Program-made: the position numbers and the translations under genes | Shown here: positions 1 to 64,000 of the stretch, one piece after another | Layout: each line of letters opens with the position of its first letter | How positions within the stretch are numbered: the first letter of the stretch is position 1 | Notes under the pieces: model-generated | What the model was told of the DNA's origin: nothing | The model's database searches: none | Seen by the model: only the letters and a program-made list of their open reading frames with translations | DNA from: Podarcis cretensis | Lineage: Eukaryota | DNA: 64,000 nt | Assembly (NCBI GenBank): GCA_951804945.1 | Contig: OX638150.1 | Location: 66,898,001-66,962,000, forward strand | Direction: 5' to 3'

Positions 1-1591
1 TTTTGCAGAATGGCAATATACAGTGGTTTCTGGGAACATACTAATTGAATAGGTACAAACAGCTTCTTTTCATTTAGAGGCATCGGTTATCATGGGGGAA
101 ATTTACATTTCCTGTGCCAGCCCAACTAAAAGGAACGGAAATTATTCAAAAGCAATAATAGCAAATAATGGCTCCACTGGATTATATCCCATGTGATTAA
201 TGAACTACCGAGAGCATATGAAGCAGAATATTTGTTCAAGTATCTATTTTGCAATCACAGACCATAACCATCTCCAGCTGCATGTACCATTGTTGCTTAT
301 AGATGCCCTTCAAAATGGCCCTGTAATCCACATGGATTCTGATGTATGTTTATTCAGAACAAACTGTGTGTTTGTGTGTGTGCGTGTGTGTGTGTGCATG
401 CATGCACGCACACAGAAATAATGTGATGACAGAATTCAGGTATGCCTGATGTTAATTCTAAGTCCTGTGTACTAAAATCAGCATATGATCTCAATAAATA
501 CATTGCTATGGTTGTGCCCACAAAAAGGCATGTAGTTCATTACTCTAATAATCTAGAGGTTTTCTTTTTTTCAAAAAACCAAGCATATCACCCTTATGAT
601 TATGAAGGTATGCATAAAAGGGTTATCTGCACCTGGTGAAAAAACAGGCTTGTCAAACAAGATTTCCCATTCTCCGCAAGCAGGGTTTATAGAGCAGGTG
701 GGAAACATCTTTGGCTTAACATGCCAGATTGTTATCAGTGTCAGCGTCACAGGCCAAATTTGACAGGGTTGTCACCTATCATTCACATGATGTTATTATA
801 TTCCCACATGATTGACGGATGAGTGGCCAACCACATGTCAAAATACATTGCATGGTTTTGCAAGTCTCCTGCACTCCCATTTCAGCAAAAAGTGTTCTTT
901 GAAGCAGCCTCCCCACCTTCTCCTTTAAACTTCAGGGGAGGTGGAACAGCCCTGTAGTTCACCAGCTCACTCTAATGTTTAAAGGGTAAGGGGTGGCTGT
1001 TTCAAAGAATGCTTTTGCAAATGGCAATCCTACCCCTCCTTCACCTTCCAAGGTGCCAAAGGGAAGAGTGGAAACAGTTTTTTGATCCTCCCAATTGCTT
1101 CTCCTTTGCACCTGATGCTGGAGGTGCAATGCAGGACTTCTTTCTGCTCTCAAGAGACTGGAAGAAGAAATTATGCAAAATAGTAACCATTGCAGATCAA
1201 ATACAAAATAGGAGGAGGCATTTTAGGAGACTCTTTGAAGAAAGTTAAAGTTGGTCCACAAACCCATCTGACCAGAGATGTCATCAAAGCAACTTCATCT
1301 TTGTAAGACTTTGTTACAGGGTGCCCAGAGGTGTTCTGCCCAACAAGTAATGGAATCATGCCTTCTGGTTGTACTGATAATGATCAGATTACTGTATAAA
1401 TATCTTCAATAACTTGTAGTTGTCGGAATAATACTGTTTTTGAAGGTGCTTGCTGAACTTACTATTCATTGCACAATGGCTATTGCATAGGGTACTTCGG
1501 TTTTACCTTTAATTCAAATTGGAAGGAGAAAGGAAACACATTCAGAAAGCATGCCATGAGACAAAGTAATAACATCCTTCTTGGCAGCATA

Positions 1592-1992
1592 ATGTATTTT
1601 CTGCCCTATAGGACGCACTTTTTCCCCTCCAAAAATGAAGGGCAAATGTGTGTGCATCCTATGGGGCGAATGCAGGCTTTCGCTGAAGCGTGGAGAGCGA
1701 GAGGCGTTGGTGTGCACCGACCCCTCTCGCTCTCCAGGCTTCAGAAAGCTATCCGCAAGCCTTGCGTGCCCTCCGGAGGACGCCCTGTGCTTCGCGCAGG
1801 TGTCGGCAAGCCTTGCGCGCCCGGCGGGAGTTGCCGCCGGGTGCGCAAGGCTTGCTGATAGTAGCCTGTTCTGGGGGCTGGGGTCGGGGGAAGCTCGGGC
1901 TGGGGGGGGGAATAATTTTTTTTAATTAATTTCCCCCCAAAAAATGAGGTGCGTCCCATGGGCCAGTGCGCCCTATAGGGCGAAAAATATGG
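1592..1992. mobile_element. Non-autonomous Tc1/mariner-superfamily element (TIR about CCGTATTTTTCGCCCTATAG, TA TSD)
   Basis: Inverted termini atgtattttctgccctatag / ctatagggcgaaaaatatgg flanked by TA. GC-rich internal hairpin at ~1807-1854. Confidence 0.82.
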
Positions 1993-4604
1993 TATTTTCT
2001 CTCTCTAAAATGTTACGGAGAAGATGAATGGAAGAAAGAATAAATGTTCTGTTGTGGAGACAGCTACATTACTTTGGACCATAATATTGCATCATGGTTC
2101 CTGAATGGCTGTATTGGGGGATATTTGGAAACAGCATAGTTAAAAATAATAATCTGGATGCCTCCTTGACTCTGGTGTATTATTTCTATTGATTACTAAG
2201 CTCCATACTTCCAGAAACCACAGGATGCAAGCAGGAGTAGGTGGAATGTACTTTGGTGTAAAATGCATACACAATATTTCACGAAGCCAACTGGTTTAAA
2301 ATGGATGCTTCTGTACACTTCAATAACAACACATTCTTTTTCTGTTTCATGATTGCAATGAAACTGGTTTATCAATATTAAACAATTGGAGATATCCTGT
2401 GGAGGTTGGTTTTGGAACTATATATAACTTTTTACAAGAATGATTTTTTTTTTACAACTCACCATTACATTGCAATCAGATCGAAAAAGACACACTTTGG
2501 AATGACTGAAATTAATACTACAGACAGGGATTCCAGTCTGAACCATTTGACAACTCTAACCACTGTACTCTAAAATCAGTATGAAGAGTGTTATTATTTC
2601 AGGAGAAATCCCAGTGCTAGGTGTAGCAAAATGGACTTCAGAAATACTTGGGCAAAAATAGGAGCTCCTAAAACTCTTTCTTTGATGCTTCAAGCTTCCA
2701 AACTTCATGGCATGTATGAACTGATTGCTATTCATTTCTCTCACTGACTGCACTTGACTTAGGGAGCAATCCTTACTCCTGGCTGGGGAACAGTGAGTCC
2801 AAACAGGGTAGTGGAACCAGGGCTGCGTCTGAAGCCCTGCTGCTTGTGCTGGCCAAGGCAGAAGGTGGGTTGCAGGAGTTCTTTCCTGAAATTCCTGTGC
2901 CAGCTCAAGGCTGACATGTCGCTTAAGTACAGAGCAAGCCATTCTCTGGTTGCTGGACCAATTTAGTATCCTTGTCTAAAGGCAAGTGACAGGTTTTGTA
3001 AATTTCTGCCTGGTCAAGTCTAGGAACCATTTTTATTTTTCGCCAATTTCCAACTGAAATTGCTTCATGAATTATCTGTTGAAATGTTTTGACAGGATCA
3101 GTTTATTATGCATTATAGTTAATTTAGGATACTTTAACTCTAAAGACAGTCAATGCACTGTGTGTGAGAGGTAATAATATTTTAAAATGAGCACTCTTTG
3201 GGGATGATTATTGTTTTCAGTGGTGTATAATTTCATGCATTCATAGCAACCCCAGGAGGTGTTGTTAACAAATGGGTTGCTTTAATGATTTCTGGCTGTT
3301 GGATCATGCATATAATCCCTTCTATCATATGCACACTAGTAATCACAGGACTCCCATGTAAGACATAATGCAAAGCTCATATTCCTACCAACAGACTGGG
3401 AAAGCTTCTGTATTTGGAAACTAAGAAAGCTACTCAATGTGTTAGACAGCATGTTGTGAGCATAACTTGTGTAAGAAATGTGTTAGTCTTTAAGCTGCTA
3501 GAAGACCCTTCATTGTATTTAAGAAGTTGATTATACCTTGACTACTGCATTTGTTCATTTAGGAGCTTTGCTGTGCAAAGAGAACATGAAGTAAAAGCAA
3601 CAACATAAACCCTGGTGTCCAAATTCACAGCCTGCCTTCCCTTTGCTTGTTTGCTAGAGCTAAAATAGAAGTAAATTGAAAACTCAGTAAAAATAAGACT
3701 GCCCTGAGAGAAATGATTCAGTCACTGTATGAGCTGCTGAGAATCAGTTCTATTTTTTATTTACTGTATCTCACCTCACTGTGACCCTGTCCTGTAGGAG
3801 CTCTAATTACATCACTTCACCACCTAGTGAGACGTTATTGAATAGTTTACTCCATAATACCAAGATCTAGCTTTGCCTGGGAAAGGAGACAGAACTGGAG
3901 ATAGCAATGGGTAAAAATAAACAGTGAACACCACACATTTAATAGTTTCTTATCTTGGCAAAGAATCCATTGGACCTAGCTAGTGAAGTGTATTATAATT
4001 TTAAAATCTTATTTTGCTTAAATGTGATTGCCTTGAAAATAGAACCAGGGCAATTGCTTTGCCAGGAAGTGCTTCTGTTTTATTAATCAGCTTGCAATAT
4101 AAATAGATTTGTCGGGCATATAAACTCCTACATGCCACACATGTACCGCTCTATCTCCTTCTTGAATTAAAATAAAATGGTATGAAACCAGTGTAGGGCA
4201 CACACAATATCTGATATGTTACATCTGACTCTGGAGTTGTCACTAAAACAGCCATGCTTTTTACCTAGGCAGACAGAAGGAAGAGACACAGCCAGAGGTG
4301 GCTGAGTAAACACAGCTTTACTGGAGTGGACAGTATCATTTAGGAAACGTAGCCCTAGGAAAAATAGGAAAAACATGGGCTTTCTGAGAAAATAAGTGAG
4401 TGGGAACTACTAGAAAAATATTTTTTAAAAGAGTAGAATAATGTTAAATGTACAAGCGGGGATAAATTTATGAACACAGGTCAAAAAGGGAAAAGGAGGG
4501 GGGATGTCAGTGATGTCAAGGAAAGATGGGGTGGGAAGTCTTACGATAGGAAATGACTAGAGATGTTTTATTGTTGTAACACAATTATTATAATAGATGT
4601 TGTA

Positions 4605-4834
4605 AGGTAAAGGTAAAAGGGGTTAAGTCCAGTCAAAGGTGATTATGGGATGCAGCGCTCATCTCGCTTTTAGGCCAAGGGTCATGTGGCCTGAATAACT
4701 AAACCACTTCTGGCACAATGGGACACTGTAACGAGTGCCAAAGCGCTCCAAAATGCTGTTTACCTTCCCACCACAGCGGTACCTATTTATCTACTTGTGC
4801 TGGTGTGCTTTTGAACTGCTAGGTTGGCACGTCC
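4605..4834 (-). mobile_element. Sauria SINE, internally deleted, with 14-bp TSD
   Basis: (ACCTTT)n tail and core tacctatttatctacttg. Flanked by taatagatgttgta (4591-4604) and taatagatgatgta (4835-4848). Confidence 0.85.
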
Positions 4835-6490
4835 TAATAGATGATGTATTAGATGTTCAGAAGAGTTGATAAAGAAAACTAGAACAACACAGTAAGAAAT
4901 GATTGTATGTAATGAAAAATGCAAAAAAACAAAACGAAAAGCACCATGGACTTTCTGGCAGTCAGTTTTAGGAAACATCTTTTTATAGAGAAAGAATTGG
5001 AAACAGTCTTCTTGCATACCCTGTATTGAAATTGTGCTGGATGGTATCCGACTATTTTCTCTCTGTAATGTAATCCTTGTATATCTGCTATTTTTAAAAT
5101 CAAATCTGTTTCAATGGCCAGTAATGTGTAGCTGTATCACTTCATGAGCTGTTGTGCTGGACTTCAGGGATGCTGCAGAATAGTTGGATATCAGGCATAT
5201 CATATCAACAAAGGTGGTCTGAATGTCTTATTTTTTGACTGAGCAGGTTTCTCACTCTTTGAAGTGCTCACTCTACTTCCACATTGCAATGGGATTCCTA
5301 GGCGTAAGCTAAAAGCTTCAAATCTACACGCACTGAGGAAGCTCTCTAATGAATTCAGCTTTTGAATAGACATTTAGGATTCCACTGAAAGTCTTTTCCA
5401 AAGCATCTGAAATTAGTGCCAGACCACTGAGACCCATTTGCAAAATGGAGAGTATGCCAGGGTCAACTAACAGATCTTTATTTATTCAAGACATTTCTAA
5501 GCTGTTTAATTATTCACATTTCTTAGCAGTGTACATAAAAACCATCTACAGAAAATGAGATAATAAAACAAATTACCAAAAAACCAAATACTACCTTAAA
5601 ATGCCTGCTAGAACAAGAAAGTAGTTTTCATGCACCTGAAGTCCAGCCAGGAAGGTGCCTGTCTAATCTCAGTTGGAAGAGAGTTCTACAGACTTGGGCC
5701 CACTACATTGCCTCTTATACCAGGGGTAGCCAACAATTGTTGGGCTTTAATTCCCATAGTCCTTGTCTATTGGTCGTGCTGGCTAGGGTTGATAGAAGTT
5801 GGAGTTCAGCAACATCTGGCTACCTCTGTCTTACATTACAATCACTCTTTTTGCAATAGTGATATGTTGTTGGTATTCATCTGTCTCGAGAGACAATGGA
5901 GTGTGTGTCGAGGGGTGAATTCAAACTTTTATCTCCGGGCCGCATGAGTGGGCAGTGTGTATGTAGGTCCTAGGCTCCTCTTGACCTCACTGATGTGGTC
6001 CAGAGGAAAGCAGCTTGGCTGCAGGAGTTGCCGGAAGGAGGTTACAAGATGCCATCCAACCATCTTAAGAACTCCACTCCAGTTTTGTGTAGAGTTTACT
6101 GCTAAGCCTTTTCTTCTCCCGAAGATAGCCCACAAGGCAACAGAGGTTTGGGATCAGAGTTTTCCTTCTACATAGGGTATTTTCCCAGGCTGACGAGCCC
6201 CTTCATTATATCCACATACCAACAGTAGTAGTCAAGGAACAAGGCAAATGGTTCTTCCAGATTCTTTTTTTAAAAATCAACTGCCAACATATGTCACAGG
6301 TGATCTATTAATGTTGGACTTGTACTACTAGACCTGGTCAGTACTGAGCAAAGTCTTGGCAGTTGCTACGGAACTCTGTATGCCATCATTTATAGTTGGC
6401 CCACCAAATCATTAATAATACAGTCGGCCACCAAGTTTTCATTAGCCTGATAAACTTGGTGGATTTACAAAAAAAAAAATCAAATCAGAA

Positions 6491-6599
6491 TTGTAGCCAA
6501 TGCAAGCCCTACTCAGAGTAGACATTGAAGTTAATAGACATGACCATCCTAGGTTCATTAATTTTGTTCCTCTACTCTGAGTATAACTTAGTTGGATAC
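6491..6599. mobile_element. Palindromic short repeat (MITE-like) interrupted at its right tip by the copia insertion
   Basis: Inverted arms ttgtagccaa / ttggatac and actcagagtaga / tctactctgagt. A related degenerate copy lies at ~17045-17142. Confidence 0.7.
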
Positions 6600-6915
6600 T
6601 GTTGAAATTGCAGTGTCCCAAGCACAGCGGAATGATGAGGAGTACGTGCCACATACTCTATATTACTTTATTTACACTTCAAAGCTGGTAGATTACAGAA
6701 AAACATCTTGCCTCTGCCGGAGCAGAGAAAGCATCCTCTCTCCTCTAAAGCACGGAGAGAACTAACTCTGAGAACAGTGAAAAACAGGAAACCAGTGTAC
6801 GTCACATCCAGTCTCCTTTCCCGTGAGAAACTCCAACAGCAATTGACTGTGGAATGTAAACACCTGTCTCGTGACAAGCACTTTCGCTGCACAGTGAAGA
6901 GAGCAGAAACCAACA
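6600..6915 (-). repeat. Copia 3' LTR
   Basis: TGTTG...CAACA termini. Minus-strand AATAAA at 6667-6672. Identical to 11315-11630 except at 2 terminal positions. Confidence 0.96.
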
Positions 6916-6929
6916 TCCTCCCCCTTTCT
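6916..6929 (-). promoter_or_regulatory. Copia polypurine tract
   Basis: Minus-strand AGAAAGGGGGAGGA lies immediately before the TG of the 3' LTR. Confidence 0.92.
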
Positions 6930-6962
6930 GTGAACATCACTGGGCAGCGTGTTCGTACAATA

Positions 6963-8072
6963 TCAGTACAAACCCAACTTCTGCACATAGGTACAGTGTT
7001 GATCCCTTGATACAATCTTGGACAATACATCAGCAGGAATTTCATTACCTGGCATATAGGACACTGTTACGAGTCCCTTCTGAATACGTTCCCTAGCATG
7101 TTGCACCTTCAATTGCAAGTGCTTCGTGCTTTGCTTACAACCTTCAGAATTCAGCAAAGCCAAACATGCTTTGTTGTCCTGGTAATCCTTGATTGGACAT
7201 TTGACAGGAATTTTCATGTCTTTGCATAATTGTAACAACCATTCACAATCTTTAAGTGAATAAGACAGTGCATTCAGTTCAGCTTCACAAGTACTTAAGC
7301 TAACTGTTGTTTGCTTCTTGCATGACCAATCAAATAGACCCTGATTGTACATGTAGCAAACTCCAGACGTACTTTTCCTGTCTGTAGTGTCACTTCCAAA
7401 ACTTGCATCTGCAAATATCTCAAGACCACCAGACTTCTGATTGTTAAATCTCAGTCTGTAATGCATAGTGCCTTTCAAATAGCGCGCTATGCGTTTCAGA
7501 GCTTTCCAATCCTTAACAGTAGGATTGTTGACTTGTCTGCTTAGCAAATTACAGCTAACAGCAATGTCTGGTCTTGAACATCTGGCAATGAAGTTTAGCT
7601 TGCCTAGCACACTTCTGTACAGTGTAGTGTCAGAAAATGCTTCTTCAGTGTCATCTACCTGATAACCTGTTGTCATCGGTGTGTCTACAGGGTTAGCATC
7701 CATCAGGTTTAGTTTGCTTAACACATCAGCAATTTTCCGTGACTGGTGTACTAGAATGTTACCATCTTGATCTCTCTCTATTTCAAGAGATAGGTAGTTG
7801 TTTACCTCACCAAGATCTTTCATGTCAAAGTGTTCTTTCAGTTGAGCTAGGGCGTTATTGTACATTGTGACATTATCCCAAAAGAATAAAAGATCATCAA
7901 CATAAAACAAGCAATACAATTTCTTTTGCCCCTCCTCTTTGATAAATACACATGGATCAGCTTTCCCTTGCTGAAAACCTAGAGAAAACAATACCTCAGT
8001 GAGTTTTGTGTGCCAACACCGTGCACTTTGTTTGAGACCATAAAGGGACTTTTTCAGAGCACAAACAAATCC
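6963..8072 (-). CDS. Copia pol C-terminal part (RT catalytic region and RNase H), continuing after the frameshift
   Basis: The alternative frame from ~8072 reads GFVCALKKSLYGLKQSARCWHTKLTEVL and runs into ORF 6963-7991, which has YVDDLL, RPDIA and RNase H motifs FADASF, TCEAE, DNKAC, ADVLSK. Confidence 0.93.
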   Translation of the reverse strand, partial: GFVCALKKSLYGLKQSARCWHTKLTEVLFSLGFQQGKADPCVFIKEEGQKKLYCLFYVDDLLFFWDNVTMYNNALAQLKEHFDMKDLGEVNNYLSLEIERDQDGNILVHQSRKIADVLSKLNLMDANPVDTPMTTGYQVDDTEEAFSDTTLYRSVLGKLNFIARCSRPDIAVSCNLLSRQVNNPTVKDWKALKRIARYLKGTMHYRLRFNNQKSGGLEIFADASFGSDTTDRKSTSGVCYMYNQGLFDWSCKKQTTVSLSTCEAELNALSYSLKDCEWLLQLCKDMKIPVKCPIKDYQDNKACLALLNSEGCKQSTKHLQLKVQHARERIQKGLVTVSYMPGNEIPADVLSKIVSRDQHCTYVQKLGLY

Positions 8073-10995
8073 GTTTTACCTGTACGCCATCAGGTGGAAG
8101 CATATAAAGAGATTCACCTAGAGATCCGTACAGAAAAGCTGTATTCACATCGTGGTGACTAATGTGTAGATTCTCCTCTGCAGCTAGCTTGAGCATAAGC
8201 CTAATGCTCTCATACCTCACTGTGGGTGAGTAGGTCTCGTGATAGTCTTCACCTGGTATCTGTGCAAAACCTCTGGCTACCAATCTGGCTTTGTGTCTAA
8301 CTATCTTGCCATTTTGATCAGTCTTCGCTTTGAAGACCCATTTGCTTCCAAGCAGTTTCATTCCTGGAACTACTGGAACAAGTTCCCATGTTTTGTTCCT
8401 TTCTAAGGAATCAAGCTCAGCCTTCATGGCATTTAACCATGGCTCAGCTTCCTTTGAATCCAAATCCTGGATTTCTTGGAAACTTGAAGGTTCAAATACC
8501 TTCTTGGAGCTTTTAACAGCTGTTACTGCTATCTTAGCAAACTCATCAGCAAATCTCTTTGGAGGTCTGCCTTTCGTGGCTCTTTGTGACCTGCGAATTA
8601 GCCTTAGGTCTTCAACACTCTCCTCTTCCTTCTTAGGAGAAAAGTGACCTATTGTGAACAATGGTTCCTCCAATTCTTGATCAGAGCTTTCAGAGGGTCG
8701 CATAGAGGCTTTCGCACTCTTGAAATCCTCTGAATCACTCGATTCAGTTTCAGACTCAGAATCAGAATCAGAACCTTCATCAGTGGGTGTGGGTTGCTGT
8801 GGCTGCTTTTGACTATCCTCAGTCTCATCACTGTCATCAGGATAACATTGGAAAATTCCCACATTCTCCCCCCACTTGGCATTGTACTCAACACTTCTTG
8901 TGAGCTTAATTGTTTTAGAGTCAGTCATCATTATTCTGTAAGACCCTTTCTGATAACCTAGAAAGATACCATGCAAACCACGCTTGTCTAACTTGGAGTT
9001 TTGTGGTGTGTGAACCCACATGTCAGAACCAAAAATTTTCATGTGTTTGACGTATGGCTTCTTGCCAAACATCTTCTCATAGGGGGTACAACCAATCGCT
9101 GAAGATAACCTGCGATTATAACTGTAAGTAAAACACGAGAGAGCTTCGGCCCAATAACTCTCTGGAAGATTGGCATCATGCAGCAAGGTTTTTAAACCTT
9201 GAAGCAATGTTTGATTTGCCCTCTCGCAAAGTCCATTCTGCCATGGCGAGCGAGGACTAGACAAATCGTGTTGAATTCCTTTCTCAGACAGAAAAGCTTC
9301 AAACTGCTGAGAAGTGAATTCCCCCCCGCGATCAGTGAAAAGAATTTTTATCTTCTTACCATGCACATTTTCCAACCAAGCACAGAATTCCTTGAACCTT
9401 GGAAAAGCCTCTGATTTCTGCTTGAGATTGTACACATAAATATATCTGGAAAATGCATCAATGAGAACCATGAAGTACCTGTTTCCACCCAAAGAGGGCG
9501 CTAGTGGTCCAACCAAATCAGCATGAACAACCTGGTATGGTTCTGTAGCTTGCCTACTAGACACCTTACCTTTCGCAGCCATTTTCACCTTGTTTGCTGC
9601 GCATGCCTTGCACTTCATGTGGTACCTGCAGGGTTTAATAGTCATACCTTCAACCAAGGCAGGCATTTTAGATACTGCCTCAAAATTCAAATGACCAAAT
9701 TTTCGATGAAAATCGTGAATACATTCTGCATGCAAACTTTTGTTAGAACCTGCAATGCAACAAGTGTCATCCTGCACAATATCATCATAATACAAAACAT
9801 ACAAACGATCAACATATTCAGCATGCAATACATAATCATTTTTCTTTGTGATGATGCACTTTTTGTTCTTAAAGGAAACGTCAATTTTCCGCTCATTCAG
9901 CTGTCCAACGCTGAGCAGATTATGTTTGGCATCTGGTACGTAAAGCACATCCTGTATCGATAAGTCCAAACTGTGAAGAACAACAGTTCCGTAGCCTTTA
10001 CTGGGGATTGTGTGGTCATCCGCCTGGTGAATCGCACCTTCCTGCGGTGTAAAAGACACGAACAGTCGCTTATCGTTGCACATGTGGTGCGTTGCAGCCG
10101 AATCAACAACGAAGAAAGATCTAGACGTCTTCTGGACATCTGCAACCTCTGGAGTGAAACGTGAGACCATTGCCTTGTGCTGCGTTGTCCTGGACACCAG
10201 ACCTTTGCCTTTGCTCTGGCCTCTTCCACGCGATGAGCTTCCGCTGCGCTGCTCTGTCTTGGCCCTGGAATATTTGCATTCCCTCTTCATATGGCCTAGA
10301 CGTCCACACGAGTAGCATTTCACTGCCTTCAAAGCTTTGGCGCCATCTGGTGGTTCCACTGCACTCTGGGATGACGTCTGTGAAGAATCCCCCTTGCCCA
10401 TGCAGCTAGCACCCCGGCGGTCTGCTTCATTCAGAATCACGGCAGTAACATAGTCCACTGTCAGTTGAGCAGTTGGCTGTACAGCAATCTGAGTGGCAAC
10501 AGACTCCCAACCTGAACCCAAAGATTGTAGTATCATGAAGGAATACACAGCCTCTGGAAAGTTGAGTCCTCTCTGTTGCAGCTCATGTCTCAGATTCTGC
10601 ATCTCCATCAGATGTGTACGCACATCTCCACCTTCAGCAAGAGCCATATTATGCAGCTTGGTAAAGTAAAACATAGTGGATCCAGCTTCTGTCCTCAAGT
10701 GAGCCTCTCTCAAAGCGTCCCAAATTTGTCTGGCTGAGGTCTTATCACGCAATAGACAGAGCTCTTCTGGGGATACTATCAATGTAAGAGTTCCCCTTGC
10801 TTTGGAATCTTTAGCTTCCCATGCATCTGTAACTGGAGCTGGGGGGGTGTCTGTAATTACTTCAAACAGACCCTCTTTCCGCAGAATAGCCTCTGCATAG
10901 AGAACCCAGTCCGCATAGTTTTTCTTATTGAGCTTAGGAATCCCACAAGCATCCTGAAGGGCCATCATGACTCTGGCATTAGCCTTCTGCGTCAT
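7996..10995 (-). CDS. Copia gag-pol polyprotein, N-terminal part (Gag, protease, integrase, start of RT); frameshifted near 8072-8077
   Basis: CCHC knuckle CYSCGRLGHMKREC; protease VDSAATHHM; HHCC motif (HRKFGH...CKAC); integrase DDE (HADLVGP, TDRGGEF, NGLCER); copia GIFLGY..KGSYR; RT motifs KARLVARG and HHDVNTAFLYG. Confidence 0.95.
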   Translation of the reverse strand: MTQKANARVMMALQDACGIPKLNKKNYADWVLYAEAILRKEGLFEVITDTPPAPVTDAWEAKDSKARGTLTLIVSPEELCLLRDKTSARQIWDALREAHLRTEAGSTMFYFTKLHNMALAEGGDVRTHLMEMQNLRHELQQRGLNFPEAVYSFMILQSLGSGWESVATQIAVQPTAQLTVDYVTAVILNEADRRGASCMGKGDSSQTSSQSAVEPPDGAKALKAVKCYSCGRLGHMKRECKYSRAKTEQRSGSSSRGRGQSKGKGLVSRTTQHKAMVSRFTPEVADVQKTSRSFFVVDSAATHHMCNDKRLFVSFTPQEGAIHQADDHTIPSKGYGTVVLHSLDLSIQDVLYVPDAKHNLLSVGQLNERKIDVSFKNKKCIITKKNDYVLHAEYVDRLYVLYYDDIVQDDTCCIAGSNKSLHAECIHDFHRKFGHLNFEAVSKMPALVEGMTIKPCRYHMKCKACAANKVKMAAKGKVSSRQATEPYQVVHADLVGPLAPSLGGNRYFMVLIDAFSRYIYVYNLKQKSEAFPRFKEFCAWLENVHGKKIKILFTDRGGEFTSQQFEAFLSEKGIQHDLSSPRSPWQNGLCERANQTLLQGLKTLLHDANLPESYWAEALSCFTYSYNRRLSSAIGCTPYEKMFGKKPYVKHMKIFGSDMWVHTPQNSKLDKRGLHGIFLGYQKGSYRIMMTDSKTIKLTRSVEYNAKWGENVGIFQCYPDDSDETEDSQKQPQQPTPTDEGSDSDSESETESSDSEDFKSAKASMRPSESSDQELEEPLFTIGHFSPKKEEESVEDLRLIRRSQRATKGRPPKRFADEFAKIAVTAVKSSKKVFEPSSFQEIQDLDSKEAEPWLNAMKAELDSLERNKTWELVPVVPGMKLLGSKWVFKAKTDQNGKIVRHKARLVARGFAQIPGEDYHETYSPTVRYESIRLMLKLAAEENLHISHHDVNTAFLYGSLGESLYMLPPDGVQVKRICLCSEKVPLWSQTKCTVLAHKTH

Positions 10996-11294
10996 CTCTG
11001 CTGCTTTAAATCATGCTGCGTCACTGCTGCAGCTGCTTTATTCCAAAAGCACTTTTAAAAGTTACTTTCGGTTTCCCCAGCATAGGAGCTTGTTCCTTTG
11101 AGCCTTTGCCTGTGCCCGGCAAAATGGCCATAAAAGTTCAGAGTCCAGCCATAAAGCCATTAATTAGAAGCTGGCAGGCTGCCTGGAGCATGAGCACATA
11201 CCTCATCAATCATCTTTACGCGCAGAGCAGATACCGTCCGATCCGTCCCTCTGCATTCCGATCCTTTTGCCAGCATTCAGATGACTGCGTCTTT

Positions 11295-11309
11295 CTGGGC
11301 CCGATAACC
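11295..11309 (-). promoter_or_regulatory. Copia primer-binding site complementary to the anticodon arm of tRNA-iMet (half-tRNA priming type)
   Basis: Minus strand reads GGTTATCGGGCCCAG. The Drosophila copia-type PBS is GGTTATGGGCCCAG, so there is one extra base. Confidence 0.8.
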
Positions 11310-11314
11310 AGGAA

Positions 11315-11630
11315 TGATGAAATTGCAGTGTCCCAAGCACAGCGGAATGATGAGGAGTACGTGCCACATACTCTATATTACTTTATTTACACTTCAAAGC
11401 TGGTAGATTACAGAAAAACATCTTGCCTCTGCCGGAGCAGAGAAAGCATCCTCTCTCCTCTAAAGCACGGAGAGAACTAACTCTGAGAACAGTGAAAAAC
11501 AGGAAACCAGTGTACGTCACATCCAGTCTCCTTTCCCGTGAGAAACTCCAACAGCAATTGACTGTGGAATGTAAACACCTGTCTCGTGACAAGCACTTTC
11601 GCTGCACAGTGAAGAGAGCAGAAACCAACC
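11315..11630 (-). repeat. Copia 5' LTR
   Basis: Direct repeat of 6600-6915. On the + strand it begins TGATG instead of TGTTG and ends CAACC instead of CAACA. Confidence 0.95.
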
Positions 11631-13316
11631 CTCTGTTGTAACGTTACTACTTTGTGGAATGTGAATAAATTCCTTCTCTCAGTAAAATTGAGCCCATCGT
11701 GCTGATAGCTTCCAAATCTCTGAGGTTTTGTCTTGTCACTCTTTCAGGAAGTATTATTTATTTCCTTACACAAAGTCTTAGCCCCTGTGCTTCCAGAATC
11801 CTTTTTTTTTTAATAAAAAAAAAACCTGACACAACACTCACTGCAAAGCAGCACACATGAATAGCAGCATCTTGTTCTTTATGTAATTCATCTGGTGATA
11901 ATGGCACCTGTAATTATTTTTTGAGGGCTAACAATGGTCACAAATGGTGCTGGACTCATAATTGGGTCACACATTCTGAGCATCACCTGGGAACACTTGA
12001 AAAAATGGTTCTAAAGTAATTTGCATTTCTTTGTACATGAGCATTCTTGTGATTCCACTTCAGAATTTGTCTCTCAATGGATGCCAACAATATAAATATA
12101 AAAGATCTACGAAAAACATACAAATAATTACAAAAAAGAAGCATAGTCCCACAATCTAGCTGCAGCTTTCTGAGCCACTTGAAGTTTCTGAGCACTTTTC
12201 AAAGACAGCCCCATGTATGCTTAAGCAGAAATAAGTCACATTCCTTTCAGCCAGACCTATTTCATAGCAATTGTATTTTAAGATTGCAGCCTAAATGTCA
12301 TGATAACCTTTGAGCTTGAGCAAGTGGAAACTGCATATACAAAATCCCCTGAATTCTTAGAAAATGTATCACTTGAAATGTATGTATTCTACATCTTGTC
12401 TGTTTTCTTTAACATATATTGTTAGTGTCATTTCCCCCATCTGAAAATGACAGGCAACTGAAAGTAGTATTCATTTCTGATCCAAAGAGCATCAATTTTA
12501 CTCCTAAGGAGTTGTTGCTGTCAGCTACAGAAAAGGTTTAGTGAAGTGTGAAAACTGACATTGAGTAAATAAGCACTCATTTTCCTGGTGATGCTGTGGG
12601 CGGGGGGGGGGGGGGGAGGAATCCATGAGGGCTCAAACAAAATGTTTGGGCAGTTGAAATATTGAATGTTTCTTGTTAATTAAAACAGGAGCAACATGCC
12701 AAAGTAAATAAATTAAGTCTTCATTAACCATCTTAATTGAATCATTACCAATTGACTCTGCACAAATGAATAAGCCACAGGTGTAGTACCATGTCAGGAG
12801 GTCTGCAAACTATTCTTCAAAAATTGCCATCAGGTTATAGAAGCTTTATTATGCTAAGAAGGTTTTTCAAACTGAGCTAGTGTGATCTGAGTTCAAATGT
12901 TTAATAGGATGTCACACAGGGACATACAGATAGATCTGTATTATAGTACATGTGTGGTTCCACATTTAAATGCACTGTAAAGTTCACTGGGTGACCTTGG
13001 ACAGTCACTGCCTCTCAGTCTAACCTACTTCACAGGTTTATTGTGGGTATTGAATGAGGAGCAGGAAAACCATGTATAACACCTTGAGCCCCTTGGAGAA
13101 AAAGGTAGGATATAAATGCAATAAATAAATATGGGTCAGTATAGTAGCCAGAAAGCTTGGTGAGAAACCCATATTCAAACATTTAGTTGCAGAATAACAC
13201 TGGACAAGTCACACGTTCCTATTATCAATTTCATAATTGATAAAAAATTATGAACAGGGAAAAATGAAGATTGCAAAACACTGCATTCATTTGAATTGGT
13301 AGTGCAATATAAATGT

Positions 13317-13650
13317 AAAGGTAAACGGACCCCAGATCATTAGGTCCAGTCGCGGATGACTCTGGGGTTGAGGCACTCATCTCGCTTTATTGGCCGAGGG
13401 AGCCGGCGTATAGCTTCTGGGTCATGTGTCCAGCATGACTAAGCTGCTTCTGGCGAACCAGAGCAACACACGGAAACCCCATTTACCTTCCCACCTATTT
13501 ATCTACTTGCACTTTGACATGCTTTCGAACTGCTAGGTGGGCAGGAGCAGGGACCAAGCAACAGGAGCTCACCCCATCGCAGGGATTCGAACCGCCAATC
13601 TTCTGAACGGCAAGCTCTAGGCTCTGTGGTTTAACCCACAGCACCACCTG
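13317..13650 (-). mobile_element. Sauria SINE, near full length
   Basis: tRNA-like head with B box GGTTCGAATCC on the minus strand, conserved core and ACCTTT tail. Confidence 0.92.
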
Positions 13651-15339
13651 TATTTGACTAGGCATTTACTGTGCACATCCCTAAAGCAGCAGTGTTGGTT
13701 TGCACGGTGGCATTTTGCCTATCCCGGCCTCACTGCCATATTCTCACTGGTAAAAGACAGGATTGCAGAACTGGCATAGTATCTTGCTCATCTTTAGATC
13801 CCTTTAGCTTTCATCCTATATGTGTGTATTCAGGCCTAAGCAACTACCCAGAAGCTTCTTTTTGGTAATTACTGTCTTTTGTATTCATTTTCACTGTACT
13901 CTTAAGTATCATCATCCTATTATGTGTTATGCAGGAATTGGATAGAGGAATCAGTACAGAGCACTGTGTCTTTCATTTTATTTTCCTATCTTAGCATACT
14001 AAAAAATCGATCTCTGGAAACTTTCTTGCAGTGAGCTGACATAATGTTGTTGTTGTTAATGATTTAATTTATTACATGGCCTTCACTAGTAAGGATATTC
14101 TAGCCTTCTCCAACCTGATGCCCTCCAGATTTTTGGATGACGTACTGTAATCCCACTGGCCATACTGGATGGGCTGTTGGGAGTTCCAAACACCTGGAAG
14201 GCACCAGATTCAACCTGCTCAGATCTTGGCTTGTTGGCAAGGAAGACACCCCTGCCTCAGGATCCTGCCCTTCCCTAGAACTTTATAATGGTCTGCTTCT
14301 GCTCAGTGTCCATATGTGGCACTTTCTATTGTTCCAGAGGGAAAGGCCCGTTTCCTTTGTCCTCTCTCACTATCCCTAGATTAGCAAAACAGCCACTATT
14401 TGAATATCTTCAAACATGCATGTGATTTTTCATTTGTTATTATCTCTTTTCTGGGCTCCAGCAACATAAGGAAAGTTTTGAAATGCAGACTAGGAAATGC
14501 CTTCTTGCTCAAAATCATTCACAGCCAGTTGGGAGTTGTACTGGTCTCCTTCTGTTGTACTGATGAGGAGTTTAACCAACCACTGATGCTATTTTTGCAA
14601 GCCAGCCCCCTCTCTTGTACTTCAAGAGAGTTGTACAGTACATAGTTTCAGACCCTGGATCACAATAACTTGGTTTAGAATTCAGCTGCACCTGAGCTGA
14701 GTTAGCAGCGTCATTGTTGGAAACTGCCTAGTGATTAAGACTGTCAAACAGAAGAACATGTCAAACTAAAACACAGGCTAATACCAAGATAATAATGCAT
14801 CTTTGTTTATATCCGTAATTAATGCTGTTGAAGAAAGTATGCCGAAAAGCTTGTGTAAGCAAGGTTTATCTCTGTTGAATGAGATTAGCATTGTATGTCA
14901 CTGTTTAAACAGTAATTGGTGCATTTCATTAGAACATAATTGAAAATGAGATTGATGCTTGTGCCATGCAATAAATAATCATGATAAATATTTTATTGTG
15001 AGCCATGATATTCAAGGTATGTTTACAAAGCACTTGGTTGTGTTTGTATTTTTATAGAATTCCATATGTATTATGAGCCGCAGTGATTAAGAAAGACTCT
15101 CCTGAATGACTAATTTCTTTCTTTTTACATACTTGGCTCTTAGACAAGCTCACTCTGCTTTAAGTATGCCTGAGGTCAGGCTAGATATCCACCTCCTCCC
15201 TAACACTTTTGCAGAATAATTTGTCCCCCACGAAGATGGCAAGGAGGGTTTTTGTTGACCTTCAGGGCAAAGGCAAATTCTAAGAACTCCGGGATAAGGA
15301 TGCGCTTATCATTCATGATAAGATAACTGAAGATTTCTT

Positions 15340-15572
15340 TCAGCGTGGTGTAGTGGTTAAGAGCAGTAGTCTCGTAAACTGGTGAACCTGGTTCGCTTCC
15401 CCGCTCCTCCACATACAGCTACTGGGTGACCTTGGGCCAGTCACACTTCTCTGAAGTCTCTCAGCCTCACTCACCTCACAGAGTGTTTGTTGTGGGGGAG
15501 GAAGCAAAAGGAGATTGTTAGCCGCTTTGAGACTCCTCAGGGGGAATGAAAGTTGGGATATCAAGTCCAAAA
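15340..15572 (+). mobile_element. tRNA-derived SINE with MIR/CORE-like body and L2-like tail
   Basis: A box tggtgtagtgg, B box ggttcgcttcc and body ctgggtgaccttgggccagtcac...ctcagcctcac. Partial relatives lie at ~12985-13130 and ~50015-50165. Confidence 0.75.
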
Positions 15573-16880
15573 AACCAACAACTTTTAAACTGCTTCAGGT
15601 AGTAGGAAGCTGACCTCAGTACCCAGTGACATTCCCTTCCAATGTGAGACTGAATGTCCCTATGGAAGTACTGTAGAATGGCATGGCATCATCTCAGGGA
15701 CATTCAGGGGGAAAGAGTGAATATGGCTCCTTTCCTTCCCTCCCCCCCCCCCAAACACCAAGAAAGTTTGTGGGAACAATGTTTCATCCTTATGTGTGTT
15801 TAGCACTGTTAAGGTATGTCGCATTGTTGGTTCTTCCTCTTGGGTGTAGGAGATTGATCCTTCCATTTCTGTGACTTTTTAAAGCATATGATGTGTGTGA
15901 TGTATGAATGCATACAACACTGAAGATGCAAAGCAAACTAGAGTTGCTGCTTAAAAACAGGCATGATGGGCAATTAATTCCTAACCTTTTGTTCTACAGT
16001 TCCTAAGACCACTCCACTTCTGGATTTTGTTTTTGTAGCCTTTGAAAGGATGCAGTGGAGCTGAACATCACTGGACTATTTCAGAATCAGAGATGGCTTT
16101 TGGCAGTTCTCACCATGAGACCTTGGATTGATGATTGTTTATCATATTTGCTAGTTGCTTTTCTTACAAGACAACTCAAAATGACTTTCATTAAAACCAA
16201 TTAAAAACAACAATAAAAAACCAAAAGACTAAAAATTGTGATCCCACAGTTCTATCTGCCATCATGGCTCAGGGGTGGTTGAGCCAACAGACCCACCCCT
16301 GGATGCAAGAATTGACTGAAGCATCAACTATGCAGTATCTCTGCATCTCAAACCAAAAACCTTTCCAGTCAGAATATGTATTTCCGATTACAGACATGTT
16401 ATCTCACTCCATGGTAATCAAACAGTGAGGTCCAAATATCAGAATGAAAATGTATTTATGACTATAACATCTTCAAGCCAAAGGCATGTTGGTTAATTAA
16501 CTTTTGATCAATAGGCAAAATTGTTGCATCTTCCTTTGAATGGGACTGGAGGAGATAATTGGTTCTTTGGAAGATGACACATAAATATCAGAATCACATA
16601 GGCATGTCAGTCTGGATAGGAAGCCCATTGATTTTAACAAAACAAAAATCACATTCCCAGCCTAAGATAGTAGTTAGTAGTCTGCAAATTGATTTGGCTG
16701 TAGGACTGTTTGACGTAGTTATTTACTAATTAAGGTGCGAGATAGTTGATGATGTGGCTAATTTTCTGCCCAACGTAAAATATTATAGTGCCATTAGAAA
16801 TAATTAAACAGAGAAGAAATAATAACCCAGAGTTGCTGCAATGCATAGTTCAAGTTCAGTGCAGTCTGCGTGGATTTATA

Positions 16881-16891
16881 GATAGATGGAT

Positions 16892-16929
<38 letters not shown>

Positions 16930-16934
16930 CAGAC
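16881..16934. repeat. (GATA)n microsatellite
   Basis: Direct reading. Confidence 0.95.
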
Positions 16935-17289
16935 AATAATATTCCTATAGGCATAAGCTGATGAGCAGTTTAGATTAAAGAATGCTCTTTATGGAATAAA
17001 GAAGGAGATTTGAAATAGAAAGTTCCATGAAGAGCAATACATATGGTCATATCCAGTGTTCGTATCAAAGTGGAATTAATAGACATGAATAACTTGTCAA
17101 TTAATTCCAATAGGTCTACTCTAACTTATTCAGGTACAGCCCATCATCTACTATAGTTCATTAAGAACATTAGACATTTGAGAAGTTAATGGTCTCTCTT
17201 TCAAAGTATACTCCAATATTTAATTTTTAAAATGCTATCTCACTTTTAAATATGAATTTCCAAAAAAATGTTGAAACAGTAAACAAAAA

Positions 17290-17610
17290 CAGAACCCTTT
17301 AAAAATAGCATAGAACAGCAACTCTAAAACTGGTTGAAGGCCTGGCTAAATAAAAAATAAGTCTTAGTCTGGCATCTAAAACCTATGAAGCTAAATGCCC
17401 CCATGAGTATCCCAGGAAAGAGAATTAAACAGTTAGGGTACCATCGCTGAAAAGTTCCTTTCACCAATTGCCACCAGTTTGGTTTTATATGGTGATGGGG
17501 CCCAAGAGAAGGGCCTTTGAAGCAGATCTTAACACATAGCATAGCATAGCATATAGAAGGCGGCAGCCCTGAATCTCAGACTGCATAGGAGTGAATACAG
17601 CACTCTGAAT
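17290..17610 (-). mobile_element. Degenerate L2 3' fragment
   Basis: aaggcctggctaaataaaaaataagtctt...ggcatctaaa pattern. Similar tails lie at ~5478-5710, 34160-34280, 34770-34935 and 44260-44420. Confidence 0.55.
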
Positions 17611-17764
17611 TCTACTCATAAGCAAATGGAAAGCCAGTGAAGCAGAGCTGTTTTAAAACTGGGAAAAGGCATTGCCATTCCTTTCCTGTTACCAAGTCTC
17701 TTCACCTCACTGTGTAAAATAGATTCTTGCCAGCAACAAGTTGTCTGGATATGCCTAGTTTGAT

Positions 17765-17960
17765 AGGAGCCTGCCTGCCTTTTATCTGATATACTGATAT
17801 CTGGTCCATCTAGTTCTGTACTTACCTGCACTGACTGGCATTGGTCCATCTGGGATTTTAGACAGGAGTCTTTCCTGCAGTATATTGAGGTACCACGACT
17901 TCAAGTAGGGACTTTCTGCAGGCAGATCATTTGCTCTGTCAGTGGATTACAGCCATTCCT
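17765..17960 (-). mobile_element. Degenerate tRNA-derived SINE with CR1-like tail
   Basis: ggtccatctagttc...cactgactggca core plus a degenerate tRNA-like head on the minus strand. Confidence 0.5.
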
Positions 17961-19843
17961 CAGTGCAGCTTGCCTTGCTAATGCCACCCTGCCATGGAAT
18001 CAATAAGTGCTTATGAGTGCTTATGTCTGCAGGGTTGGGCCTCACCATTGTCCATAGTGAACTGAGACTCACCTGAACACACCCGGTATTCCTCTATGTT
18101 TGCAAATTGCAAAAGAAGATCAGCAGAAGTAGGGAGCTAGTCACTCATCAAGGAACCCCTGGTAAAGTTTTCAAATAACCCATGATTCCCCCCCCCCAAA
18201 AAAAGGAAAATGATAATAATACTGGACAATATTTGATGGTTGTTGTGCAATAGTATTTGATAGCTGACATATAATAACATTTTATAAGATTTGTTAGATC
18301 ACATGCAGTGGGAATTACTAGTATTTAAGAGTCAGCAGGTTATAAGATTTCATATTAGAAGCCCATTTTAAAAAGAAAAAAAGAAAAATCAAGATATATC
18401 AGAATGCCTAACATAGTTGAACTTTCAGCTAAGAATTAATTTCACATTGAAAATGAGAGTTCAATTTTGCTTCAAAATCTGTCCTTAAATTGAAAAATGG
18501 GAAAAATTTAAAAGTTTGGGATGTGTTGAATATTTGAAAATATTTATTTCCTATCTACTTAGGAAAGCAAAGGAAGCACCATAGTCTGTGCTGCTGGAGG
18601 CAGATGTAATGCAGAAAATATGATCTTTGCTGTCCTCGTTTTGGAATGATTAATGAGGTTGTGTATGATGCAGGAAATGAAAACTAGAAATCTGGATAAG
18701 TAATGACTGCTCCAACAGAATGAATTCCTCTGAAACTACAGAACATACTGATATGCTGACCTCCAATAAATTACACTGCAAGTTTTCAAACAAGCTAGGA
18801 AAAATAAAGTTTTGCTTTTTTGTTGATGACTACTTCTGCAGAGCTTCAGTGATAATCTGAAGGCACTTCCTAAGGAGGTACATGGTTGCCACTGGCTGTT
18901 TTGATTTAAGACTGCAATGTCCTAAACATGAATTTTAAAGATTCTGGGAAGTTAAGCAGAACTTTTTGCACTGCTGTTAAGACTAGTCATGAAACAGTAA
19001 GACAGGCAGATAAACAATGAATGTGCTTTGATATTTGTTTGGTGGATCAGGATCCACAGTTGGGTTGTACACCAACCCAATTTAGATCACCCAGTAGCAT
19101 CACTGCAATTTTCCCTTTCATTTTTTTTAAGAAAAGGAAAAAGAGAGGAGAAGAAAGGCGTAGAGGTTAAGAGAGTAGGGGAAAGAAAGTGATGAATTAT
19201 AAAAAAAATGCAGTATATATATGCAGTATAAAGGACGGAGGTTAGAGCTAAAAAGGGGGGGGGGTTCTAGTCTGAAACTGCTGCTCTAGTCTGGGTTTGT
19301 TGTTTGCTGCTTGTTTTTCTATTTGCATTTTGGTTAAAAGATAAAATGCTAGGTATAATAAAAAAGGAGAATTTCCTGGATGCCAAGATCTAGTTTGGGG
19401 CAAGAACTCTTTGGTGCAAGAACTCCAGCAGAGATTTAAAATCACAAAATATGCAGCAAAGTAAAGTGTGGAAATATAAACTGTTAGACCTTTAAAATAC
19501 CCCCTTCTAAACTGATGCAAACTGGTGTTCAGAATGCCACATGCCTTCTTAAGGAACAGTAACATGAATGAAATGTACTGTAATCTGATACAAACCTAAC
19601 ACTAGATCATGTTAATGGGACAGACGTGCACTCTATAAAGATAGAACTTAGTCACAGATTCGTTGTTAGAGAGGTGTGAGATGCAACAACATCAAAATGT
19701 GGTTTAGTGGGCATGCTCTTTTGCATCTTAGCATCGGGTCGTAATGGAGCCTATTAAATTCAAGGAATACATATAGTTCTCTATTACAAACAAGTTTCCA
19801 GGAGAAATAAAGGAAGTAATATGAACCCTTCTTGATGTTTCAG

Positions 19844-19967
19844 ACTTGAGTCACCAACACGCTTTCTGGTGATGGAGGCTCCCAAGGGAGTTGAAATCAA
19901 TGCAGAAGCTGGCAACTTGGAAGCTACATGTAGGACAGAGCTCAAGCTGGAATCCAAAGATGGAGAG
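19844..19967 (+). CDS. SGCD: Delta-sarcoglycan, penultimate coding exon (124 nt)
   Basis: Acceptor tttcag|A and donor GAG|gtaggt. Translates (R)[41 protein letters not shown], nearly identical to the recalled human SGCD segment [41 protein letters not shown] and unlike SGCG/SGCZ. Not shown in the ORF track. Confidence 0.96.
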
Positions 19968-21065
19968 GTAGGTAGAACGCTAAGTAAATCTCCAAGTGAA
20001 TAATCTGGACCTTCCATGAGAGCCTTTTATTTTTAATTACTGTTGTACAGTGTGCAGTATCTTCAGGCAGTTTGTAGGTTTAAAAAATGGGATGACGGTG
20101 TTCACTTAAGCAATTCTATTTAGCACTGCAGCTAAAAAGAAGTGGTAGGTTTAGCATGTGTGTTAGAGCTCCTTGAAGGAATGATGGAACTCATTGTATG
20201 CAGACTACATTCCTTCTATACAGAATGGCGAGGTGATTCATTAGTTTTAAAGTGCTGGGATAATAGCATTGGTTGTGTGAAACAGATTTATGCAGCTGTA
20301 AAAATGTGCAGTACTACTAAATTCTCTTCTTCCTTGTCACTTTAAAGTGAGATTTACTTGACTAGCATAATTAAATCTTATATCATGCATTTTTCCAATG
20401 AGGAGCACTTAACTCACCTGTATTGATTTGTAAAGCTGAGCATCACTTTCCTATTTGAAGGAAAGGAATATGTCAGAACAAACCTTTCCGCTGTTGAAGA
20501 TGCTTAAAGAGTCTGGGATTATAGCCCAACCGTTGTCCCCAAAGTATCTCAGAGTATTGTTCATTAAGGGACTTATTTGTAAATCTGCTATTTAAGAACT
20601 TTAGAGCAGCTGCAATATAATGTGAAATGAACATTATTTTAATTTTTTGTTTTCTTGTTCTGCAAAAGGTAGAATGCTTGATTCCCACTTTACAGCTCAG
20701 AGATAACTTTCAGAGAAAACAACACATGTGGCTCTTGATGCTTAATTTGAAAAATGAAACTTATTAAAGAATGTTCCTTCTGGCCTAGATGCCATTCATT
20801 TTATTTCCAAATGTGTGGGAGGTGGTTGTAAATATTCAGGGGTGAGTGGAGATATGGGGGCAGTCTACACATATTCAGAGAGTCCCTCAGCAAAAAAGCA
20901 AAAAGAGGTACCCTACCAAAAGTGGCTCAGTTCTCTAGTTCTGGGAAGCTTAACTTCCAAACTAATTTCTGATTTTTTTTTAATGTTTCTGAAATTTAAC
21001 ATGAATATAATAAGTAGGCTCTACAGCTGTCCTTTTAGTGTGCTGGCATTTTATTAATTATCCAG

Positions 21066-21452
21066 TGCGACGCAGGTGGCGCTGTGGTCTAAACCACTGA
21101 GCCTCTTGGGCTTGCCAATCGGAAGGTCGGCGGTTTGAAACCCTGTGACGGGATGAGCTCCCGTTGCTCTGTCCTAGCTCCTGCCAACCTAGCAATTTGA
21201 AAGCACACCAGTGCAAGTAGATAAATAGGTAACGCTGCGGTGGGAAGGTAAACGGCATTTCTGTGCGCTCTGGCACTTGTCACGGTCCTCCGTGCGCCAG
21301 TAGCGGTTTAGTCATGCTGGCCACATGACCCAGAAAACTGTCGGTGGACAAACGCCGGCTCCCTCGGCCTGAAAGCGAGATCAGCACCACAACCCCATAG
21401 TCGCCTTTGACTGGACTTAAACGTCCAGGGGTCCTTTACTTTTACCTTTACC
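21066..21452 (+). mobile_element. Sauria SINE, full length, in the last SGCD intron
   Basis: Head gacgcaggtggcgctgtgg, core gcaagtagataaatagg, tail tttacctttacc. 11-bp TSD taattatccag at 21055-21065 and 21453-21463. Confidence 0.94.
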
Positions 21453-21912
21453 TAATTATCCAGCAAACACAACAAAATGCAAGAAGTGCACAAAACTTAA
21501 GCTAGCTCTGGGAAATAATTGCTAGTGTCTGGTAAATGTGAATCCTATATCCTATCCACTATTCCTGCATTCATTGGAATAGAGAATGACACAGCACTTT
21601 ACTCATTTGCCAGACAGTAGAAAGGGGAACAGTAAGCTCTGCCTGTATCTACACATGAATTGGTGAATGCAAGATTTATATGGAGCACGAATAGTGAGTG
21701 GCAGACCAGTACTATATGTAACTTTTACATAGCATCCAGATATATACAAGATTATACTATAGCTCTAGCTGACTTTATTTGTGTAAGAAATAAGCAGATG
21801 TGTGTATGTGTGTGTTATAGAGCGAACTTCAGTCAATTCCCACTGAACGTTTTAAATCGAAGGGCCGACAAATCCATTTCAATGCTAATTTATTTTCTCT
21901 CTTCCTCTGCAG

Positions 21913-22086
21913 ATAACGTTGGAGGCTGCAAATATCAAACTACCTAGATTGCCTCTGGGATCCTTCTCCTCTACTGGATCCAGGCAAAAAATCTACGAGC
22001 TTTGTGTGTGTCCCAACGGGAGGTTATTCCTGTCTCAAGCAGGAAGTAGTTCCACCTGCCAGATAAAGACAAGTGTCTGCCTTTGA
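21913..22086 (+). CDS. SGCD: Delta-sarcoglycan, terminal coding exon including stop
   Basis: Polypyrimidine tract ttttctctcttcctctgcag, phase 0 matching the previous exon. Translates [57 protein letters not shown], with the sarcoglycan 4-Cys C-terminal cluster. Confidence 0.97.
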
Positions 22087-22152
22087 GAGAGACTGTTTGT
22101 GACAGGCATAGCTGGCAGCACAAAGGCCTTTTTTTGGCCTCTCAGATAGCAG

Positions 22153-22298
22153 NNNNNNNNNNNNNNNNNNNNNNNNNNNNNNNNNNNNNNNNNNNNNNNN
22201 NNNNNNNNNNNNNNNNNNNNNNNNNNNNNNNNNNNNNNNNNNNNNNNNNNNNNNNNNNNNNNNNNNNNNNNNNNNNNNNNNNNNNNNNNNNNNNNNNN
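22153..22298. other. Assembly gap (146 N) in the proximal SGCD 3'UTR
   Basis: Run of n characters. Confidence 0.99.
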
Positions 22299-25200
22299 CA
22301 GTACAAGAAATTCCAGGGTGACCCTCTTTGTGTAGCATTTATTGCTCCCACATCAAAATTTGAAAATGTGCAAATTGGATCCAGATCGTTCCAGGAGTAT
22401 TCAAATTGTGTCATAGCAAGCCTCTATCAGTCAAGAAAATGCTTTCAAGCCTTTCCAAATTTAGTTGTACTTTACACATGACATTTTACCTGCATGGAAA
22501 TAGGGCGGGAAAGATGTCATTTAACAAGACTGCACCCATGTTTGATCTGCCACATGTACAGATACTTGGCTCTGCAATTATGGCATTCCATTGTGTCTAT
22601 GAAAACTAGACTGGTATGTGATCTTCACACATGATGATGTACACAAGGTTCCTATGTCTTTTCTAATTCATGTACACTTGTGTAGGTACAATGTCATGTG
22701 TGAAATAACCCTAAGATAAAGACACACCCCCACCCGAAAAAAGGCAGCTCAGCTTGTACCATTCCTTCTCAACCTAGGCCTGAAAGTAGAAACATCAAAG
22801 GCAAGGAACCAAACAAAAAATGTTCATAAGAATTATCAATCAGTTTAATACCCAGGAAGAACTATGAGGAGGTGAGTTGCATTGGTACCTCACTTCATAA
22901 CCCATAATAGGCTCAGAAATGTTCAGACAGTAGGATATCACAATTGTTTAACTGCTGCCTTCCCCTCCTTAGGGGATGTCACCCCCTTCCACTTTGAGAA
23001 CCACGGTTTTGGTATGTAGAAATGAGATTCTCTTGTTATTTACAGTTACTTCAAAGCAAAGAGTAAACGGCCCGGTTAAAGAGAGCATGATGAGACAAGC
23101 ATCTCTGATTATTATCCTGCCATGAAAATCCATCAGATATGATGACAAAATTACCTACTGCTTAGGGTGCTCCAAGACACCTGTGGTTAAATTACACACT
23201 GTTCATTTTTAATTAGAAGCAAATATTGCAAGAGTGGTGTTCTGCAGCACTCTCCATAATCCTAGGCCTGATAGCAGCCACCTCGATGACATAAAAAGGC
23301 TCCTTCATTCACATTTTATCTGGGTGAAGGGATTCAATGCATTTAAAGGGCCTCCGTGTGATTAAATGCCCTTGACGTTGTGCTCATCTTCCTGGCTCTG
23401 CTCCCAACCTCCATGTCATAGCGTGAATGGAAAGCTGGCAGTGCTTGTGGAGAGTCCTCCACACAACCAGTAGCCCTGTGTTACTGGGACTTCCAATCAC
23501 ATGGAGCACTGTTCATAAGTACATCTGGCTTAAGAGGATTCCTCAGTGCCTATAGGTGGGAGGCAGAGCTGCGAGGACAACACAAAGATAACACAGACAG
23601 CACATCAAGGAAGCAAATAACTGAGTCATATCAGTGGAGGAGTTAAGAGTTGCAAGCCATTTTATGATAAGCTGTAAAGTCCATTCAAGATACTGTTTAT
23701 GAGGGCTAAAGGCCACATGGACAAGCATGTGGTTGTAATCATGAAAAGGAGCACTAGGATCTATTCTCACACATTTGGCTGAGATGTGTCCTGGCATTTC
23801 TGCCTCTGTAGTCCATCCAGAGAGAGCGTGGGTGCATCTCATAGGTGCATCTTCAGGAAAAAGCAATTGCTTTCCCATTTCAGCAAGAGTAGGAAAAAAT
23901 GGTCCCATGGAAGGAAGAAAATGATTCAGCAAAGGAGAACCTTGTATTAATAATGTTCAGCTTTCAACTATTCCAAACATGCTGCTCTCAGGACCATTAC
24001 TGTCTACAGTGCAGATGACCAGGGAACTAGAATAGATTGTGCAAGTAGCATGGGATGGGATGTCCATTTGACCCACAGCAAAACATTTTTAAAAAGTACA
24101 GAAAGTGCAGAGAAACTCTTAATGTCAGCACAAAGCAATCTGTTTCTGATTAAAAGGCAAGATGGCCACCTTACATACAAAAATACAGGAAGAAGACAAC
24201 TGACAGGTGTCTGGTTCGCCCTTTGCTGTCAACATTTCAGTTTCTGAAAACAAAAGCATTCCTTAGTTTCTGGAAATGCTTTTTTGTTATTACAGTACTG
24301 AATGGGAATATATCTGATGGAACTTGGCAAAGTAAAGGGTCCATGTCTTTGGGGCCCTTGGGCTAGAAAGGTGGTATATAAATGTGAATTTTTAAAAACA
24401 AGTTAACTAAATTAATGGTATAAAGTGTTGTGGGGTGAGCCATAGAAAGTCAATGTATTTTTCTTTTGTTTTGACAGTTGCACTACCAGAGATGCTTATT
24501 TTCAAGAAGTTTTTTAGTGGTTTGCATTGGTTATGACACAGTCAGTTCACTGAAAAGCAGTACAGTGAGTTCCCTTCAAAGCTGAACCCAAGGCACACTT
24601 CCCTACAGGAACTAGGGAAAAGGTGGTAATGTTGGTCTGTTGTAGCAACAGCAACAAAGAGTCCTGTGGCACTTAAAGACTAACAAGTTTTTGTAGCACA
24701 AAAAACTTGTGCTACAATATGTTTTACCACAGGACATTGTTTTCTCTAAAGGAATCCTCTATGAAATGGAAATATTAACAGCATCACAAATCAGATGTAG
24801 CACACAATTTATGAAAAATGGTTTCATAAATAACTCCCACATGCATTTCTGTAATTTAGAAAACAAAAACATACAGATATATTGGAACCTATCCAAAAAC
24901 CCTAAGTTTAAGTAAAAATCGGTAGACAACACTTATAAGCAACCTTGTTATATTTTCATTTAAGCCATTTCCTTGAATTTCTTTGTGGGCTAGAGAGAAC
25001 TAAGAACTTGATAGCAAGACTGATGAAGTCAGTTTGGAAGACACACCCATTTCAATGATGCTTGGATTAAGCCATTACTAAATACTGTACTTAGGTGCTT
25101 CAGGTTAGCGGTAAATAAGGCTTGAAGACACCAGTGAAGTGCACTTTTGGTGGAAGGTGAAATTATAATATATTAACACTCTTAGGTATGCACTCTTAGG

Positions 25201-26291
25201 TATGTTTACACAGAAGTAAGTCCCCAGGTATTCAATGAGGCTTATTTCACAGTAAGTTTGTTTAAGATTGCAGCCTTTAGTGACACTGTTAGGACTTCAG
25301 ACCTAACTGAATGGCTCCTGTCATTAATATTCTTATTTTTTACCTGGTACTTAAATCCAAGGGGGTCACCCGGGATAACCATTGTATTGGGACGCAGGAC
25401 TATACACCATCTCTGTTCAAGGAGGGAGACCTGTGCCTATGCCTTAAGTCAATGCACTCAGCAAGGAGAAGCACATCATACTTATTATTGAAACTAGTTT
25501 TATTTGGCATGTTGGACTGAAGAGAATGATGGGGTTGCAATCTTTGAGAGATGAATGAGAGCTTTTAAAGCAACATGAAGTAGAGTCACTAGAAATGCAT
25601 AGACTATGGGGCACCTGGAGAAAATCCACATCTCTGACATGTTTTAACCTGGGTATTGAACTCCAAAGCTAATCCTGGAGGTCTGACTGAATCTTCAGAG
25701 GTTTTGGGGGTATTGTGGTAAAAAATTCCCTTGTTTTTCTTATTGAGCAATGATCACATGTAAGGCCATTTCATTAAGGAATACTTGTCAGGTTGATAAA
25801 TGGGCTCAGCACTGCAAAGAAAATATACATATTGCCATGTAACAGAGTTGTTTGATCTTTCGTCCCCCCATTAATTTTACTGATAATGAAACAAGACAAT
25901 GAAATTAGGTTCCTTTGAAATGAACTATTGGTGTCTTTAGGTTTTTGTGTATTTGTTTCTGAAGGGCTTATCTTTCTGAGAGCTCATTTTTTATGTTAAT
26001 TTGGGTCCTGATCTTGCAACTTTAAAGTTACAAATTTAGTTACTGCCTGCACTTAGGTAGTTGAGGTAGTATGCAGAGAGGAGGTAGGATGTTGGAAATG
26101 ATGCTACCAATAAGAATCAAGTATCTTTTAGATAGAGATGGGGAACCTGTAAGCCCTACAGATGTTATTGGAGTTCCCAAAACCCCACTCAGTGTGGCCA
26201 GGGAAGATGGGTGTTGTAGCCCAGAAACAGCTGGAGGCTTGCAGCTTCCCCATCCATGCTTGCTTAATTACTGGTCCTAATTTATCTTATA

Positions 26292-26370
26292 CAGGGTGAG
26301 TCCTTAAAAGAGGCCCCGTGGATACAGAGTACGCATGTTCCATGGGGCCTCTTTTAAAAGATTCACCCTA
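26292..26370. mobile_element. Tiny (79 bp) Tc1/mariner MITE forming a hairpin
   Basis: TIRs cagggtgagtccttaaaagaggcccc / ggggcctcttttaaaagattcaccct with TA on both sides. Confidence 0.85.
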
Positions 26371-28703
26371 TACTAGCATGGGAGACCTTTACAGCTTGCC
26401 ACCAGTTCCACAAATAGCCACCCTGCTTACTACAAAAGGCAGCTGTTAGCAACTATTAAAACTCTCCTTTGCCAGTTACTAGAACCCTTTCCTTTTAAAA
26501 ACAAACTGGGTAGAACAGGACATGGTTTGACACATAAGCACCTCCCATTTCCTCTCACCCCCCCCCCCAACTCTTTAGAACCCAACAAAAGTCAAGCATG
26601 AAAGTTAAAGGATGCTTAAACCTTTTGATTAGGGCTTATGCAATAAATAAACCTATGCTGGCTTTGGAATTTTACTCTGTAGGCAGACATTTCTGAACAG
26701 CAATAGTTTGGTGTGACAAGAAGCCATGCCTATAAATACTGAGTGCCATACATGTGATCTAATGATGAAACAGATCCTTGTATCATGCCCGTGTTATGGA
26801 CACTTTAGTCAAATCAGTCATGTTTTCATGGGAAACATTATTTAAAGAACATCTATGACATGTGCAAAAATGAACCCAGGCATTGTGTTGGAAAGATAGA
26901 TCACAAGCAAAAAAAAATAAATTAAAAATCACTGTGCCCTATTTATTGCCTTTACCAAAGGAATAACAAAAAAAAATTACAGCTATTTATTTCAAATCTC
27001 AGTTGTTAAAAGAATTTGTAAAACATACAGGTCTCTGGTGTAAGTATATTGTAGTTTTTTTAAAAGATAAAAGTATTATCAGTCTGTATACACAAGTATA
27101 TCAGATTTTGTTAACTCAAAATATCTTCCAGTGTAAAGTTTGGAAGATTATCTGTGCCGGGAAGCATACTGGCAACATGGTTGTGATTTTAAAAAAATGT
27201 TCTGTAGATGGACACAACTGAGACCTGTATGTTTTAAGGTACATTTAAACTATTGTTTTTGTTATCAATTGTTTGTTATTCTGTTACAATATTGGCTTTT
27301 CTTTGTGTTCTATCCTTTCCACTTCCGGTGTTAAAAGAGTAGGCAGTCTTGTGGGAAATGCTGCTTTAAAAGGACTGCTGACATATTGTCACTTGGGGAG
27401 ACAACACAGGGACTGGTCACCAGAACAGCTGTCTGCATTTTCTATTTGAAAAACTTGTGCATTTAATTTCCATTTAATGAACAGAGGTAAGTGGGCCCTG
27501 TGGTATTCTTAGTTTATTTTTATTTTCTTCAGTTTCATGTTCATTTTCACGGCATAGGTTATCCAGACACTGTCCTCACTCATATCCCAATAACGTAATT
27601 TTTCAGTTTTCCTCCACATTGGGATTTCTCCCAGATGGCAGTTTATCTTTATCTCTGGTTGCCAAGGAGAAGCAAAGGTGGATGCTGAACCTGCTTGCAC
27701 TGAAATCAATGTAAGATACACCATCGGCTTACATGCCTGTAGTAGATATCCCAGGGATTTTCTCCATCAGGATTTAAGATCTGGTTCTTGGCCTGATTGT
27801 CACAAGTAAATGGAAATGTTGTCATTGACCTCAAGTCGTTGCAATATTACACCTCTTGCATTATAGCTGCCTCTTTCTGAAATACTTAATAGACTTTGCT
27901 GTTATATTCAGCACATCTTAAGCTGCCATAAATGCTATGGATAAAGATAAATGCTCTTAATTACTGTGCCAACTAACCTTTTATGGCTTTCAGAGCATGG
28001 TTTTATACCTAGAAGATGTTGTGGAAAGCTAGTATCAGCTGCCTTTACAGCAGCAACATTGAAAACAGATTGCATTACTTTCTGGCTTGGTTTGATTCAG
28101 CAACAAATGAGTTGGATCCAGACTTAGTCACATTTAGAGTATACATATTGCAATCAATGTGACTTAAGCTAGCAGTAAATAACTTAAGATCTATTGATCT
28201 GAATGGGTCATCTCTACGCATGTCTAAATCTGTATCCACCCCAGTGGGCCAAGTTATATGCACAGACATACATGGGCTCCAGGCTTCTCTAAAAATAGAT
28301 GTACTGCTGTGAGAGGAACTGTGATATGGCAGATTATATGTATTTAATAATGCAGCATGGGACTGTCTAAAACTGACATTATTCCAGACACATTGCAGAC
28401 ATTAGCACTTTATGGATTCAGTGAAGAAATATTAAGCTTGTTAACTATGTCAGAGGTCAAAGGTGTGACCCAGCAGGTTCTGAGACCTCAGAAAGCATCT
28501 CCGAGGTCTCGTGAGGCCTCAGAGATGCTTTCCGAGGCCTTGCACAACCTCTGAAGTTGTGCGGAGGCCCTGTAGTATGGGTGCTGAGCACAACATTTTT
28601 GTTGGCTACTCAGGCACCCAGAGCCCCCTATAGTTGGTGCCCCTAGGAAGTATTTATTTGTTAGCCAGCTTAGAACTCAATGGGCTTACACTGAAGTCCT
28701 TCT

Positions 28704-28838
28704 CAGTGTTTCATATATTTGGGTCCCCAGCTGTTGTTGGACCACAACTCCCATCATCCCTAGCCAGCAGGACCAGTGGTGGGAATGATGGGAGTTGTAG
28801 TCCAACAACAGCTGGGGAACTAAGTTTGAGAAACACTA
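28704..28838. mobile_element. hAT MITE, same core family
   Basis: Palindromic core actcccatcatccct...atgatgggagttgtagtcc. Further degenerate copies at ~5720-5825, 14100-14210, 26138-26258, 32665-32755, 33025-33160, 35620-35740 and 44127-44250. Confidence 0.8.
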
Positions 28839-31401
28839 TAAAAGATGAATACATTATGGACTGTTCACCTTGTTCATGTGTCACAATAAGCCATAAACTA
28901 TGGTTTATCATGCAGTAGCAAATCATTCCTACTTCACTTTGCTCTACCCTACCAGCTTGCAGTAGGAAGGAACAAATGATAATCGATCCCAAGCCTAGAG
29001 TTATATCTGAAATGGCATTGTGGTTTGCTTCCCTCTGAACAAGCTACAATTAGGGTGTTACTGGTAAAGGCTTTGATAGAGTGTTATGCCAAGGCTTGTG
29101 ACTTGTTTCTCTCCATTGTGTGAGAGAGGAGCAAAACAATCTAGTTTGGCATGTTCACAGTGAGCTGGCCTTCAACTCATAGGGTGAGACCCACTAGTGG
29201 GCTGAAGCTTAATCCTAGGTGGGTGACAACCACAGCTACCAACATGGTACAAGATTAAGAAATTGGTCCCCAAATGCATGTTTGGGTTTAAAAATAGGTC
29301 CGGAGTCTAAAAAGGTTTAAGATATCTAATCTATCGTTCCCCTGACAAGCAAACTTGGCCACTATATGTTAAAGTATCAACATATATTTGGGGGTGTACT
29401 TTATTTGCACTTGGGTACCCATGGGCAATTGCAATACTCCTATTTGAACTGGATTCCCTATACTGTTGGTATAAGAAGGAGGAATGGCCATCTAAAAATA
29501 TTTCACCCTTTCGTTTGAATAACCCATTTAATATTTTGCTCTTGATTTGGTTGGGGAAGATTTTACCTTTTCTGGCTTTTGGAATCTCTTGAGGCTTTCT
29601 GAATCTAAAGAGTAGCAAACTTGCCCAAAAATCTCTTCTTCTTTTTGGTGGAAGAGGTGACTATGTAACACAGCAGGCCTGTATATCTATGTCAAGGGGA
29701 AGGGAGGTAGGCTGAAATTTCCCATGCAAAATCTGTCAAAACTACAGGGATATAAAATCTCTCGGAAATTTAATTTGACTGGTGCAGATGGTATTCCGCT
29801 AGGAAAACCCAGCAGCACTGCCATGTGCTGGAAATGTTTCATGTTCTTGTATCAGAGCACCTTGTCATCTTTTGCTTCAAATCTTTTCTTGCTAGTACCA
29901 TTGTTTTAGCAGTAGCAGCATGTTCCTTTTTCAAAGGAGAGATGAGACATCTCATAATTTCCCTTTAAGAAGGGTGCATTGTTGATCATTTCGTGATCAA
30001 TTTTAGTTTTCAAAGAAAAGGTCCACTAAAGAACAATTTAAAATAATTTCTTTGCCTTGCTGTTCATTCTGCTTTGTTTTTCTGCCAGAGTGTGTAGGCA
30101 GCAGGAGGAAAATAGAAAAATGTTACATTTGCATAGTGCCCTGCTACCAAACACTTGAAATAAACATGCACCAACTTAGAAAATGGGCTTGTTAAAAGAA
30201 GCTTTGGGGCCTTTCAGAAAGTTCCCATAGGATGAACTATTTCTGAATTTTCTCTAACAATAAGTTTGCTGCATAGTCTGTGGCAGGCACATCTTTTGTG
30301 TTGTTACAGGAATTTATTCTACATTCGTGTGTGGGCTTTCTTTTCCCCCCATTCTAAAACCTTAATCACTGATAAGAGATAAAATAGTCCAAGGGTTTCT
30401 GCTGCCTGAATGTATTACTGCTTTCTAAAGCAATGTTATTTCTATGGGCTTCAACAAGATTTTTTCATAGCAGAGCAGCATCTGTAACACCTCTGAGCAG
30501 CTTTGGTTTTTGAAAAACCACAACAATGTATCTCACACAAAAAAATAAATGGGTGGGATTCTATTTTTCCTACAAGATTGGATAACAAGAGTCCATAGTA
30601 AAGACATTGCTACATTTCTCCTTCCTGCAGTTTCATTATATAATTATCTCTCTCTCTCATATATGAGAGAGAAAACTCTTAGGGTTTTTTATATGCTAAC
30701 AAGGAATTAGCATTTTTGTTTAAAGAGTGCCTTTTTCTTGGCCATTTTCTGAGTTTGCAGCCACCAGCTCTAGCTAATTTTAGTTGGTCTTACAAATGCA
30801 AGAAATCATTGATGCTTTAGTGGTATATTAATGATGCCTCAATTATAAGCACAAACAGCCTAAATAATATTAATAGCCAAGGCAATTGCTGTTCAGTTTT
30901 CTCAATATTGCCATCTTACAACCATCAAGCAAGCATCAGTATCAATGTAGAAGCAAGTTATTAAGCTGAACTGCTAACTGGTATTTGTTAATGAAGTATG
31001 CATTCAGATGGGCAAAAGGGTATGGGCTTTTGAAGCAAGGGACAATTTAGCAGCTATGGGGTGTTTAATATTTCTCCCACCCACCCCCACCACACCACAC
31101 CCTCTTCTACTGTATCTAAACTGTAGCCATTAAATATATTTTTTGAACTGGAAGTGATACTGCAGTCATGTAAAACACAAAACACCATTGACTCAATGTG
31201 GGGGCATGATCTAGATTTACACAGGCCAAAGGTCTAATTCAATACATTTTGCAGTATTTAACAGCAGATATGAAAATATTCACTATTTTCTCTCTATTTA
31301 CACCACATACAAAACAGGTGCAATCAAAAGGATCCACAGTCAGATCTCAAACATTTTGCAGAGTTGGAAATTCTGATTTAGACCAGAGTAATGGGATTGG
31401 G

Positions 31402-31772
31402 GGGACGCAGGTGGCGCTGTGGGTTAAAGCCTCAGCGCCTAGGGCTTGCCGATCGAAAGGTCGGCGGTTCGAATCCCTGTGGCGGGGTGCGCTCCCGCTG
31501 CTCGGTCCCAGCGCCTGCCAACCTAGCAGTTCGAAAGCACCTCCGGGTGCAAGTAGATAAATAGGGACCGCTTACCAGCGGGAAGGTAAACGGCGTTTCC
31601 GTGTGCGGCTCTGGCTCTGGCTCTGGCCAGAGCAGCGATGTCACGCTGGCCATGTGACCCGGAAGTGTCTCCGGACGGTGCTGGCCCCTGGCCTCTTAAG
31701 TGAGATGGGCGCACAACCCCAGAGTCTGTCAAGACTGGCCCGTACGGGCAGGGGTACCTTTACCTTTACCTT
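31402..31772 (+). mobile_element. Sauria SINE, full length, young
   Basis: CpG-rich, with intact A/B boxes and a (TTTACC)n tail. TSD taatgggattggg at 31389-31401 and 31773-31785. Confidence 0.95.
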
Positions 31773-31884
31773 TAATGGGATTGGGGGGAGAGCTTCAGAC
31801 TTTTCCCCTGCACCATTTTCCCATTCTAAATCTCTCCCTAAGCTGCTATTGGCTCCATGTTAGCATAATGTATATAACATTATA

Positions 31885-32110
31885 CAGTGGTGCCTTGCAA
31901 GACGAAATTAATCCGTTCCGCGAGTCTCTTCGTCTTGCGGTTTTTTCGTCTTGCGAAGCACGGCTATTAGCAGCTTAGCGGCTATTAACGGCTTAGCGGC
32001 TTAGCGGCTATTAATGGCTTAGCGGCTTTAAGAAAAAGGAAACAAACTCGCAAGAACTCGCAAGACGTTTCGTCTTGCGAAGCAAGCCCATAGGGAAATT
32101 CATCTTGCGG
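31885..32110. mobile_element. Truncated Tc1/mariner (Tigger-like) MITE with internal GCGGCTTA repeats
   Basis: TA followed by the cagtggtgcc terminus, reiterated ttcgtcttgcg subterminal motifs, right TIR missing. Confidence 0.7.
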
Positions 32111-33819
32111 ATACATCTGTTTACAACCAGAGGCATACCTAGGTTCCCTTGCGCAATGAACTCCCCTGCAAGGAGCTGTATCAGTGCCCCCCATCCCTTG
32201 CCCTTGGCAAGATTATCAAACCCTCCACCCAGAAAAATGGAGGAGTGGGCTGGCTCCTAACCACTCTGAGCCAAAGGCTCAAATCTTGCACCCTTGGCAG
32301 GGACCAACTTGGCCAATCTCTAGGTATGTCCTTGTTTACAACCCAGTCCTCAGCTCAGCTGAACTGAGATCTCAGGATTTCAAACAATAGTCTGTTCAAC
32401 TTAACTGTGTTGCAACAATTTTCACACATAACACCATGCGGTAGTGTTGGGTGTTTTGTTTGTTTGTTTTCATATCTATGACATCAATATAAACCCTATA
32501 TTGGATAGAATTAACCATTTGTTTTTTAAAATTTGCTCTCTGCTTCCTGTTCTGCATTGACAGCCTTTACATATGTGCACAAATGTCAGACGAGAGGTTC
32601 AAAAGCGCTTTCAGGATCACATCTGAAAATGCCCTCAAGTTCTTGGCTTAAATCAAGGAACTAATCAGGAATCTGTGGCCCTCCAGACATTGACGAAAGC
32701 AACTGCATCATCACTGATCTCTAGGGCTGGTGGGAGTTGAAGGGCCGCAGTCCCCATCTTTTGCTTAAGCTGAAATATAAAAATCTGCAAATAGAAAGAG
32801 TCTTGCTGAATCAAATCAAAGGGCCATTTAGTCCAGCATTCTGTTTCCAACAGCAGCCAGCTAGGAAACTTATAAGCAGAGCCTGAAGGACATCACATCC
32901 TGTACATTCCCAGCACTAGTGCCCAGAGGTTTACTGCCTTTGAAGAGAAGGATGTTGCTTAAATAGAGCTTTTGGAGTTAAGAGCAGCAACCTGGATGCA
33001 ATGTCCCTGGAGTGGAATGGCTCACAGTAGGGGCGAGGAGCCTGTGGCCCTCCAGATGTTGTTGAAGCTTAGCTTCCATCAGCCTCTGTGACTATTGCTA
33101 GTGGTAAGGGATGATGGGAATTGTAATTCAGCAACATCTAGAGAACCACAGGTCCCCCATTTATGGGGCTAACTGTCCTAAACATATGCATTCCACAGGA
33201 TTCAGTGGGGCTTCCAGGTAAGTTTGCTTGGGACTGCAGTATTGGAGTCACTTTCCCAACCATAGCTACAGCTTATTTTTAATAGCTTGCCTTGTCTGGA
33301 TACTGGTGCTCGACATATCATATAACTACTTGTGTTGATCCACTAAAATGTTGCGCATACAGAGCACTGAGAGCAGAATACAATCTCTGCTGGTATAAGC
33401 AATGACATTTCGGCTGCCAGAATCCTATCTGTCTGTGAACGTAACATAAAAACAGCCCATATGCCATCACAGTTTTCCATCTGTGATAGTAAAATGTGTT
33501 GTCTTACCTATGGTAAACACCAACTCTTTCATGAAACCACAACAAAAGGTTCAAGTTCTAAATCACATTTTTCATGAAGTTCACATTTTGTTTGGCTTTT
33601 TATTTTTATTTATGTGTGTGTGTGTGTGTGATTGTGTGAGAAAAAAATTAAAGCTTTTTTTATCAAGTAACATCAATCCTTGCACACTCTATGCAAAATT
33701 TTGTAAGCATTGCAATAATGCTATGAATTACACAAGGAAGTATTTTAACTTTATTACACTTTCTGTATAAAAAGATTTGTATTTAAAATTATTTCAACTG
33801 CAATCTTGTAAAATATATT

Positions 33820-33825
33820 AATAAA
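33820..33825 (+). terminator. Candidate distal polyadenylation signal for a long SGCD 3'UTR
   Basis: AATAAA preceded by several TGTA motifs in AU-rich, repeat-free sequence and followed by TGTGTGG and a U-rich stretch. Other AATAAA hexamers (e.g. ~26642, ~26916) are alternatives. Confidence 0.3.
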
Positions 33826-36800
33826 ATAATGATTGTTAAGAAATAATGTGTGGCTCCATTTTCTTCCATCATTTTCAGAGCAAAAATATGAAGCCAAATG
33901 AGCACTGAATGTTTAGGATGCGGCCTAAAGTGGGGGGCGGGGAGTACTACAAAGATGGTTCAGCTACCTTATCCTACACTCTGTCAGGCTTCAGTGGCAC
34001 AGTAGATGTTCATCCTGTTTCCTACTGTTTTTTAAAACATGCACACACCGGTTCCCCACCTATCAAAAACAAAGGTAAGATTTAGTTGGGCTTAGGAGCA
34101 TGACCACCATTTTCTCCCTGGTTTGGGGGCATGAGGGGGACTGGGATAGCTTTAGCTTCAATACTGCCCTTCTTCCAAAGATCACAGGGTGGTTCACAAG
34201 ATAAAAACACAAAAACAAACCATAATAATCACCACCACCACCTCTCTCACACACAGTTTAAAAGGCCATAGACTGTTTAATTAAACAACATAAAAACTTG
34301 GCTCTCAAGTCAGTAAATACCAAGCATTCTGTGTGAAGAGAAGACATGGCATTGGCTGTGCTTGTCATGATAAACTAGGGATGCTGGTGCACACAACTCA
34401 GTTGCTCCCAATTTATTCCTCTGGGTGCAAGCAAGAGAAGTCACAATTAAGCTTAGCTGCCTGTAAGCTCCAAGGCTGGGATTGTGGCTTGTTGCTCCCT
34501 AACCAGCCAGGATTTGTAAGCCAGCAGCAAACTATGGTTTAAGACTGTCTCGTGACATTGGCTCATAAGAATGTAAACAGATCATGAACTTGGGCTCAGA
34601 CACCACAGATGTAAAATAATCCACAAACCATCTTAATGCAAAGTCCAAATGTTTCCATTGCATCGTCACATAATCAAATGTCCTTTAAGCTTTGAGTGAT
34701 AGGTTGCACAGGCTTAGTTCTCTATAAAATTACTAGTTTGTTTGTTGGTTTGTTTTATGAGATTTATAAAATAATTTATATATTGCCCTTCATCAAAAGA
34801 TCTCAGGGTGGTTCAAAAGATAAAATGGAGGTTAAAGTAAAGCACAAATAAATAGTTAAAGAAAAATAACAACTCACAAACACATTTAAAAGGCTGCAAA
34901 ATATTAATCAGCCAGAGGCCTGGCTGAAGAGGAGGTTGTCATGAGCCCCAAAGGTTTCCAAATATAGAGGATGGAAAGGTGGATATAAAACAATTATGTG
35001 ACAACAATGATTAGCATTTCTATTTAATCTACCTTCGTAGTTTAAAGGGCACTGCAAAACAAATCTGAGTTTGCAAGGTGGGAGTCTGGCTATATTGAAG
35101 TACATGATCGTTTCTTTACAGTTAACTTTTATTTTTCCTAAAAATCAGCAGCCCTATATTACTGAGGATGCTGATTTACAAACATATAAGCATTCTTCCT
35201 TTAAAAATTGCAGGATTGATGCTACTGATAATATTTTGTCAGTATTTGCATGTTTGTCTACACCTACAGTCAGAAACATCCATCACCACCCAGCAAGGCC
35301 TTTGTTTTCATTCCCACAAGAAAACAGACTTGTGCAGTCAGAAAACACCAAATGCCTTGCAAGGCTGGGATGTGTTGGCGCCATCTGCTCTTCTTCATTA
35401 GGCAAGCATGACAAGGGGTGGAAAATCTAAAGTGGCAAATATTTAATTTAGAAAAGATAATTTGAGGCAGTAATTTTCTGTGGCAAATGTCGAAGCACAT
35501 TGAAGGCAGACAGTAGCAAGCAGCAAAATACTTGCAAGCACAGGGTTTTTCCAGGTGTTGAAACACTGGAGTGGACAACGAATAACTTAGAAACCGCATA
35601 TACTACTGCTGGGGGGACAACACAAAGTGGTGTTCTCCAGTTGTTTTGAACTACACCTTCCCATCATCCCTGATCATCGGCTATGCTGGCTGACTATGAC
35701 TAATTGGATTTGAAGTCTACAACATCTGGAGGGAGCCACCTTGAGATGGGCACATGTGTGGAACAGAAGAAGACTTGTGTAGGAGGTAGTGTGAAAGATT
35801 TGCCCGGGACCCCAGAGAACCACTGCTAATGCTAGCTAGATAAACAAACAGGTTACCTCAGTAAAAGGTAGCTTCCTGTGTTCCTAATGCATACCTTCCA
35901 AATGTCCCTATTTTCCAGGGACAGTCCTGGAATTACAAAAGCCATCCCAGCTTCTGATTTGATCCCAGAATGTTCCTATTTCTCCCACCAGTGCCCTGCT
36001 CAGGGAGGAGGATGAGCCGGCATTTGTCCTGAGCAGCGGCAGCAGTGACTGCGAGGCAGCAGCCTGTTTTCTCTCCATGGCCATCACTGCCAGCCTCCTC
36101 CATTGTCCAGCTCATAGTGGCTTCTGGGAAATGGGCAAGGAGGAGGAGAGTCTACTCTGTGCAACCATGTCTAATCTTGCCCCTTTGGTATGTGTTTTTC
36201 TTTTGTAAAATCTACCAAAGAATAAAATAAAATCAAGATTAATGGATGATCTCAGGATGGCGGAGGGTGTGTGTCCCATTGGCGAAGTGGTGGAAGAAAT
36301 GCTCTGTTGGGGAGAGGACAAAAAATGGGAGGCGGTTGAGCAAGGTCAGTTGGGGGAGAGTGAGAAATATCCCTATATTTGTCTGAAGAATATTAGAGGG
36401 TATACAAATGAGGCACTTCCTGTTTCTCCATGAGGTCACTTCTAGCTAGCCAGAACTCATTTTCAGGGCAAAGGATTTCCTGTCTCCCATCAAAAGAGAC
36501 TAATGGTTGGATGCAGTTTCACAAGTGCCACCCAAGACCACTAAAGAGTTAGATTCATGTGCATCTTATTTAGAGGGAAATGTAAAATAACTGTAAGACA
36601 GGAAGAGAACTTGTGAGGCACATTATTTTCAGCTATGAAAGCAAATTTTAATATGGGAAAGGGAACCCTTCTGCAGCTACTATTAATGAGCTTCTTGGGG
36701 GCTGCTCATTCCCTAGAAGCTCAGACATTCAAGACACATAACCAGTGTTTTAATTTGATGTAGTCACTTCCTATTGCTTAAACTTTAAGTCTTAAAGTCA

Positions 36801-38335
36801 CAGCCTATTTCCAATTACAGCAACCAGCTCTTTGGCCCTAATTTTTTTCTTCATCAACTTAATTTCATACAAATCTTGTACTTATTAAGCCTACTTCCAT
36901 TGGAGAACCAAGTCCGGGCTCAACATAAGGTGTGTGAGAGATTTTGTTTGTGTGTGATGTCCATCCAAATTACTTTTGGATACAAAAGCACATCCAAAGT
37001 ACTTTTAAGTGTTACAGTAACAAAATCACTTACAACTCATTTGAGTAACATAGCCTTTTAATGCCAGAAAAGCTTCACTCTAAATTTGCAAAATAAAGGA
37101 AACACTGGCACAGGGTTTGCTCTATTTAACAGGCACAATCTGGTGCCTGGCAAATTATTGTTCATACCTTTGCACAGAAGGCTGCAAGAAGAACCTAAAA
37201 GTGCCACCCATCCACCCTGCTTTCGCCTCACTCAAGCCTCCTCTTGATTAAAAAGCTTTCCATTAGCAGACAGGACGCAACTGGAAAGAACCCTATAAAG
37301 ACCATAATAAACCAGTGTACTAGAAGCATATAAACAATCCAACACCCACCAGCCCCCACTAAGCAATGGCAGATGTTAAGGCACCTTTACAAAACGCCAG
37401 AATCTGCGTCATCTGTTCCTATGTAGGTATTCCCCTTTGTGCTTGGCACTGTTTGCAGCTGTTTGGGTGCAAAATCCCTTCAGTAGTCACAGGCTTCCAA
37501 TTCAGCACTTTAAAGCCCCATGATTCCAGGTATGAACGGCTTTGCCTGACTCAACAGGGAACATCTTGTTCCCCATAGGGTTAGAAACATTATCAGTAAG
37601 ACCCACACAGAGGCACCGGTTGCTATTGCGCTTCATGTTATAAAAAAGGGTATTTCCTCTGTGGGGGAAAAGCAAGGAGGCCTTTGATGTAAGCATTCAG
37701 AAAGAAACCTCAATGGCTATGAAAAAGACAGGCTTAGCATTTAAAAGGGCTTCCACATAAGTTACAATGAATTATTTGCAATTAAATAACATTTATGATC
37801 TGTTAAATGCAGTTAACGTTGCAGAGCCTTATAAAGCGACCCCCAATTGCATATTGAAGGCCTGCCTTGCTATTTTTCCCACAGCATAAAAACTAATTAG
37901 CGAAGAGCACGTTGCTCAAACCGGACAGCCATTTGGGCAGTAGGCAGTGAGCTGAAAATTATAATATGCACATTATGGAGCCTTTGGCTCCAATTGCTGT
38001 GGTAGCCAATGTCTGCTTTTTTATCCACTGTAATGTTTTAATCCAAACTTTGAGTTAATTTTCATATTTCCAATAATTTGTGCTCTGCTCCCCATCACCC
38101 TCCCATCACTGGCAATGTACTATTTATTACATACACTGAGATTTCAGAGGCACAGTGCTTATCCAGGTTTTGTTTCTTTTGGAAAGAGATCATTTTAATA
38201 TTTGAATCTATTTACAAATATACAGGTTAAGGATAAATGTGAAAGCACAGATTGACACTTCAAAATGTCAAATCCAATGCCACCACTGGATCTCCAAGGA
38301 GACACCCAGCACCCCAAATTGCCATTAGCTTACAG

Positions 38336-38471
38336 CAGGCATGGCCAAACTTGGCCCTTCAGATGTTTGGGGACTACAGTTCCCATCATCCCTGACCACT
38401 GGCCCTGTTAGCCAGGGATGATGGGAGTTGTAGTCCCAAAACATCTGGAGGGTCAAGTTTGGCCATGTCTG
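38336..38471. mobile_element. hAT MITE (gggactacaa-tcccatcatccct family) with 8-bp TSD
   Basis: TIRs caggcatggccaaac / gtttggccatgtctg, TSD gcttacag on both sides, fully palindromic body. Confidence 0.9.
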
Positions 38472-38789
38472 GCTTACAGAAACCTCAGAATTCAACTTTC
38501 TGTTTCTGTGTACACACTGACAGCTTATAATGCACCTAGGTCATTCTTTTTCTCAATTTGAATCCAAGCTGGTTTGAGGAAAAACACAGTATTTCATAAG
38601 AAATTACAGGACAGATACATCGTAGATGCGGATCAGTCTCAATCCTTCCTCTACTCTAGGAGTTGCCAACCCACTGGCACACAAACACACACCAAGCCCT
38701 TCACTGGTGCCCCTATCTGCCCCTGCTCCTCTCCCCTCTGCAACTGGGCTGAAGTGTTTCCCCAGCCAGGTCATTTTCTTTCCTCAGGT

Positions 38790-39091
38790 GCGGGAATATG
38801 CTGCCAATATCATGACACTATTATACAAACCTATGATGAAACCACACTTGTACAGTCACCGCACTTTAAAAATACTATTGTAGGGCTGGAAAAGGTCCAG
38901 AAAGGGGCAACTAAAATTATCAAGAGGATGCCGTAACTCCCCCATGAGTTACATTTGGAACTTTTTAGTTTAAAGAAAATGTGTGTAAGATGGAAGTGTG
39001 TAGAATTATGCATGGTTTGGAGAAAGAATGTAAAGAAATTTTGGCTCCCTCACACTAGAACTTAGGGACTTCCAATAAGGCTGAATGTTAG

Positions 39092-39122
<31 letters not shown>

Positions 39123-39230
39123 CTTCATACAGTGCACTACTAGAGGAAGTGATGGTTATCTGTCTGGCTACTGTAGAAACAGAGTGCTGGACTAGATCAG
39201 CCTTTGGCCTGATCCAACAGGCTCTTCTTT
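38790..39230 (+). mobile_element. CR1 LINE 3' fragment
   Basis: Translates ...PHFKNTIVGLEKVQKGATKIIK, resembling the CR1 ORF2 C-terminus. Ends gctggactagat...ggcctgatcca. Confidence 0.75.
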
Positions 39231-40428
39231 CGCTCAGAAGAGAAAATTCACCTTGTGAATCAGTTTACACACAGATCCAATGCACACTCCCAGAAAATAG
39301 TCATCTGTATTTACCAGTGTCATGACAACCTGGAAGAATGTGAATTTCAGTGAATAAATCTTTTGTCCATCTGTATAACTCAATAAAATATTTATATCCA
39401 GACTGTCATGCGGTTTGAGTGACAAGGCATTAACAGATAATAAATGCACTGAAAACCCAATGACAAATGTTGTTTCAAGTTCTCTGTTGCTAGCAAATAT
39501 TTGATTAGCAAATAACTCTGCACTGGTGCATTTGAGAAGGTAACCGAGAGCCATCTGCATTCCTCAAGCAAATCTCCTCGCAAATAACAAATAAATTTGA
39601 CAAGGATGCTGTGCCCCATTTCCTCTCCTGCCCCCCACCCTCCCGCCCACCAGTGAAAGTAGCAGTGGTCACTATAGCATCTTCATTTATAATCTGAGTC
39701 AACAGCATAACAGCTGCAGCTTCTGGGTTCAATTCAGATCTGCTGTAAGAGGGTATACAATTTGATTGCTCGATTGTGTCACAGGGACAAAAATAAGACA
39801 TGGATTGGATCCTGATTACAGCACACATTTGCTTTCTTCTGTATCCAGGAGATCTTCAGCAATGCAGGCACAATTCAATGCAGGCACAGAGATGCAGAGT
39901 CTCCCCATCTTACTAATAATACTCATTACTCAACTTACTGATAATAGAAAAGCATCCATTAAATTCCAGGAACAGTTAATGACATGCTTGTTTGCTGTCC
40001 TGGGTAGTTCACTCCCTTTTCATTCATAATTACTTCATACAGAACATGATTATTATCACTGCTAATCACTCTTTTCACGCCCCCTACCCAACAGTGACTG
40101 GGCTAAAAGGTTAAAATATTGCATGCCCAGTAAAAAGAAGAGGAAACTAAAGTATTTTTTGTACATTTGTATGTTTAGATTTTAAAGCATCACTCGAGTA
40201 TATAAAACCTGTTAAGTATCCAACATACCTAGGCACATACTAACATACATCACATTGCAGCCTTAATCCACCATCATCATGCTGCCTGTACAGTGTTAAA
40301 TATTAGTGCAGAGGTATTTTTTACAGCTTGATCTGGGAGCCAACAAACTGCCTCTACCTTTTCGATTTTTGCTGTGTCTCACATTTATGTATAGGAAGTG
40401 AAATAAATGTCCATGACAAGGATTACAA

Positions 40429-40564
40429 CAGGCATCCCCAACCTGCAGCCCTCCAGATGTTTTGGCCTACGATTCCCATGATCCCTTGCTAACAGGACCA
40501 GTGGTCAAGGGTGATGGGAATTGTAGTCCAAAACATCTGGAGGGCCGAAGGTTGGGGATGCCTG
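40429..40564. mobile_element. hAT MITE, same family
   Basis: TIRs caggcatcccca / tggggatgcctg with TSD gattacaa / gattagaa. Confidence 0.88.
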
Positions 40565-40660
40565 GATTAGAAGCTAAAAGAAAGGTGAAAGGTAAGGGAG
40601 GGTGGTGAGTTAGAAGACAAGTAGCACGTTGTACAAAATGAGCAAGTTTATGATGTAAAG

Positions 40661-40811
40661 TCATGGAATCACAGAATTGTGGAGTTGGCAGGGACTCCTG
40701 AGGATCATCTGGTCCAATTCCCTGCAATGCAGGAATACGCAGCTGCCCCATGTGGGGACTGAACTTTAAACCTTGGCATTATGAGCACCACACTCTGACC
40801 AACTGAGTTAT
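40661..40811 (-). mobile_element. tRNA-Ile-derived SINE with CR1-type tail
   Basis: Minus strand reads taactcagttggtcagagtgtggtgct...cagctgcgtattcctgcattgcagg...attctgtgattc. Confidence 0.8.
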
Positions 40812-41221
40812 CTGACTTCCCTGTTCTGCTTATCTATAACTGATGCACATATGCATGAGCCTCACTTGAACTATCAATATTTCACTGCTAAGCACGTGGT
40901 GCCTGTAAGCCCATTACATGAACCGTAGCCACTAAAACCCCCTGTATTTTAGGCAATGTGAATCTCCAACTGTGATTCATAATCTGCTGGTTCAGCTTCA
41001 TTCCTCACTTGACAAAGGGCAGGATTCACCAAACAGGTGCACTAGGAGAAACCAACACAATGAGTCCCGCTAGTGCAGGACTTTCCACCCTCTGCTCCCT
41101 CCACAGTGCCCAAATTGGCTCTGAAATGCTTGCGCAGACGGAATGATTGAAAAAGCGCAGCACTGGAATCCTCTCAAAGTGACAGACGTGCATGATGGAA
41201 TCTACCCTTTGATTTATAATA

Positions 41222-41447
41222 CAGTGGTACTTCGGGTTACATATGCTTCAGGTTACAGACTCCGCTAACCCAGAAATAGTGCTTCAGGTTAAGAACTTTG
41301 CTTCAGGATGAGAACAGAAATCGTGCTCGGGCAGCACGGCGGCGGCAGGAGGCCCCATTAGCTAAAGTGGTGCTTCAGGTTAAGAACAGTTTCAGGTTAA
41401 GAACAGACCTCCAGAACGAATTAAGTACTTAACCCGAGGTACCACTG
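41222..41447 (-). mobile_element. Tigger/pogo-like MITE (TIR CAGTGGTACCTCGGGTTA, TA TSD)
   Basis: TIRs and TA flanks. Reverse orientation relative to the three copies below. Confidence 0.92.
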
Positions 41448-42465
41448 TAATTGAATCCCGTTAAGAGTTTGGCACAAAAGTGTTAAATACATTGAGTCCA
41501 GTATCACAACTTGCATTACATATCTCCCGAAACTAAACAATGCAAGAGTGCCCTCTTTTTTTTGCTTTAGACAAATCTATTATTTAGATAAACTTTCCCA
41601 AGATCCCTCAGGCAATGGTTTTTAACACCTGCCTTGCCTCCTGCTGCCTCCAGCTCTAGGAACCTTTTCCAGACCATGACTTTAAGAACAGCAAAACCAG
41701 CTGGGAAGAGAGAATAGGCGTTCAGGAATATATATGTTGTGTGTCTTTGTTTCTCAATTTGATCCTTTTACATGATTTTTTATGTATGTGGAATTTAATG
41801 CATTGTGACTTGCTATTTTTATTTTAGTTTAGTAATTAATTATTGTAATGTCTAATGAATTTGTTTAATTATTTGCTGATATTTAATTTTATTATGTACT
41901 ATTATATTCTAATAGATTATCAGATATTACTTTATTCAATATACATTGTTTATTCTAAAGTTACATTTTTATCATGACTTTTTTGTATTGGATCAGATTG
42001 TTATATGGGGTGTAATCTGTCGTATATTATGTTGTTTGTTCAGTTTGTAAACCACCTTGTGGGAAGTAATGTAGAAAAGCAGAATACAAAGTTATAGTAA
42101 AAGGAAAAATGAAATACTTCAACAAGCTTTCTTGTATGGTTGCAGATAACACATATACTGGATAGCATTCCCACTCTCTAATTCATAATGGATTTGGTAT
42201 TTGAGCTTTGATATCCCCTTTGTTTTTAACTTAAAATGAAGACTGTTTAAATACTGAAAAGTTGGCTTCTGAGTTTCTCTCACTTTATTTTGTTCCACGT
42301 GTGAATGTTGTCAATGCAAGATACAAAATGGGAGCTAAATTTGCCGTATTACACACAATCTCCTTGTGTGTAAGCCAACACTCTTGGGATAAACCCAGCC
42401 TAAACAGGATTTTAAGCTGTGTGGGGAGGCAGGCACCGTGTTTCAGATCTAGGCCCTCAAACTTA

Positions 42466-42724
42466 CCGTATTTTTCGCTCTATAAGACGCACCAGACCAC
42501 AAGACGCACCTAGTTTTTGGAGGAGGAAAACAAGGAAAAAAATATTCTGAATCTCAGAAGTCAGAACAGCAAGAGGGATCGCTGTGCAGTGAAAGCAGCA
42601 ATCCCTCTTGCTGTTCTGGCTTCTAGGATAGCTGCGCAGCCTGCATTCACTCCATAAGATGCACACACATTTCCCCTTACTTTTTAGGAGGGAAAAAGTA
42701 AGTCTTATAGAGCAAAAAATATGG
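42466..42724. mobile_element. Non-autonomous Tc1/mariner-superfamily element related to 1592-1992
   Basis: TIRs ccgtatttttcgctctataagac / gtcttatagagcaaaaaatatgg with TA on both sides. Confidence 0.88.
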
Positions 42725-43388
42725 TAACTTTATTTTCTAAGCTGTACCCACATCCTGTGTTTGCTGAGCACCTAAGCAGGAGCACTGAATGTGCAACCTT
42801 ACTAAGTGAAAGCTCACATTGACATTGCAATCTCATTTAAGGTAAGCCTCACCTGTGAGAATGGCTGGAGGGCCAAGTGGTTTCTTGCTCTTGAAGGAAG
42901 GTCCGATGTTAGTATCTCTGCACGGCTTTCCAGCTTCTCCATGAACACAGCTGTCCTCCCGATACTCCTCTGTGCTGCCGTCCAACAGCAGGTGAATTCG
43001 CATCAGGCCTGGCAGCACATGAAAAAGCTCTAAGCGGGGAGCTGCGTACAGCTGAAAAACCACCTAAGATTGTAGTTGGGATTGTCTCCAGCTCCTGGAG
43101 AGAGCTTCATTATACTGGCAGCAGCAGAAGCCTGCCTGGTCTGTGAGAGGCTAAGTACACAGCTGCCAGGCTCACCCGGCCTAATCAGACTCCCCTGCTG
43201 TGTCCCAGGCAAGCTCATTAGCAAAGGTCTTTATGTCACTGAGCAGAGGCCTTTTCCAAAGAAATCATCAAGTTGCCCCTGGCCTGAGAAGGTGTGGCCT
43301 ACATCTGTGCCGTGAACAGATACTCAGAACAAGACAAGGGAGGAACAGGCAGAGAAAGAACTGTCTTGAACCTCCAGTTTTTTCACAT

Positions 43389-43715
43389 TGAAACATACTT
43401 GGAGTCCTGTAGCGATTTCATGCTCTTTATTGCAGCTTGTAAAACAGTGATTAAATTGCCCACCAAACCTCAGGCTTTTATATACATTATTTACACAATG
43501 AGTCCCATCTGATTGGCTGATTCTGCTTCCCTCCTGGAGCCTGATTGGTCTTTTCCTGCAGGCCAATCAGCTGTTGCATTCTATGATCCTACCAGCCTTA
43601 TTGGCTGATTAACTTCCTCCTGGAGCCTGATTGGTCTTTTCCTGCAAGCCAATCAGTTGTTGCATTCTAGGATCCTACTTGCCTATTGTTCTATATCCAA
43701 ACTTAGTACATAACA
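43389..43715 (-). mobile_element. Solo LTR (327 bp) with a perfect 5-bp TSD
   Basis: TG...CA termini flanked by CACAT at 43384-43388 and 43716-43720. Minus strand has TATATAAAA (43476-43484), AATAAA (43426-43431) and a duplicated CCAAT-rich unit. Confidence 0.9.
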
Positions 43716-44883
43716 CACATGTACCCTCAAGGTCTCCATGAATAACTCTGTATGCACGTTTAGGTAGCCTGACAGAAAGATGAACATGTGTGTTTACAAC
43801 GGACCCCCCTTGCGCCCTTGTGTCTCACGCTTCCCCCACAGCTCCGGTGTTGCCTTGATTTTATAGTGAATCAAGGTACCTTCCTATGCCTGTAATAGTT
43901 ATGTAGAAATAATAACTTCAGCAGGAGCAGCATCGTATGCCGGTGTGAGGAAAGCTGTGCCTGCTAACACTCCCAGCACCACAATTAAAATTAAAATTTA
44001 AAAGGTGCAGGACCATTGCAGCTGATATCGTCACACAAGCCTCCAAGTGCTCTGGCTCCTTTACCTGCCTTGCCATGTGTCTTCCACCGTGTTCAGCCAG
44101 GCCTTTGGCTGATTAACATCATACACCAGGGTTTCCCAACCTTGGGTCTCCAGCTGTTTTGGGACTACAATTCCCATCACCCCTGACCACTGGTCCTGCT
44201 CGCTTGGGATGATGGGAGTTGTAGTCCAAAAACAGTTGGTGACCCAAGGCTGTCCTACACCCTTTTAAATGTGTTTGTGGGAGGGGGTTATTATTTTGTA
44301 CTTGTTTTTATTAGGCTTTTTGTCTTTTCATCTTGTATTTTTATGTTGTGAACTGCCCTGAGATCTACAGATGAAGGGCAGTACACTATTTTAACAAATT
44401 AATAATAAATTAATAAATAAAAGGTTATAATTAGCCAAAGGCCTAGGAGATGTGGAATGTTCCTAAAGATATGCCCAGTACCCTGAGATCTACAGATGAA
44501 GGGCAGTATGCAAATTTGATAAATAAATTAAAAATAAAGATATTAAAAATTGGATGGTTGGAAGGTATAGGAGCCTTGCCATCTTTTGCTTCAAGCCATC
44601 CTTCCTGGTCCTCCTTTCATGTTTTTTCTCAGTGGGTTAGTCCAGGACCACTGGTACAGTCAGCCATACAGTCACCTGTTTCTCAGTTTCCTTCACTGGG
44701 CATTTCTCTTGCCTATGCACAATCCCTTCCGCTTCTCCCAAAATATCACAAGCCCTGCAATGCAGAACTTTTGGGCTTAATACCACATAGTCCTTTCAAA
44801 AAAGGTTAAAGTTACAATGATCAGTTGTTTGAGAATGAGGAGCTAAATTCAGCACCTCTCCCTAATTTAACCAGCATTAACTA

Positions 44884-45125
44884 CAGTAGTACCTCGGGTT
44901 AAGTACTTAATTCGTTCCGGAGATCCGTTCTTAACCTGAAACTGTTCTTAACCTGAAGCACCACTTTAGCTAATGGGGCCTCCTGCTGCTGCCGCGCTGC
45001 TGGAGCACGATTTCTGTTCTCATCCTGAAGCAAAGTTCTTAACCTGAAGCACTATTTCTGGGTTAGCGGTGTCTGTAACCTGAAGCGTATGTAACCTGAA
45101 GCGTATGTAACCTAAGGTACCACTG
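44884..45125 (+). mobile_element. Tigger/pogo-like MITE, same family
   Basis: TIRs, TA TSD and internal taacctgaagc repeats. Confidence 0.92.
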
Positions 45126-46835
45126 TAGTTGCATTTTCATGATTAGAAGTCCTGCAATGCAGAGCCCCAGTCATTCTGTATTTCTTTTCAACAGCCAGCA
45201 TTTGCCATTTTAATTTTTTTTTAAAGAATCTTATCATTTTGTGCGAACAAACATATTGACAAAAGAAAGTTTTCTAAAAAGTTGGAACATTTTTACTTGG
45301 GATTCTGATGGTTAGGACAGTAATGCAACACAGACATTTGTCTGTGCTGCAGAAATGGATATTGAGAGAGTGTAGTGGGAAACAGTTCAATACTGAGGTT
45401 GATCCTTGCAAAGTTTGCTTAGGTGAAGGCCCTTCTGAATTCCAAGGGATTTACTGTCAGGAAAATAAGTACGGGATTGCAGCCTCAGTTCTTTAGAATC
45501 ACAGTGATACAATCAGATGGAAAGGAGTCCATGTTTAAGAGCAATACCTCCGCAGCACCTAAGTACCTGGTGTGTAACATTCCTGCACAGATCACAATAG
45601 CAAATCATCCATTGTGGAATTTGCCCAGGACAAAAAGCTGCAGTGAAGAAATGAAATGAGCAGAAAAGAAAACTTTTCCTTACTTTTGGTCTTGCAAAGA
45701 CAACCTCTGCAGACCAGCAACAAATTCACAACAGATAAGAGCCCCCCCCCCATGTTATAAACAAATGGCTTGAAAAAGCCCCTAAGCATTTGTTACTTCT
45801 CTTGCCTCTATAAATAAAAGATCTTTCTAAACTTCGTTAAACCAGTTCCAAATGTTGAATAATGCTACTCTGACAACAGTAAGATGGGTTTTTTAAAAAA
45901 CATGCTATATTTGGAGTAGAAAAATAACAATGGTTAGGATCCCTCCCCCCCCCGCCCCCCATTTTCCCTAAAAGCTCACACAGGTACAGTATCTTCTTTC
46001 CACCCCGTTATTCACCATGCACCTGTACAGTATCATCTCATTACCCACTCGGCAGCTGTAGATCATTTAAAACAGTTCAAAGAACCACACAAGAAGCAAA
46101 GGGTTAATTTTGAGGGGGAAACCAAAGAAGCAAAATAGAAGTTGACAAGAGAAAGTTAGGTAGCTTTGTATTGGGGAGGGGGGGCACATATGCTTTTTCT
46201 TTTTTTTTCCTCCTGAAAAGAGATAATGACTTACACCTACCCTATATACAGTACACTTTTCAAGCTGTTTGAAGTGTGATTCTAAATGCACTTTGCAAAT
46301 TAAGTCTTGGCTTCCTTTGTTCTTCAATTACTGTAACTTGAAGATAAAAGCAATTTATATCCCACAAGAACAATAATGAAGCAGTGGTCAAAAAAAGCTA
46401 AAAGATCAAGTCTTTCAAACTAGGAAGAGCTGTCATAACACCTTGGTTCAGTTGTCAGGTAGAGTACCAACTATGACATTCAGCAGAGCATGGCATTAAA
46501 TTGGCTTGTAATCCATTGAACAGAGGCTCTGTACATATAAAGGCCAATTTAAAGTTTCTGTTCCTGTGTTTTTAAATTGCAGGGCGATTCCAAATGGGAG
46601 TTTATGGTGGAATTGGTGCTGCTCATGCAAGCAACTTTTTTGTGATGCCCACACAGCATCATTAAGATGTCTGTCTTTGTGTGAGTGTGAATGTGTGTGT
46701 GTGTGTGTGTGTGTGTGTTTGTGCATGCGTGCTTTTCCATTTTATATCCAAATTTCTCTTCACTGCAGAAAACCCAATAAATAAAAACAACCCGTTATCC
46801 ATCTGCAGTCACTGAGCTGTAGAAACACTATCTTC

Positions 46836-47026
46836 TCGGTAGTGGCACCCTCCCTGTGGAGCACCCTCCCTTCAGATGTTAAGGAGATAAAGAACTTCAC
46901 AACTTTTAGAATATATCTGAAGGCAGCCCTGTATCAGGAGGTTTTTAATGTTTGATGATTTATTATGTTTTTATATATGCTGTAAAACTCCCAGAGTGGC
47001 TGGGGAAACCCAGCCAGATGGATGGG

Positions 47027-47064
<38 letters not shown>
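46836..47064 (+). mobile_element. L2 LINE 3' end with (TAT)n tail
   Basis: gtggcaccctccctgtgg...cccagagtggctggggaaacccagccagatgg, homologous to 57790-57960 on the opposite strand. Confidence 0.8.
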
Positions 47065-47065
<1 letters not shown>

Positions 47066-47299
47066 GCAGTCTCTCACACATGTGATGCTATTTCAGTGGG
47101 TGGCACTAACCCCACAACCCTGTTTATGTTATCTCCTCAGCTGAGCACAGCCTAGTCATTTTGTTTCCAGTGACCCAAACTATACAACTGTGCCAATTTC
47201 CAGCAACTGCTGCATGCTGAAAACACATTTGAATTTCAAAAACCGAGTTAGGAGGAGTTTTTTCTCTCAGTATCTCCATGGAGTACATGTTGTAGATTA

Positions 47300-47667
47300 C
47301 ATAACCCTCAACATTTCTCCAATGAAAATAGGGACGTCCCATTCCATAATGATAATTTTAGTACTTGTACCCCACACATCTTACTGGGTTGTCCCAGCCA
47401 CTCTGGGAGGCTTTCAACATATATAAAAACATAATAAAACATTAAATTTTCCCTTTTTAGTATTGCCTTCAGACGGCTCCAGGATCAGATAACTCCAGAC
47501 CCCCCAGCAGGGATGTCTCCAATGAAAACAGGGACATCCTACCATACCCTTCACTATTTCTCTGACGAAAATAGGGAAAGAGGGATATTCTAGGATCAAA
47601 TCAGAAACTGGGGCAGCTGCTCTAAATCAGGGACACCCTTGGAAAATAGGGGCACTTGGAGGGTTTG
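47300..47667. mobile_element. Non-autonomous DNA transposon with repeated aaatagggac motifs, carrying an L2 3'-end fragment
   Basis: Termini cataaccctc / ggagggtttg and reiterated tgaaaataggga. L2 tail-like piece at ~47360-47475. A related left end lies at ~35890-35985. Confidence 0.6.
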
Positions 47668-47772
47668 AGATTACCTCAGAGATTTTTATTCACATGACAC
47701 ACAACAGGCCTTAAAAGGGGGTCTTGGGTAAACCTTAGGCATGTAAATATCACACAAGACGTCAGTATAAAC

Positions 47773-48142
47773 CAGGGATTTTTTTCAGCCGGAACTCAGT
47801 TCTGGCGCCTCTCAGGTGGGAGCCATTGCCATTCTAAGAGAACAAGGAAGGCGTTCATTGTGAGTTCTAGCACCTCCTTATCTAGAAAAATAGTACAGTG
47901 GTACCTCGGGTTAAGTACTTAATTCGTTCTGGAGGTCCGTTCTTAACCTGAAACTGTTCTTAACCTGAAGCACCACTTTAGCTAATGGGGCCTCCTGCTG
48001 CCGCCACACCGCCGGAGCCCGATTTCTGTTCTTATCCTGAAGCAAAGTTCTTAACCTGAAGCACTATTTCTGGGTTAGCAGAGTGTGTAACCTGAAGCGT
48101 ATGTAACCTGAAGCATATGTAACCCAAGGTACCACTGTACTG
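47773..48142. mobile_element. hAT-type MITE with 8-bp TSD, host of the nested MITE
   Basis: CAG...CTG ends with TSD gtataaac (47765-47772) / gtataaat (48143-48150). Confidence 0.72.
47896..48137 (+). mobile_element. Tigger/pogo-like MITE nested in the terminus of a hAT MITE
   Basis: TIRs and TA TSD, located inside 47773-48142. Confidence 0.92.
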
Positions 48143-49861
48143 GTATAAATAATTCTTTTCTAATTCTGCACAAGGCATTTTTGTTAGTATAATAGTCAAG
48201 AAGGAAAGGGTTATACCTTACCTCCCTGCATACTGTGGTTGAAATGAAAACTGCCCCCCAATTAGTAATTTTTAAAAACAAAAACAAAAACAAGTTAAAA
48301 TAAGGTCTAGTGTAGCTCTGAGTGTCTTTGAGTACATTGCTGGTGCTCAAAAGGCCAGCTGCTTCTGCTGGTGCAGTGTTCTTTAAGTGCTTCCTCACTT
48401 TACAACTGCAGCACTGCAGATGTTTGAAGGGTGTGGTGTGAGCTGAGACATCCTTTAGTTGTTTACAACTGCTTTCCCATCATATCTACCTCGAGCATCT
48501 GTCTGCTCCTCTCCCCCAAAGAGCATAATACTTATGAGGAGGAAGATGTTCTCTCATCGCTGTTTCTCTTGTCACCAAAAAATGTATTCACACACAAGAT
48601 CCTCTGCAGGCCCTCTGCTTCTAATTTTAATGCCTGATCGAGAAAAAGCAAACAACAAACAGGTATCAATTTGCTAGGAAATAATTGCATTTTAGGCTAT
48701 CAGTTTGCTTAGATGTCAACCCAAGCAGGCTATTAACAGCACTAGTATTTGAGTGTCCTCAACAAATTTAAAAAACCTCAGTGGTATAAATGAAGGAAGG
48801 TGAATGAAAGAATAGAATGCAGGATGGGAAATAATTTGCAATTAGACACTCTCCATTTAGTCTAACAGTACACAAAGACACACTGTGAGGAATTATTTCC
48901 AAGGCTTGTTCATTGCATTCATCTTTTATATCCTGCCTCTCTTATTCTCTCACCTAGGACGTTAAACACAGAGATTTGGCTGCCTTCCATTTCCATTACA
49001 GATTGGAGTAGCAGCCATGTAGGATACTTTGTTCAAAGCAAGTACTTCATGTACCTGACATTTGTGAAACAGAATCTCTGTACTTCCATGATACAAATCT
49101 ATTATTGTTATTGAAATTAAAATGGATATCCCACCCTTTCCCTTAAAGGAGTCAGGGCGGCAAACACACACAGGGTTAAACCATTAAAACATCTTAAAAA
49201 TATTCCAATACAGTTGCAAGCTTTATATCTGGTGCAGTAAAGATTCTCACTGATGAATTATATTGATCCCAAAGGAAGGAGAGCATAGATTATTTAGTTT
49301 TCATATCCATGAAACTTTAGTTTTCATATCCATGGTTTTTGACACTCAGCATACCCATCCACTCAATTCCTGCCATGAAATTAAATTTCGTTTGAATGCA
49401 ATGTTTGTTTGGTAATTAAGATTGGCATTAAGATTATTTTCCACAATTGCAGATTACACTGTGCATAAGAACCATTCAGACCTAATCACAGCATGGAATT
49501 TGATAAAGATAAATGATTCCCAATGAAGCTCCCTTAAATTTATGATAGGCAACAGAGGCCCTTCTCTTGGTACTCCTGCTTTCAAAAGTGAGAGATTTGA
49601 GAGGGCCTCCTTAGTGGTAGCACTACTAATGGAAAGCTGTCCCCAGAATAGTTCAGGAGGCACCAACATTACCATGAATTAGGAATCAGATCTAAACCTT
49701 ATCCACCAGGACTTTTAATGAAGAACCTGTTATTTTGATCTTACCTCCTTCTTTTGTTCTGTTGCTTTTATGAGTATGTTGTTGACCTTTATTTTGCTTT
49801 TGCTTTTTTATATGCACTTTGTGAGCAACTTTAGAGACTGTAATATTGTACAATTTGGGGG

Positions 49862-49962
49862 TAAGGTAAAGGTAAAGGGACCCCTGACCATTAGGTCCAG
49901 TCGTGACCGACTCTGGGGTTGCGGCGCTCATCTCGCTTTATTGGCCAAGGGAGCCGGCGTAC
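49862..49962 (-). mobile_element. Sauria SINE 3' fragment
   Basis: aaggtaaaggtaaagggacccctgaccattaggtccagtcg..., homologous to 13317-13410. Confidence 0.85.
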
Positions 49963-50477
49963 ATGATTATTTAAAGTGGTATGATACTGCTTTAAATGTT
50001 ATGTGCATATGTGGCCTCAGTCTCCCCATCTGCAATATGGGTGATGATGATAGTACTACTAATAATAATGATGGCTCTCATCACAGGGTTGTAGTGAGGA
50101 TTACAACTAGATAATGTATGGAAAGCAGTTTGAACACTTGAAAGTGCTATAAAAATGCTTACTACTTAATTGTGCAAACATTTCTGTGATATACCCGGAA
50201 CTGGTATTAAGTGTTAATGAGGAATAAAAGGTGACAGGTCAATGGATGTGGTACAGACTATTCCTCTTATGCACTTTTCAAGTAGTTGATTATAGGGGAA
50301 ATTGGCAATCTGAGGCACCTTTAACATTTTCCCTCCCACAGCTTCCTTCAAACTTGTTGACATCTATTAAAGCCATGGACTTTTTCTGATTGGGCAAATT
50401 TCCACTAGTAGTCTGCTTATTTCTAGCTCAGTTGCTATAATGATGACAAGAAAATTACAGTACTCCTAAGGCATGCA

Positions 50478-50515
<38 letters not shown>

Positions 50516-50810
50516 TCATTCCCCTTTAGACCAGAGGTTTCCATACTTTCTACTACACTAATGTGCCATAGTCAGACTTCCTTCTCTGAAATGTTGTTGC
50601 ATTTAATTACATGAGAAAAGTCATAAAGGGCTTTCATTATGCAGCCCAAATAATTTGGGAATTTAAAAGGTGGCACACATACACCTTCTCTGAAAATATC
50701 ACGGTTTGCTAAAGAGTGATGCCCTGGAAAGCCAGGGAAAGAAAAAATGTGTCAAATATATGGTTCAATGACCTAACACAATTAACTACAGTTATATGGA
50801 GTTGAGACAA

Positions 50811-50958
50811 TAGAATCATAGAACTGTAGAGTTGTAAGGGACCCTGAGGATCATCTAGTTCAACCCCCTGTAATGCAGGAATATGCAGCTGTCCCATGCA
50901 GGGATCAAGTCTGCAACCTTGGACAGTATCAACACCATGCTATAACCAACTGAGCTAT
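50811..50958 (-). mobile_element. tRNA-Ile-derived SINE with CR1-type tail
   Basis: Same family as 40661-40811, with a (TTCTATGA)-type tail. Confidence 0.82.
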
Positions 50959-52125
50959 TACAGATCCTGGGTTAGATTTCAAGCCTTCTGTTTGGATTCT
51001 AATGACTTAGACTGGGGTCACTAACCCTCAGCCCAGGTGGCCTAATTTAGTCCCCAATAATTTTTTCTCTTCCACCCCTAAAAGACCCCAGACCAGAGGT
51101 AGGCAGACAGGTATCTGATGGGGATACAAATCACTCTTTTATTGGCTATCAGACAGATTGTTTGATGAATGGGGAACTACTCTCTATGGCTGACCTGCAC
51201 ACATCAGGTGAGAAGGGGCTGTGTGTCCTGTGTGTGTATGCAAAAGTGTGCATGGGAGAGGGGCGGCCATGCTCTCACCACTGACTAGCAGCCCCTGGAG
51301 AGCTGGCCAAGGATAAATGAGGCCCTTGTTGATTTAGACTGTGTTATACAGCTGTGCTTTTTCAGATGGTGGGTAAAGGACTGCCTTCACCCATTTTCAG
51401 GTGGACCTCAGTGTCACACTCCACACTTCCTGCCTGGTCTCCAGCTGAGCAAGGAAACCTCTCTTGACTGACATAAAGGCCTCCACCTCAGAAGAATAGC
51501 CAAGCGTCAGGCAATGGTGTGGGAACTGGAGAACCTGTGTTTGAGTAGCCATGCAGGGGGTAGAAGGAAGAGAAGGTGGAACTGAGTGAAAGTGACTGGG
51601 AGATGGAGGGTATTTTGGTGGGAGATGGAAGGTCTGTGGCAAAGTATTCAATGATTTCAAAGGGGGGGTTAGATATCAATTTAAAATTATGTCAGTAACT
51701 GCCAACTAACTGTGCCATTGAGTGAGGAGGCATGGCCATGCTCCAACTCCACCTGCTGCCATTTTGTGACTAGGGATCCTCTAAAATTTTCAGGCCTCTC
51801 ACGTGGCTCTGGAGGTCAAAAGCTGTACGGCAAAAAGCAAAGAAGTTTATCAAAACTATCCCTCACAACAAGAAAATCCCATGGAATAATTCTTCATTAA
51901 AAACATTTCAGTGTCTGTTGTCCCTTTTTTTCTTCCTAACATTAATCCTAAACATACTTAACTTGGCAATAATAGCCCATTCACATAGCCATGGTTGCCA
52001 TGGTGGTTTCACCACGAAAAAAAAATCAAGGGCATGTCCTTACCTGCTGTAAGCAATGGTGACAACGGGCACCTTTCTGTATCCTCCATGCCCCTCCCCA
52101 CATGGCCATTGGCAGCAAACAAAGA

Positions 52126-52189
<64 letters not shown>
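52126..52189. repeat. Compound (CA)n(GA)n microsatellite
   Basis: Direct reading. Other simple repeats: (TG)n at ~366-396, 46692-46717 and 50481-50512; (CA)n at 39095-39122. Confidence 0.95.
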
Positions 52190-52193
<4 letters not shown>

Positions 52194-52826
52194 AGTCATT
52201 AAATTCATCAGGAGATCTAAACAAAGCTCCCACATATACACCCCTCTGCACCTCTCTTTCCTTGCCGTGGCTTCAGCCCAGAAGTTGCATATTTGTATTC
52301 CTTTGGGGCAAACTGCTTTTATGGGCTTCACGGCAGGCAAAAAAAGGCAACAGGTGTTTCCTGTTCACCTTTTAAATGTCTGACAATTCTTCTAAGAATA
52401 ATGTTTCCTGTTGAAAGGTAGTGAACTTAGTGGCAACGTGCCTGGAGGCGGACTGAAGTGTGCATTAGAGAGAGTGAGGAGATGTGTGTGCATAGGGATA
52501 TATAAATGACAGAACTACTTATTCAGCTCTGCCCTTTCACATTGTTAAGGTTTCTCCAAATATATGAGGAAAGTTTCCTTATTTTGGCATCTATCAGTCT
52601 TACTTCTGCCTTGTTATCCTCTGGGATACTGGCACAGTAACAAAAAGGGTCAGCTTGAGAAAATGATTAGGGTTAATCGCCAATTTAGCCTGGGCAACAG
52701 CTCTGGCTTTCTGAGAAGATGTTCAAACAGGTAGAGCAGTCACTGGCATTCAAGGCAGGGTGAATGATTATTATGGGAGGCAGTTTGAACAGAGAGGCCT
52801 TTTTTCTAAAGGCTAATACAGATTGG

Positions 52827-53294
52827 TTGCGTGTGTAGGTCCCCAGGCCACCCCTCAAATAACTTCACACATAACACGTGATTTTAGTTTTGGTTTTTGG
52901 GCACTATTTTGGCCACAACTTTATTAAAATACAAAATCAGTGAGTGGTTGTTTAGACATTGGTTATGACTATCTGTCCCCCCGCCTGGGACAGAACTGAC
53001 ATCCCGAGGTCCGAACGGTAGCCAGTAGAAGAGAAAGTCAAACTGGGGGTCATTTGAGCTAAGCGTCGGACCCACGCCGCTCACCCCAGCAGCTCCCCGA
53101 AAGCTTGCCTGCCCGGTCCTATAACAAGGATTCCCATAACAGGGATTGGGCGGCCCTGGTCCCATAACAGGGATTGGACGAAATCATGGCAAGCCCCAGG
53201 ATTCCTTTAACGGAATTCCCTTCAGCGCAATAGGATGGGCAGGCACCGCCTGAACCCCTCCACCACCAGCATATTATAACCAATGCCTAACCGC
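52827..53294 (-). repeat. Ngaro terminal direct repeat B2 (468 bp)
   Basis: Direct repeat of 53665-54132 at an offset of 838. I found only 2 mismatches. Minus-strand AATAAA at 52920-52925. Confidence 0.92.
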
Positions 53295-53664
53295 AACCTT
53301 ACAAGTTGTGACGAATTGCTGAGTAGTAGGCAAAAACCAAATGGCACAGCCAATCACCAAATGGCAAAATTCCTACTAGGCCCCTGCTCCAAGGCAGACG
53401 ACCCCATGACAGGCAAAGCAAGGTCAACCGGAAAGAGGGCGGGCGGGTGATCCGATGCACTCTGCAAAGAGAAAGAGAAACCAGAGTGCACCAATATTTA
53501 AAGACTATGGTCCCTCCCACCCAATTTGCAACATACAATTTGCCCCAGCAACCCGGTTACCCAATCATGATGCCAGGCAACAATTATTAACCTGCCTGGC
53601 AACAAGAGGCCTGGCCTGGTGGCCCACACCGCAACACGTGCTCTCATTTATTGGAGAACACGCT
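53295..53664 (-). repeat. Ngaro A2 segment between the B repeats (putative promoter-bearing repeat; partner A1 absent)
   Basis: 370 bp between two B copies. Minus strand has CCAAT/ATTGG and GC-box-like motifs and TTTAAATA (53495-53502), followed by a pyrimidine-rich stretch. Confidence 0.7.
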
Positions 53665-54132
53665 TTGCGTGTGTAGGTCCCCAGGCCACCCCTCAAATAA
53701 CTTCACACATAACACGTAATTTTAGTTTTGGTTTTTGGGCACTATTTTGGCCACAACTTTATTAAAATACAAAATCAGTGAGTGGTTGTTTAGACATTGG
53801 TTATGACTATCTGTCCCCCCGCCTGGGACAGAACTGACATCCCGAGGTCCGAACGGTAGCCAGTAGAAGAGAAAGTCAAACTGGGGGTCATTTGAGCTAA
53901 GCGTCGGACCCACGCCGCTCACCCCAGCAGCTCCCCGAAAGCTTGCCTGCCCGGTCCTATAACAAGGATTCCCATAACAGGGATTGGGCGGCCCTGGTCC
54001 CATAACAGGGATTGGACGAAATCATGGCAAGCCCCAGGATTCCTTTAACGGAATTCCCTTCAGCGCAATAGGAGGGGCAGGCACCGCCTGAACCCCTCCA
54101 CCACCAGCATATTATAACCAATGCCTAACCGC
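53665..54132 (-). repeat. Ngaro direct repeat B1 (468 bp)
   Basis: Copy of 52827-53294, lying directly downstream of the SGNH ORF. Confidence 0.92.
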
Positions 54133-54163
54133 CACCCGAGCTTTAACGCTCGCCGCCAACCAC

Positions 54164-54735
54164 TCACAAACCCAACCAGGAACCTAATTTTTTAGCCACA
54201 GCATCCAACCAAATCATTCCCCAAATCAGAAAGGTGCACTCCATCCGCCCGGTAAAGTGCTGCCGCCTTGAAATAAATGCTGGGGTGGGGAATAACCAGC
54301 CCACCCAGCTCCAAAACCTTCTTGCACACTGCAGAGTTAATGCATATCCTGGCCTTCTCAGCGGCCTCCGGGCGGGAAACACCGTGCCAGGTTTGCCTCT
54401 GCAACAGGTGAGACCAAATATTCTCACTGAAGGTAAAAAGGCTGCCAATGCCTCCAAATCCCTTTTTGGATTGAGGTGCGCAAAGCAAGGCAATCAATAG
54501 TTGCCACATCATTTTCCCCCAGCTGCACCACTATGGCCATAGGGTGGGGAGGTCCGAGAGCAGCCGGCGACCAATCAGCGGCATAAACTCTCCCCATGAC
54601 ATTCCGCGTCTGGAAAACCATGACACTTGCATGTGCTGTGGGAGGCCGAGACACGCTCCCCTTGCAGACTGCCTCGCTCTGCTGCCAGCCCAATGAACGA
54701 TGCTGTGTCCCACTATCCAGATGTGGACCAGCGTG
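54164..54735 (-). pseudogene. Ngaro SGNH/GDSL hydrolase-like ORF, frameshifted
   Basis: Blocks spread over several frames: IWIVGHSIVHWA (block I Ser), SRRGMSW (block II), VVQLGENDV (block III GxND), YRADGVHLS (block V DxxH). Confidence 0.85.
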
Positions 54736-54789
54736 GGATCTACAAGGGTTGAAACAAACAAGCATTAGTACCAAACTCAGCATTTGTTT

Positions 54790-55830
54790 CGCACATAACC
54801 CTTGAAAGCATCAGATTTCCATGTCCCAAATCCTTGATCCTGGCAGCCGAGAAGCCCCAATGGGCCACCATAGTCGCTGCACCTATGTGAAAGGAATGAG
54901 GGGCGAAACCAGAGGCCGAGATCCCACAAGCAGAGATGGCCTTACGCATGACTTTTGTGAAGTAGTGTTGCGCAAAAGGGTGACCATTTTCAAGCATGAG
55001 TAGCGGGCCGTCCCTAGGAGGTCTCAAGGCCAAATACTTCCTTACATCCTTGACCGGGCATGGGCCCACCTCCCCAGTCGCTGGGAGGCGGACAACCTCC
55101 CCCCGACCCAGCTGGTCAGTTTTGGAGTTGCGCACTACAAGTCTCAACTCCAAAAGGGGAACGCATATATCCTGAAGGAGCAACCCATGAGAACCAGCAA
55201 CTTCTAGGATCGAGCCAGCCCCCCATGGGAACAAAAAGCCAAATATTTCTGTATCCAATAACAGGGCAAGGGCCCACCTTACCCGTGACTGGAAGCCTGA
55301 TGATGGCAACCCTGCTCACTAGGTATGACTTAGAGCTCCAGACACTTATGACAAGCTCCAAAGCAGATAAGGAAAAATCCTGAGGCAATAAGCCTCCAAA
55401 CTCTCCGCCCCGTGCTGGCTACAACACAATTTCCCCAACCCTCAGTACACCAAAATTACAATGGAATACTGAAAGACAAGTCTTAACTTGTTGCGGATAC
55501 TGCATAGGTCAAGATTGACCGGCTTCCTGCCTGCAGTCCTGTGAAGGCTGGAGTCTTTTCCAACCTTCCGAGACCCTGCGCACGGCACACTTTTAGAAGG
55601 GTCTCTGAAAAATTAAAGCTTTACTCTAGCAGGCATTGCAGCGGAGTGAATTCTGATAGATTTAACAGTGCATCCAATCTGCAGCAGGTAGGCCAATTAC
55701 TGCAGGTCCTGCTCAGAGAATGGAGGCAAGTTCCTCTGAATGGCTGGGGACTGCCAGCTAAATGCTAAGGAATCAGTCCAGGCCTTCTCATAAGACCTGA
55801 AAGCAGAAGGGGAAATGTAAGCTACTACTC
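54790..55830 (-). pseudogene. Ngaro tyrosine recombinase, decayed
   Basis: ORF 54740-55309 has RNSKTDQLGRG, CPV, FAPHSFHIGAAT and IKDLG(RW) motifs. The catalytic HxxR is mutated to HSFH. The N-terminal part is fragmentary. Confidence 0.88.
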
Positions 55831-55949
55831 CTCTTAATTATAAATTGTTGCCAAAGCGCCACGGGAGCTCCAGAAAATCCGGCTATAGCTGGGCGTCCGG
55901 AGCCCAGGATCTGAAGCTCTCCAACTGAAAACGGGATAGAGTGACAGCG

Positions 55950-57250
55950 AAAACATTAGATGATCCCGTAATAAAGCGAGCAGAAACGCAATATTACACC
56001 TTAAGCAGTGCAGCTGGAAAGCACATAAAAGGGGGCGGAGACTCTGCCAAAGCATGAGGACCATTTTGCCAGGACCCTCACACTGCCTGGTTATCAGACC
56101 AAGGCAGACCCAACGGTCCCTGTACTCCTCAGTCCAGATGTGCGCTGACACTACAATGGGGAGAACTCAAGAAAAGTTAGGTCACATGAGATAGCCTTGC
56201 CCTGCCAGGCTCAAGGCCACTGTACAGGATGATGAAGGGACCCCGGACCATGAGACCACCTGGCCGAGCAGGAATGGAAGGGGCAGCCTGGAACAACCAC
56301 CCTGCATGCCAATTTTTTAAACTGACTTAGCAATGATAGAATCTGACAAAGCAACATTTGCTATCAGAGGAAGTATTACAAGAATAACGTCCTTCACGGC
56401 AAGCAGCTTTTCCACAGGCAAGCAGAGGTATGAGCAACAATATCCAGCTAGCCCCTAAATACATTAAAGGGGGCAGTAGGAGCCACTGTCCTATCCACTG
56501 CCAACAGAACACCCAGCTCCTCAGGGAATAAAAAGGGGGCGTCCAGTAAGCCCAAGCAGGGGCTGGTGTCACACGAACCAGCCAGTGAGATAATCCAAAT
56601 AATGGTACCCCCAGTTAAACGAGTCTTGACTCGTGATGTTCAATCCAGAAAGACGCTAAAGGACTCGAGTGTTGCACAGCCTATAGCGCAACACATTGGC
56701 ATCGCCTTTTCAATGTAAGGACCATCCAATTAAAGCCCAACTAGTTATAATCTTGAGGGTGCACGGTGCAGCAGCCTAACAGCCAATTCAATATCGCATA
56801 ATGCCAACCAGGCCCACTTCCAATTTGTTGGTAAGCTCAACTGCCTGATCCAAAGATGCATATTTCACGGAACAAATTCCAGAGAGTCATTCACTGAGGT
56901 GCCTTTGGGATGCGATAAATATGGATTATATGGGGCTTTCTTAGGGACGATCCCCAAAGGGGATAAATGAAAATCAGGAATAGGAGAAGAATCAAGGGGA
57001 TCCCACCAAACGTCCCAATGAAAGCTGCTTCCTAACCTTCTTACTTGCTACCGCAGGTAGCTCTCTGACTGGCTTTTGAGTTGCTGTATTCTGAGCCACT
57101 GGTTGAAAAGCCAGAGGAATCCCAAACCTTGGGAAAACCCTTCCCACAAGCACAAAACCACTGACCCATCTAGATAACCTTTTAGCCAGGCTTTCAAGGA
57201 GGATATTTTTATGGAAATAGGGGCGAGAGGTATTGAGTTATTGCTTGCCA
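55950..57250 (-). pseudogene. Ngaro reverse transcriptase and RNase H, heavily decayed
   Basis: Manual translation of the minus strand gives PDFHLSPLGIVPKKAP, SVND, CSVKYASLDQAVEL, CDIELAVRLL, EKAMPMCCAIGCATLESFS, HYLDY (~56590-56605) and DNQAV (~56080-56095), with many stops and frameshifts. Confidence 0.82.
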
Positions 57251-57519
57251 GGCCCCGCTTGGGCAAGATGCCCTGCCTTGTGTTGCCACCATGATGTGTA
57301 AATTTACAGGGCCAACACTGGCCAGAAACCCTAAAGAAGTCCCAACAAAGCTGCCACCGGGCCAGCTTCCTGCATACCAGCTTCAGGTTCTATTGCTCAG
57401 GGAATTTCCATTTAAAATGTGGAGCTGCGCAAGTGGTCCACATGTCCCTGCGATCCTAGCGAGCTGAGGGGGTGATGGCAGCCCTGCATCTAACATTCCC
57501 ATCATAGTGAATTACCACT

Positions 57520-57585
57520 TATAGAATAATGGGGTTAGAAGGGACTCCGAGGATCATCTAGTCCACTCTCCCACAATATAATAAT

Positions 57586-57628
<43 letters not shown>

Positions 57629-58140
57629 GTAATAAACATCATCATCATCTATTTGTACCCGCCCATCTGGCTGGGCTTCCCCAGCAACAACAACAACAGT
57701 AATAAACATCATCATCATCTATTTGTACCCGCCCATCTGGCTGGGCTTCCCCAGCAACAACAACAACAGTAATAAACATCATCATCATCTATTTGTACCC
57801 GCCCATCTGGCTGGGCTTCCCCAGCCACTCTGGGCAGCTTCCAACAAAATTAAAATACAGTAATGCATCAAACATTAAAAGCTTCCCTAAACAGGGCTCC
57901 CTTAGATGTCTTCTAAAAGTCTGGTAGTAGACATCTGGTGGGAGGGTGTACCACAGGGCGGATGCCACTTCCAAGAAGGCCCTCCACCTGATTCCCTGTA
58001 ACTTGGCTTCTCACAGTGAAGGAACCACCAGTAGAGTGATGAGGGAGAGTGATGAGGGAGCATGAAGCTGTCCCATACAGGGACCAATCCTGCAACCTAG
58101 GCATTACTGGCACCATACACTGACCAGCTGAGCTATCCAG
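57520..58140 (-). mobile_element. tRNA-Ile/CR1-tail SINE split by an L2 3' fragment
   Basis: Tail at 57520-57575 and head at 58066-58140, with L2 sequence between them. Confidence 0.72.
57577..58060 (-). mobile_element. L2 LINE 3' end with a triplicated 70-bp terminus and (TTG)n tail
   Basis: Same L2 3' sequence as 46836-47064, with a 70-bp unit repeated 3 times at 57615-57824. Confidence 0.82.
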
Positions 58141-58231
58141 GATGATCCCTAAAGACCCGGAACAGCCTCACCCTGACCCCTGGAGAGGTCCAAGGTGATG
58201 TCTGAATCATCATCAGAGCCCAGGGATGATT

Positions 58232-58613
58232 TACTAGAGCATGCACCACTCTGGCAAGACAGTCCACGGGCAGGTAGAGTCTTAGCCTGTGTACCAGATG
58301 GAACTGGTAGACAGCTGCCCTGGATACAGAATTGACCTGTGCCTCTATGGACAGCTGTGAGTCCAAAATGACTCCCAGGCTGCACACCTGGTCCTTCAAG
58401 GGCACTGTTACCCCATTCAGGATCAGGGAGTCCTCCACACCAGCGCGCCCCCTGTCCCCCAAGAACAGTACTTCTGTCTTGTCAGGATTCAACCTCAATC
58501 CATTAGCCGCCATCCATCCTCCAACCGCCTCCAGGCACTCTCACAGGACCTTCACTGCCTTCACTGTTTCCAATTTAAAAGAGAGGTAGAGCTGGGTATC
58601 ATCTGCATATTGA
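58232..58613 (-). mobile_element. L2 LINE ORF2 reverse transcriptase fragment
   Basis: QYADDTQLYLSF at ~58580-58612 and WMAANGLRLNPDKTEVL...SLGVILDSQL...ARVVHALV. Confidence 0.9.
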
Positions 58614-58874
58614 TATCCTCCTCCTCCTCCTCCTCCTTCTCCTTTTGGTGATCCTGACCTGAACTTGGTGCCATTCTTCCCTGGACTGAACAAAGTAGGT
58701 AGGAACCTCTAGCTCCTTCAAAATGCAACAACCATAGTTCAGCATTCTTTTTCAACATGAGACAGAATGTTATGGTTTCTAAGATCACCTTCATCTGATC
58801 ATGTAAATGAATTTATATCAGCTCAAGGACAGGAACAACCAGGTACATAAAAAATCACTGAAATGCTCCATTGC

Positions 58875-59013
58875 AATCATAGAATTGTAGGATTGGAAGG
58901 GATCTCAATGGTTATCTAAGCCAGGCCCCTGCAATGCAGGAATCTTTTGCCCAATGTGGGGCTCAAACACACGACGCTGAGATTAAAAGTCTCATGCTCT
59001 ACTGACTGAGCTA
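58875..59013 (-). mobile_element. tRNA-Lys-derived SINE with CR1-type tail
   Basis: Minus head tagctcagtcagtagagcatgagacttttaatctcag...gagccccacattgggca resembles tRNA-Lys. It shares attcctgcattgcagggg and the tail with the Ile-type copies. Confidence 0.78.
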
Positions 59014-61004
59014 AAAAGTTCATTAGCAGAGGGATGTATACAAGAAACCAAAAAGGATGTAAAAATATCTCACTTTAATTCTGATTAATAATTTGTATGG
59101 TTTTGAAACATTTTCCATTTTTTGCTATTGTGCCAAAAAAATCACATTCGCCAAGGACAAAAGGCTTCACCCCTCAGTTTTATTGAAAATTCACCTTCCA
59201 CCAATTTACATTCCTGGCGGGAAACTCTATTATAGAATATTACTAGTACAACCAAAGAGAAAGACATATTTTCTCTCCAATGCATCATTCTTAGATTATG
59301 TTTCATACTTATTGCATCTGCATAGTGTTTTCTATTGATAAAATCCAAATATTTTGCATGATTACATGGCTGTTAACATTCATAGTGCCTCTGGCAACAC
59401 TTCTAATTTAACAAAGTGAATTACTTTCTTTTTCTAATAATTCATCAGTGTGCTGTATATGAAGCAGAATATTTCCACCATGGTTGCCTAGCTGTTACTA
59501 TGCTAAAGCATTAGCAATTCAATATGTGCAGTTCCTTAAATTGTTACTCTGTTGGAGAGGAAAAAAAACCCAGCTTTAAAAAAATAATTAGGCAAATGCC
59601 CATGTTCTCCGTCTCCAGACACATTCCAGCTGTTCACAATACAAATTTAGAGTGTAAAACTCCCATCTTTTAAAAGTCTCCAGAAAAACATAGCTGTAGC
59701 ACTTTAAATGCAATATCTGTAATTGGCATTTTGATGAGAATTAATAAGGCAGTAAATTTTTGTTAATGAGATACCTGGTTCATTGCTAAAATACAAATTT
59801 GTTGCATTTTATTATGACTTTCTGTATCAGCTAGCATAGCACATGGAAGAAATCTTGGGAGAAAGCCATTTTTCTCTCAAAATAGATGGAGTTTGATCAT
59901 CAGTATTACCAGCCTCCCACATAGAGAACACAACACAGCTTACTCCTGGCACCTCTGCATCAAAGGATCTTGCCATGTTTTGATGTTGTTGACAGTACAG
60001 TTTTCATTTTTGAAGCACCACTGGTAGTTTTTCCGGAGGACAGCACTATGGATCACCTTATAAATCAATAGACACTTTTCAGTCATCCATGTTTCATTCA
60101 CTTCTTCAAATTCATATTTCCTGTAATATGTATGTCAAGAAAGCCATGTTGGTTGACATCAAAGACTAATCTGAGGATTTTATTCATGCATGCATTTCAG
60201 TTGGGTTTTTTTAATGATACTATCATTCAGCCAAAGCAAAGCAATTCAACTTAAAACATTAAACTTCAAGGCAAACAGATCTTAAAATGGCACACACATA
60301 CATACAGATATGGAACAAAACACAGCAGATGCCTTACGAAATGAGGCTTTTAATGGCTTTCCTGAAATATCTGGTCTAGCCAGGTCCTCTAAAGCCATCT
60401 TTCCCTAAATAGAGTGCTATCATGGAAAAGGCCCTGATCTTCTCTGTCATAAGCCTACCTTCTGAATATGGTGGCATCTCTCACCCTCTCTAGGCCTTGG
60501 TGCAGGATGAATAGGAGAAGGTGCTTCCTCCAGAATTATGTTTCAGAAGAAGTAAAACAGGGAATTCTCATTTTCTCTGCATTTGTAGTTTTGTCTGTGC
60601 TGGTTGAAAAAAAAAAGGTCAAATAAATTCAAAGTAAAAGGCATCAAATATTAAATATCCAACCTGCTATATTCTCCACAAAGGCTATAATAATTATTGT
60701 TGTCTCTGTGTGCATTAGAACTCTCTGACATCTCTGCTTGAGATGCAATCATAGGAGAATATACTGGCAATGTTACAACATAATGACAATCAGTTGCTGT
60801 AAATGTACAACCACAGATAACAGCGTTCACTAAGGTCAGGAAAACATGAGACAGAAAAGGATCACCCAGTTTAAGCAAACAGCACCTTTGTCAGGCCTCA
60901 GCTTGACAATGGTTCAAGCGTTCGATAGTTTGTATGCTGCAAAAATTTATAGAAGCAATCCCTTAGGGTGTTTTTTATATATAAGTCATATGGGTATGGC
61001 TCTG

Positions 61005-61425
61005 ACTAAAACCTCCCTCGTCCATGATCTGATTGTGGATGAGGAGGCTGATCTGATCTGTATCACTGAGACCTGGGTGGGAGAGGAAGGATAGAGACAT
61101 CTTACTCAGCTGTGCCCACCTGGGTATTCAGTGCAGTGTCAGGTCAGGCTTGAGAGTCAAGAAGGGGGAGTTGCTGTGGTGTTTACAATCTCTCTCTCTC
61201 TCTCTCTCTCCAGGCTAGGTTGGGGCAAGGTGGTTTGAGCATATAATGCCAATCCTGTCCTGACTTCACTGGCTGACAGTTAGTTTCTAGGCCCAATTCA
61301 AAGTGCTGGTTTTGACCTATAAAGCTTTAGTTAATTTGAATCATGAAGGTCCTTCTTCGTATGCCTCCTCTGCAAGAGGTCCAGAGAATGGGTCTTTTCT
61401 GCAGTGGCTCCCCATTTGTGGAATG
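61005..61425 (+). mobile_element. L2 LINE remnant: APE endonuclease N-terminus next to 3'-terminal ORF2 pieces
   Basis: KTSLVHDLIVDEEADLICITETW...LCPPGYSV...GGVAV, then QFKVLVLTYKAL (61294-61329) and a gtggctccccatttgtggaat motif. Confidence 0.8.
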
Positions 61426-63552
61426 ATATTTTGCTTTGGATATATACTGAATGTGTTTTTTTTGTTATAAGAATCCCAAGGTCTCAAATACAGAATAAAT
61501 GTTCATAAATGAACAAGGCAAACACACATTCATAAGTATATAAACCACAAGTCTGTAATATTACAAGAGAGCAATCTTGAAACTGTTTTGACTCTCAAAA
61601 ATTGACCTCAAATATTTCTCTTCAAGGAGGAAGGAAATGGGGAAAGCTTTCCAATTGTCATTGGACTGTAGGGGCTTATACCTCCCTGCAAATGCAGTCT
61701 GGCAAGTATAAGCTGAGGAAACTATCAATATGTGTAAGAGATTCAGTAACTAAAATGTTTACCATCTCAAAGGAATGGCCAAGCTACCCAGAAAATGCAT
61801 TCAAGTAAGGCATTATCAGGTATCCTGGCAGACAGGAGAGAAGCAACACTCTCAAATTTCTGCTGGAGACTGCCTCCTTCTGTGATGTATGTATGATGTT
61901 TTGCTGGGTGGTCTTGGGCTACAGGGTGGGCAATTTCAAAAGTATTTTGGGGGGCTTGTGCACCATTGTTCAGGGTGTCTCCAACTCCTTACAAGGAGGG
62001 AAGCGAACTCTGTTGCAACAGAAAAATAAAGATTGGCCTTGCTCCATGGATCTTGCCTCCATCCATCCATCTGGACTTTGGGGACTCAGTCCCTTGGGGA
62101 GTTCGGCAGCAAAAGCCAAACCCACCTTTGTTTTCTATAATACTTTCTTCAATGTTTTATTCTGGATTGTTTTATTTGATGTTTTATGTAGCTTATGAGA
62201 GATTTTTCTTTAAAATATAAAGCATATAGAAATTATTATTATTACTGCTACGGAAAATGACTAGTCTTCCCATCGTTGCATTATTCCCCTGAGAGCATGA
62301 AAATATATTCAACACACAGGTAATTCCACACCCATCCCACCCTTCCCCTCTGTCATGGTATACTTTATATAGTTCATCATTGTTGCAAACCATATATACA
62401 CAATATATAGTTGTATAACTAATCAATGATACATGTTTCTTCCTTGTGAAATACATAATTAAGTTCTGAACATTTTTAGTTCACCTTCGGACTTTTCCCT
62501 CCATTCATTATCCGCCATGCGTTTGCTCTAATTATTGAGAATGGTTGGGAAGGGTGAGAGAGTCACTCACATATCACATTTTGCTCACCATCTTTCTTCA
62601 TGCCCGTCTGATTTAGTTACACTTGGTCAGGCTTTTTTGGCTGCCCTTTGAACCACAGTGAATAACTCACAGCCTCAAGGAAGGCATGTTTTAGAACAAA
62701 GGAGCTGTGGTGCCACCCTGAGGTAAAAAAAATAAATAGTGGAAATGCACATCAAGGCAAATCTTTGAAGGGAAAGGTGGGGAAGAATCCTGACCTTTTA
62801 AAAGACAGGCGAATAAAGCACACAATAGCAAGGTAGGGGATAATCTAGTCAATGAGTCAACCAATTGGTATTCCTTTCAACAAATTGACTGTATCAGAGA
62901 CATAAAGAGTATTGTGGGTGTTTTTCAAAAAAACAAAACCCAAAGAAGCAGTCTAGGGCACGCTGAATCTTAGAAGCTCCCCCTTCACTCATTTTCCCAG
63001 TTCAGATGTTTGGTTTCTAAGATACAGAGTAGATAAGGGGACTGCAGTGTCCCCCTGCACATGAAAAAGCAGTTTGGAGAAAAATTACCAGAAGGGAGTT
63101 AAGCAGCTACTCTGTGCTCACTGTTCTTTTAGTCACATGCAGACCGCTTCAGAATGCTTTGGATTAAAAACAGAAAGGAAGAGGGGGAGAATCACATAGC
63201 TCTGCTTAACATGTAATTTAAGCCTTTGTGCCGTGCCCTACTAGAACAGAGGCAATCTCCTGCCATGGGAATGTATGTGACTTCATAAACACAGTGGTGC
63301 TCCATCACACATTGCTGTTTTGTGTAATATGATCTTGAGAACAAAGTTCCAGTCCTCCTGAAGTAGGTTATAACTACAGCAAATCAGCAGGCTCTGTAAC
63401 AAAACTTTTGTACTAGAAGAATCAATGTTAGTTGTGAATCAACACTCTGTTTTATGTGGATGTGCATTCACTTGTACTGCGTTCAAAGGAATTTAAATGT
63501 ATGCAGCTGCTCCTAAACTTTATATCATATTTTGCTGCTGCCAACCCAGCTA

Positions 63553-63775
63553 CAGTAGTACCGCGGGTTAAGAACTTAATTCGTTCTGGAGGTCCGTTCT
63601 TAACCTGAAACTGTTCTTAACCTGAGGTACCACTTTAGCTAATGGGGCCTCTCGCTGCCGCTGCGTGATTTCTGTTCTCATCCTGAAGCAAAGTTCTTAA
63701 CCCGAGGTACTATTTCTGGAGTCTGTAACCTGAAGCATCTGTAACCTAAAGCATATGTAACCTGAGGTACCACTG
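63553..63775 (+). mobile_element. Tigger/pogo-like MITE, same family
   Basis: TIRs and TA TSD. Confidence 0.9.
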
Positions 63776-64000
63776 TATTTGCTTTCAATTCAGGGGCTCC
63801 AACATGCCAAAGATACTCTTCTGCCTACAAAGGTTTTCCCCATTCACTTGAGCAGAAGGCAGCCTTGATACCCATTCACACGGTAAGTATCGTTTCTGCC
63901 ACAGCTCTTTATTACAGGAACATTTGAAGAGGTCTTTCACTCTGAAAGCCTGAGCATGCAGGTATTCACAGCAAGCATGCAAGAATACAAATTTTTGAAC

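What the first reader, a model, noticed from the sequence alone, without database searches (positions are those of the whole stretch)
6600..11630. Very young, nearly intact Ty1/copia retrotransposon in a lizard SGCD intron
Seen: the LTR interiors are identical over ~310 bp, all gag/PR/INT/RT/RH motifs are present, there are no internal stops apart from one frameshift, and CpGs are retained. Established: copia elements are absent from mammals and birds and are sparsely described in squamates. Inference: the family is currently or very recently active, and this insertion may be polymorphic within the species.
Basis: partly seen in the sequence, partly recalled or inferred. Interest (0 to 1): 0.7.

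Follow-up and report, generated by a model that had tools for sequence, protein, structure and literature searches.

The report
Lizard copia copy among capsid-losing sisters
This is a real but ordinary jumping-gene copy in a lizard muscle-gene intron, likely about a million years old and broken in its copying enzyme; the odd part is its family, where two-thirds of copies have lost part or all of their shell protein and likely borrow it from complete copies.

Summary
The anatomy is largely confirmed: a 5.0-kb Ty1/copia element lies antisense in an SGCD intron, with 316-bp LTRs differing at 2 positions, all domains and one frame break in RT. Corrections: it has no target-site duplication (a 4-bp microhomology junction instead), and copia is abundant, not sparse, in squamates (PMC11889832).

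The copy is middle-aged for its family: 8 private changes in 3,386 bases, about 1.35 My (0.6-2.7). Both junctions occur in 3 of 3 conspecific samples. The right junction also occurs in a second species label; three other labels have the empty site. Polymorphism is unsupported, and no horizontal-transfer signal appeared.

The family has about 550 internal copies and includes younger ones, so recent family activity stands.

Unexpected: 336 of 516 motif hits, and 35 of 52 resolved chromosome-1 copies, are in-frame capsid deletions in two nested forms. Their pol shows purifying selection (33 synonymous:21 non-synonymous vs 247:608), and the form lacking most of the capsid C-terminal domain is the youngest class. 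This resembles rice Tos17. The scan's index held no earlier look-alike.

Verdict: ordinary locus, moderately interesting family.

The parts
6600..6915 (-). 3' LTR, 316 bp, normal outer end
6916..6929 (-). polypurine tract abutting the 3' LTR
   Evidence: sequence; same tract in sister copies
6963..8075 (-). ORF2: C-terminal RT and RNase H, cut off from ORF1 by the frame break
8060..8085 (-). region of the frame break inside RT; private to this copy (0 of 99 comparable sisters share it); mutation vs assembly error not resolved
7996..11010 (-). ORF1: Gag (capsid, CCHC knuckle), protease, integrase, N-terminal RT
10405..10962 (-). capsid (NTD and CTD, boundaries transferred from Drosophila Copia); complete here, partly or wholly deleted in about two-thirds of the family
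11295..11309 (-). primer-binding site pairing with nt 26-39 of a tRNA-Met(CAT) gene of this genome, with one extra base in this copy; 5-nt spacer to the LTR at 11310-11314
11315..11629 (-). 5' LTR; outer end one base short and joined to host DNA through a 4-bp microhomology (11626-11629), no TSD
6480..6599 (.). short palindromic host repeat (MITE-like) split by the insertion; its last bases continue at about 11627-11631
19845..19968 (+). SGCD coding exon (about aa 190-233), nearest identified exon downstream; element is antisense to the gene

Best explanation
The locus is a full-capsid Ty1/copia retrotransposon copy with a frame break in reverse transcriptase and no target-site duplication, which likely inserted about 1 My ago, has likely drifted neutrally since, and belongs to a roughly 550-copy family in which most copies carry in-frame capsid deletions and likely move by borrowing capsid from complete copies. 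Inferred cycle (established copia biology, not tested here): the RNA is packaged in a Gag particle; minus-strand synthesis is primed by the 5' half of initiator tRNA-Met (pairing shown, use inferred); the plus strand is primed at the PPT; integrase inserts the DNA. Here the U5 end joined normally inside a small palindromic host repeat. The U3 end joined through a 4-bp microhomology with no duplication and no loss of host DNA (shown by empty sites in other species). Whether this happened at integration or by a small deletion soon after is inferred; integration is slightly favoured. The copy cannot make a full RT-RNase H from its own frame if the break is real. No effect on SGCD is shown.
For: Domain order and split RVT_2. 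Gag matches the Copia capsid 8vvw (E 3e-10). PBS is exactly complementary to tRNA-Met nt 26-39 in 24 of 55 sisters. Empty site with the left flank running straight into the right flank in organisms B, D and E; LTR-to-flank junction in C; both junctions in 3 of 3 samples of A. 13 of 19 other copies of the host repeat continue with the bases that start the right flank. Two TSD-less sisters show long (about 40 and 70 bp) duplications, which deletion cannot make. Private changes: 8 of 3,386, 1.35 My (0.58-2.66) at 1.75e-9 per site per year (rate from PMC12142722). Singletons across 103 copies are neutral-like (247 syn:608 non-syn). Exact 18-mer counts: LTR 1,267, RNase H 545, full capsid 180, deletion junction 336, reversed-pattern controls 0. 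The RT/RH tree groups it with an Elgaria protein (SH-aLRT 100).
Against: Junction contigs reach only 27-28 letters (A) or 19 visible letters (C) into the LTR, under the tool's 31-letter bridging guide, and the tables were cut (108 joints not shown), so an empty allele in A is not excluded. All A samples come from one study. The age rests on a borrowed rate, and singletons include pre-insertion changes, so it is an upper-leaning estimate; LTRs alone allow 0.02 My. The frame break could be an assembly error: no locus-specific read covers it. Capsid borrowing is untested. Copies recombine heavily and nearest pol neighbours often cross classes (22 of 53 deleted copies are nearest a full copy), so selected pol alleles may be imports.
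Confidence: 0.8

Rival explanations
1. The copy is very young (under 0.2 My) and polymorphic in the species.
For: Only one internal LTR substitution; the family has very young copies; singleton counts overstate age when source lineages are unsampled (11 of 3,534 with 55 sisters, 8 of 3,386 with 102).
Against: Unbroken junction contigs in 3 of 3 samples; same junction in organism C; mid-family rank, a private frame break and a private LTR change.
Confidence: 0.1
2. The missing TSD marks a chimera: ectopic recombination between two copies or an assembly mis-join or collapse.
For: No TSD and an altered LTR end.
Against: Left and right flanks are contiguous in the empty allele of three other species labels with no host loss; short-read contigs reproduce both junctions.
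Confidence: 0.02
3. The family entered lizards by recent horizontal transfer from fish, amphibians or invertebrates.
Against: Closest named relatives are squamate (Elgaria 58%, Podarcis 67% over 35% of the query); all others are 43% or less over long alignments; a long stem separates the clade; the published survey finds several squamate subclades.
Confidence: 0.04
4. For the family only: capsid-deleted copies are plain passengers whose intact pol is constantly re-imported from full copies by template switching, with no selection on their own Pol.
For: Linkage decays within about 50-200 bp and 85-92% of site pairs over 50 bp apart show four gametes; only 50 of about 180 full copies were sampled.
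Against: Both deletions keep the frame (12 of 15 and 32 of 38 copies) through a remnant helix with 9-10 of 25 codons changed vs 2 in full copies; 19 of 21 deleted copies form one supported pol clade (98/98); alleles confined to deleted copies are syn-rich (33:21).
Confidence: 0.35

Closest known systems
Squamate Copia of the Mtanga clade (PMC11889832; passages, supplement search and supplementary file 6 read)
   Same: Ty1/copia in a squamate at hundreds of copies; the survey lists 1,004 copies for Podarcis muralis and 304 for Zootoca vivipara and puts all 750 amniote elements analysed in Mtanga.
   Different: Clade membership not tested against reference sequences (their FASTA and tree figures could not be read). 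The passages seen say nothing on capsid deletions.
Corn snake Copia in OCA2 and CLCN2 (PMC4657000, PMC11948899; passages seen)
   Same: Young squamate copia inserted in genes, multi-copy (85 copies), confined to close relatives.
   Different: That element is 5,832 bp, its two insertions differ by one base and cause phenotypes; here the nearest sampled sister differs by 1.6% in pol and no effect on SGCD is shown.
Drosophila Copia (PDB 8vvw, 8s41; PMC11835246 passages)
   Same: Single gag-pol frame, two-domain capsid plus CCHC knuckle, PBS against the middle of initiator tRNA-Met (half-tRNA priming in Copia is recalled).
   Different: 5-nt spacer between LTR and PBS, variable PBS core, protease motif DSAA in 44 of 55 sisters instead of DSGA.
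Rice Tos17 (PMC3977881; abstract and results section read) and barley BARE2 (recalled; search listing only)
   Same: Copia elements that lack Gag, keep Pol and are proposed to use the capsid of a relative.
   Different: Tos17 has no gag remnant and its helper is a distinct element (57% DNA identity). Here the losses are nested and in frame, keep the start codons and zinc knuckle, and sit inside one recombining vertebrate family.

Membership tests
Ty1/copia (Pseudoviridae) | Domain order Gag-PR-IN-RT-RH | tested here: met
   RH by recalled motifs, not by Pfam
Ty1/copia (Pseudoviridae) | RVT_2-type RT and copia-type Gag | tested here: met
Ty1/copia (Pseudoviridae) | Direct LTRs with PBS and PPT | tested here: met
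Ty1/copia (Pseudoviridae) | 5-bp target-site duplication | tested here: not met
   absent at this copy; present in 41 of 55 and 40 of 50 sisters, so met by the family and lost locally
Autonomous copia copy | Uninterrupted gag-pol frame | tested here: not met
   frame break in RT; 8 of 17 full-capsid census copies are uninterrupted
Mtanga clade | RT/RNase H groups with Mtanga references in a tree | not testable with these tools
   reference FASTA unreadable; membership inferred and the squamate grouping
Half-tRNA-iMet-primed copia | PBS pairs with the anticodon arm, not the 3' end, of tRNA-iMet | tested here: met
   nt 26-39 of genomic tRNA-Met(CAT); initiator identity recalled; priming itself not tested
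Gag-less non-autonomous copia (Tos17/BARE2 type), for the sister classes | Capsid lost, Pol kept | tested here: met
Gag-less non-autonomous copia (Tos17/BARE2 type), for the sister classes | Mobilised with capsid supplied in trans | not testable with these tools
   inferred from amplification to 336 hits, with TSDs in most census copies

The most novel reading that the evidence does not exclude
A vertebrate copia family taken over by stepwise capsid cheaters. One lineage first lost most of the capsid C-terminal domain, then the whole capsid by a template switch at a 5-bp microhomology. Both losses keep the frame into a Pol that stays under selection, so the cheaters outnumber complete copies about 2:1 and form the youngest wave: a natural defective-interfering system recorded in a lizard genome.
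Probability: 0.45. Interest if true: 0.55.

Novelty: new member of a known kind. Interest (0 to 1): 0.3.

Why it matters
The locus itself adds little: squamates are the richest metazoan hosts of copia. It is a clean presence/absence marker (present in A and C, absent in B, D, E) for species relationships or introgression. The family matters more. If capsid-deleted copies keep Pol under selection and outnumber their helpers, it gives a vertebrate case of Gag parasitism, known to me only from plant copia, and a dated series of copies for asking whether Pol acts in cis and how cheaters limit a family's spread.

Tried and rejected
1) A first sample of 55 sisters picked by similarity to this copy looked like one finished burst (mean 2.96 LTR mismatches, dispersion p 0.11). 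The chromosome-1 census overturned this (variance 7.1 vs mean 2.15, p about 1e-14), so 'family extinct' was dropped. 2) The deletion-junction motif was first read as one class; some searches showed two. 3) Lack of near-identical sisters (nearest 1.1% or more) was not used against recent activity, because copies are recombinant mosaics and only 103 of about 550 were compared. 4) Single-sequence AlphaFold of Gag was unusable (pLDDT 43); no fold search was run. 5) Expression: no RNA holder listed. 6) An end bias of TSD loss (about 6 altered U3 ends vs 2-3 U5 ends among 19 inspected) is too small to test. 7) A recalled motif for the preceding SGCD exon found nothing in the window; the intron number is left open. 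8) Rows dropped: 4 of 59 two-LTR sisters with unreliable LTR calls; 11 of 63 census hits without a resolved LTR pair; 2 of 52 in the TSD census. 9) Literature searches for a capsid-deleted lizard copia and the scan's index found nothing relevant. Repbase, Dfam and subscription journals were not searchable, and the FASTA, pptx and picture PDFs of PMC11889832 could not be read, so prior description is not excluded.

Full report
Observation. The element lies on the minus strand at 6600-11629. Its LTRs are 316 bp and differ at 2 positions, one internal and one terminal. Two long frames carry copia Gag, a CCHC knuckle, protease, integrase and an RVT_2 domain split between them, so the order is Gag-PR-IN-RT-RH with one frame break near 8072. 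Gag matches the Drosophila Copia capsid structures. The PBS pairs with nt 26-39 of a genomic tRNA-Met(CAT), exactly in 24 of 55 sisters and with one extra base here. A PPT abuts the 3' LTR. CpG o/e is 0.43 against 0.24-0.26 in the flanks. The host gene is SGCD and the element is antisense to it.

The ends. The copy has no target-site duplication, while 41 of 55 similarity-picked sisters and 40 of 50 census copies do. The left flank is a short palindromic host repeat; 13 of 19 other copies of it continue with the bases that begin the right flank. Contigs of organisms B, D and E show exactly that empty site: the left flank runs into position 11626. So no host DNA was lost or duplicated, and the outer end of the 5' LTR is joined through four shared bases. 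This rules out a chimera of two loci. Aberrant joining at integration or a small deletion soon afterwards both fit. Long duplications at two other TSD-less copies show that irregular integration occurs in this family, which tilts me to the first.

Distribution. Contigs of three samples of organism A (one study) cross both junctions without a break and with at most one gap. They reach 27-28 letters into the LTR, under the tool's 31-letter guide, and the tables were cut, so homozygous presence is inferred, not shown. Organism C has one contig covering 11612-11900 in a single piece, 19 letters of it in the LTR, so it carries the same right junction. The insertion is thus older than the A-C separation or crossed it by introgression. 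It is absent from the sampled B, D and E haplotypes.

Age. One substitution in 315 bp allows 0.02-5 My. Private changes in pol give more power: 8 in 3,386 bases among 103 copies, 0.24%, or 1.35 My (0.58-2.66) at 1.75e-9 per site per year (rate from passages of PMC12142722). Singletons across copies are neutral-like (247 synonymous:608 non-synonymous), whereas alleles shared across classes are not (158:122), so singletons mostly date from after insertion. In the chromosome-1 census 27 of 52 copies have fewer. The frame break is shared by 0 of 99 comparable sisters; whether it is a mutation or an assembly error could not be tested.

Family size and activity. Exact 18-mers occur 1,267 (LTR), 545 (RNase H), 180 (full capsid) and 336 (deletion junction) times, with 0 for reversed controls; these are lower bounds. 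My first sample suggested one finished burst, but it was picked by similarity to this copy. A census of all 63 motif hits on chromosome 1 resolved 52 LTR pairs: 12 identical, strongly over-dispersed. Activity therefore ran over a long span and into the last few hundred thousand years by the same clock. Current activity is not testable here.

Capsid-deleted sisters. Of the 52 census copies 17 have a full capsid, 15 lack most of the capsid CTD, and 20 lack nearly the whole capsid (domain limits). The second deletion joins the gag start to the junction of the first at a 5-bp microhomology, so the forms are nested; the order CTD-loss first is inferred. The start codons stay in frame with the knuckle in 12 of 15 and 32 of 38 copies. 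The remnant CTD helix differs from the window copy at a median 9-10 of 25 codons against 2 in full copies, while protease and integrase do not. Non-CpG pol alleles confined to deleted copies are 33 synonymous:21 non-synonymous against 247:608 for singletons (p 2e-6). The CTD-less class is the youngest (mean 0.67 LTR mismatches vs 3.12 and 2.45; p 0.012 and 0.001; 11 of 15 frames uninterrupted). My reading: these copies borrow capsid from complete copies and still use their own Pol. Against it: recombination is pervasive, nearest neighbours often cross classes, and only 50 of about 180 full copies were seen, so selected alleles may be imports.

Relatives. The closest proteins are two unnamed ones (79% and 69%) and squamate ones (Elgaria 58%; Podarcis 67% over 35% of the query); everything else is 43% or less over long alignments. 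A quick tree of 36 RT/RH rows groups the element with Elgaria and the two unnamed proteins on a long stem (SH-aLRT 100). Fish and amphibian copia were not among the named hits, so the transfer test is weak, but nothing points to it.

Literature. PMC11889832 (passages, supplement search, supplementary file 6) finds Copia in 23 of 24 squamates, 66% of 49,920 copies, all amniote elements in Mtanga, and about 1,000 copies in one lacertid. Young corn-snake copia in genes are published (PMC4657000, PMC11948899; passages). Gag-less, Pol-keeping copia are described in rice (PMC3977881; abstract and results); BARE2 is recalled. Searches for a lizard case found none, within a library that lacks Repbase and most subscription journals.

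Verdict. The locus is an ordinary, middle-aged, non-autonomous copy of a common squamate copia group: new member of a known kind, interest 0.3. The capsid-cheater structure of its family is the part worth following (probability 0.45, interest 0.55 if true).

Noticed in passing
genome-wide; e.g. L132 and L032: Two nested in-frame capsid deletions in sister copies: one keeps the capsid NTD and first CTD helix, the other loses nearly the whole capsid at a 5-bp microhomology between the gag start and the end of the kept part. Chromosome-1 census: 17 full, 15 and 20 deleted.
   Followed up: yes
window 11295-11314 and sisters: The PBS is nearly invariant in its first four bases but has at least six variants in the part facing the tRNA anticodon loop, and the 5-nt spacer varies too. 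This would fit copying of the primer stopping at the modified base next to the anticodon (recalled, untested).
   Followed up: partly
L125, L080 and other TSD-less sisters: About a fifth of copies lack a 5-bp TSD; two have long host duplications (about 40 and 70 bp) and several have altered U3 ends, as in aberrant one-ended integration.
   Followed up: partly
pol of 56 copies: Strong mosaicism: r2 falls from 0.23 within 50 bp to 0.04 beyond 2 kb (0 of 300 permutations as extreme), pointing to many co-active, recombining source copies.
   Followed up: partly
window 10090-10105: Protease motif reads DSAA in this copy and 44 of 55 sisters, while three outside relatives have DSG; a family trait, not damage.
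   Followed up: partly
window 54740-55315, minus strand: 191-aa frame that resembles a DIRS/Ngaro tyrosine recombinase by recalled motifs, in a GC-rich stretch at about 52-59 kb; Pfam gave no hit.
   Followed up: no
L081/L082 (C1:93.66 Mb) and L114 (C1:0.23 Mb): One copy is split in pol by an insertion of about 6.4 kb; another appears to lie in tandem with a shared LTR.
   Followed up: no
window 11612-11900: Organism C's right-flank haplotype is nearly identical to the window, while B, D and E differ more, although B held more of the left-flank words; possible introgression or lineage sorting.
   Followed up: no

Follow-up and report, generated by a model that had tools for sequence, protein, structure and literature searches.

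A long-dead Ngaro core, recently inserted, with ends like those of protein-coding families in Podarcis cretensis

The window (the whole 64,000-nucleotide stretch of Podarcis cretensis DNA that we analyzed) contains a Ngaro retrotransposon that is a young insertion of a long-dead core. The same dead core occurs in the genome with two types of A/B terminal repeats, which are about 73% alike, and each end type is 98–100% identical to the ends of a different protein-coding Ngaro family. From sequence comparisons, at least four end replacements are seen. We think it quite probable that this is a non-autonomous Ngaro lineage that is copied by the Gag, reverse transcriptase (RT), and recombinase of helper elements and that acquires the helpers' ends when the RT switches templates; we infer both the mobilization in trans and the template switching from DNA sequence. 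Below, copies with the same ends as the window copy are called type 1 (group 1a, which includes the window copy, and the older group 1b), and those with the other ends are called type 2 (groups 2a and 2b and the older group 2c).

Terminal repeats of the window copy

The window copy lies on the minus strand, as do the parts of the element described below unless noted. It has two 468-bp B repeats, B2 (52827 to 53294) and B1 (53665 to 54132), which lie 370 bp apart and mismatch at two positions only (52880/53718 and 53236/54074). B2 forms the 3' end of the element, as set by an empty insertion site in four of four other runs and by the ends of sister copies. B1 is 98.9–99.4% identical to the B repeat of the donor family H1 (copies L071 and L072). 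The ratio of observed to expected CpG is 0.42–0.69 for the 250-bp bins across 53001 to 54250 and 0–0.32 for the bins across 51001 to 53000. These values reproduce the coordinates and counts of the original prediction, which was made from the window alone and which described CpG-rich 468-bp repeats with two differences around a 370-bp spacer.

The spacer has the length that was claimed, but just 217 bp of it (A2; 53448 to 53664) are the A repeat, because only those 217 bp recur at the 5' ends of the sisters. The other 153 bp (53295 to 53447), between A2 and B2, are unique, and the sisters' spacer is 4 bp longer. A2 is like A1 at the 5' ends of the sisters and of the donor copy L072 (99%). The layout of A1...B1-A2-B2 is present in this family: B1-A2-B2 is in the window and A1 is in the sisters, but the window copy has secondarily lost A1. 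The proposal would have been wrong if segment A never lay at the 5' end of related elements, and A1 does lie there in the sisters. A 30-mer from the spacer has 130 matches in the genome with at most one mismatch; most of these are probably solo A-B units, and some may belong to other families. Genome-wide, there are six type-1 B|A junctions, of which five are at ordinary 3' ends and one is in an old fragment (L131), and none of the six is in a permuted element (A-B-A-body-B). The junction between B1 and A2 (53659 to 53671, no strand assigned) is a 5-bp inverted repeat around AAA, with a core that is identical in three Ngaro families, and is a putative recombinase site.

A1 and about 1.5 kb of the window copy were lost at a secondary 5' break (58234 to 58235, no strand assigned), where the core is joined to a fragment of a LINE reverse transcriptase (58235 to 58620) with a few bases in common at the join. 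We did not find A1 in the window or in the next 9 kb upstream of the element, and the original upstream flank, which is known from other runs, has no match in the assembly.

The second B could in principle be an assembly duplication, as the original prediction had allowed, and short-read contigs cannot span the window copy. However, the same layout is present at 4 other group-1a loci, in 29 copies from groups 2a and 2b, and in intact partner families, and the two B copies differ at two sites, so we regard an assembly error as almost certainly not the explanation.

Coding remnants

We placed the coding remnants of the window copy by aligning it, with frameshifts allowed, to an intact relative that is also from this genome. 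In the direction of the element, these are the C-terminal part of gag, with a CCCH finger and two shared stops (57294 to 57512); RT-RNase H, in which 21 breaks were scored, one of them a 59-codon deletion near 56220 (55844 to 57227); the tyrosine recombinase or YR, with stops, frameshifts, and HSFH (54780 to 55940); and an SGNH hydrolase with four frameshifts, which is a mosaic of two donors (54167 to 54728). Upstream of the gag remnant, a part of the dead core (57521 to 58234) contains pieces of dispersed host repeats and a microsatellite within what was gag; it is also found in sisters and has very high contig depth. Within this core-borne host repeat are three 70-bp tandem copies (57612 to 57828), and the length of this array differs among sisters.

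A Pfam scan of eight open fragments from the window copy gave no relevant hits, and the domain assignments rest on intact relatives instead. In the relatives' ORFs, RVT_1 scores above its cutoff and Phage_integrase mostly below, and the match of Lipase_GDSL_2 to the intact relative's SGNH is below the curated cutoff.

The original prediction noted many stops and frameshifts in RT, RNase H, YR, and SGNH, and we scored 31 breaks in these regions: stops, frameshifts, and the one 59-codon deletion. It also noted CpG-type changes at two motifs. HSFR to HSFH (in 18 of 18 group-1a copies) is such a change, but YLDD to YLDY (in 17 of 18) is a G>T transversion.

The structure matches that of a Ngaro element, as judged from the sequence: there are split direct repeats, with A1 in the sisters, and RT-RNase H is followed by YR on the same strand. 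An SGNH hydrolase ORF of the amphibian type is present after YR. The pol remnant runs straight into YR, and three pol ORFs of relatives have no hit to a methyltransferase family with E up to 0.01; the absence of a methyltransferase separates Ngaro from PAT elements. We rejected a DIRS1-like identity because the terminal repeats are direct, not inverted, and because there is no methyltransferase hit.

The decay was inherited

A search of the same genome identified sister copies that are 97–98% identical to the window copy over its whole body. A 30-mer that spans the junction of the 59-codon RNase H deletion has 68 matches in the genome (a control has none), and we classed all 68. We aligned 31 of about 70 dead-core copies and compared their breaks. 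Of the 31 breaks in the window copy, 30 recur in half or more of the informative ones among 17 group-1a sisters; 18 recur in at least six of the eight group-2 copies that were tested (out of 44). Just one break position coincides with a break in protein-coding relatives, in one of five relatives. None of the other dead-core copies has a long element ORF. A search for copies with the same inactivating mutations had been suggested as a check on mobilization in trans, and such copies clearly exist.

The body of the window copy differs from those of 16 sisters by 0.7–2.1% substitutions. Across 17 copies, private substitutions are about as frequent in the body (239 of 57,278 sites, or 0.42%) as in B1 (38 of 7,789, or 0.49%; Fisher p = 0.35), and because 10 of the 17 copies are the query or were chosen for the likeness of their B repeats, the figure for B is if anything too low. 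The window copy itself has 12 private changes in 3,384 body positions, which is no higher than in B. The divergence between its B1 and B2 is 0.21% per site (95% interval 0.03–0.77%), in line with the body. Furthermore, the insertion site is empty in four of four other runs, from three organisms: contigs run past 52826 into the same non-element sequence. (This count is without run X1, in which the flanking contig ends at 52804; the contigs from X7 and X10 extend beyond the junction with unaligned letters.) Pieces that span the breaks were detected in runs of four organisms. Given the shared breaks, the equal rate of private change, and the empty site, the window copy is young from end to end and inherited its decay. 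The original contrast between fresh termini and a decayed body holds for the repeats, which are nearly identical, but set against its own family, the body shows no extra decay.

The core appears to evolve without coding constraint. Between distant copies of the core, the differences at the three codon positions number 23/23/34 and 21/25/23; between protein-coding families, they number 66/57/223 and 67/69/247. A slight excess at third positions in some of the core comparisons counts against this. The cores of groups 1a and 2a are 8.1% apart, and with the 18 common breaks, this indicates that the core was dead before these two groups split.

Fate of copies after insertion

Among assessable copies, which exclude those truncated at the 3' end, the complete B-A-B arrangement becomes rarer with age, as measured by the mean distance to the nearest neighbor. 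It is found in 27 of 29 copies in group 2a (0.29%), 2 of 4 in group 2b (0.82%), 5 of 19 in group 1a (0.87%), 0 of 8 in group 2c (2.4%), and 0 of 9 in group 1b (3.2%). This loss with age argues for deletion between the repeats after insertion, so that two B repeats would be the original state, which the window copy has kept.

These results also bear on another reading of the window copy, namely that a fresh A-B unit was added to an old, decayed copy, or that the repeats of such a copy were homogenized in place. Solo A-B units do exist, and one variant is carried by both B1 and B2 of the window copy and by none of the 34 further B copies listed. Such a variant fits both repeats having been copied from one template, and conversion after insertion would look alike. 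But the site is empty in all four runs, the breaks are inherited, private change in the body is not above that in B, and B-A-B is nearly universal in the youngest group and missing from the two oldest. We consider this reading, which the original prediction had offered as its second option (an old copy into which an A-B unit recently re-integrated), to be refuted at this locus, with hardly any probability left to it.

Two further loci are noted here. A group-1a copy (L034 and L042; G000:C11:3870927-3884491) has its A2 spacer about 13.5 kb away from B, probably because of an insertion. Elsewhere in the window, near-identical direct repeats of about 315 bp (6600 to 6914 and 11315 to 11629) lie 4,715 apart and are probably the LTRs of a young LTR element.

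Two kinds of ends and their partner families

Type-1 ends, including those of the window copy, are 99% identical to those of L071 and L072. The RT regions of these two elements are only about 65% like that of the core, and L072 has an open frame of 598 codons there. Both are damaged: L071 is without its 5' part, and in L072, gag, YR, and SGNH are all broken and there is only one B. We did not find a fully intact type-1 helper in the assembly. In a search with the body of L072, among the 40 candidates that were scored out of 476, the only strong match was L072 itself (100%), and other families were at most 80% identical.

Type-2 ends are 98–100% identical to those of L075, L076, and L077. L076 is intact, with open frames for gag (526 amino acids), pol (650), YR (331), and SGNH (187), and with B1 identical to B2 and A1 identical to A2. 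The type-2 branch of the dead core outnumbers the sampled intact helper about ten to one. An intact partner with the same A/B repeats, which the original prediction had suggested looking for, is therefore present for type 2 (L076), but for type 1 there are only the damaged L071 and L072.

Several young Ngaro families appear, from their sequences, to coexist in this genome. A third family (L078, L079, and L126 to L129) was not found as an end donor in the 68 copies. Across many contigs, there are dozens of stop-free YR frames of 329–340 codons that are 50–70% like the window fragment. We also noted a Ngaro (L082; G000:C9:60529501-60539500) that an internal deletion has left about 3.6 kb long and that has A (84%) and B (74%) repeats of another type. 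Its YR-SGNH region is 82% like that of the window copy, but we did not identify it as the source of the older tail.

Switch points

We located the joins between core and donor sequence by sliding identity and informative sites. In group 1a, including the window copy, the recent switch lies within 54345 to 54377, with the older tail upstream and donor H1 downstream: 104 of 104 informative sites are of the 1b type before 54377, and 15 of 15 are of the donor type after 54345. An older switch is found at 55195 to 55210. The match to the core ends at 55204, and a donor-like match starts at 55202; group 1b leaves the core at 55203 for an H1-like YR. This older join is out of register. The dead core continues to about codon 256 of YR and is followed by the H1-like YR from about codon 190, so that about 207 bp of coding sequence is repeated.

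In type 2, the switch of group 2a is at the start of SGNH (363/0 and then 3/70 informative sites), and that of group 2b is inside YR (134/0 and then 9/292). Both groups derive from 2c, an older group with a tail that is about 87% like that of the present donor. After its switch, group 2a matches 2b, and not the sampled intact helper, at three of three sites, and it shares a stop in SGNH with the one 2b copy that was aligned. Given these similarities, the tail of 2a may have come from another non-autonomous copy or from an unsampled helper variant. At the other end of the element, the boundary of the 5' exchange is precisely the final base of the A repeat.

Phylogenetic trees agree with repeated replacement, which the original prediction did not anticipate. 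In the core tree (FastTree), 1a is nested in 1b, and 2a and 2b are nested separately in 2c. The tree of B repeats disagrees with the core tree in that the donors fall within two clades of dependent copies, that of 1a and that of 2a/2b. (The trees include 12 of 30 group-2a copies, and L087 was dropped from the core tree because of insertions.)

Ectopic recombination or gene conversion on the chromosome, with a helper or a solo A-B unit as partner, might instead have produced the chimeric ends, and retrotransposition would only have amplified the results. Homologous register is kept at three of the switches, the roughly 130 matches to the spacer represent many potential donors, and repeat-mediated deletion is common among these copies. 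The oldest type-1 switch, with its 207-bp repetition, does not fit, and the partners are only about 57–87% alike around the switch regions, which is low for host recombination. One copy (L103:455-2535; G000:C6:84850601-84860600) also points the other way: after B1, it has A and about 1.2 kb of its own 5' core, and then the last B. The duplicated segment, which replaces the normal spacer, is 1,453 bp long and 100% identical, and the arrangement looks like an aberrant strand transfer or RT jump. We judge a chromosomal origin of the chimeras to be unlikely and favor switching during reverse transcription.

Dispersal and insertion sites

The copies are independent, recent insertions with precise ends. 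Among the 51 upstream flanks that we compared, no two are alike, and on this basis we rejected segmental duplication as the source of the copies. We examined the target wherever the 5' end could be scored, at 59 elements (50 with the dead core and 9 from partner families): the flank ends in AA in 53 of 59 cases and in AT in 6 of 59, and no target duplication is apparent. Together, the shared breaks, the 68 copies, the unlike flanks, and the partner families with the same A/B repeats support the earlier suggestion of a non-autonomous lineage that is mobilized in trans.

Clean ends without target duplication fit insertion by a recombinase whether or not RNA was involved, and there is no intron loss available as proof of an RNA step. 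The copies might therefore have spread at the DNA level, by the action of the helper recombinase on excised circles. This would leave the exact exchange of A1 and A2 and the identity of B1 and B2 in new copies unexplained, and new copies keep the internal B|A junction. We consider spread without an RNA step to be very improbable.

A model for end replacement

Under the reading that we prefer, copying by a helper with template switching, RNA from the dead core would be packaged together with helper RNA. A single jump of the RT into the helper's YR-SGNH region would bring in B1-A2-B2, and A1 would be rebuilt from the newly gained A2, so that both ends would be renewed in one event. B1 and B2 would be made identical in every cycle, and the helper recombinase would integrate the product at an AA or AT target without duplication. 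Later, host recombination between B1 and B2 and between A1 and A2 would give rise to single-B copies and solo A-B units. The model builds on that for DIRS-1, whose RT works in trans experimentally, according to the part of that report that we draw on (PMC7192593). Recombination linked to RT is likewise described for LTR elements in the portion used of another source (PMC6894440). Three families have an identical recombinase core, so a swap of ends is not needed for integration as such, and the swaps may be a neutral by-product.

We lean toward the view that this full-length Ngaro fossil, with about 18 shared breaks and insertions of host repeats, is a persistent parasite that passes between helper families, and that type 2 may be moving now. 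If so, one RT jump near the 3' end replaces the promoter, both ends, and the recombination site together, and the split-repeat layout would let any dead relative be revived and retooled.

Discussion

These natural recombinants can serve as genetic markers for the Ngaro cycle, for which we found no experimental study in the literature searched; in the parts of the sources used, only DIRS-1 has been tested. The YR-SGNH tail, B, and A to its last base travel together, and this joint travel supports the rebuilding of A1 from the internal A2. The copies also illustrate a problem with dating. Repeat identity and coding decay can point to opposite ages for a single copy, so dating from protein decay or from a family consensus misleads.

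The closest relative in structure is DIRS-53_XT from Xenopus, a hydrolase-bearing Ngaro, for which the source, as far as we draw on it, states that copies often lose repeats (PMC9210276). It has the same A1...B1-A2-B2 layout, with gag, RT/RNase H, YR, and SGNH in the same order and no methyltransferase, but the same part of that source describes intact or individually degenerate copies and not a family with shared breaks and exchanged ends (PMC9210276).

Dependent or reduced split-repeat elements and solo A-B units are also described elsewhere, in the portions of the literature used here: TOC1 is called a non-autonomous YR element (PMC9940879), SIRE corresponds to A2-B2 of VIPER (PMC6681497), and Cafeteria has an ORF1-deleted Ngaro as well as solo AB units (PMC8547959). 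Unlike the dead core, the SIRE and Cafeteria forms are deletion derivatives of one family, and those portions describe no change of helper. The degenerate R2 of Bacillus rossius resembles our case in being a full-length dead element in many copies, but its authors favor unequal recombination in the rDNA (PMC4370867, in part), whereas the copies here are dispersed and have unique flanks.

As for end exchange in Ngaro or DIRS elements, we found no report in the literature searched; beyond that literature, non-autonomous squamate families may be described in closed-access work, in the first papers on Ngaro, in Repbase, or in supplements. In plants, according to work attributed to Du et al. 2010, the soybean element SNRE reportedly stays matched to its autonomous partner by LTR swapping. 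This swapping is the closest precedent, in that a dependent element exchanges terminal repeats with an autonomous partner. SNRE belongs to an LTR/integrase system, however, whereas the element here is a YR element with split repeats, and here there are two donor families (with ends that are about 73% alike), a full-length dead core of 6–7 kb, and at least four events. SNRE is named as non-autonomous in the part used of one source (PMC3701649).

Similarly, in the non-autonomous pararetroviruses of grasses, region-specific recombination keeps non-coding sequences like those of the helper, and partnerships change, as described in the part of the source used here (PMC5491270). Those are viruses, and the regions that are exchanged are intergenic, unlike the ends of a chromosomal YR retrotransposon. 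The lineage described here would extend helper tracking by end exchange from plant LTR elements to tyrosine-recombinase retrotransposons in one vertebrate, whose genome has both a very young branch of the lineage and, for type-2 ends, an intact partner.
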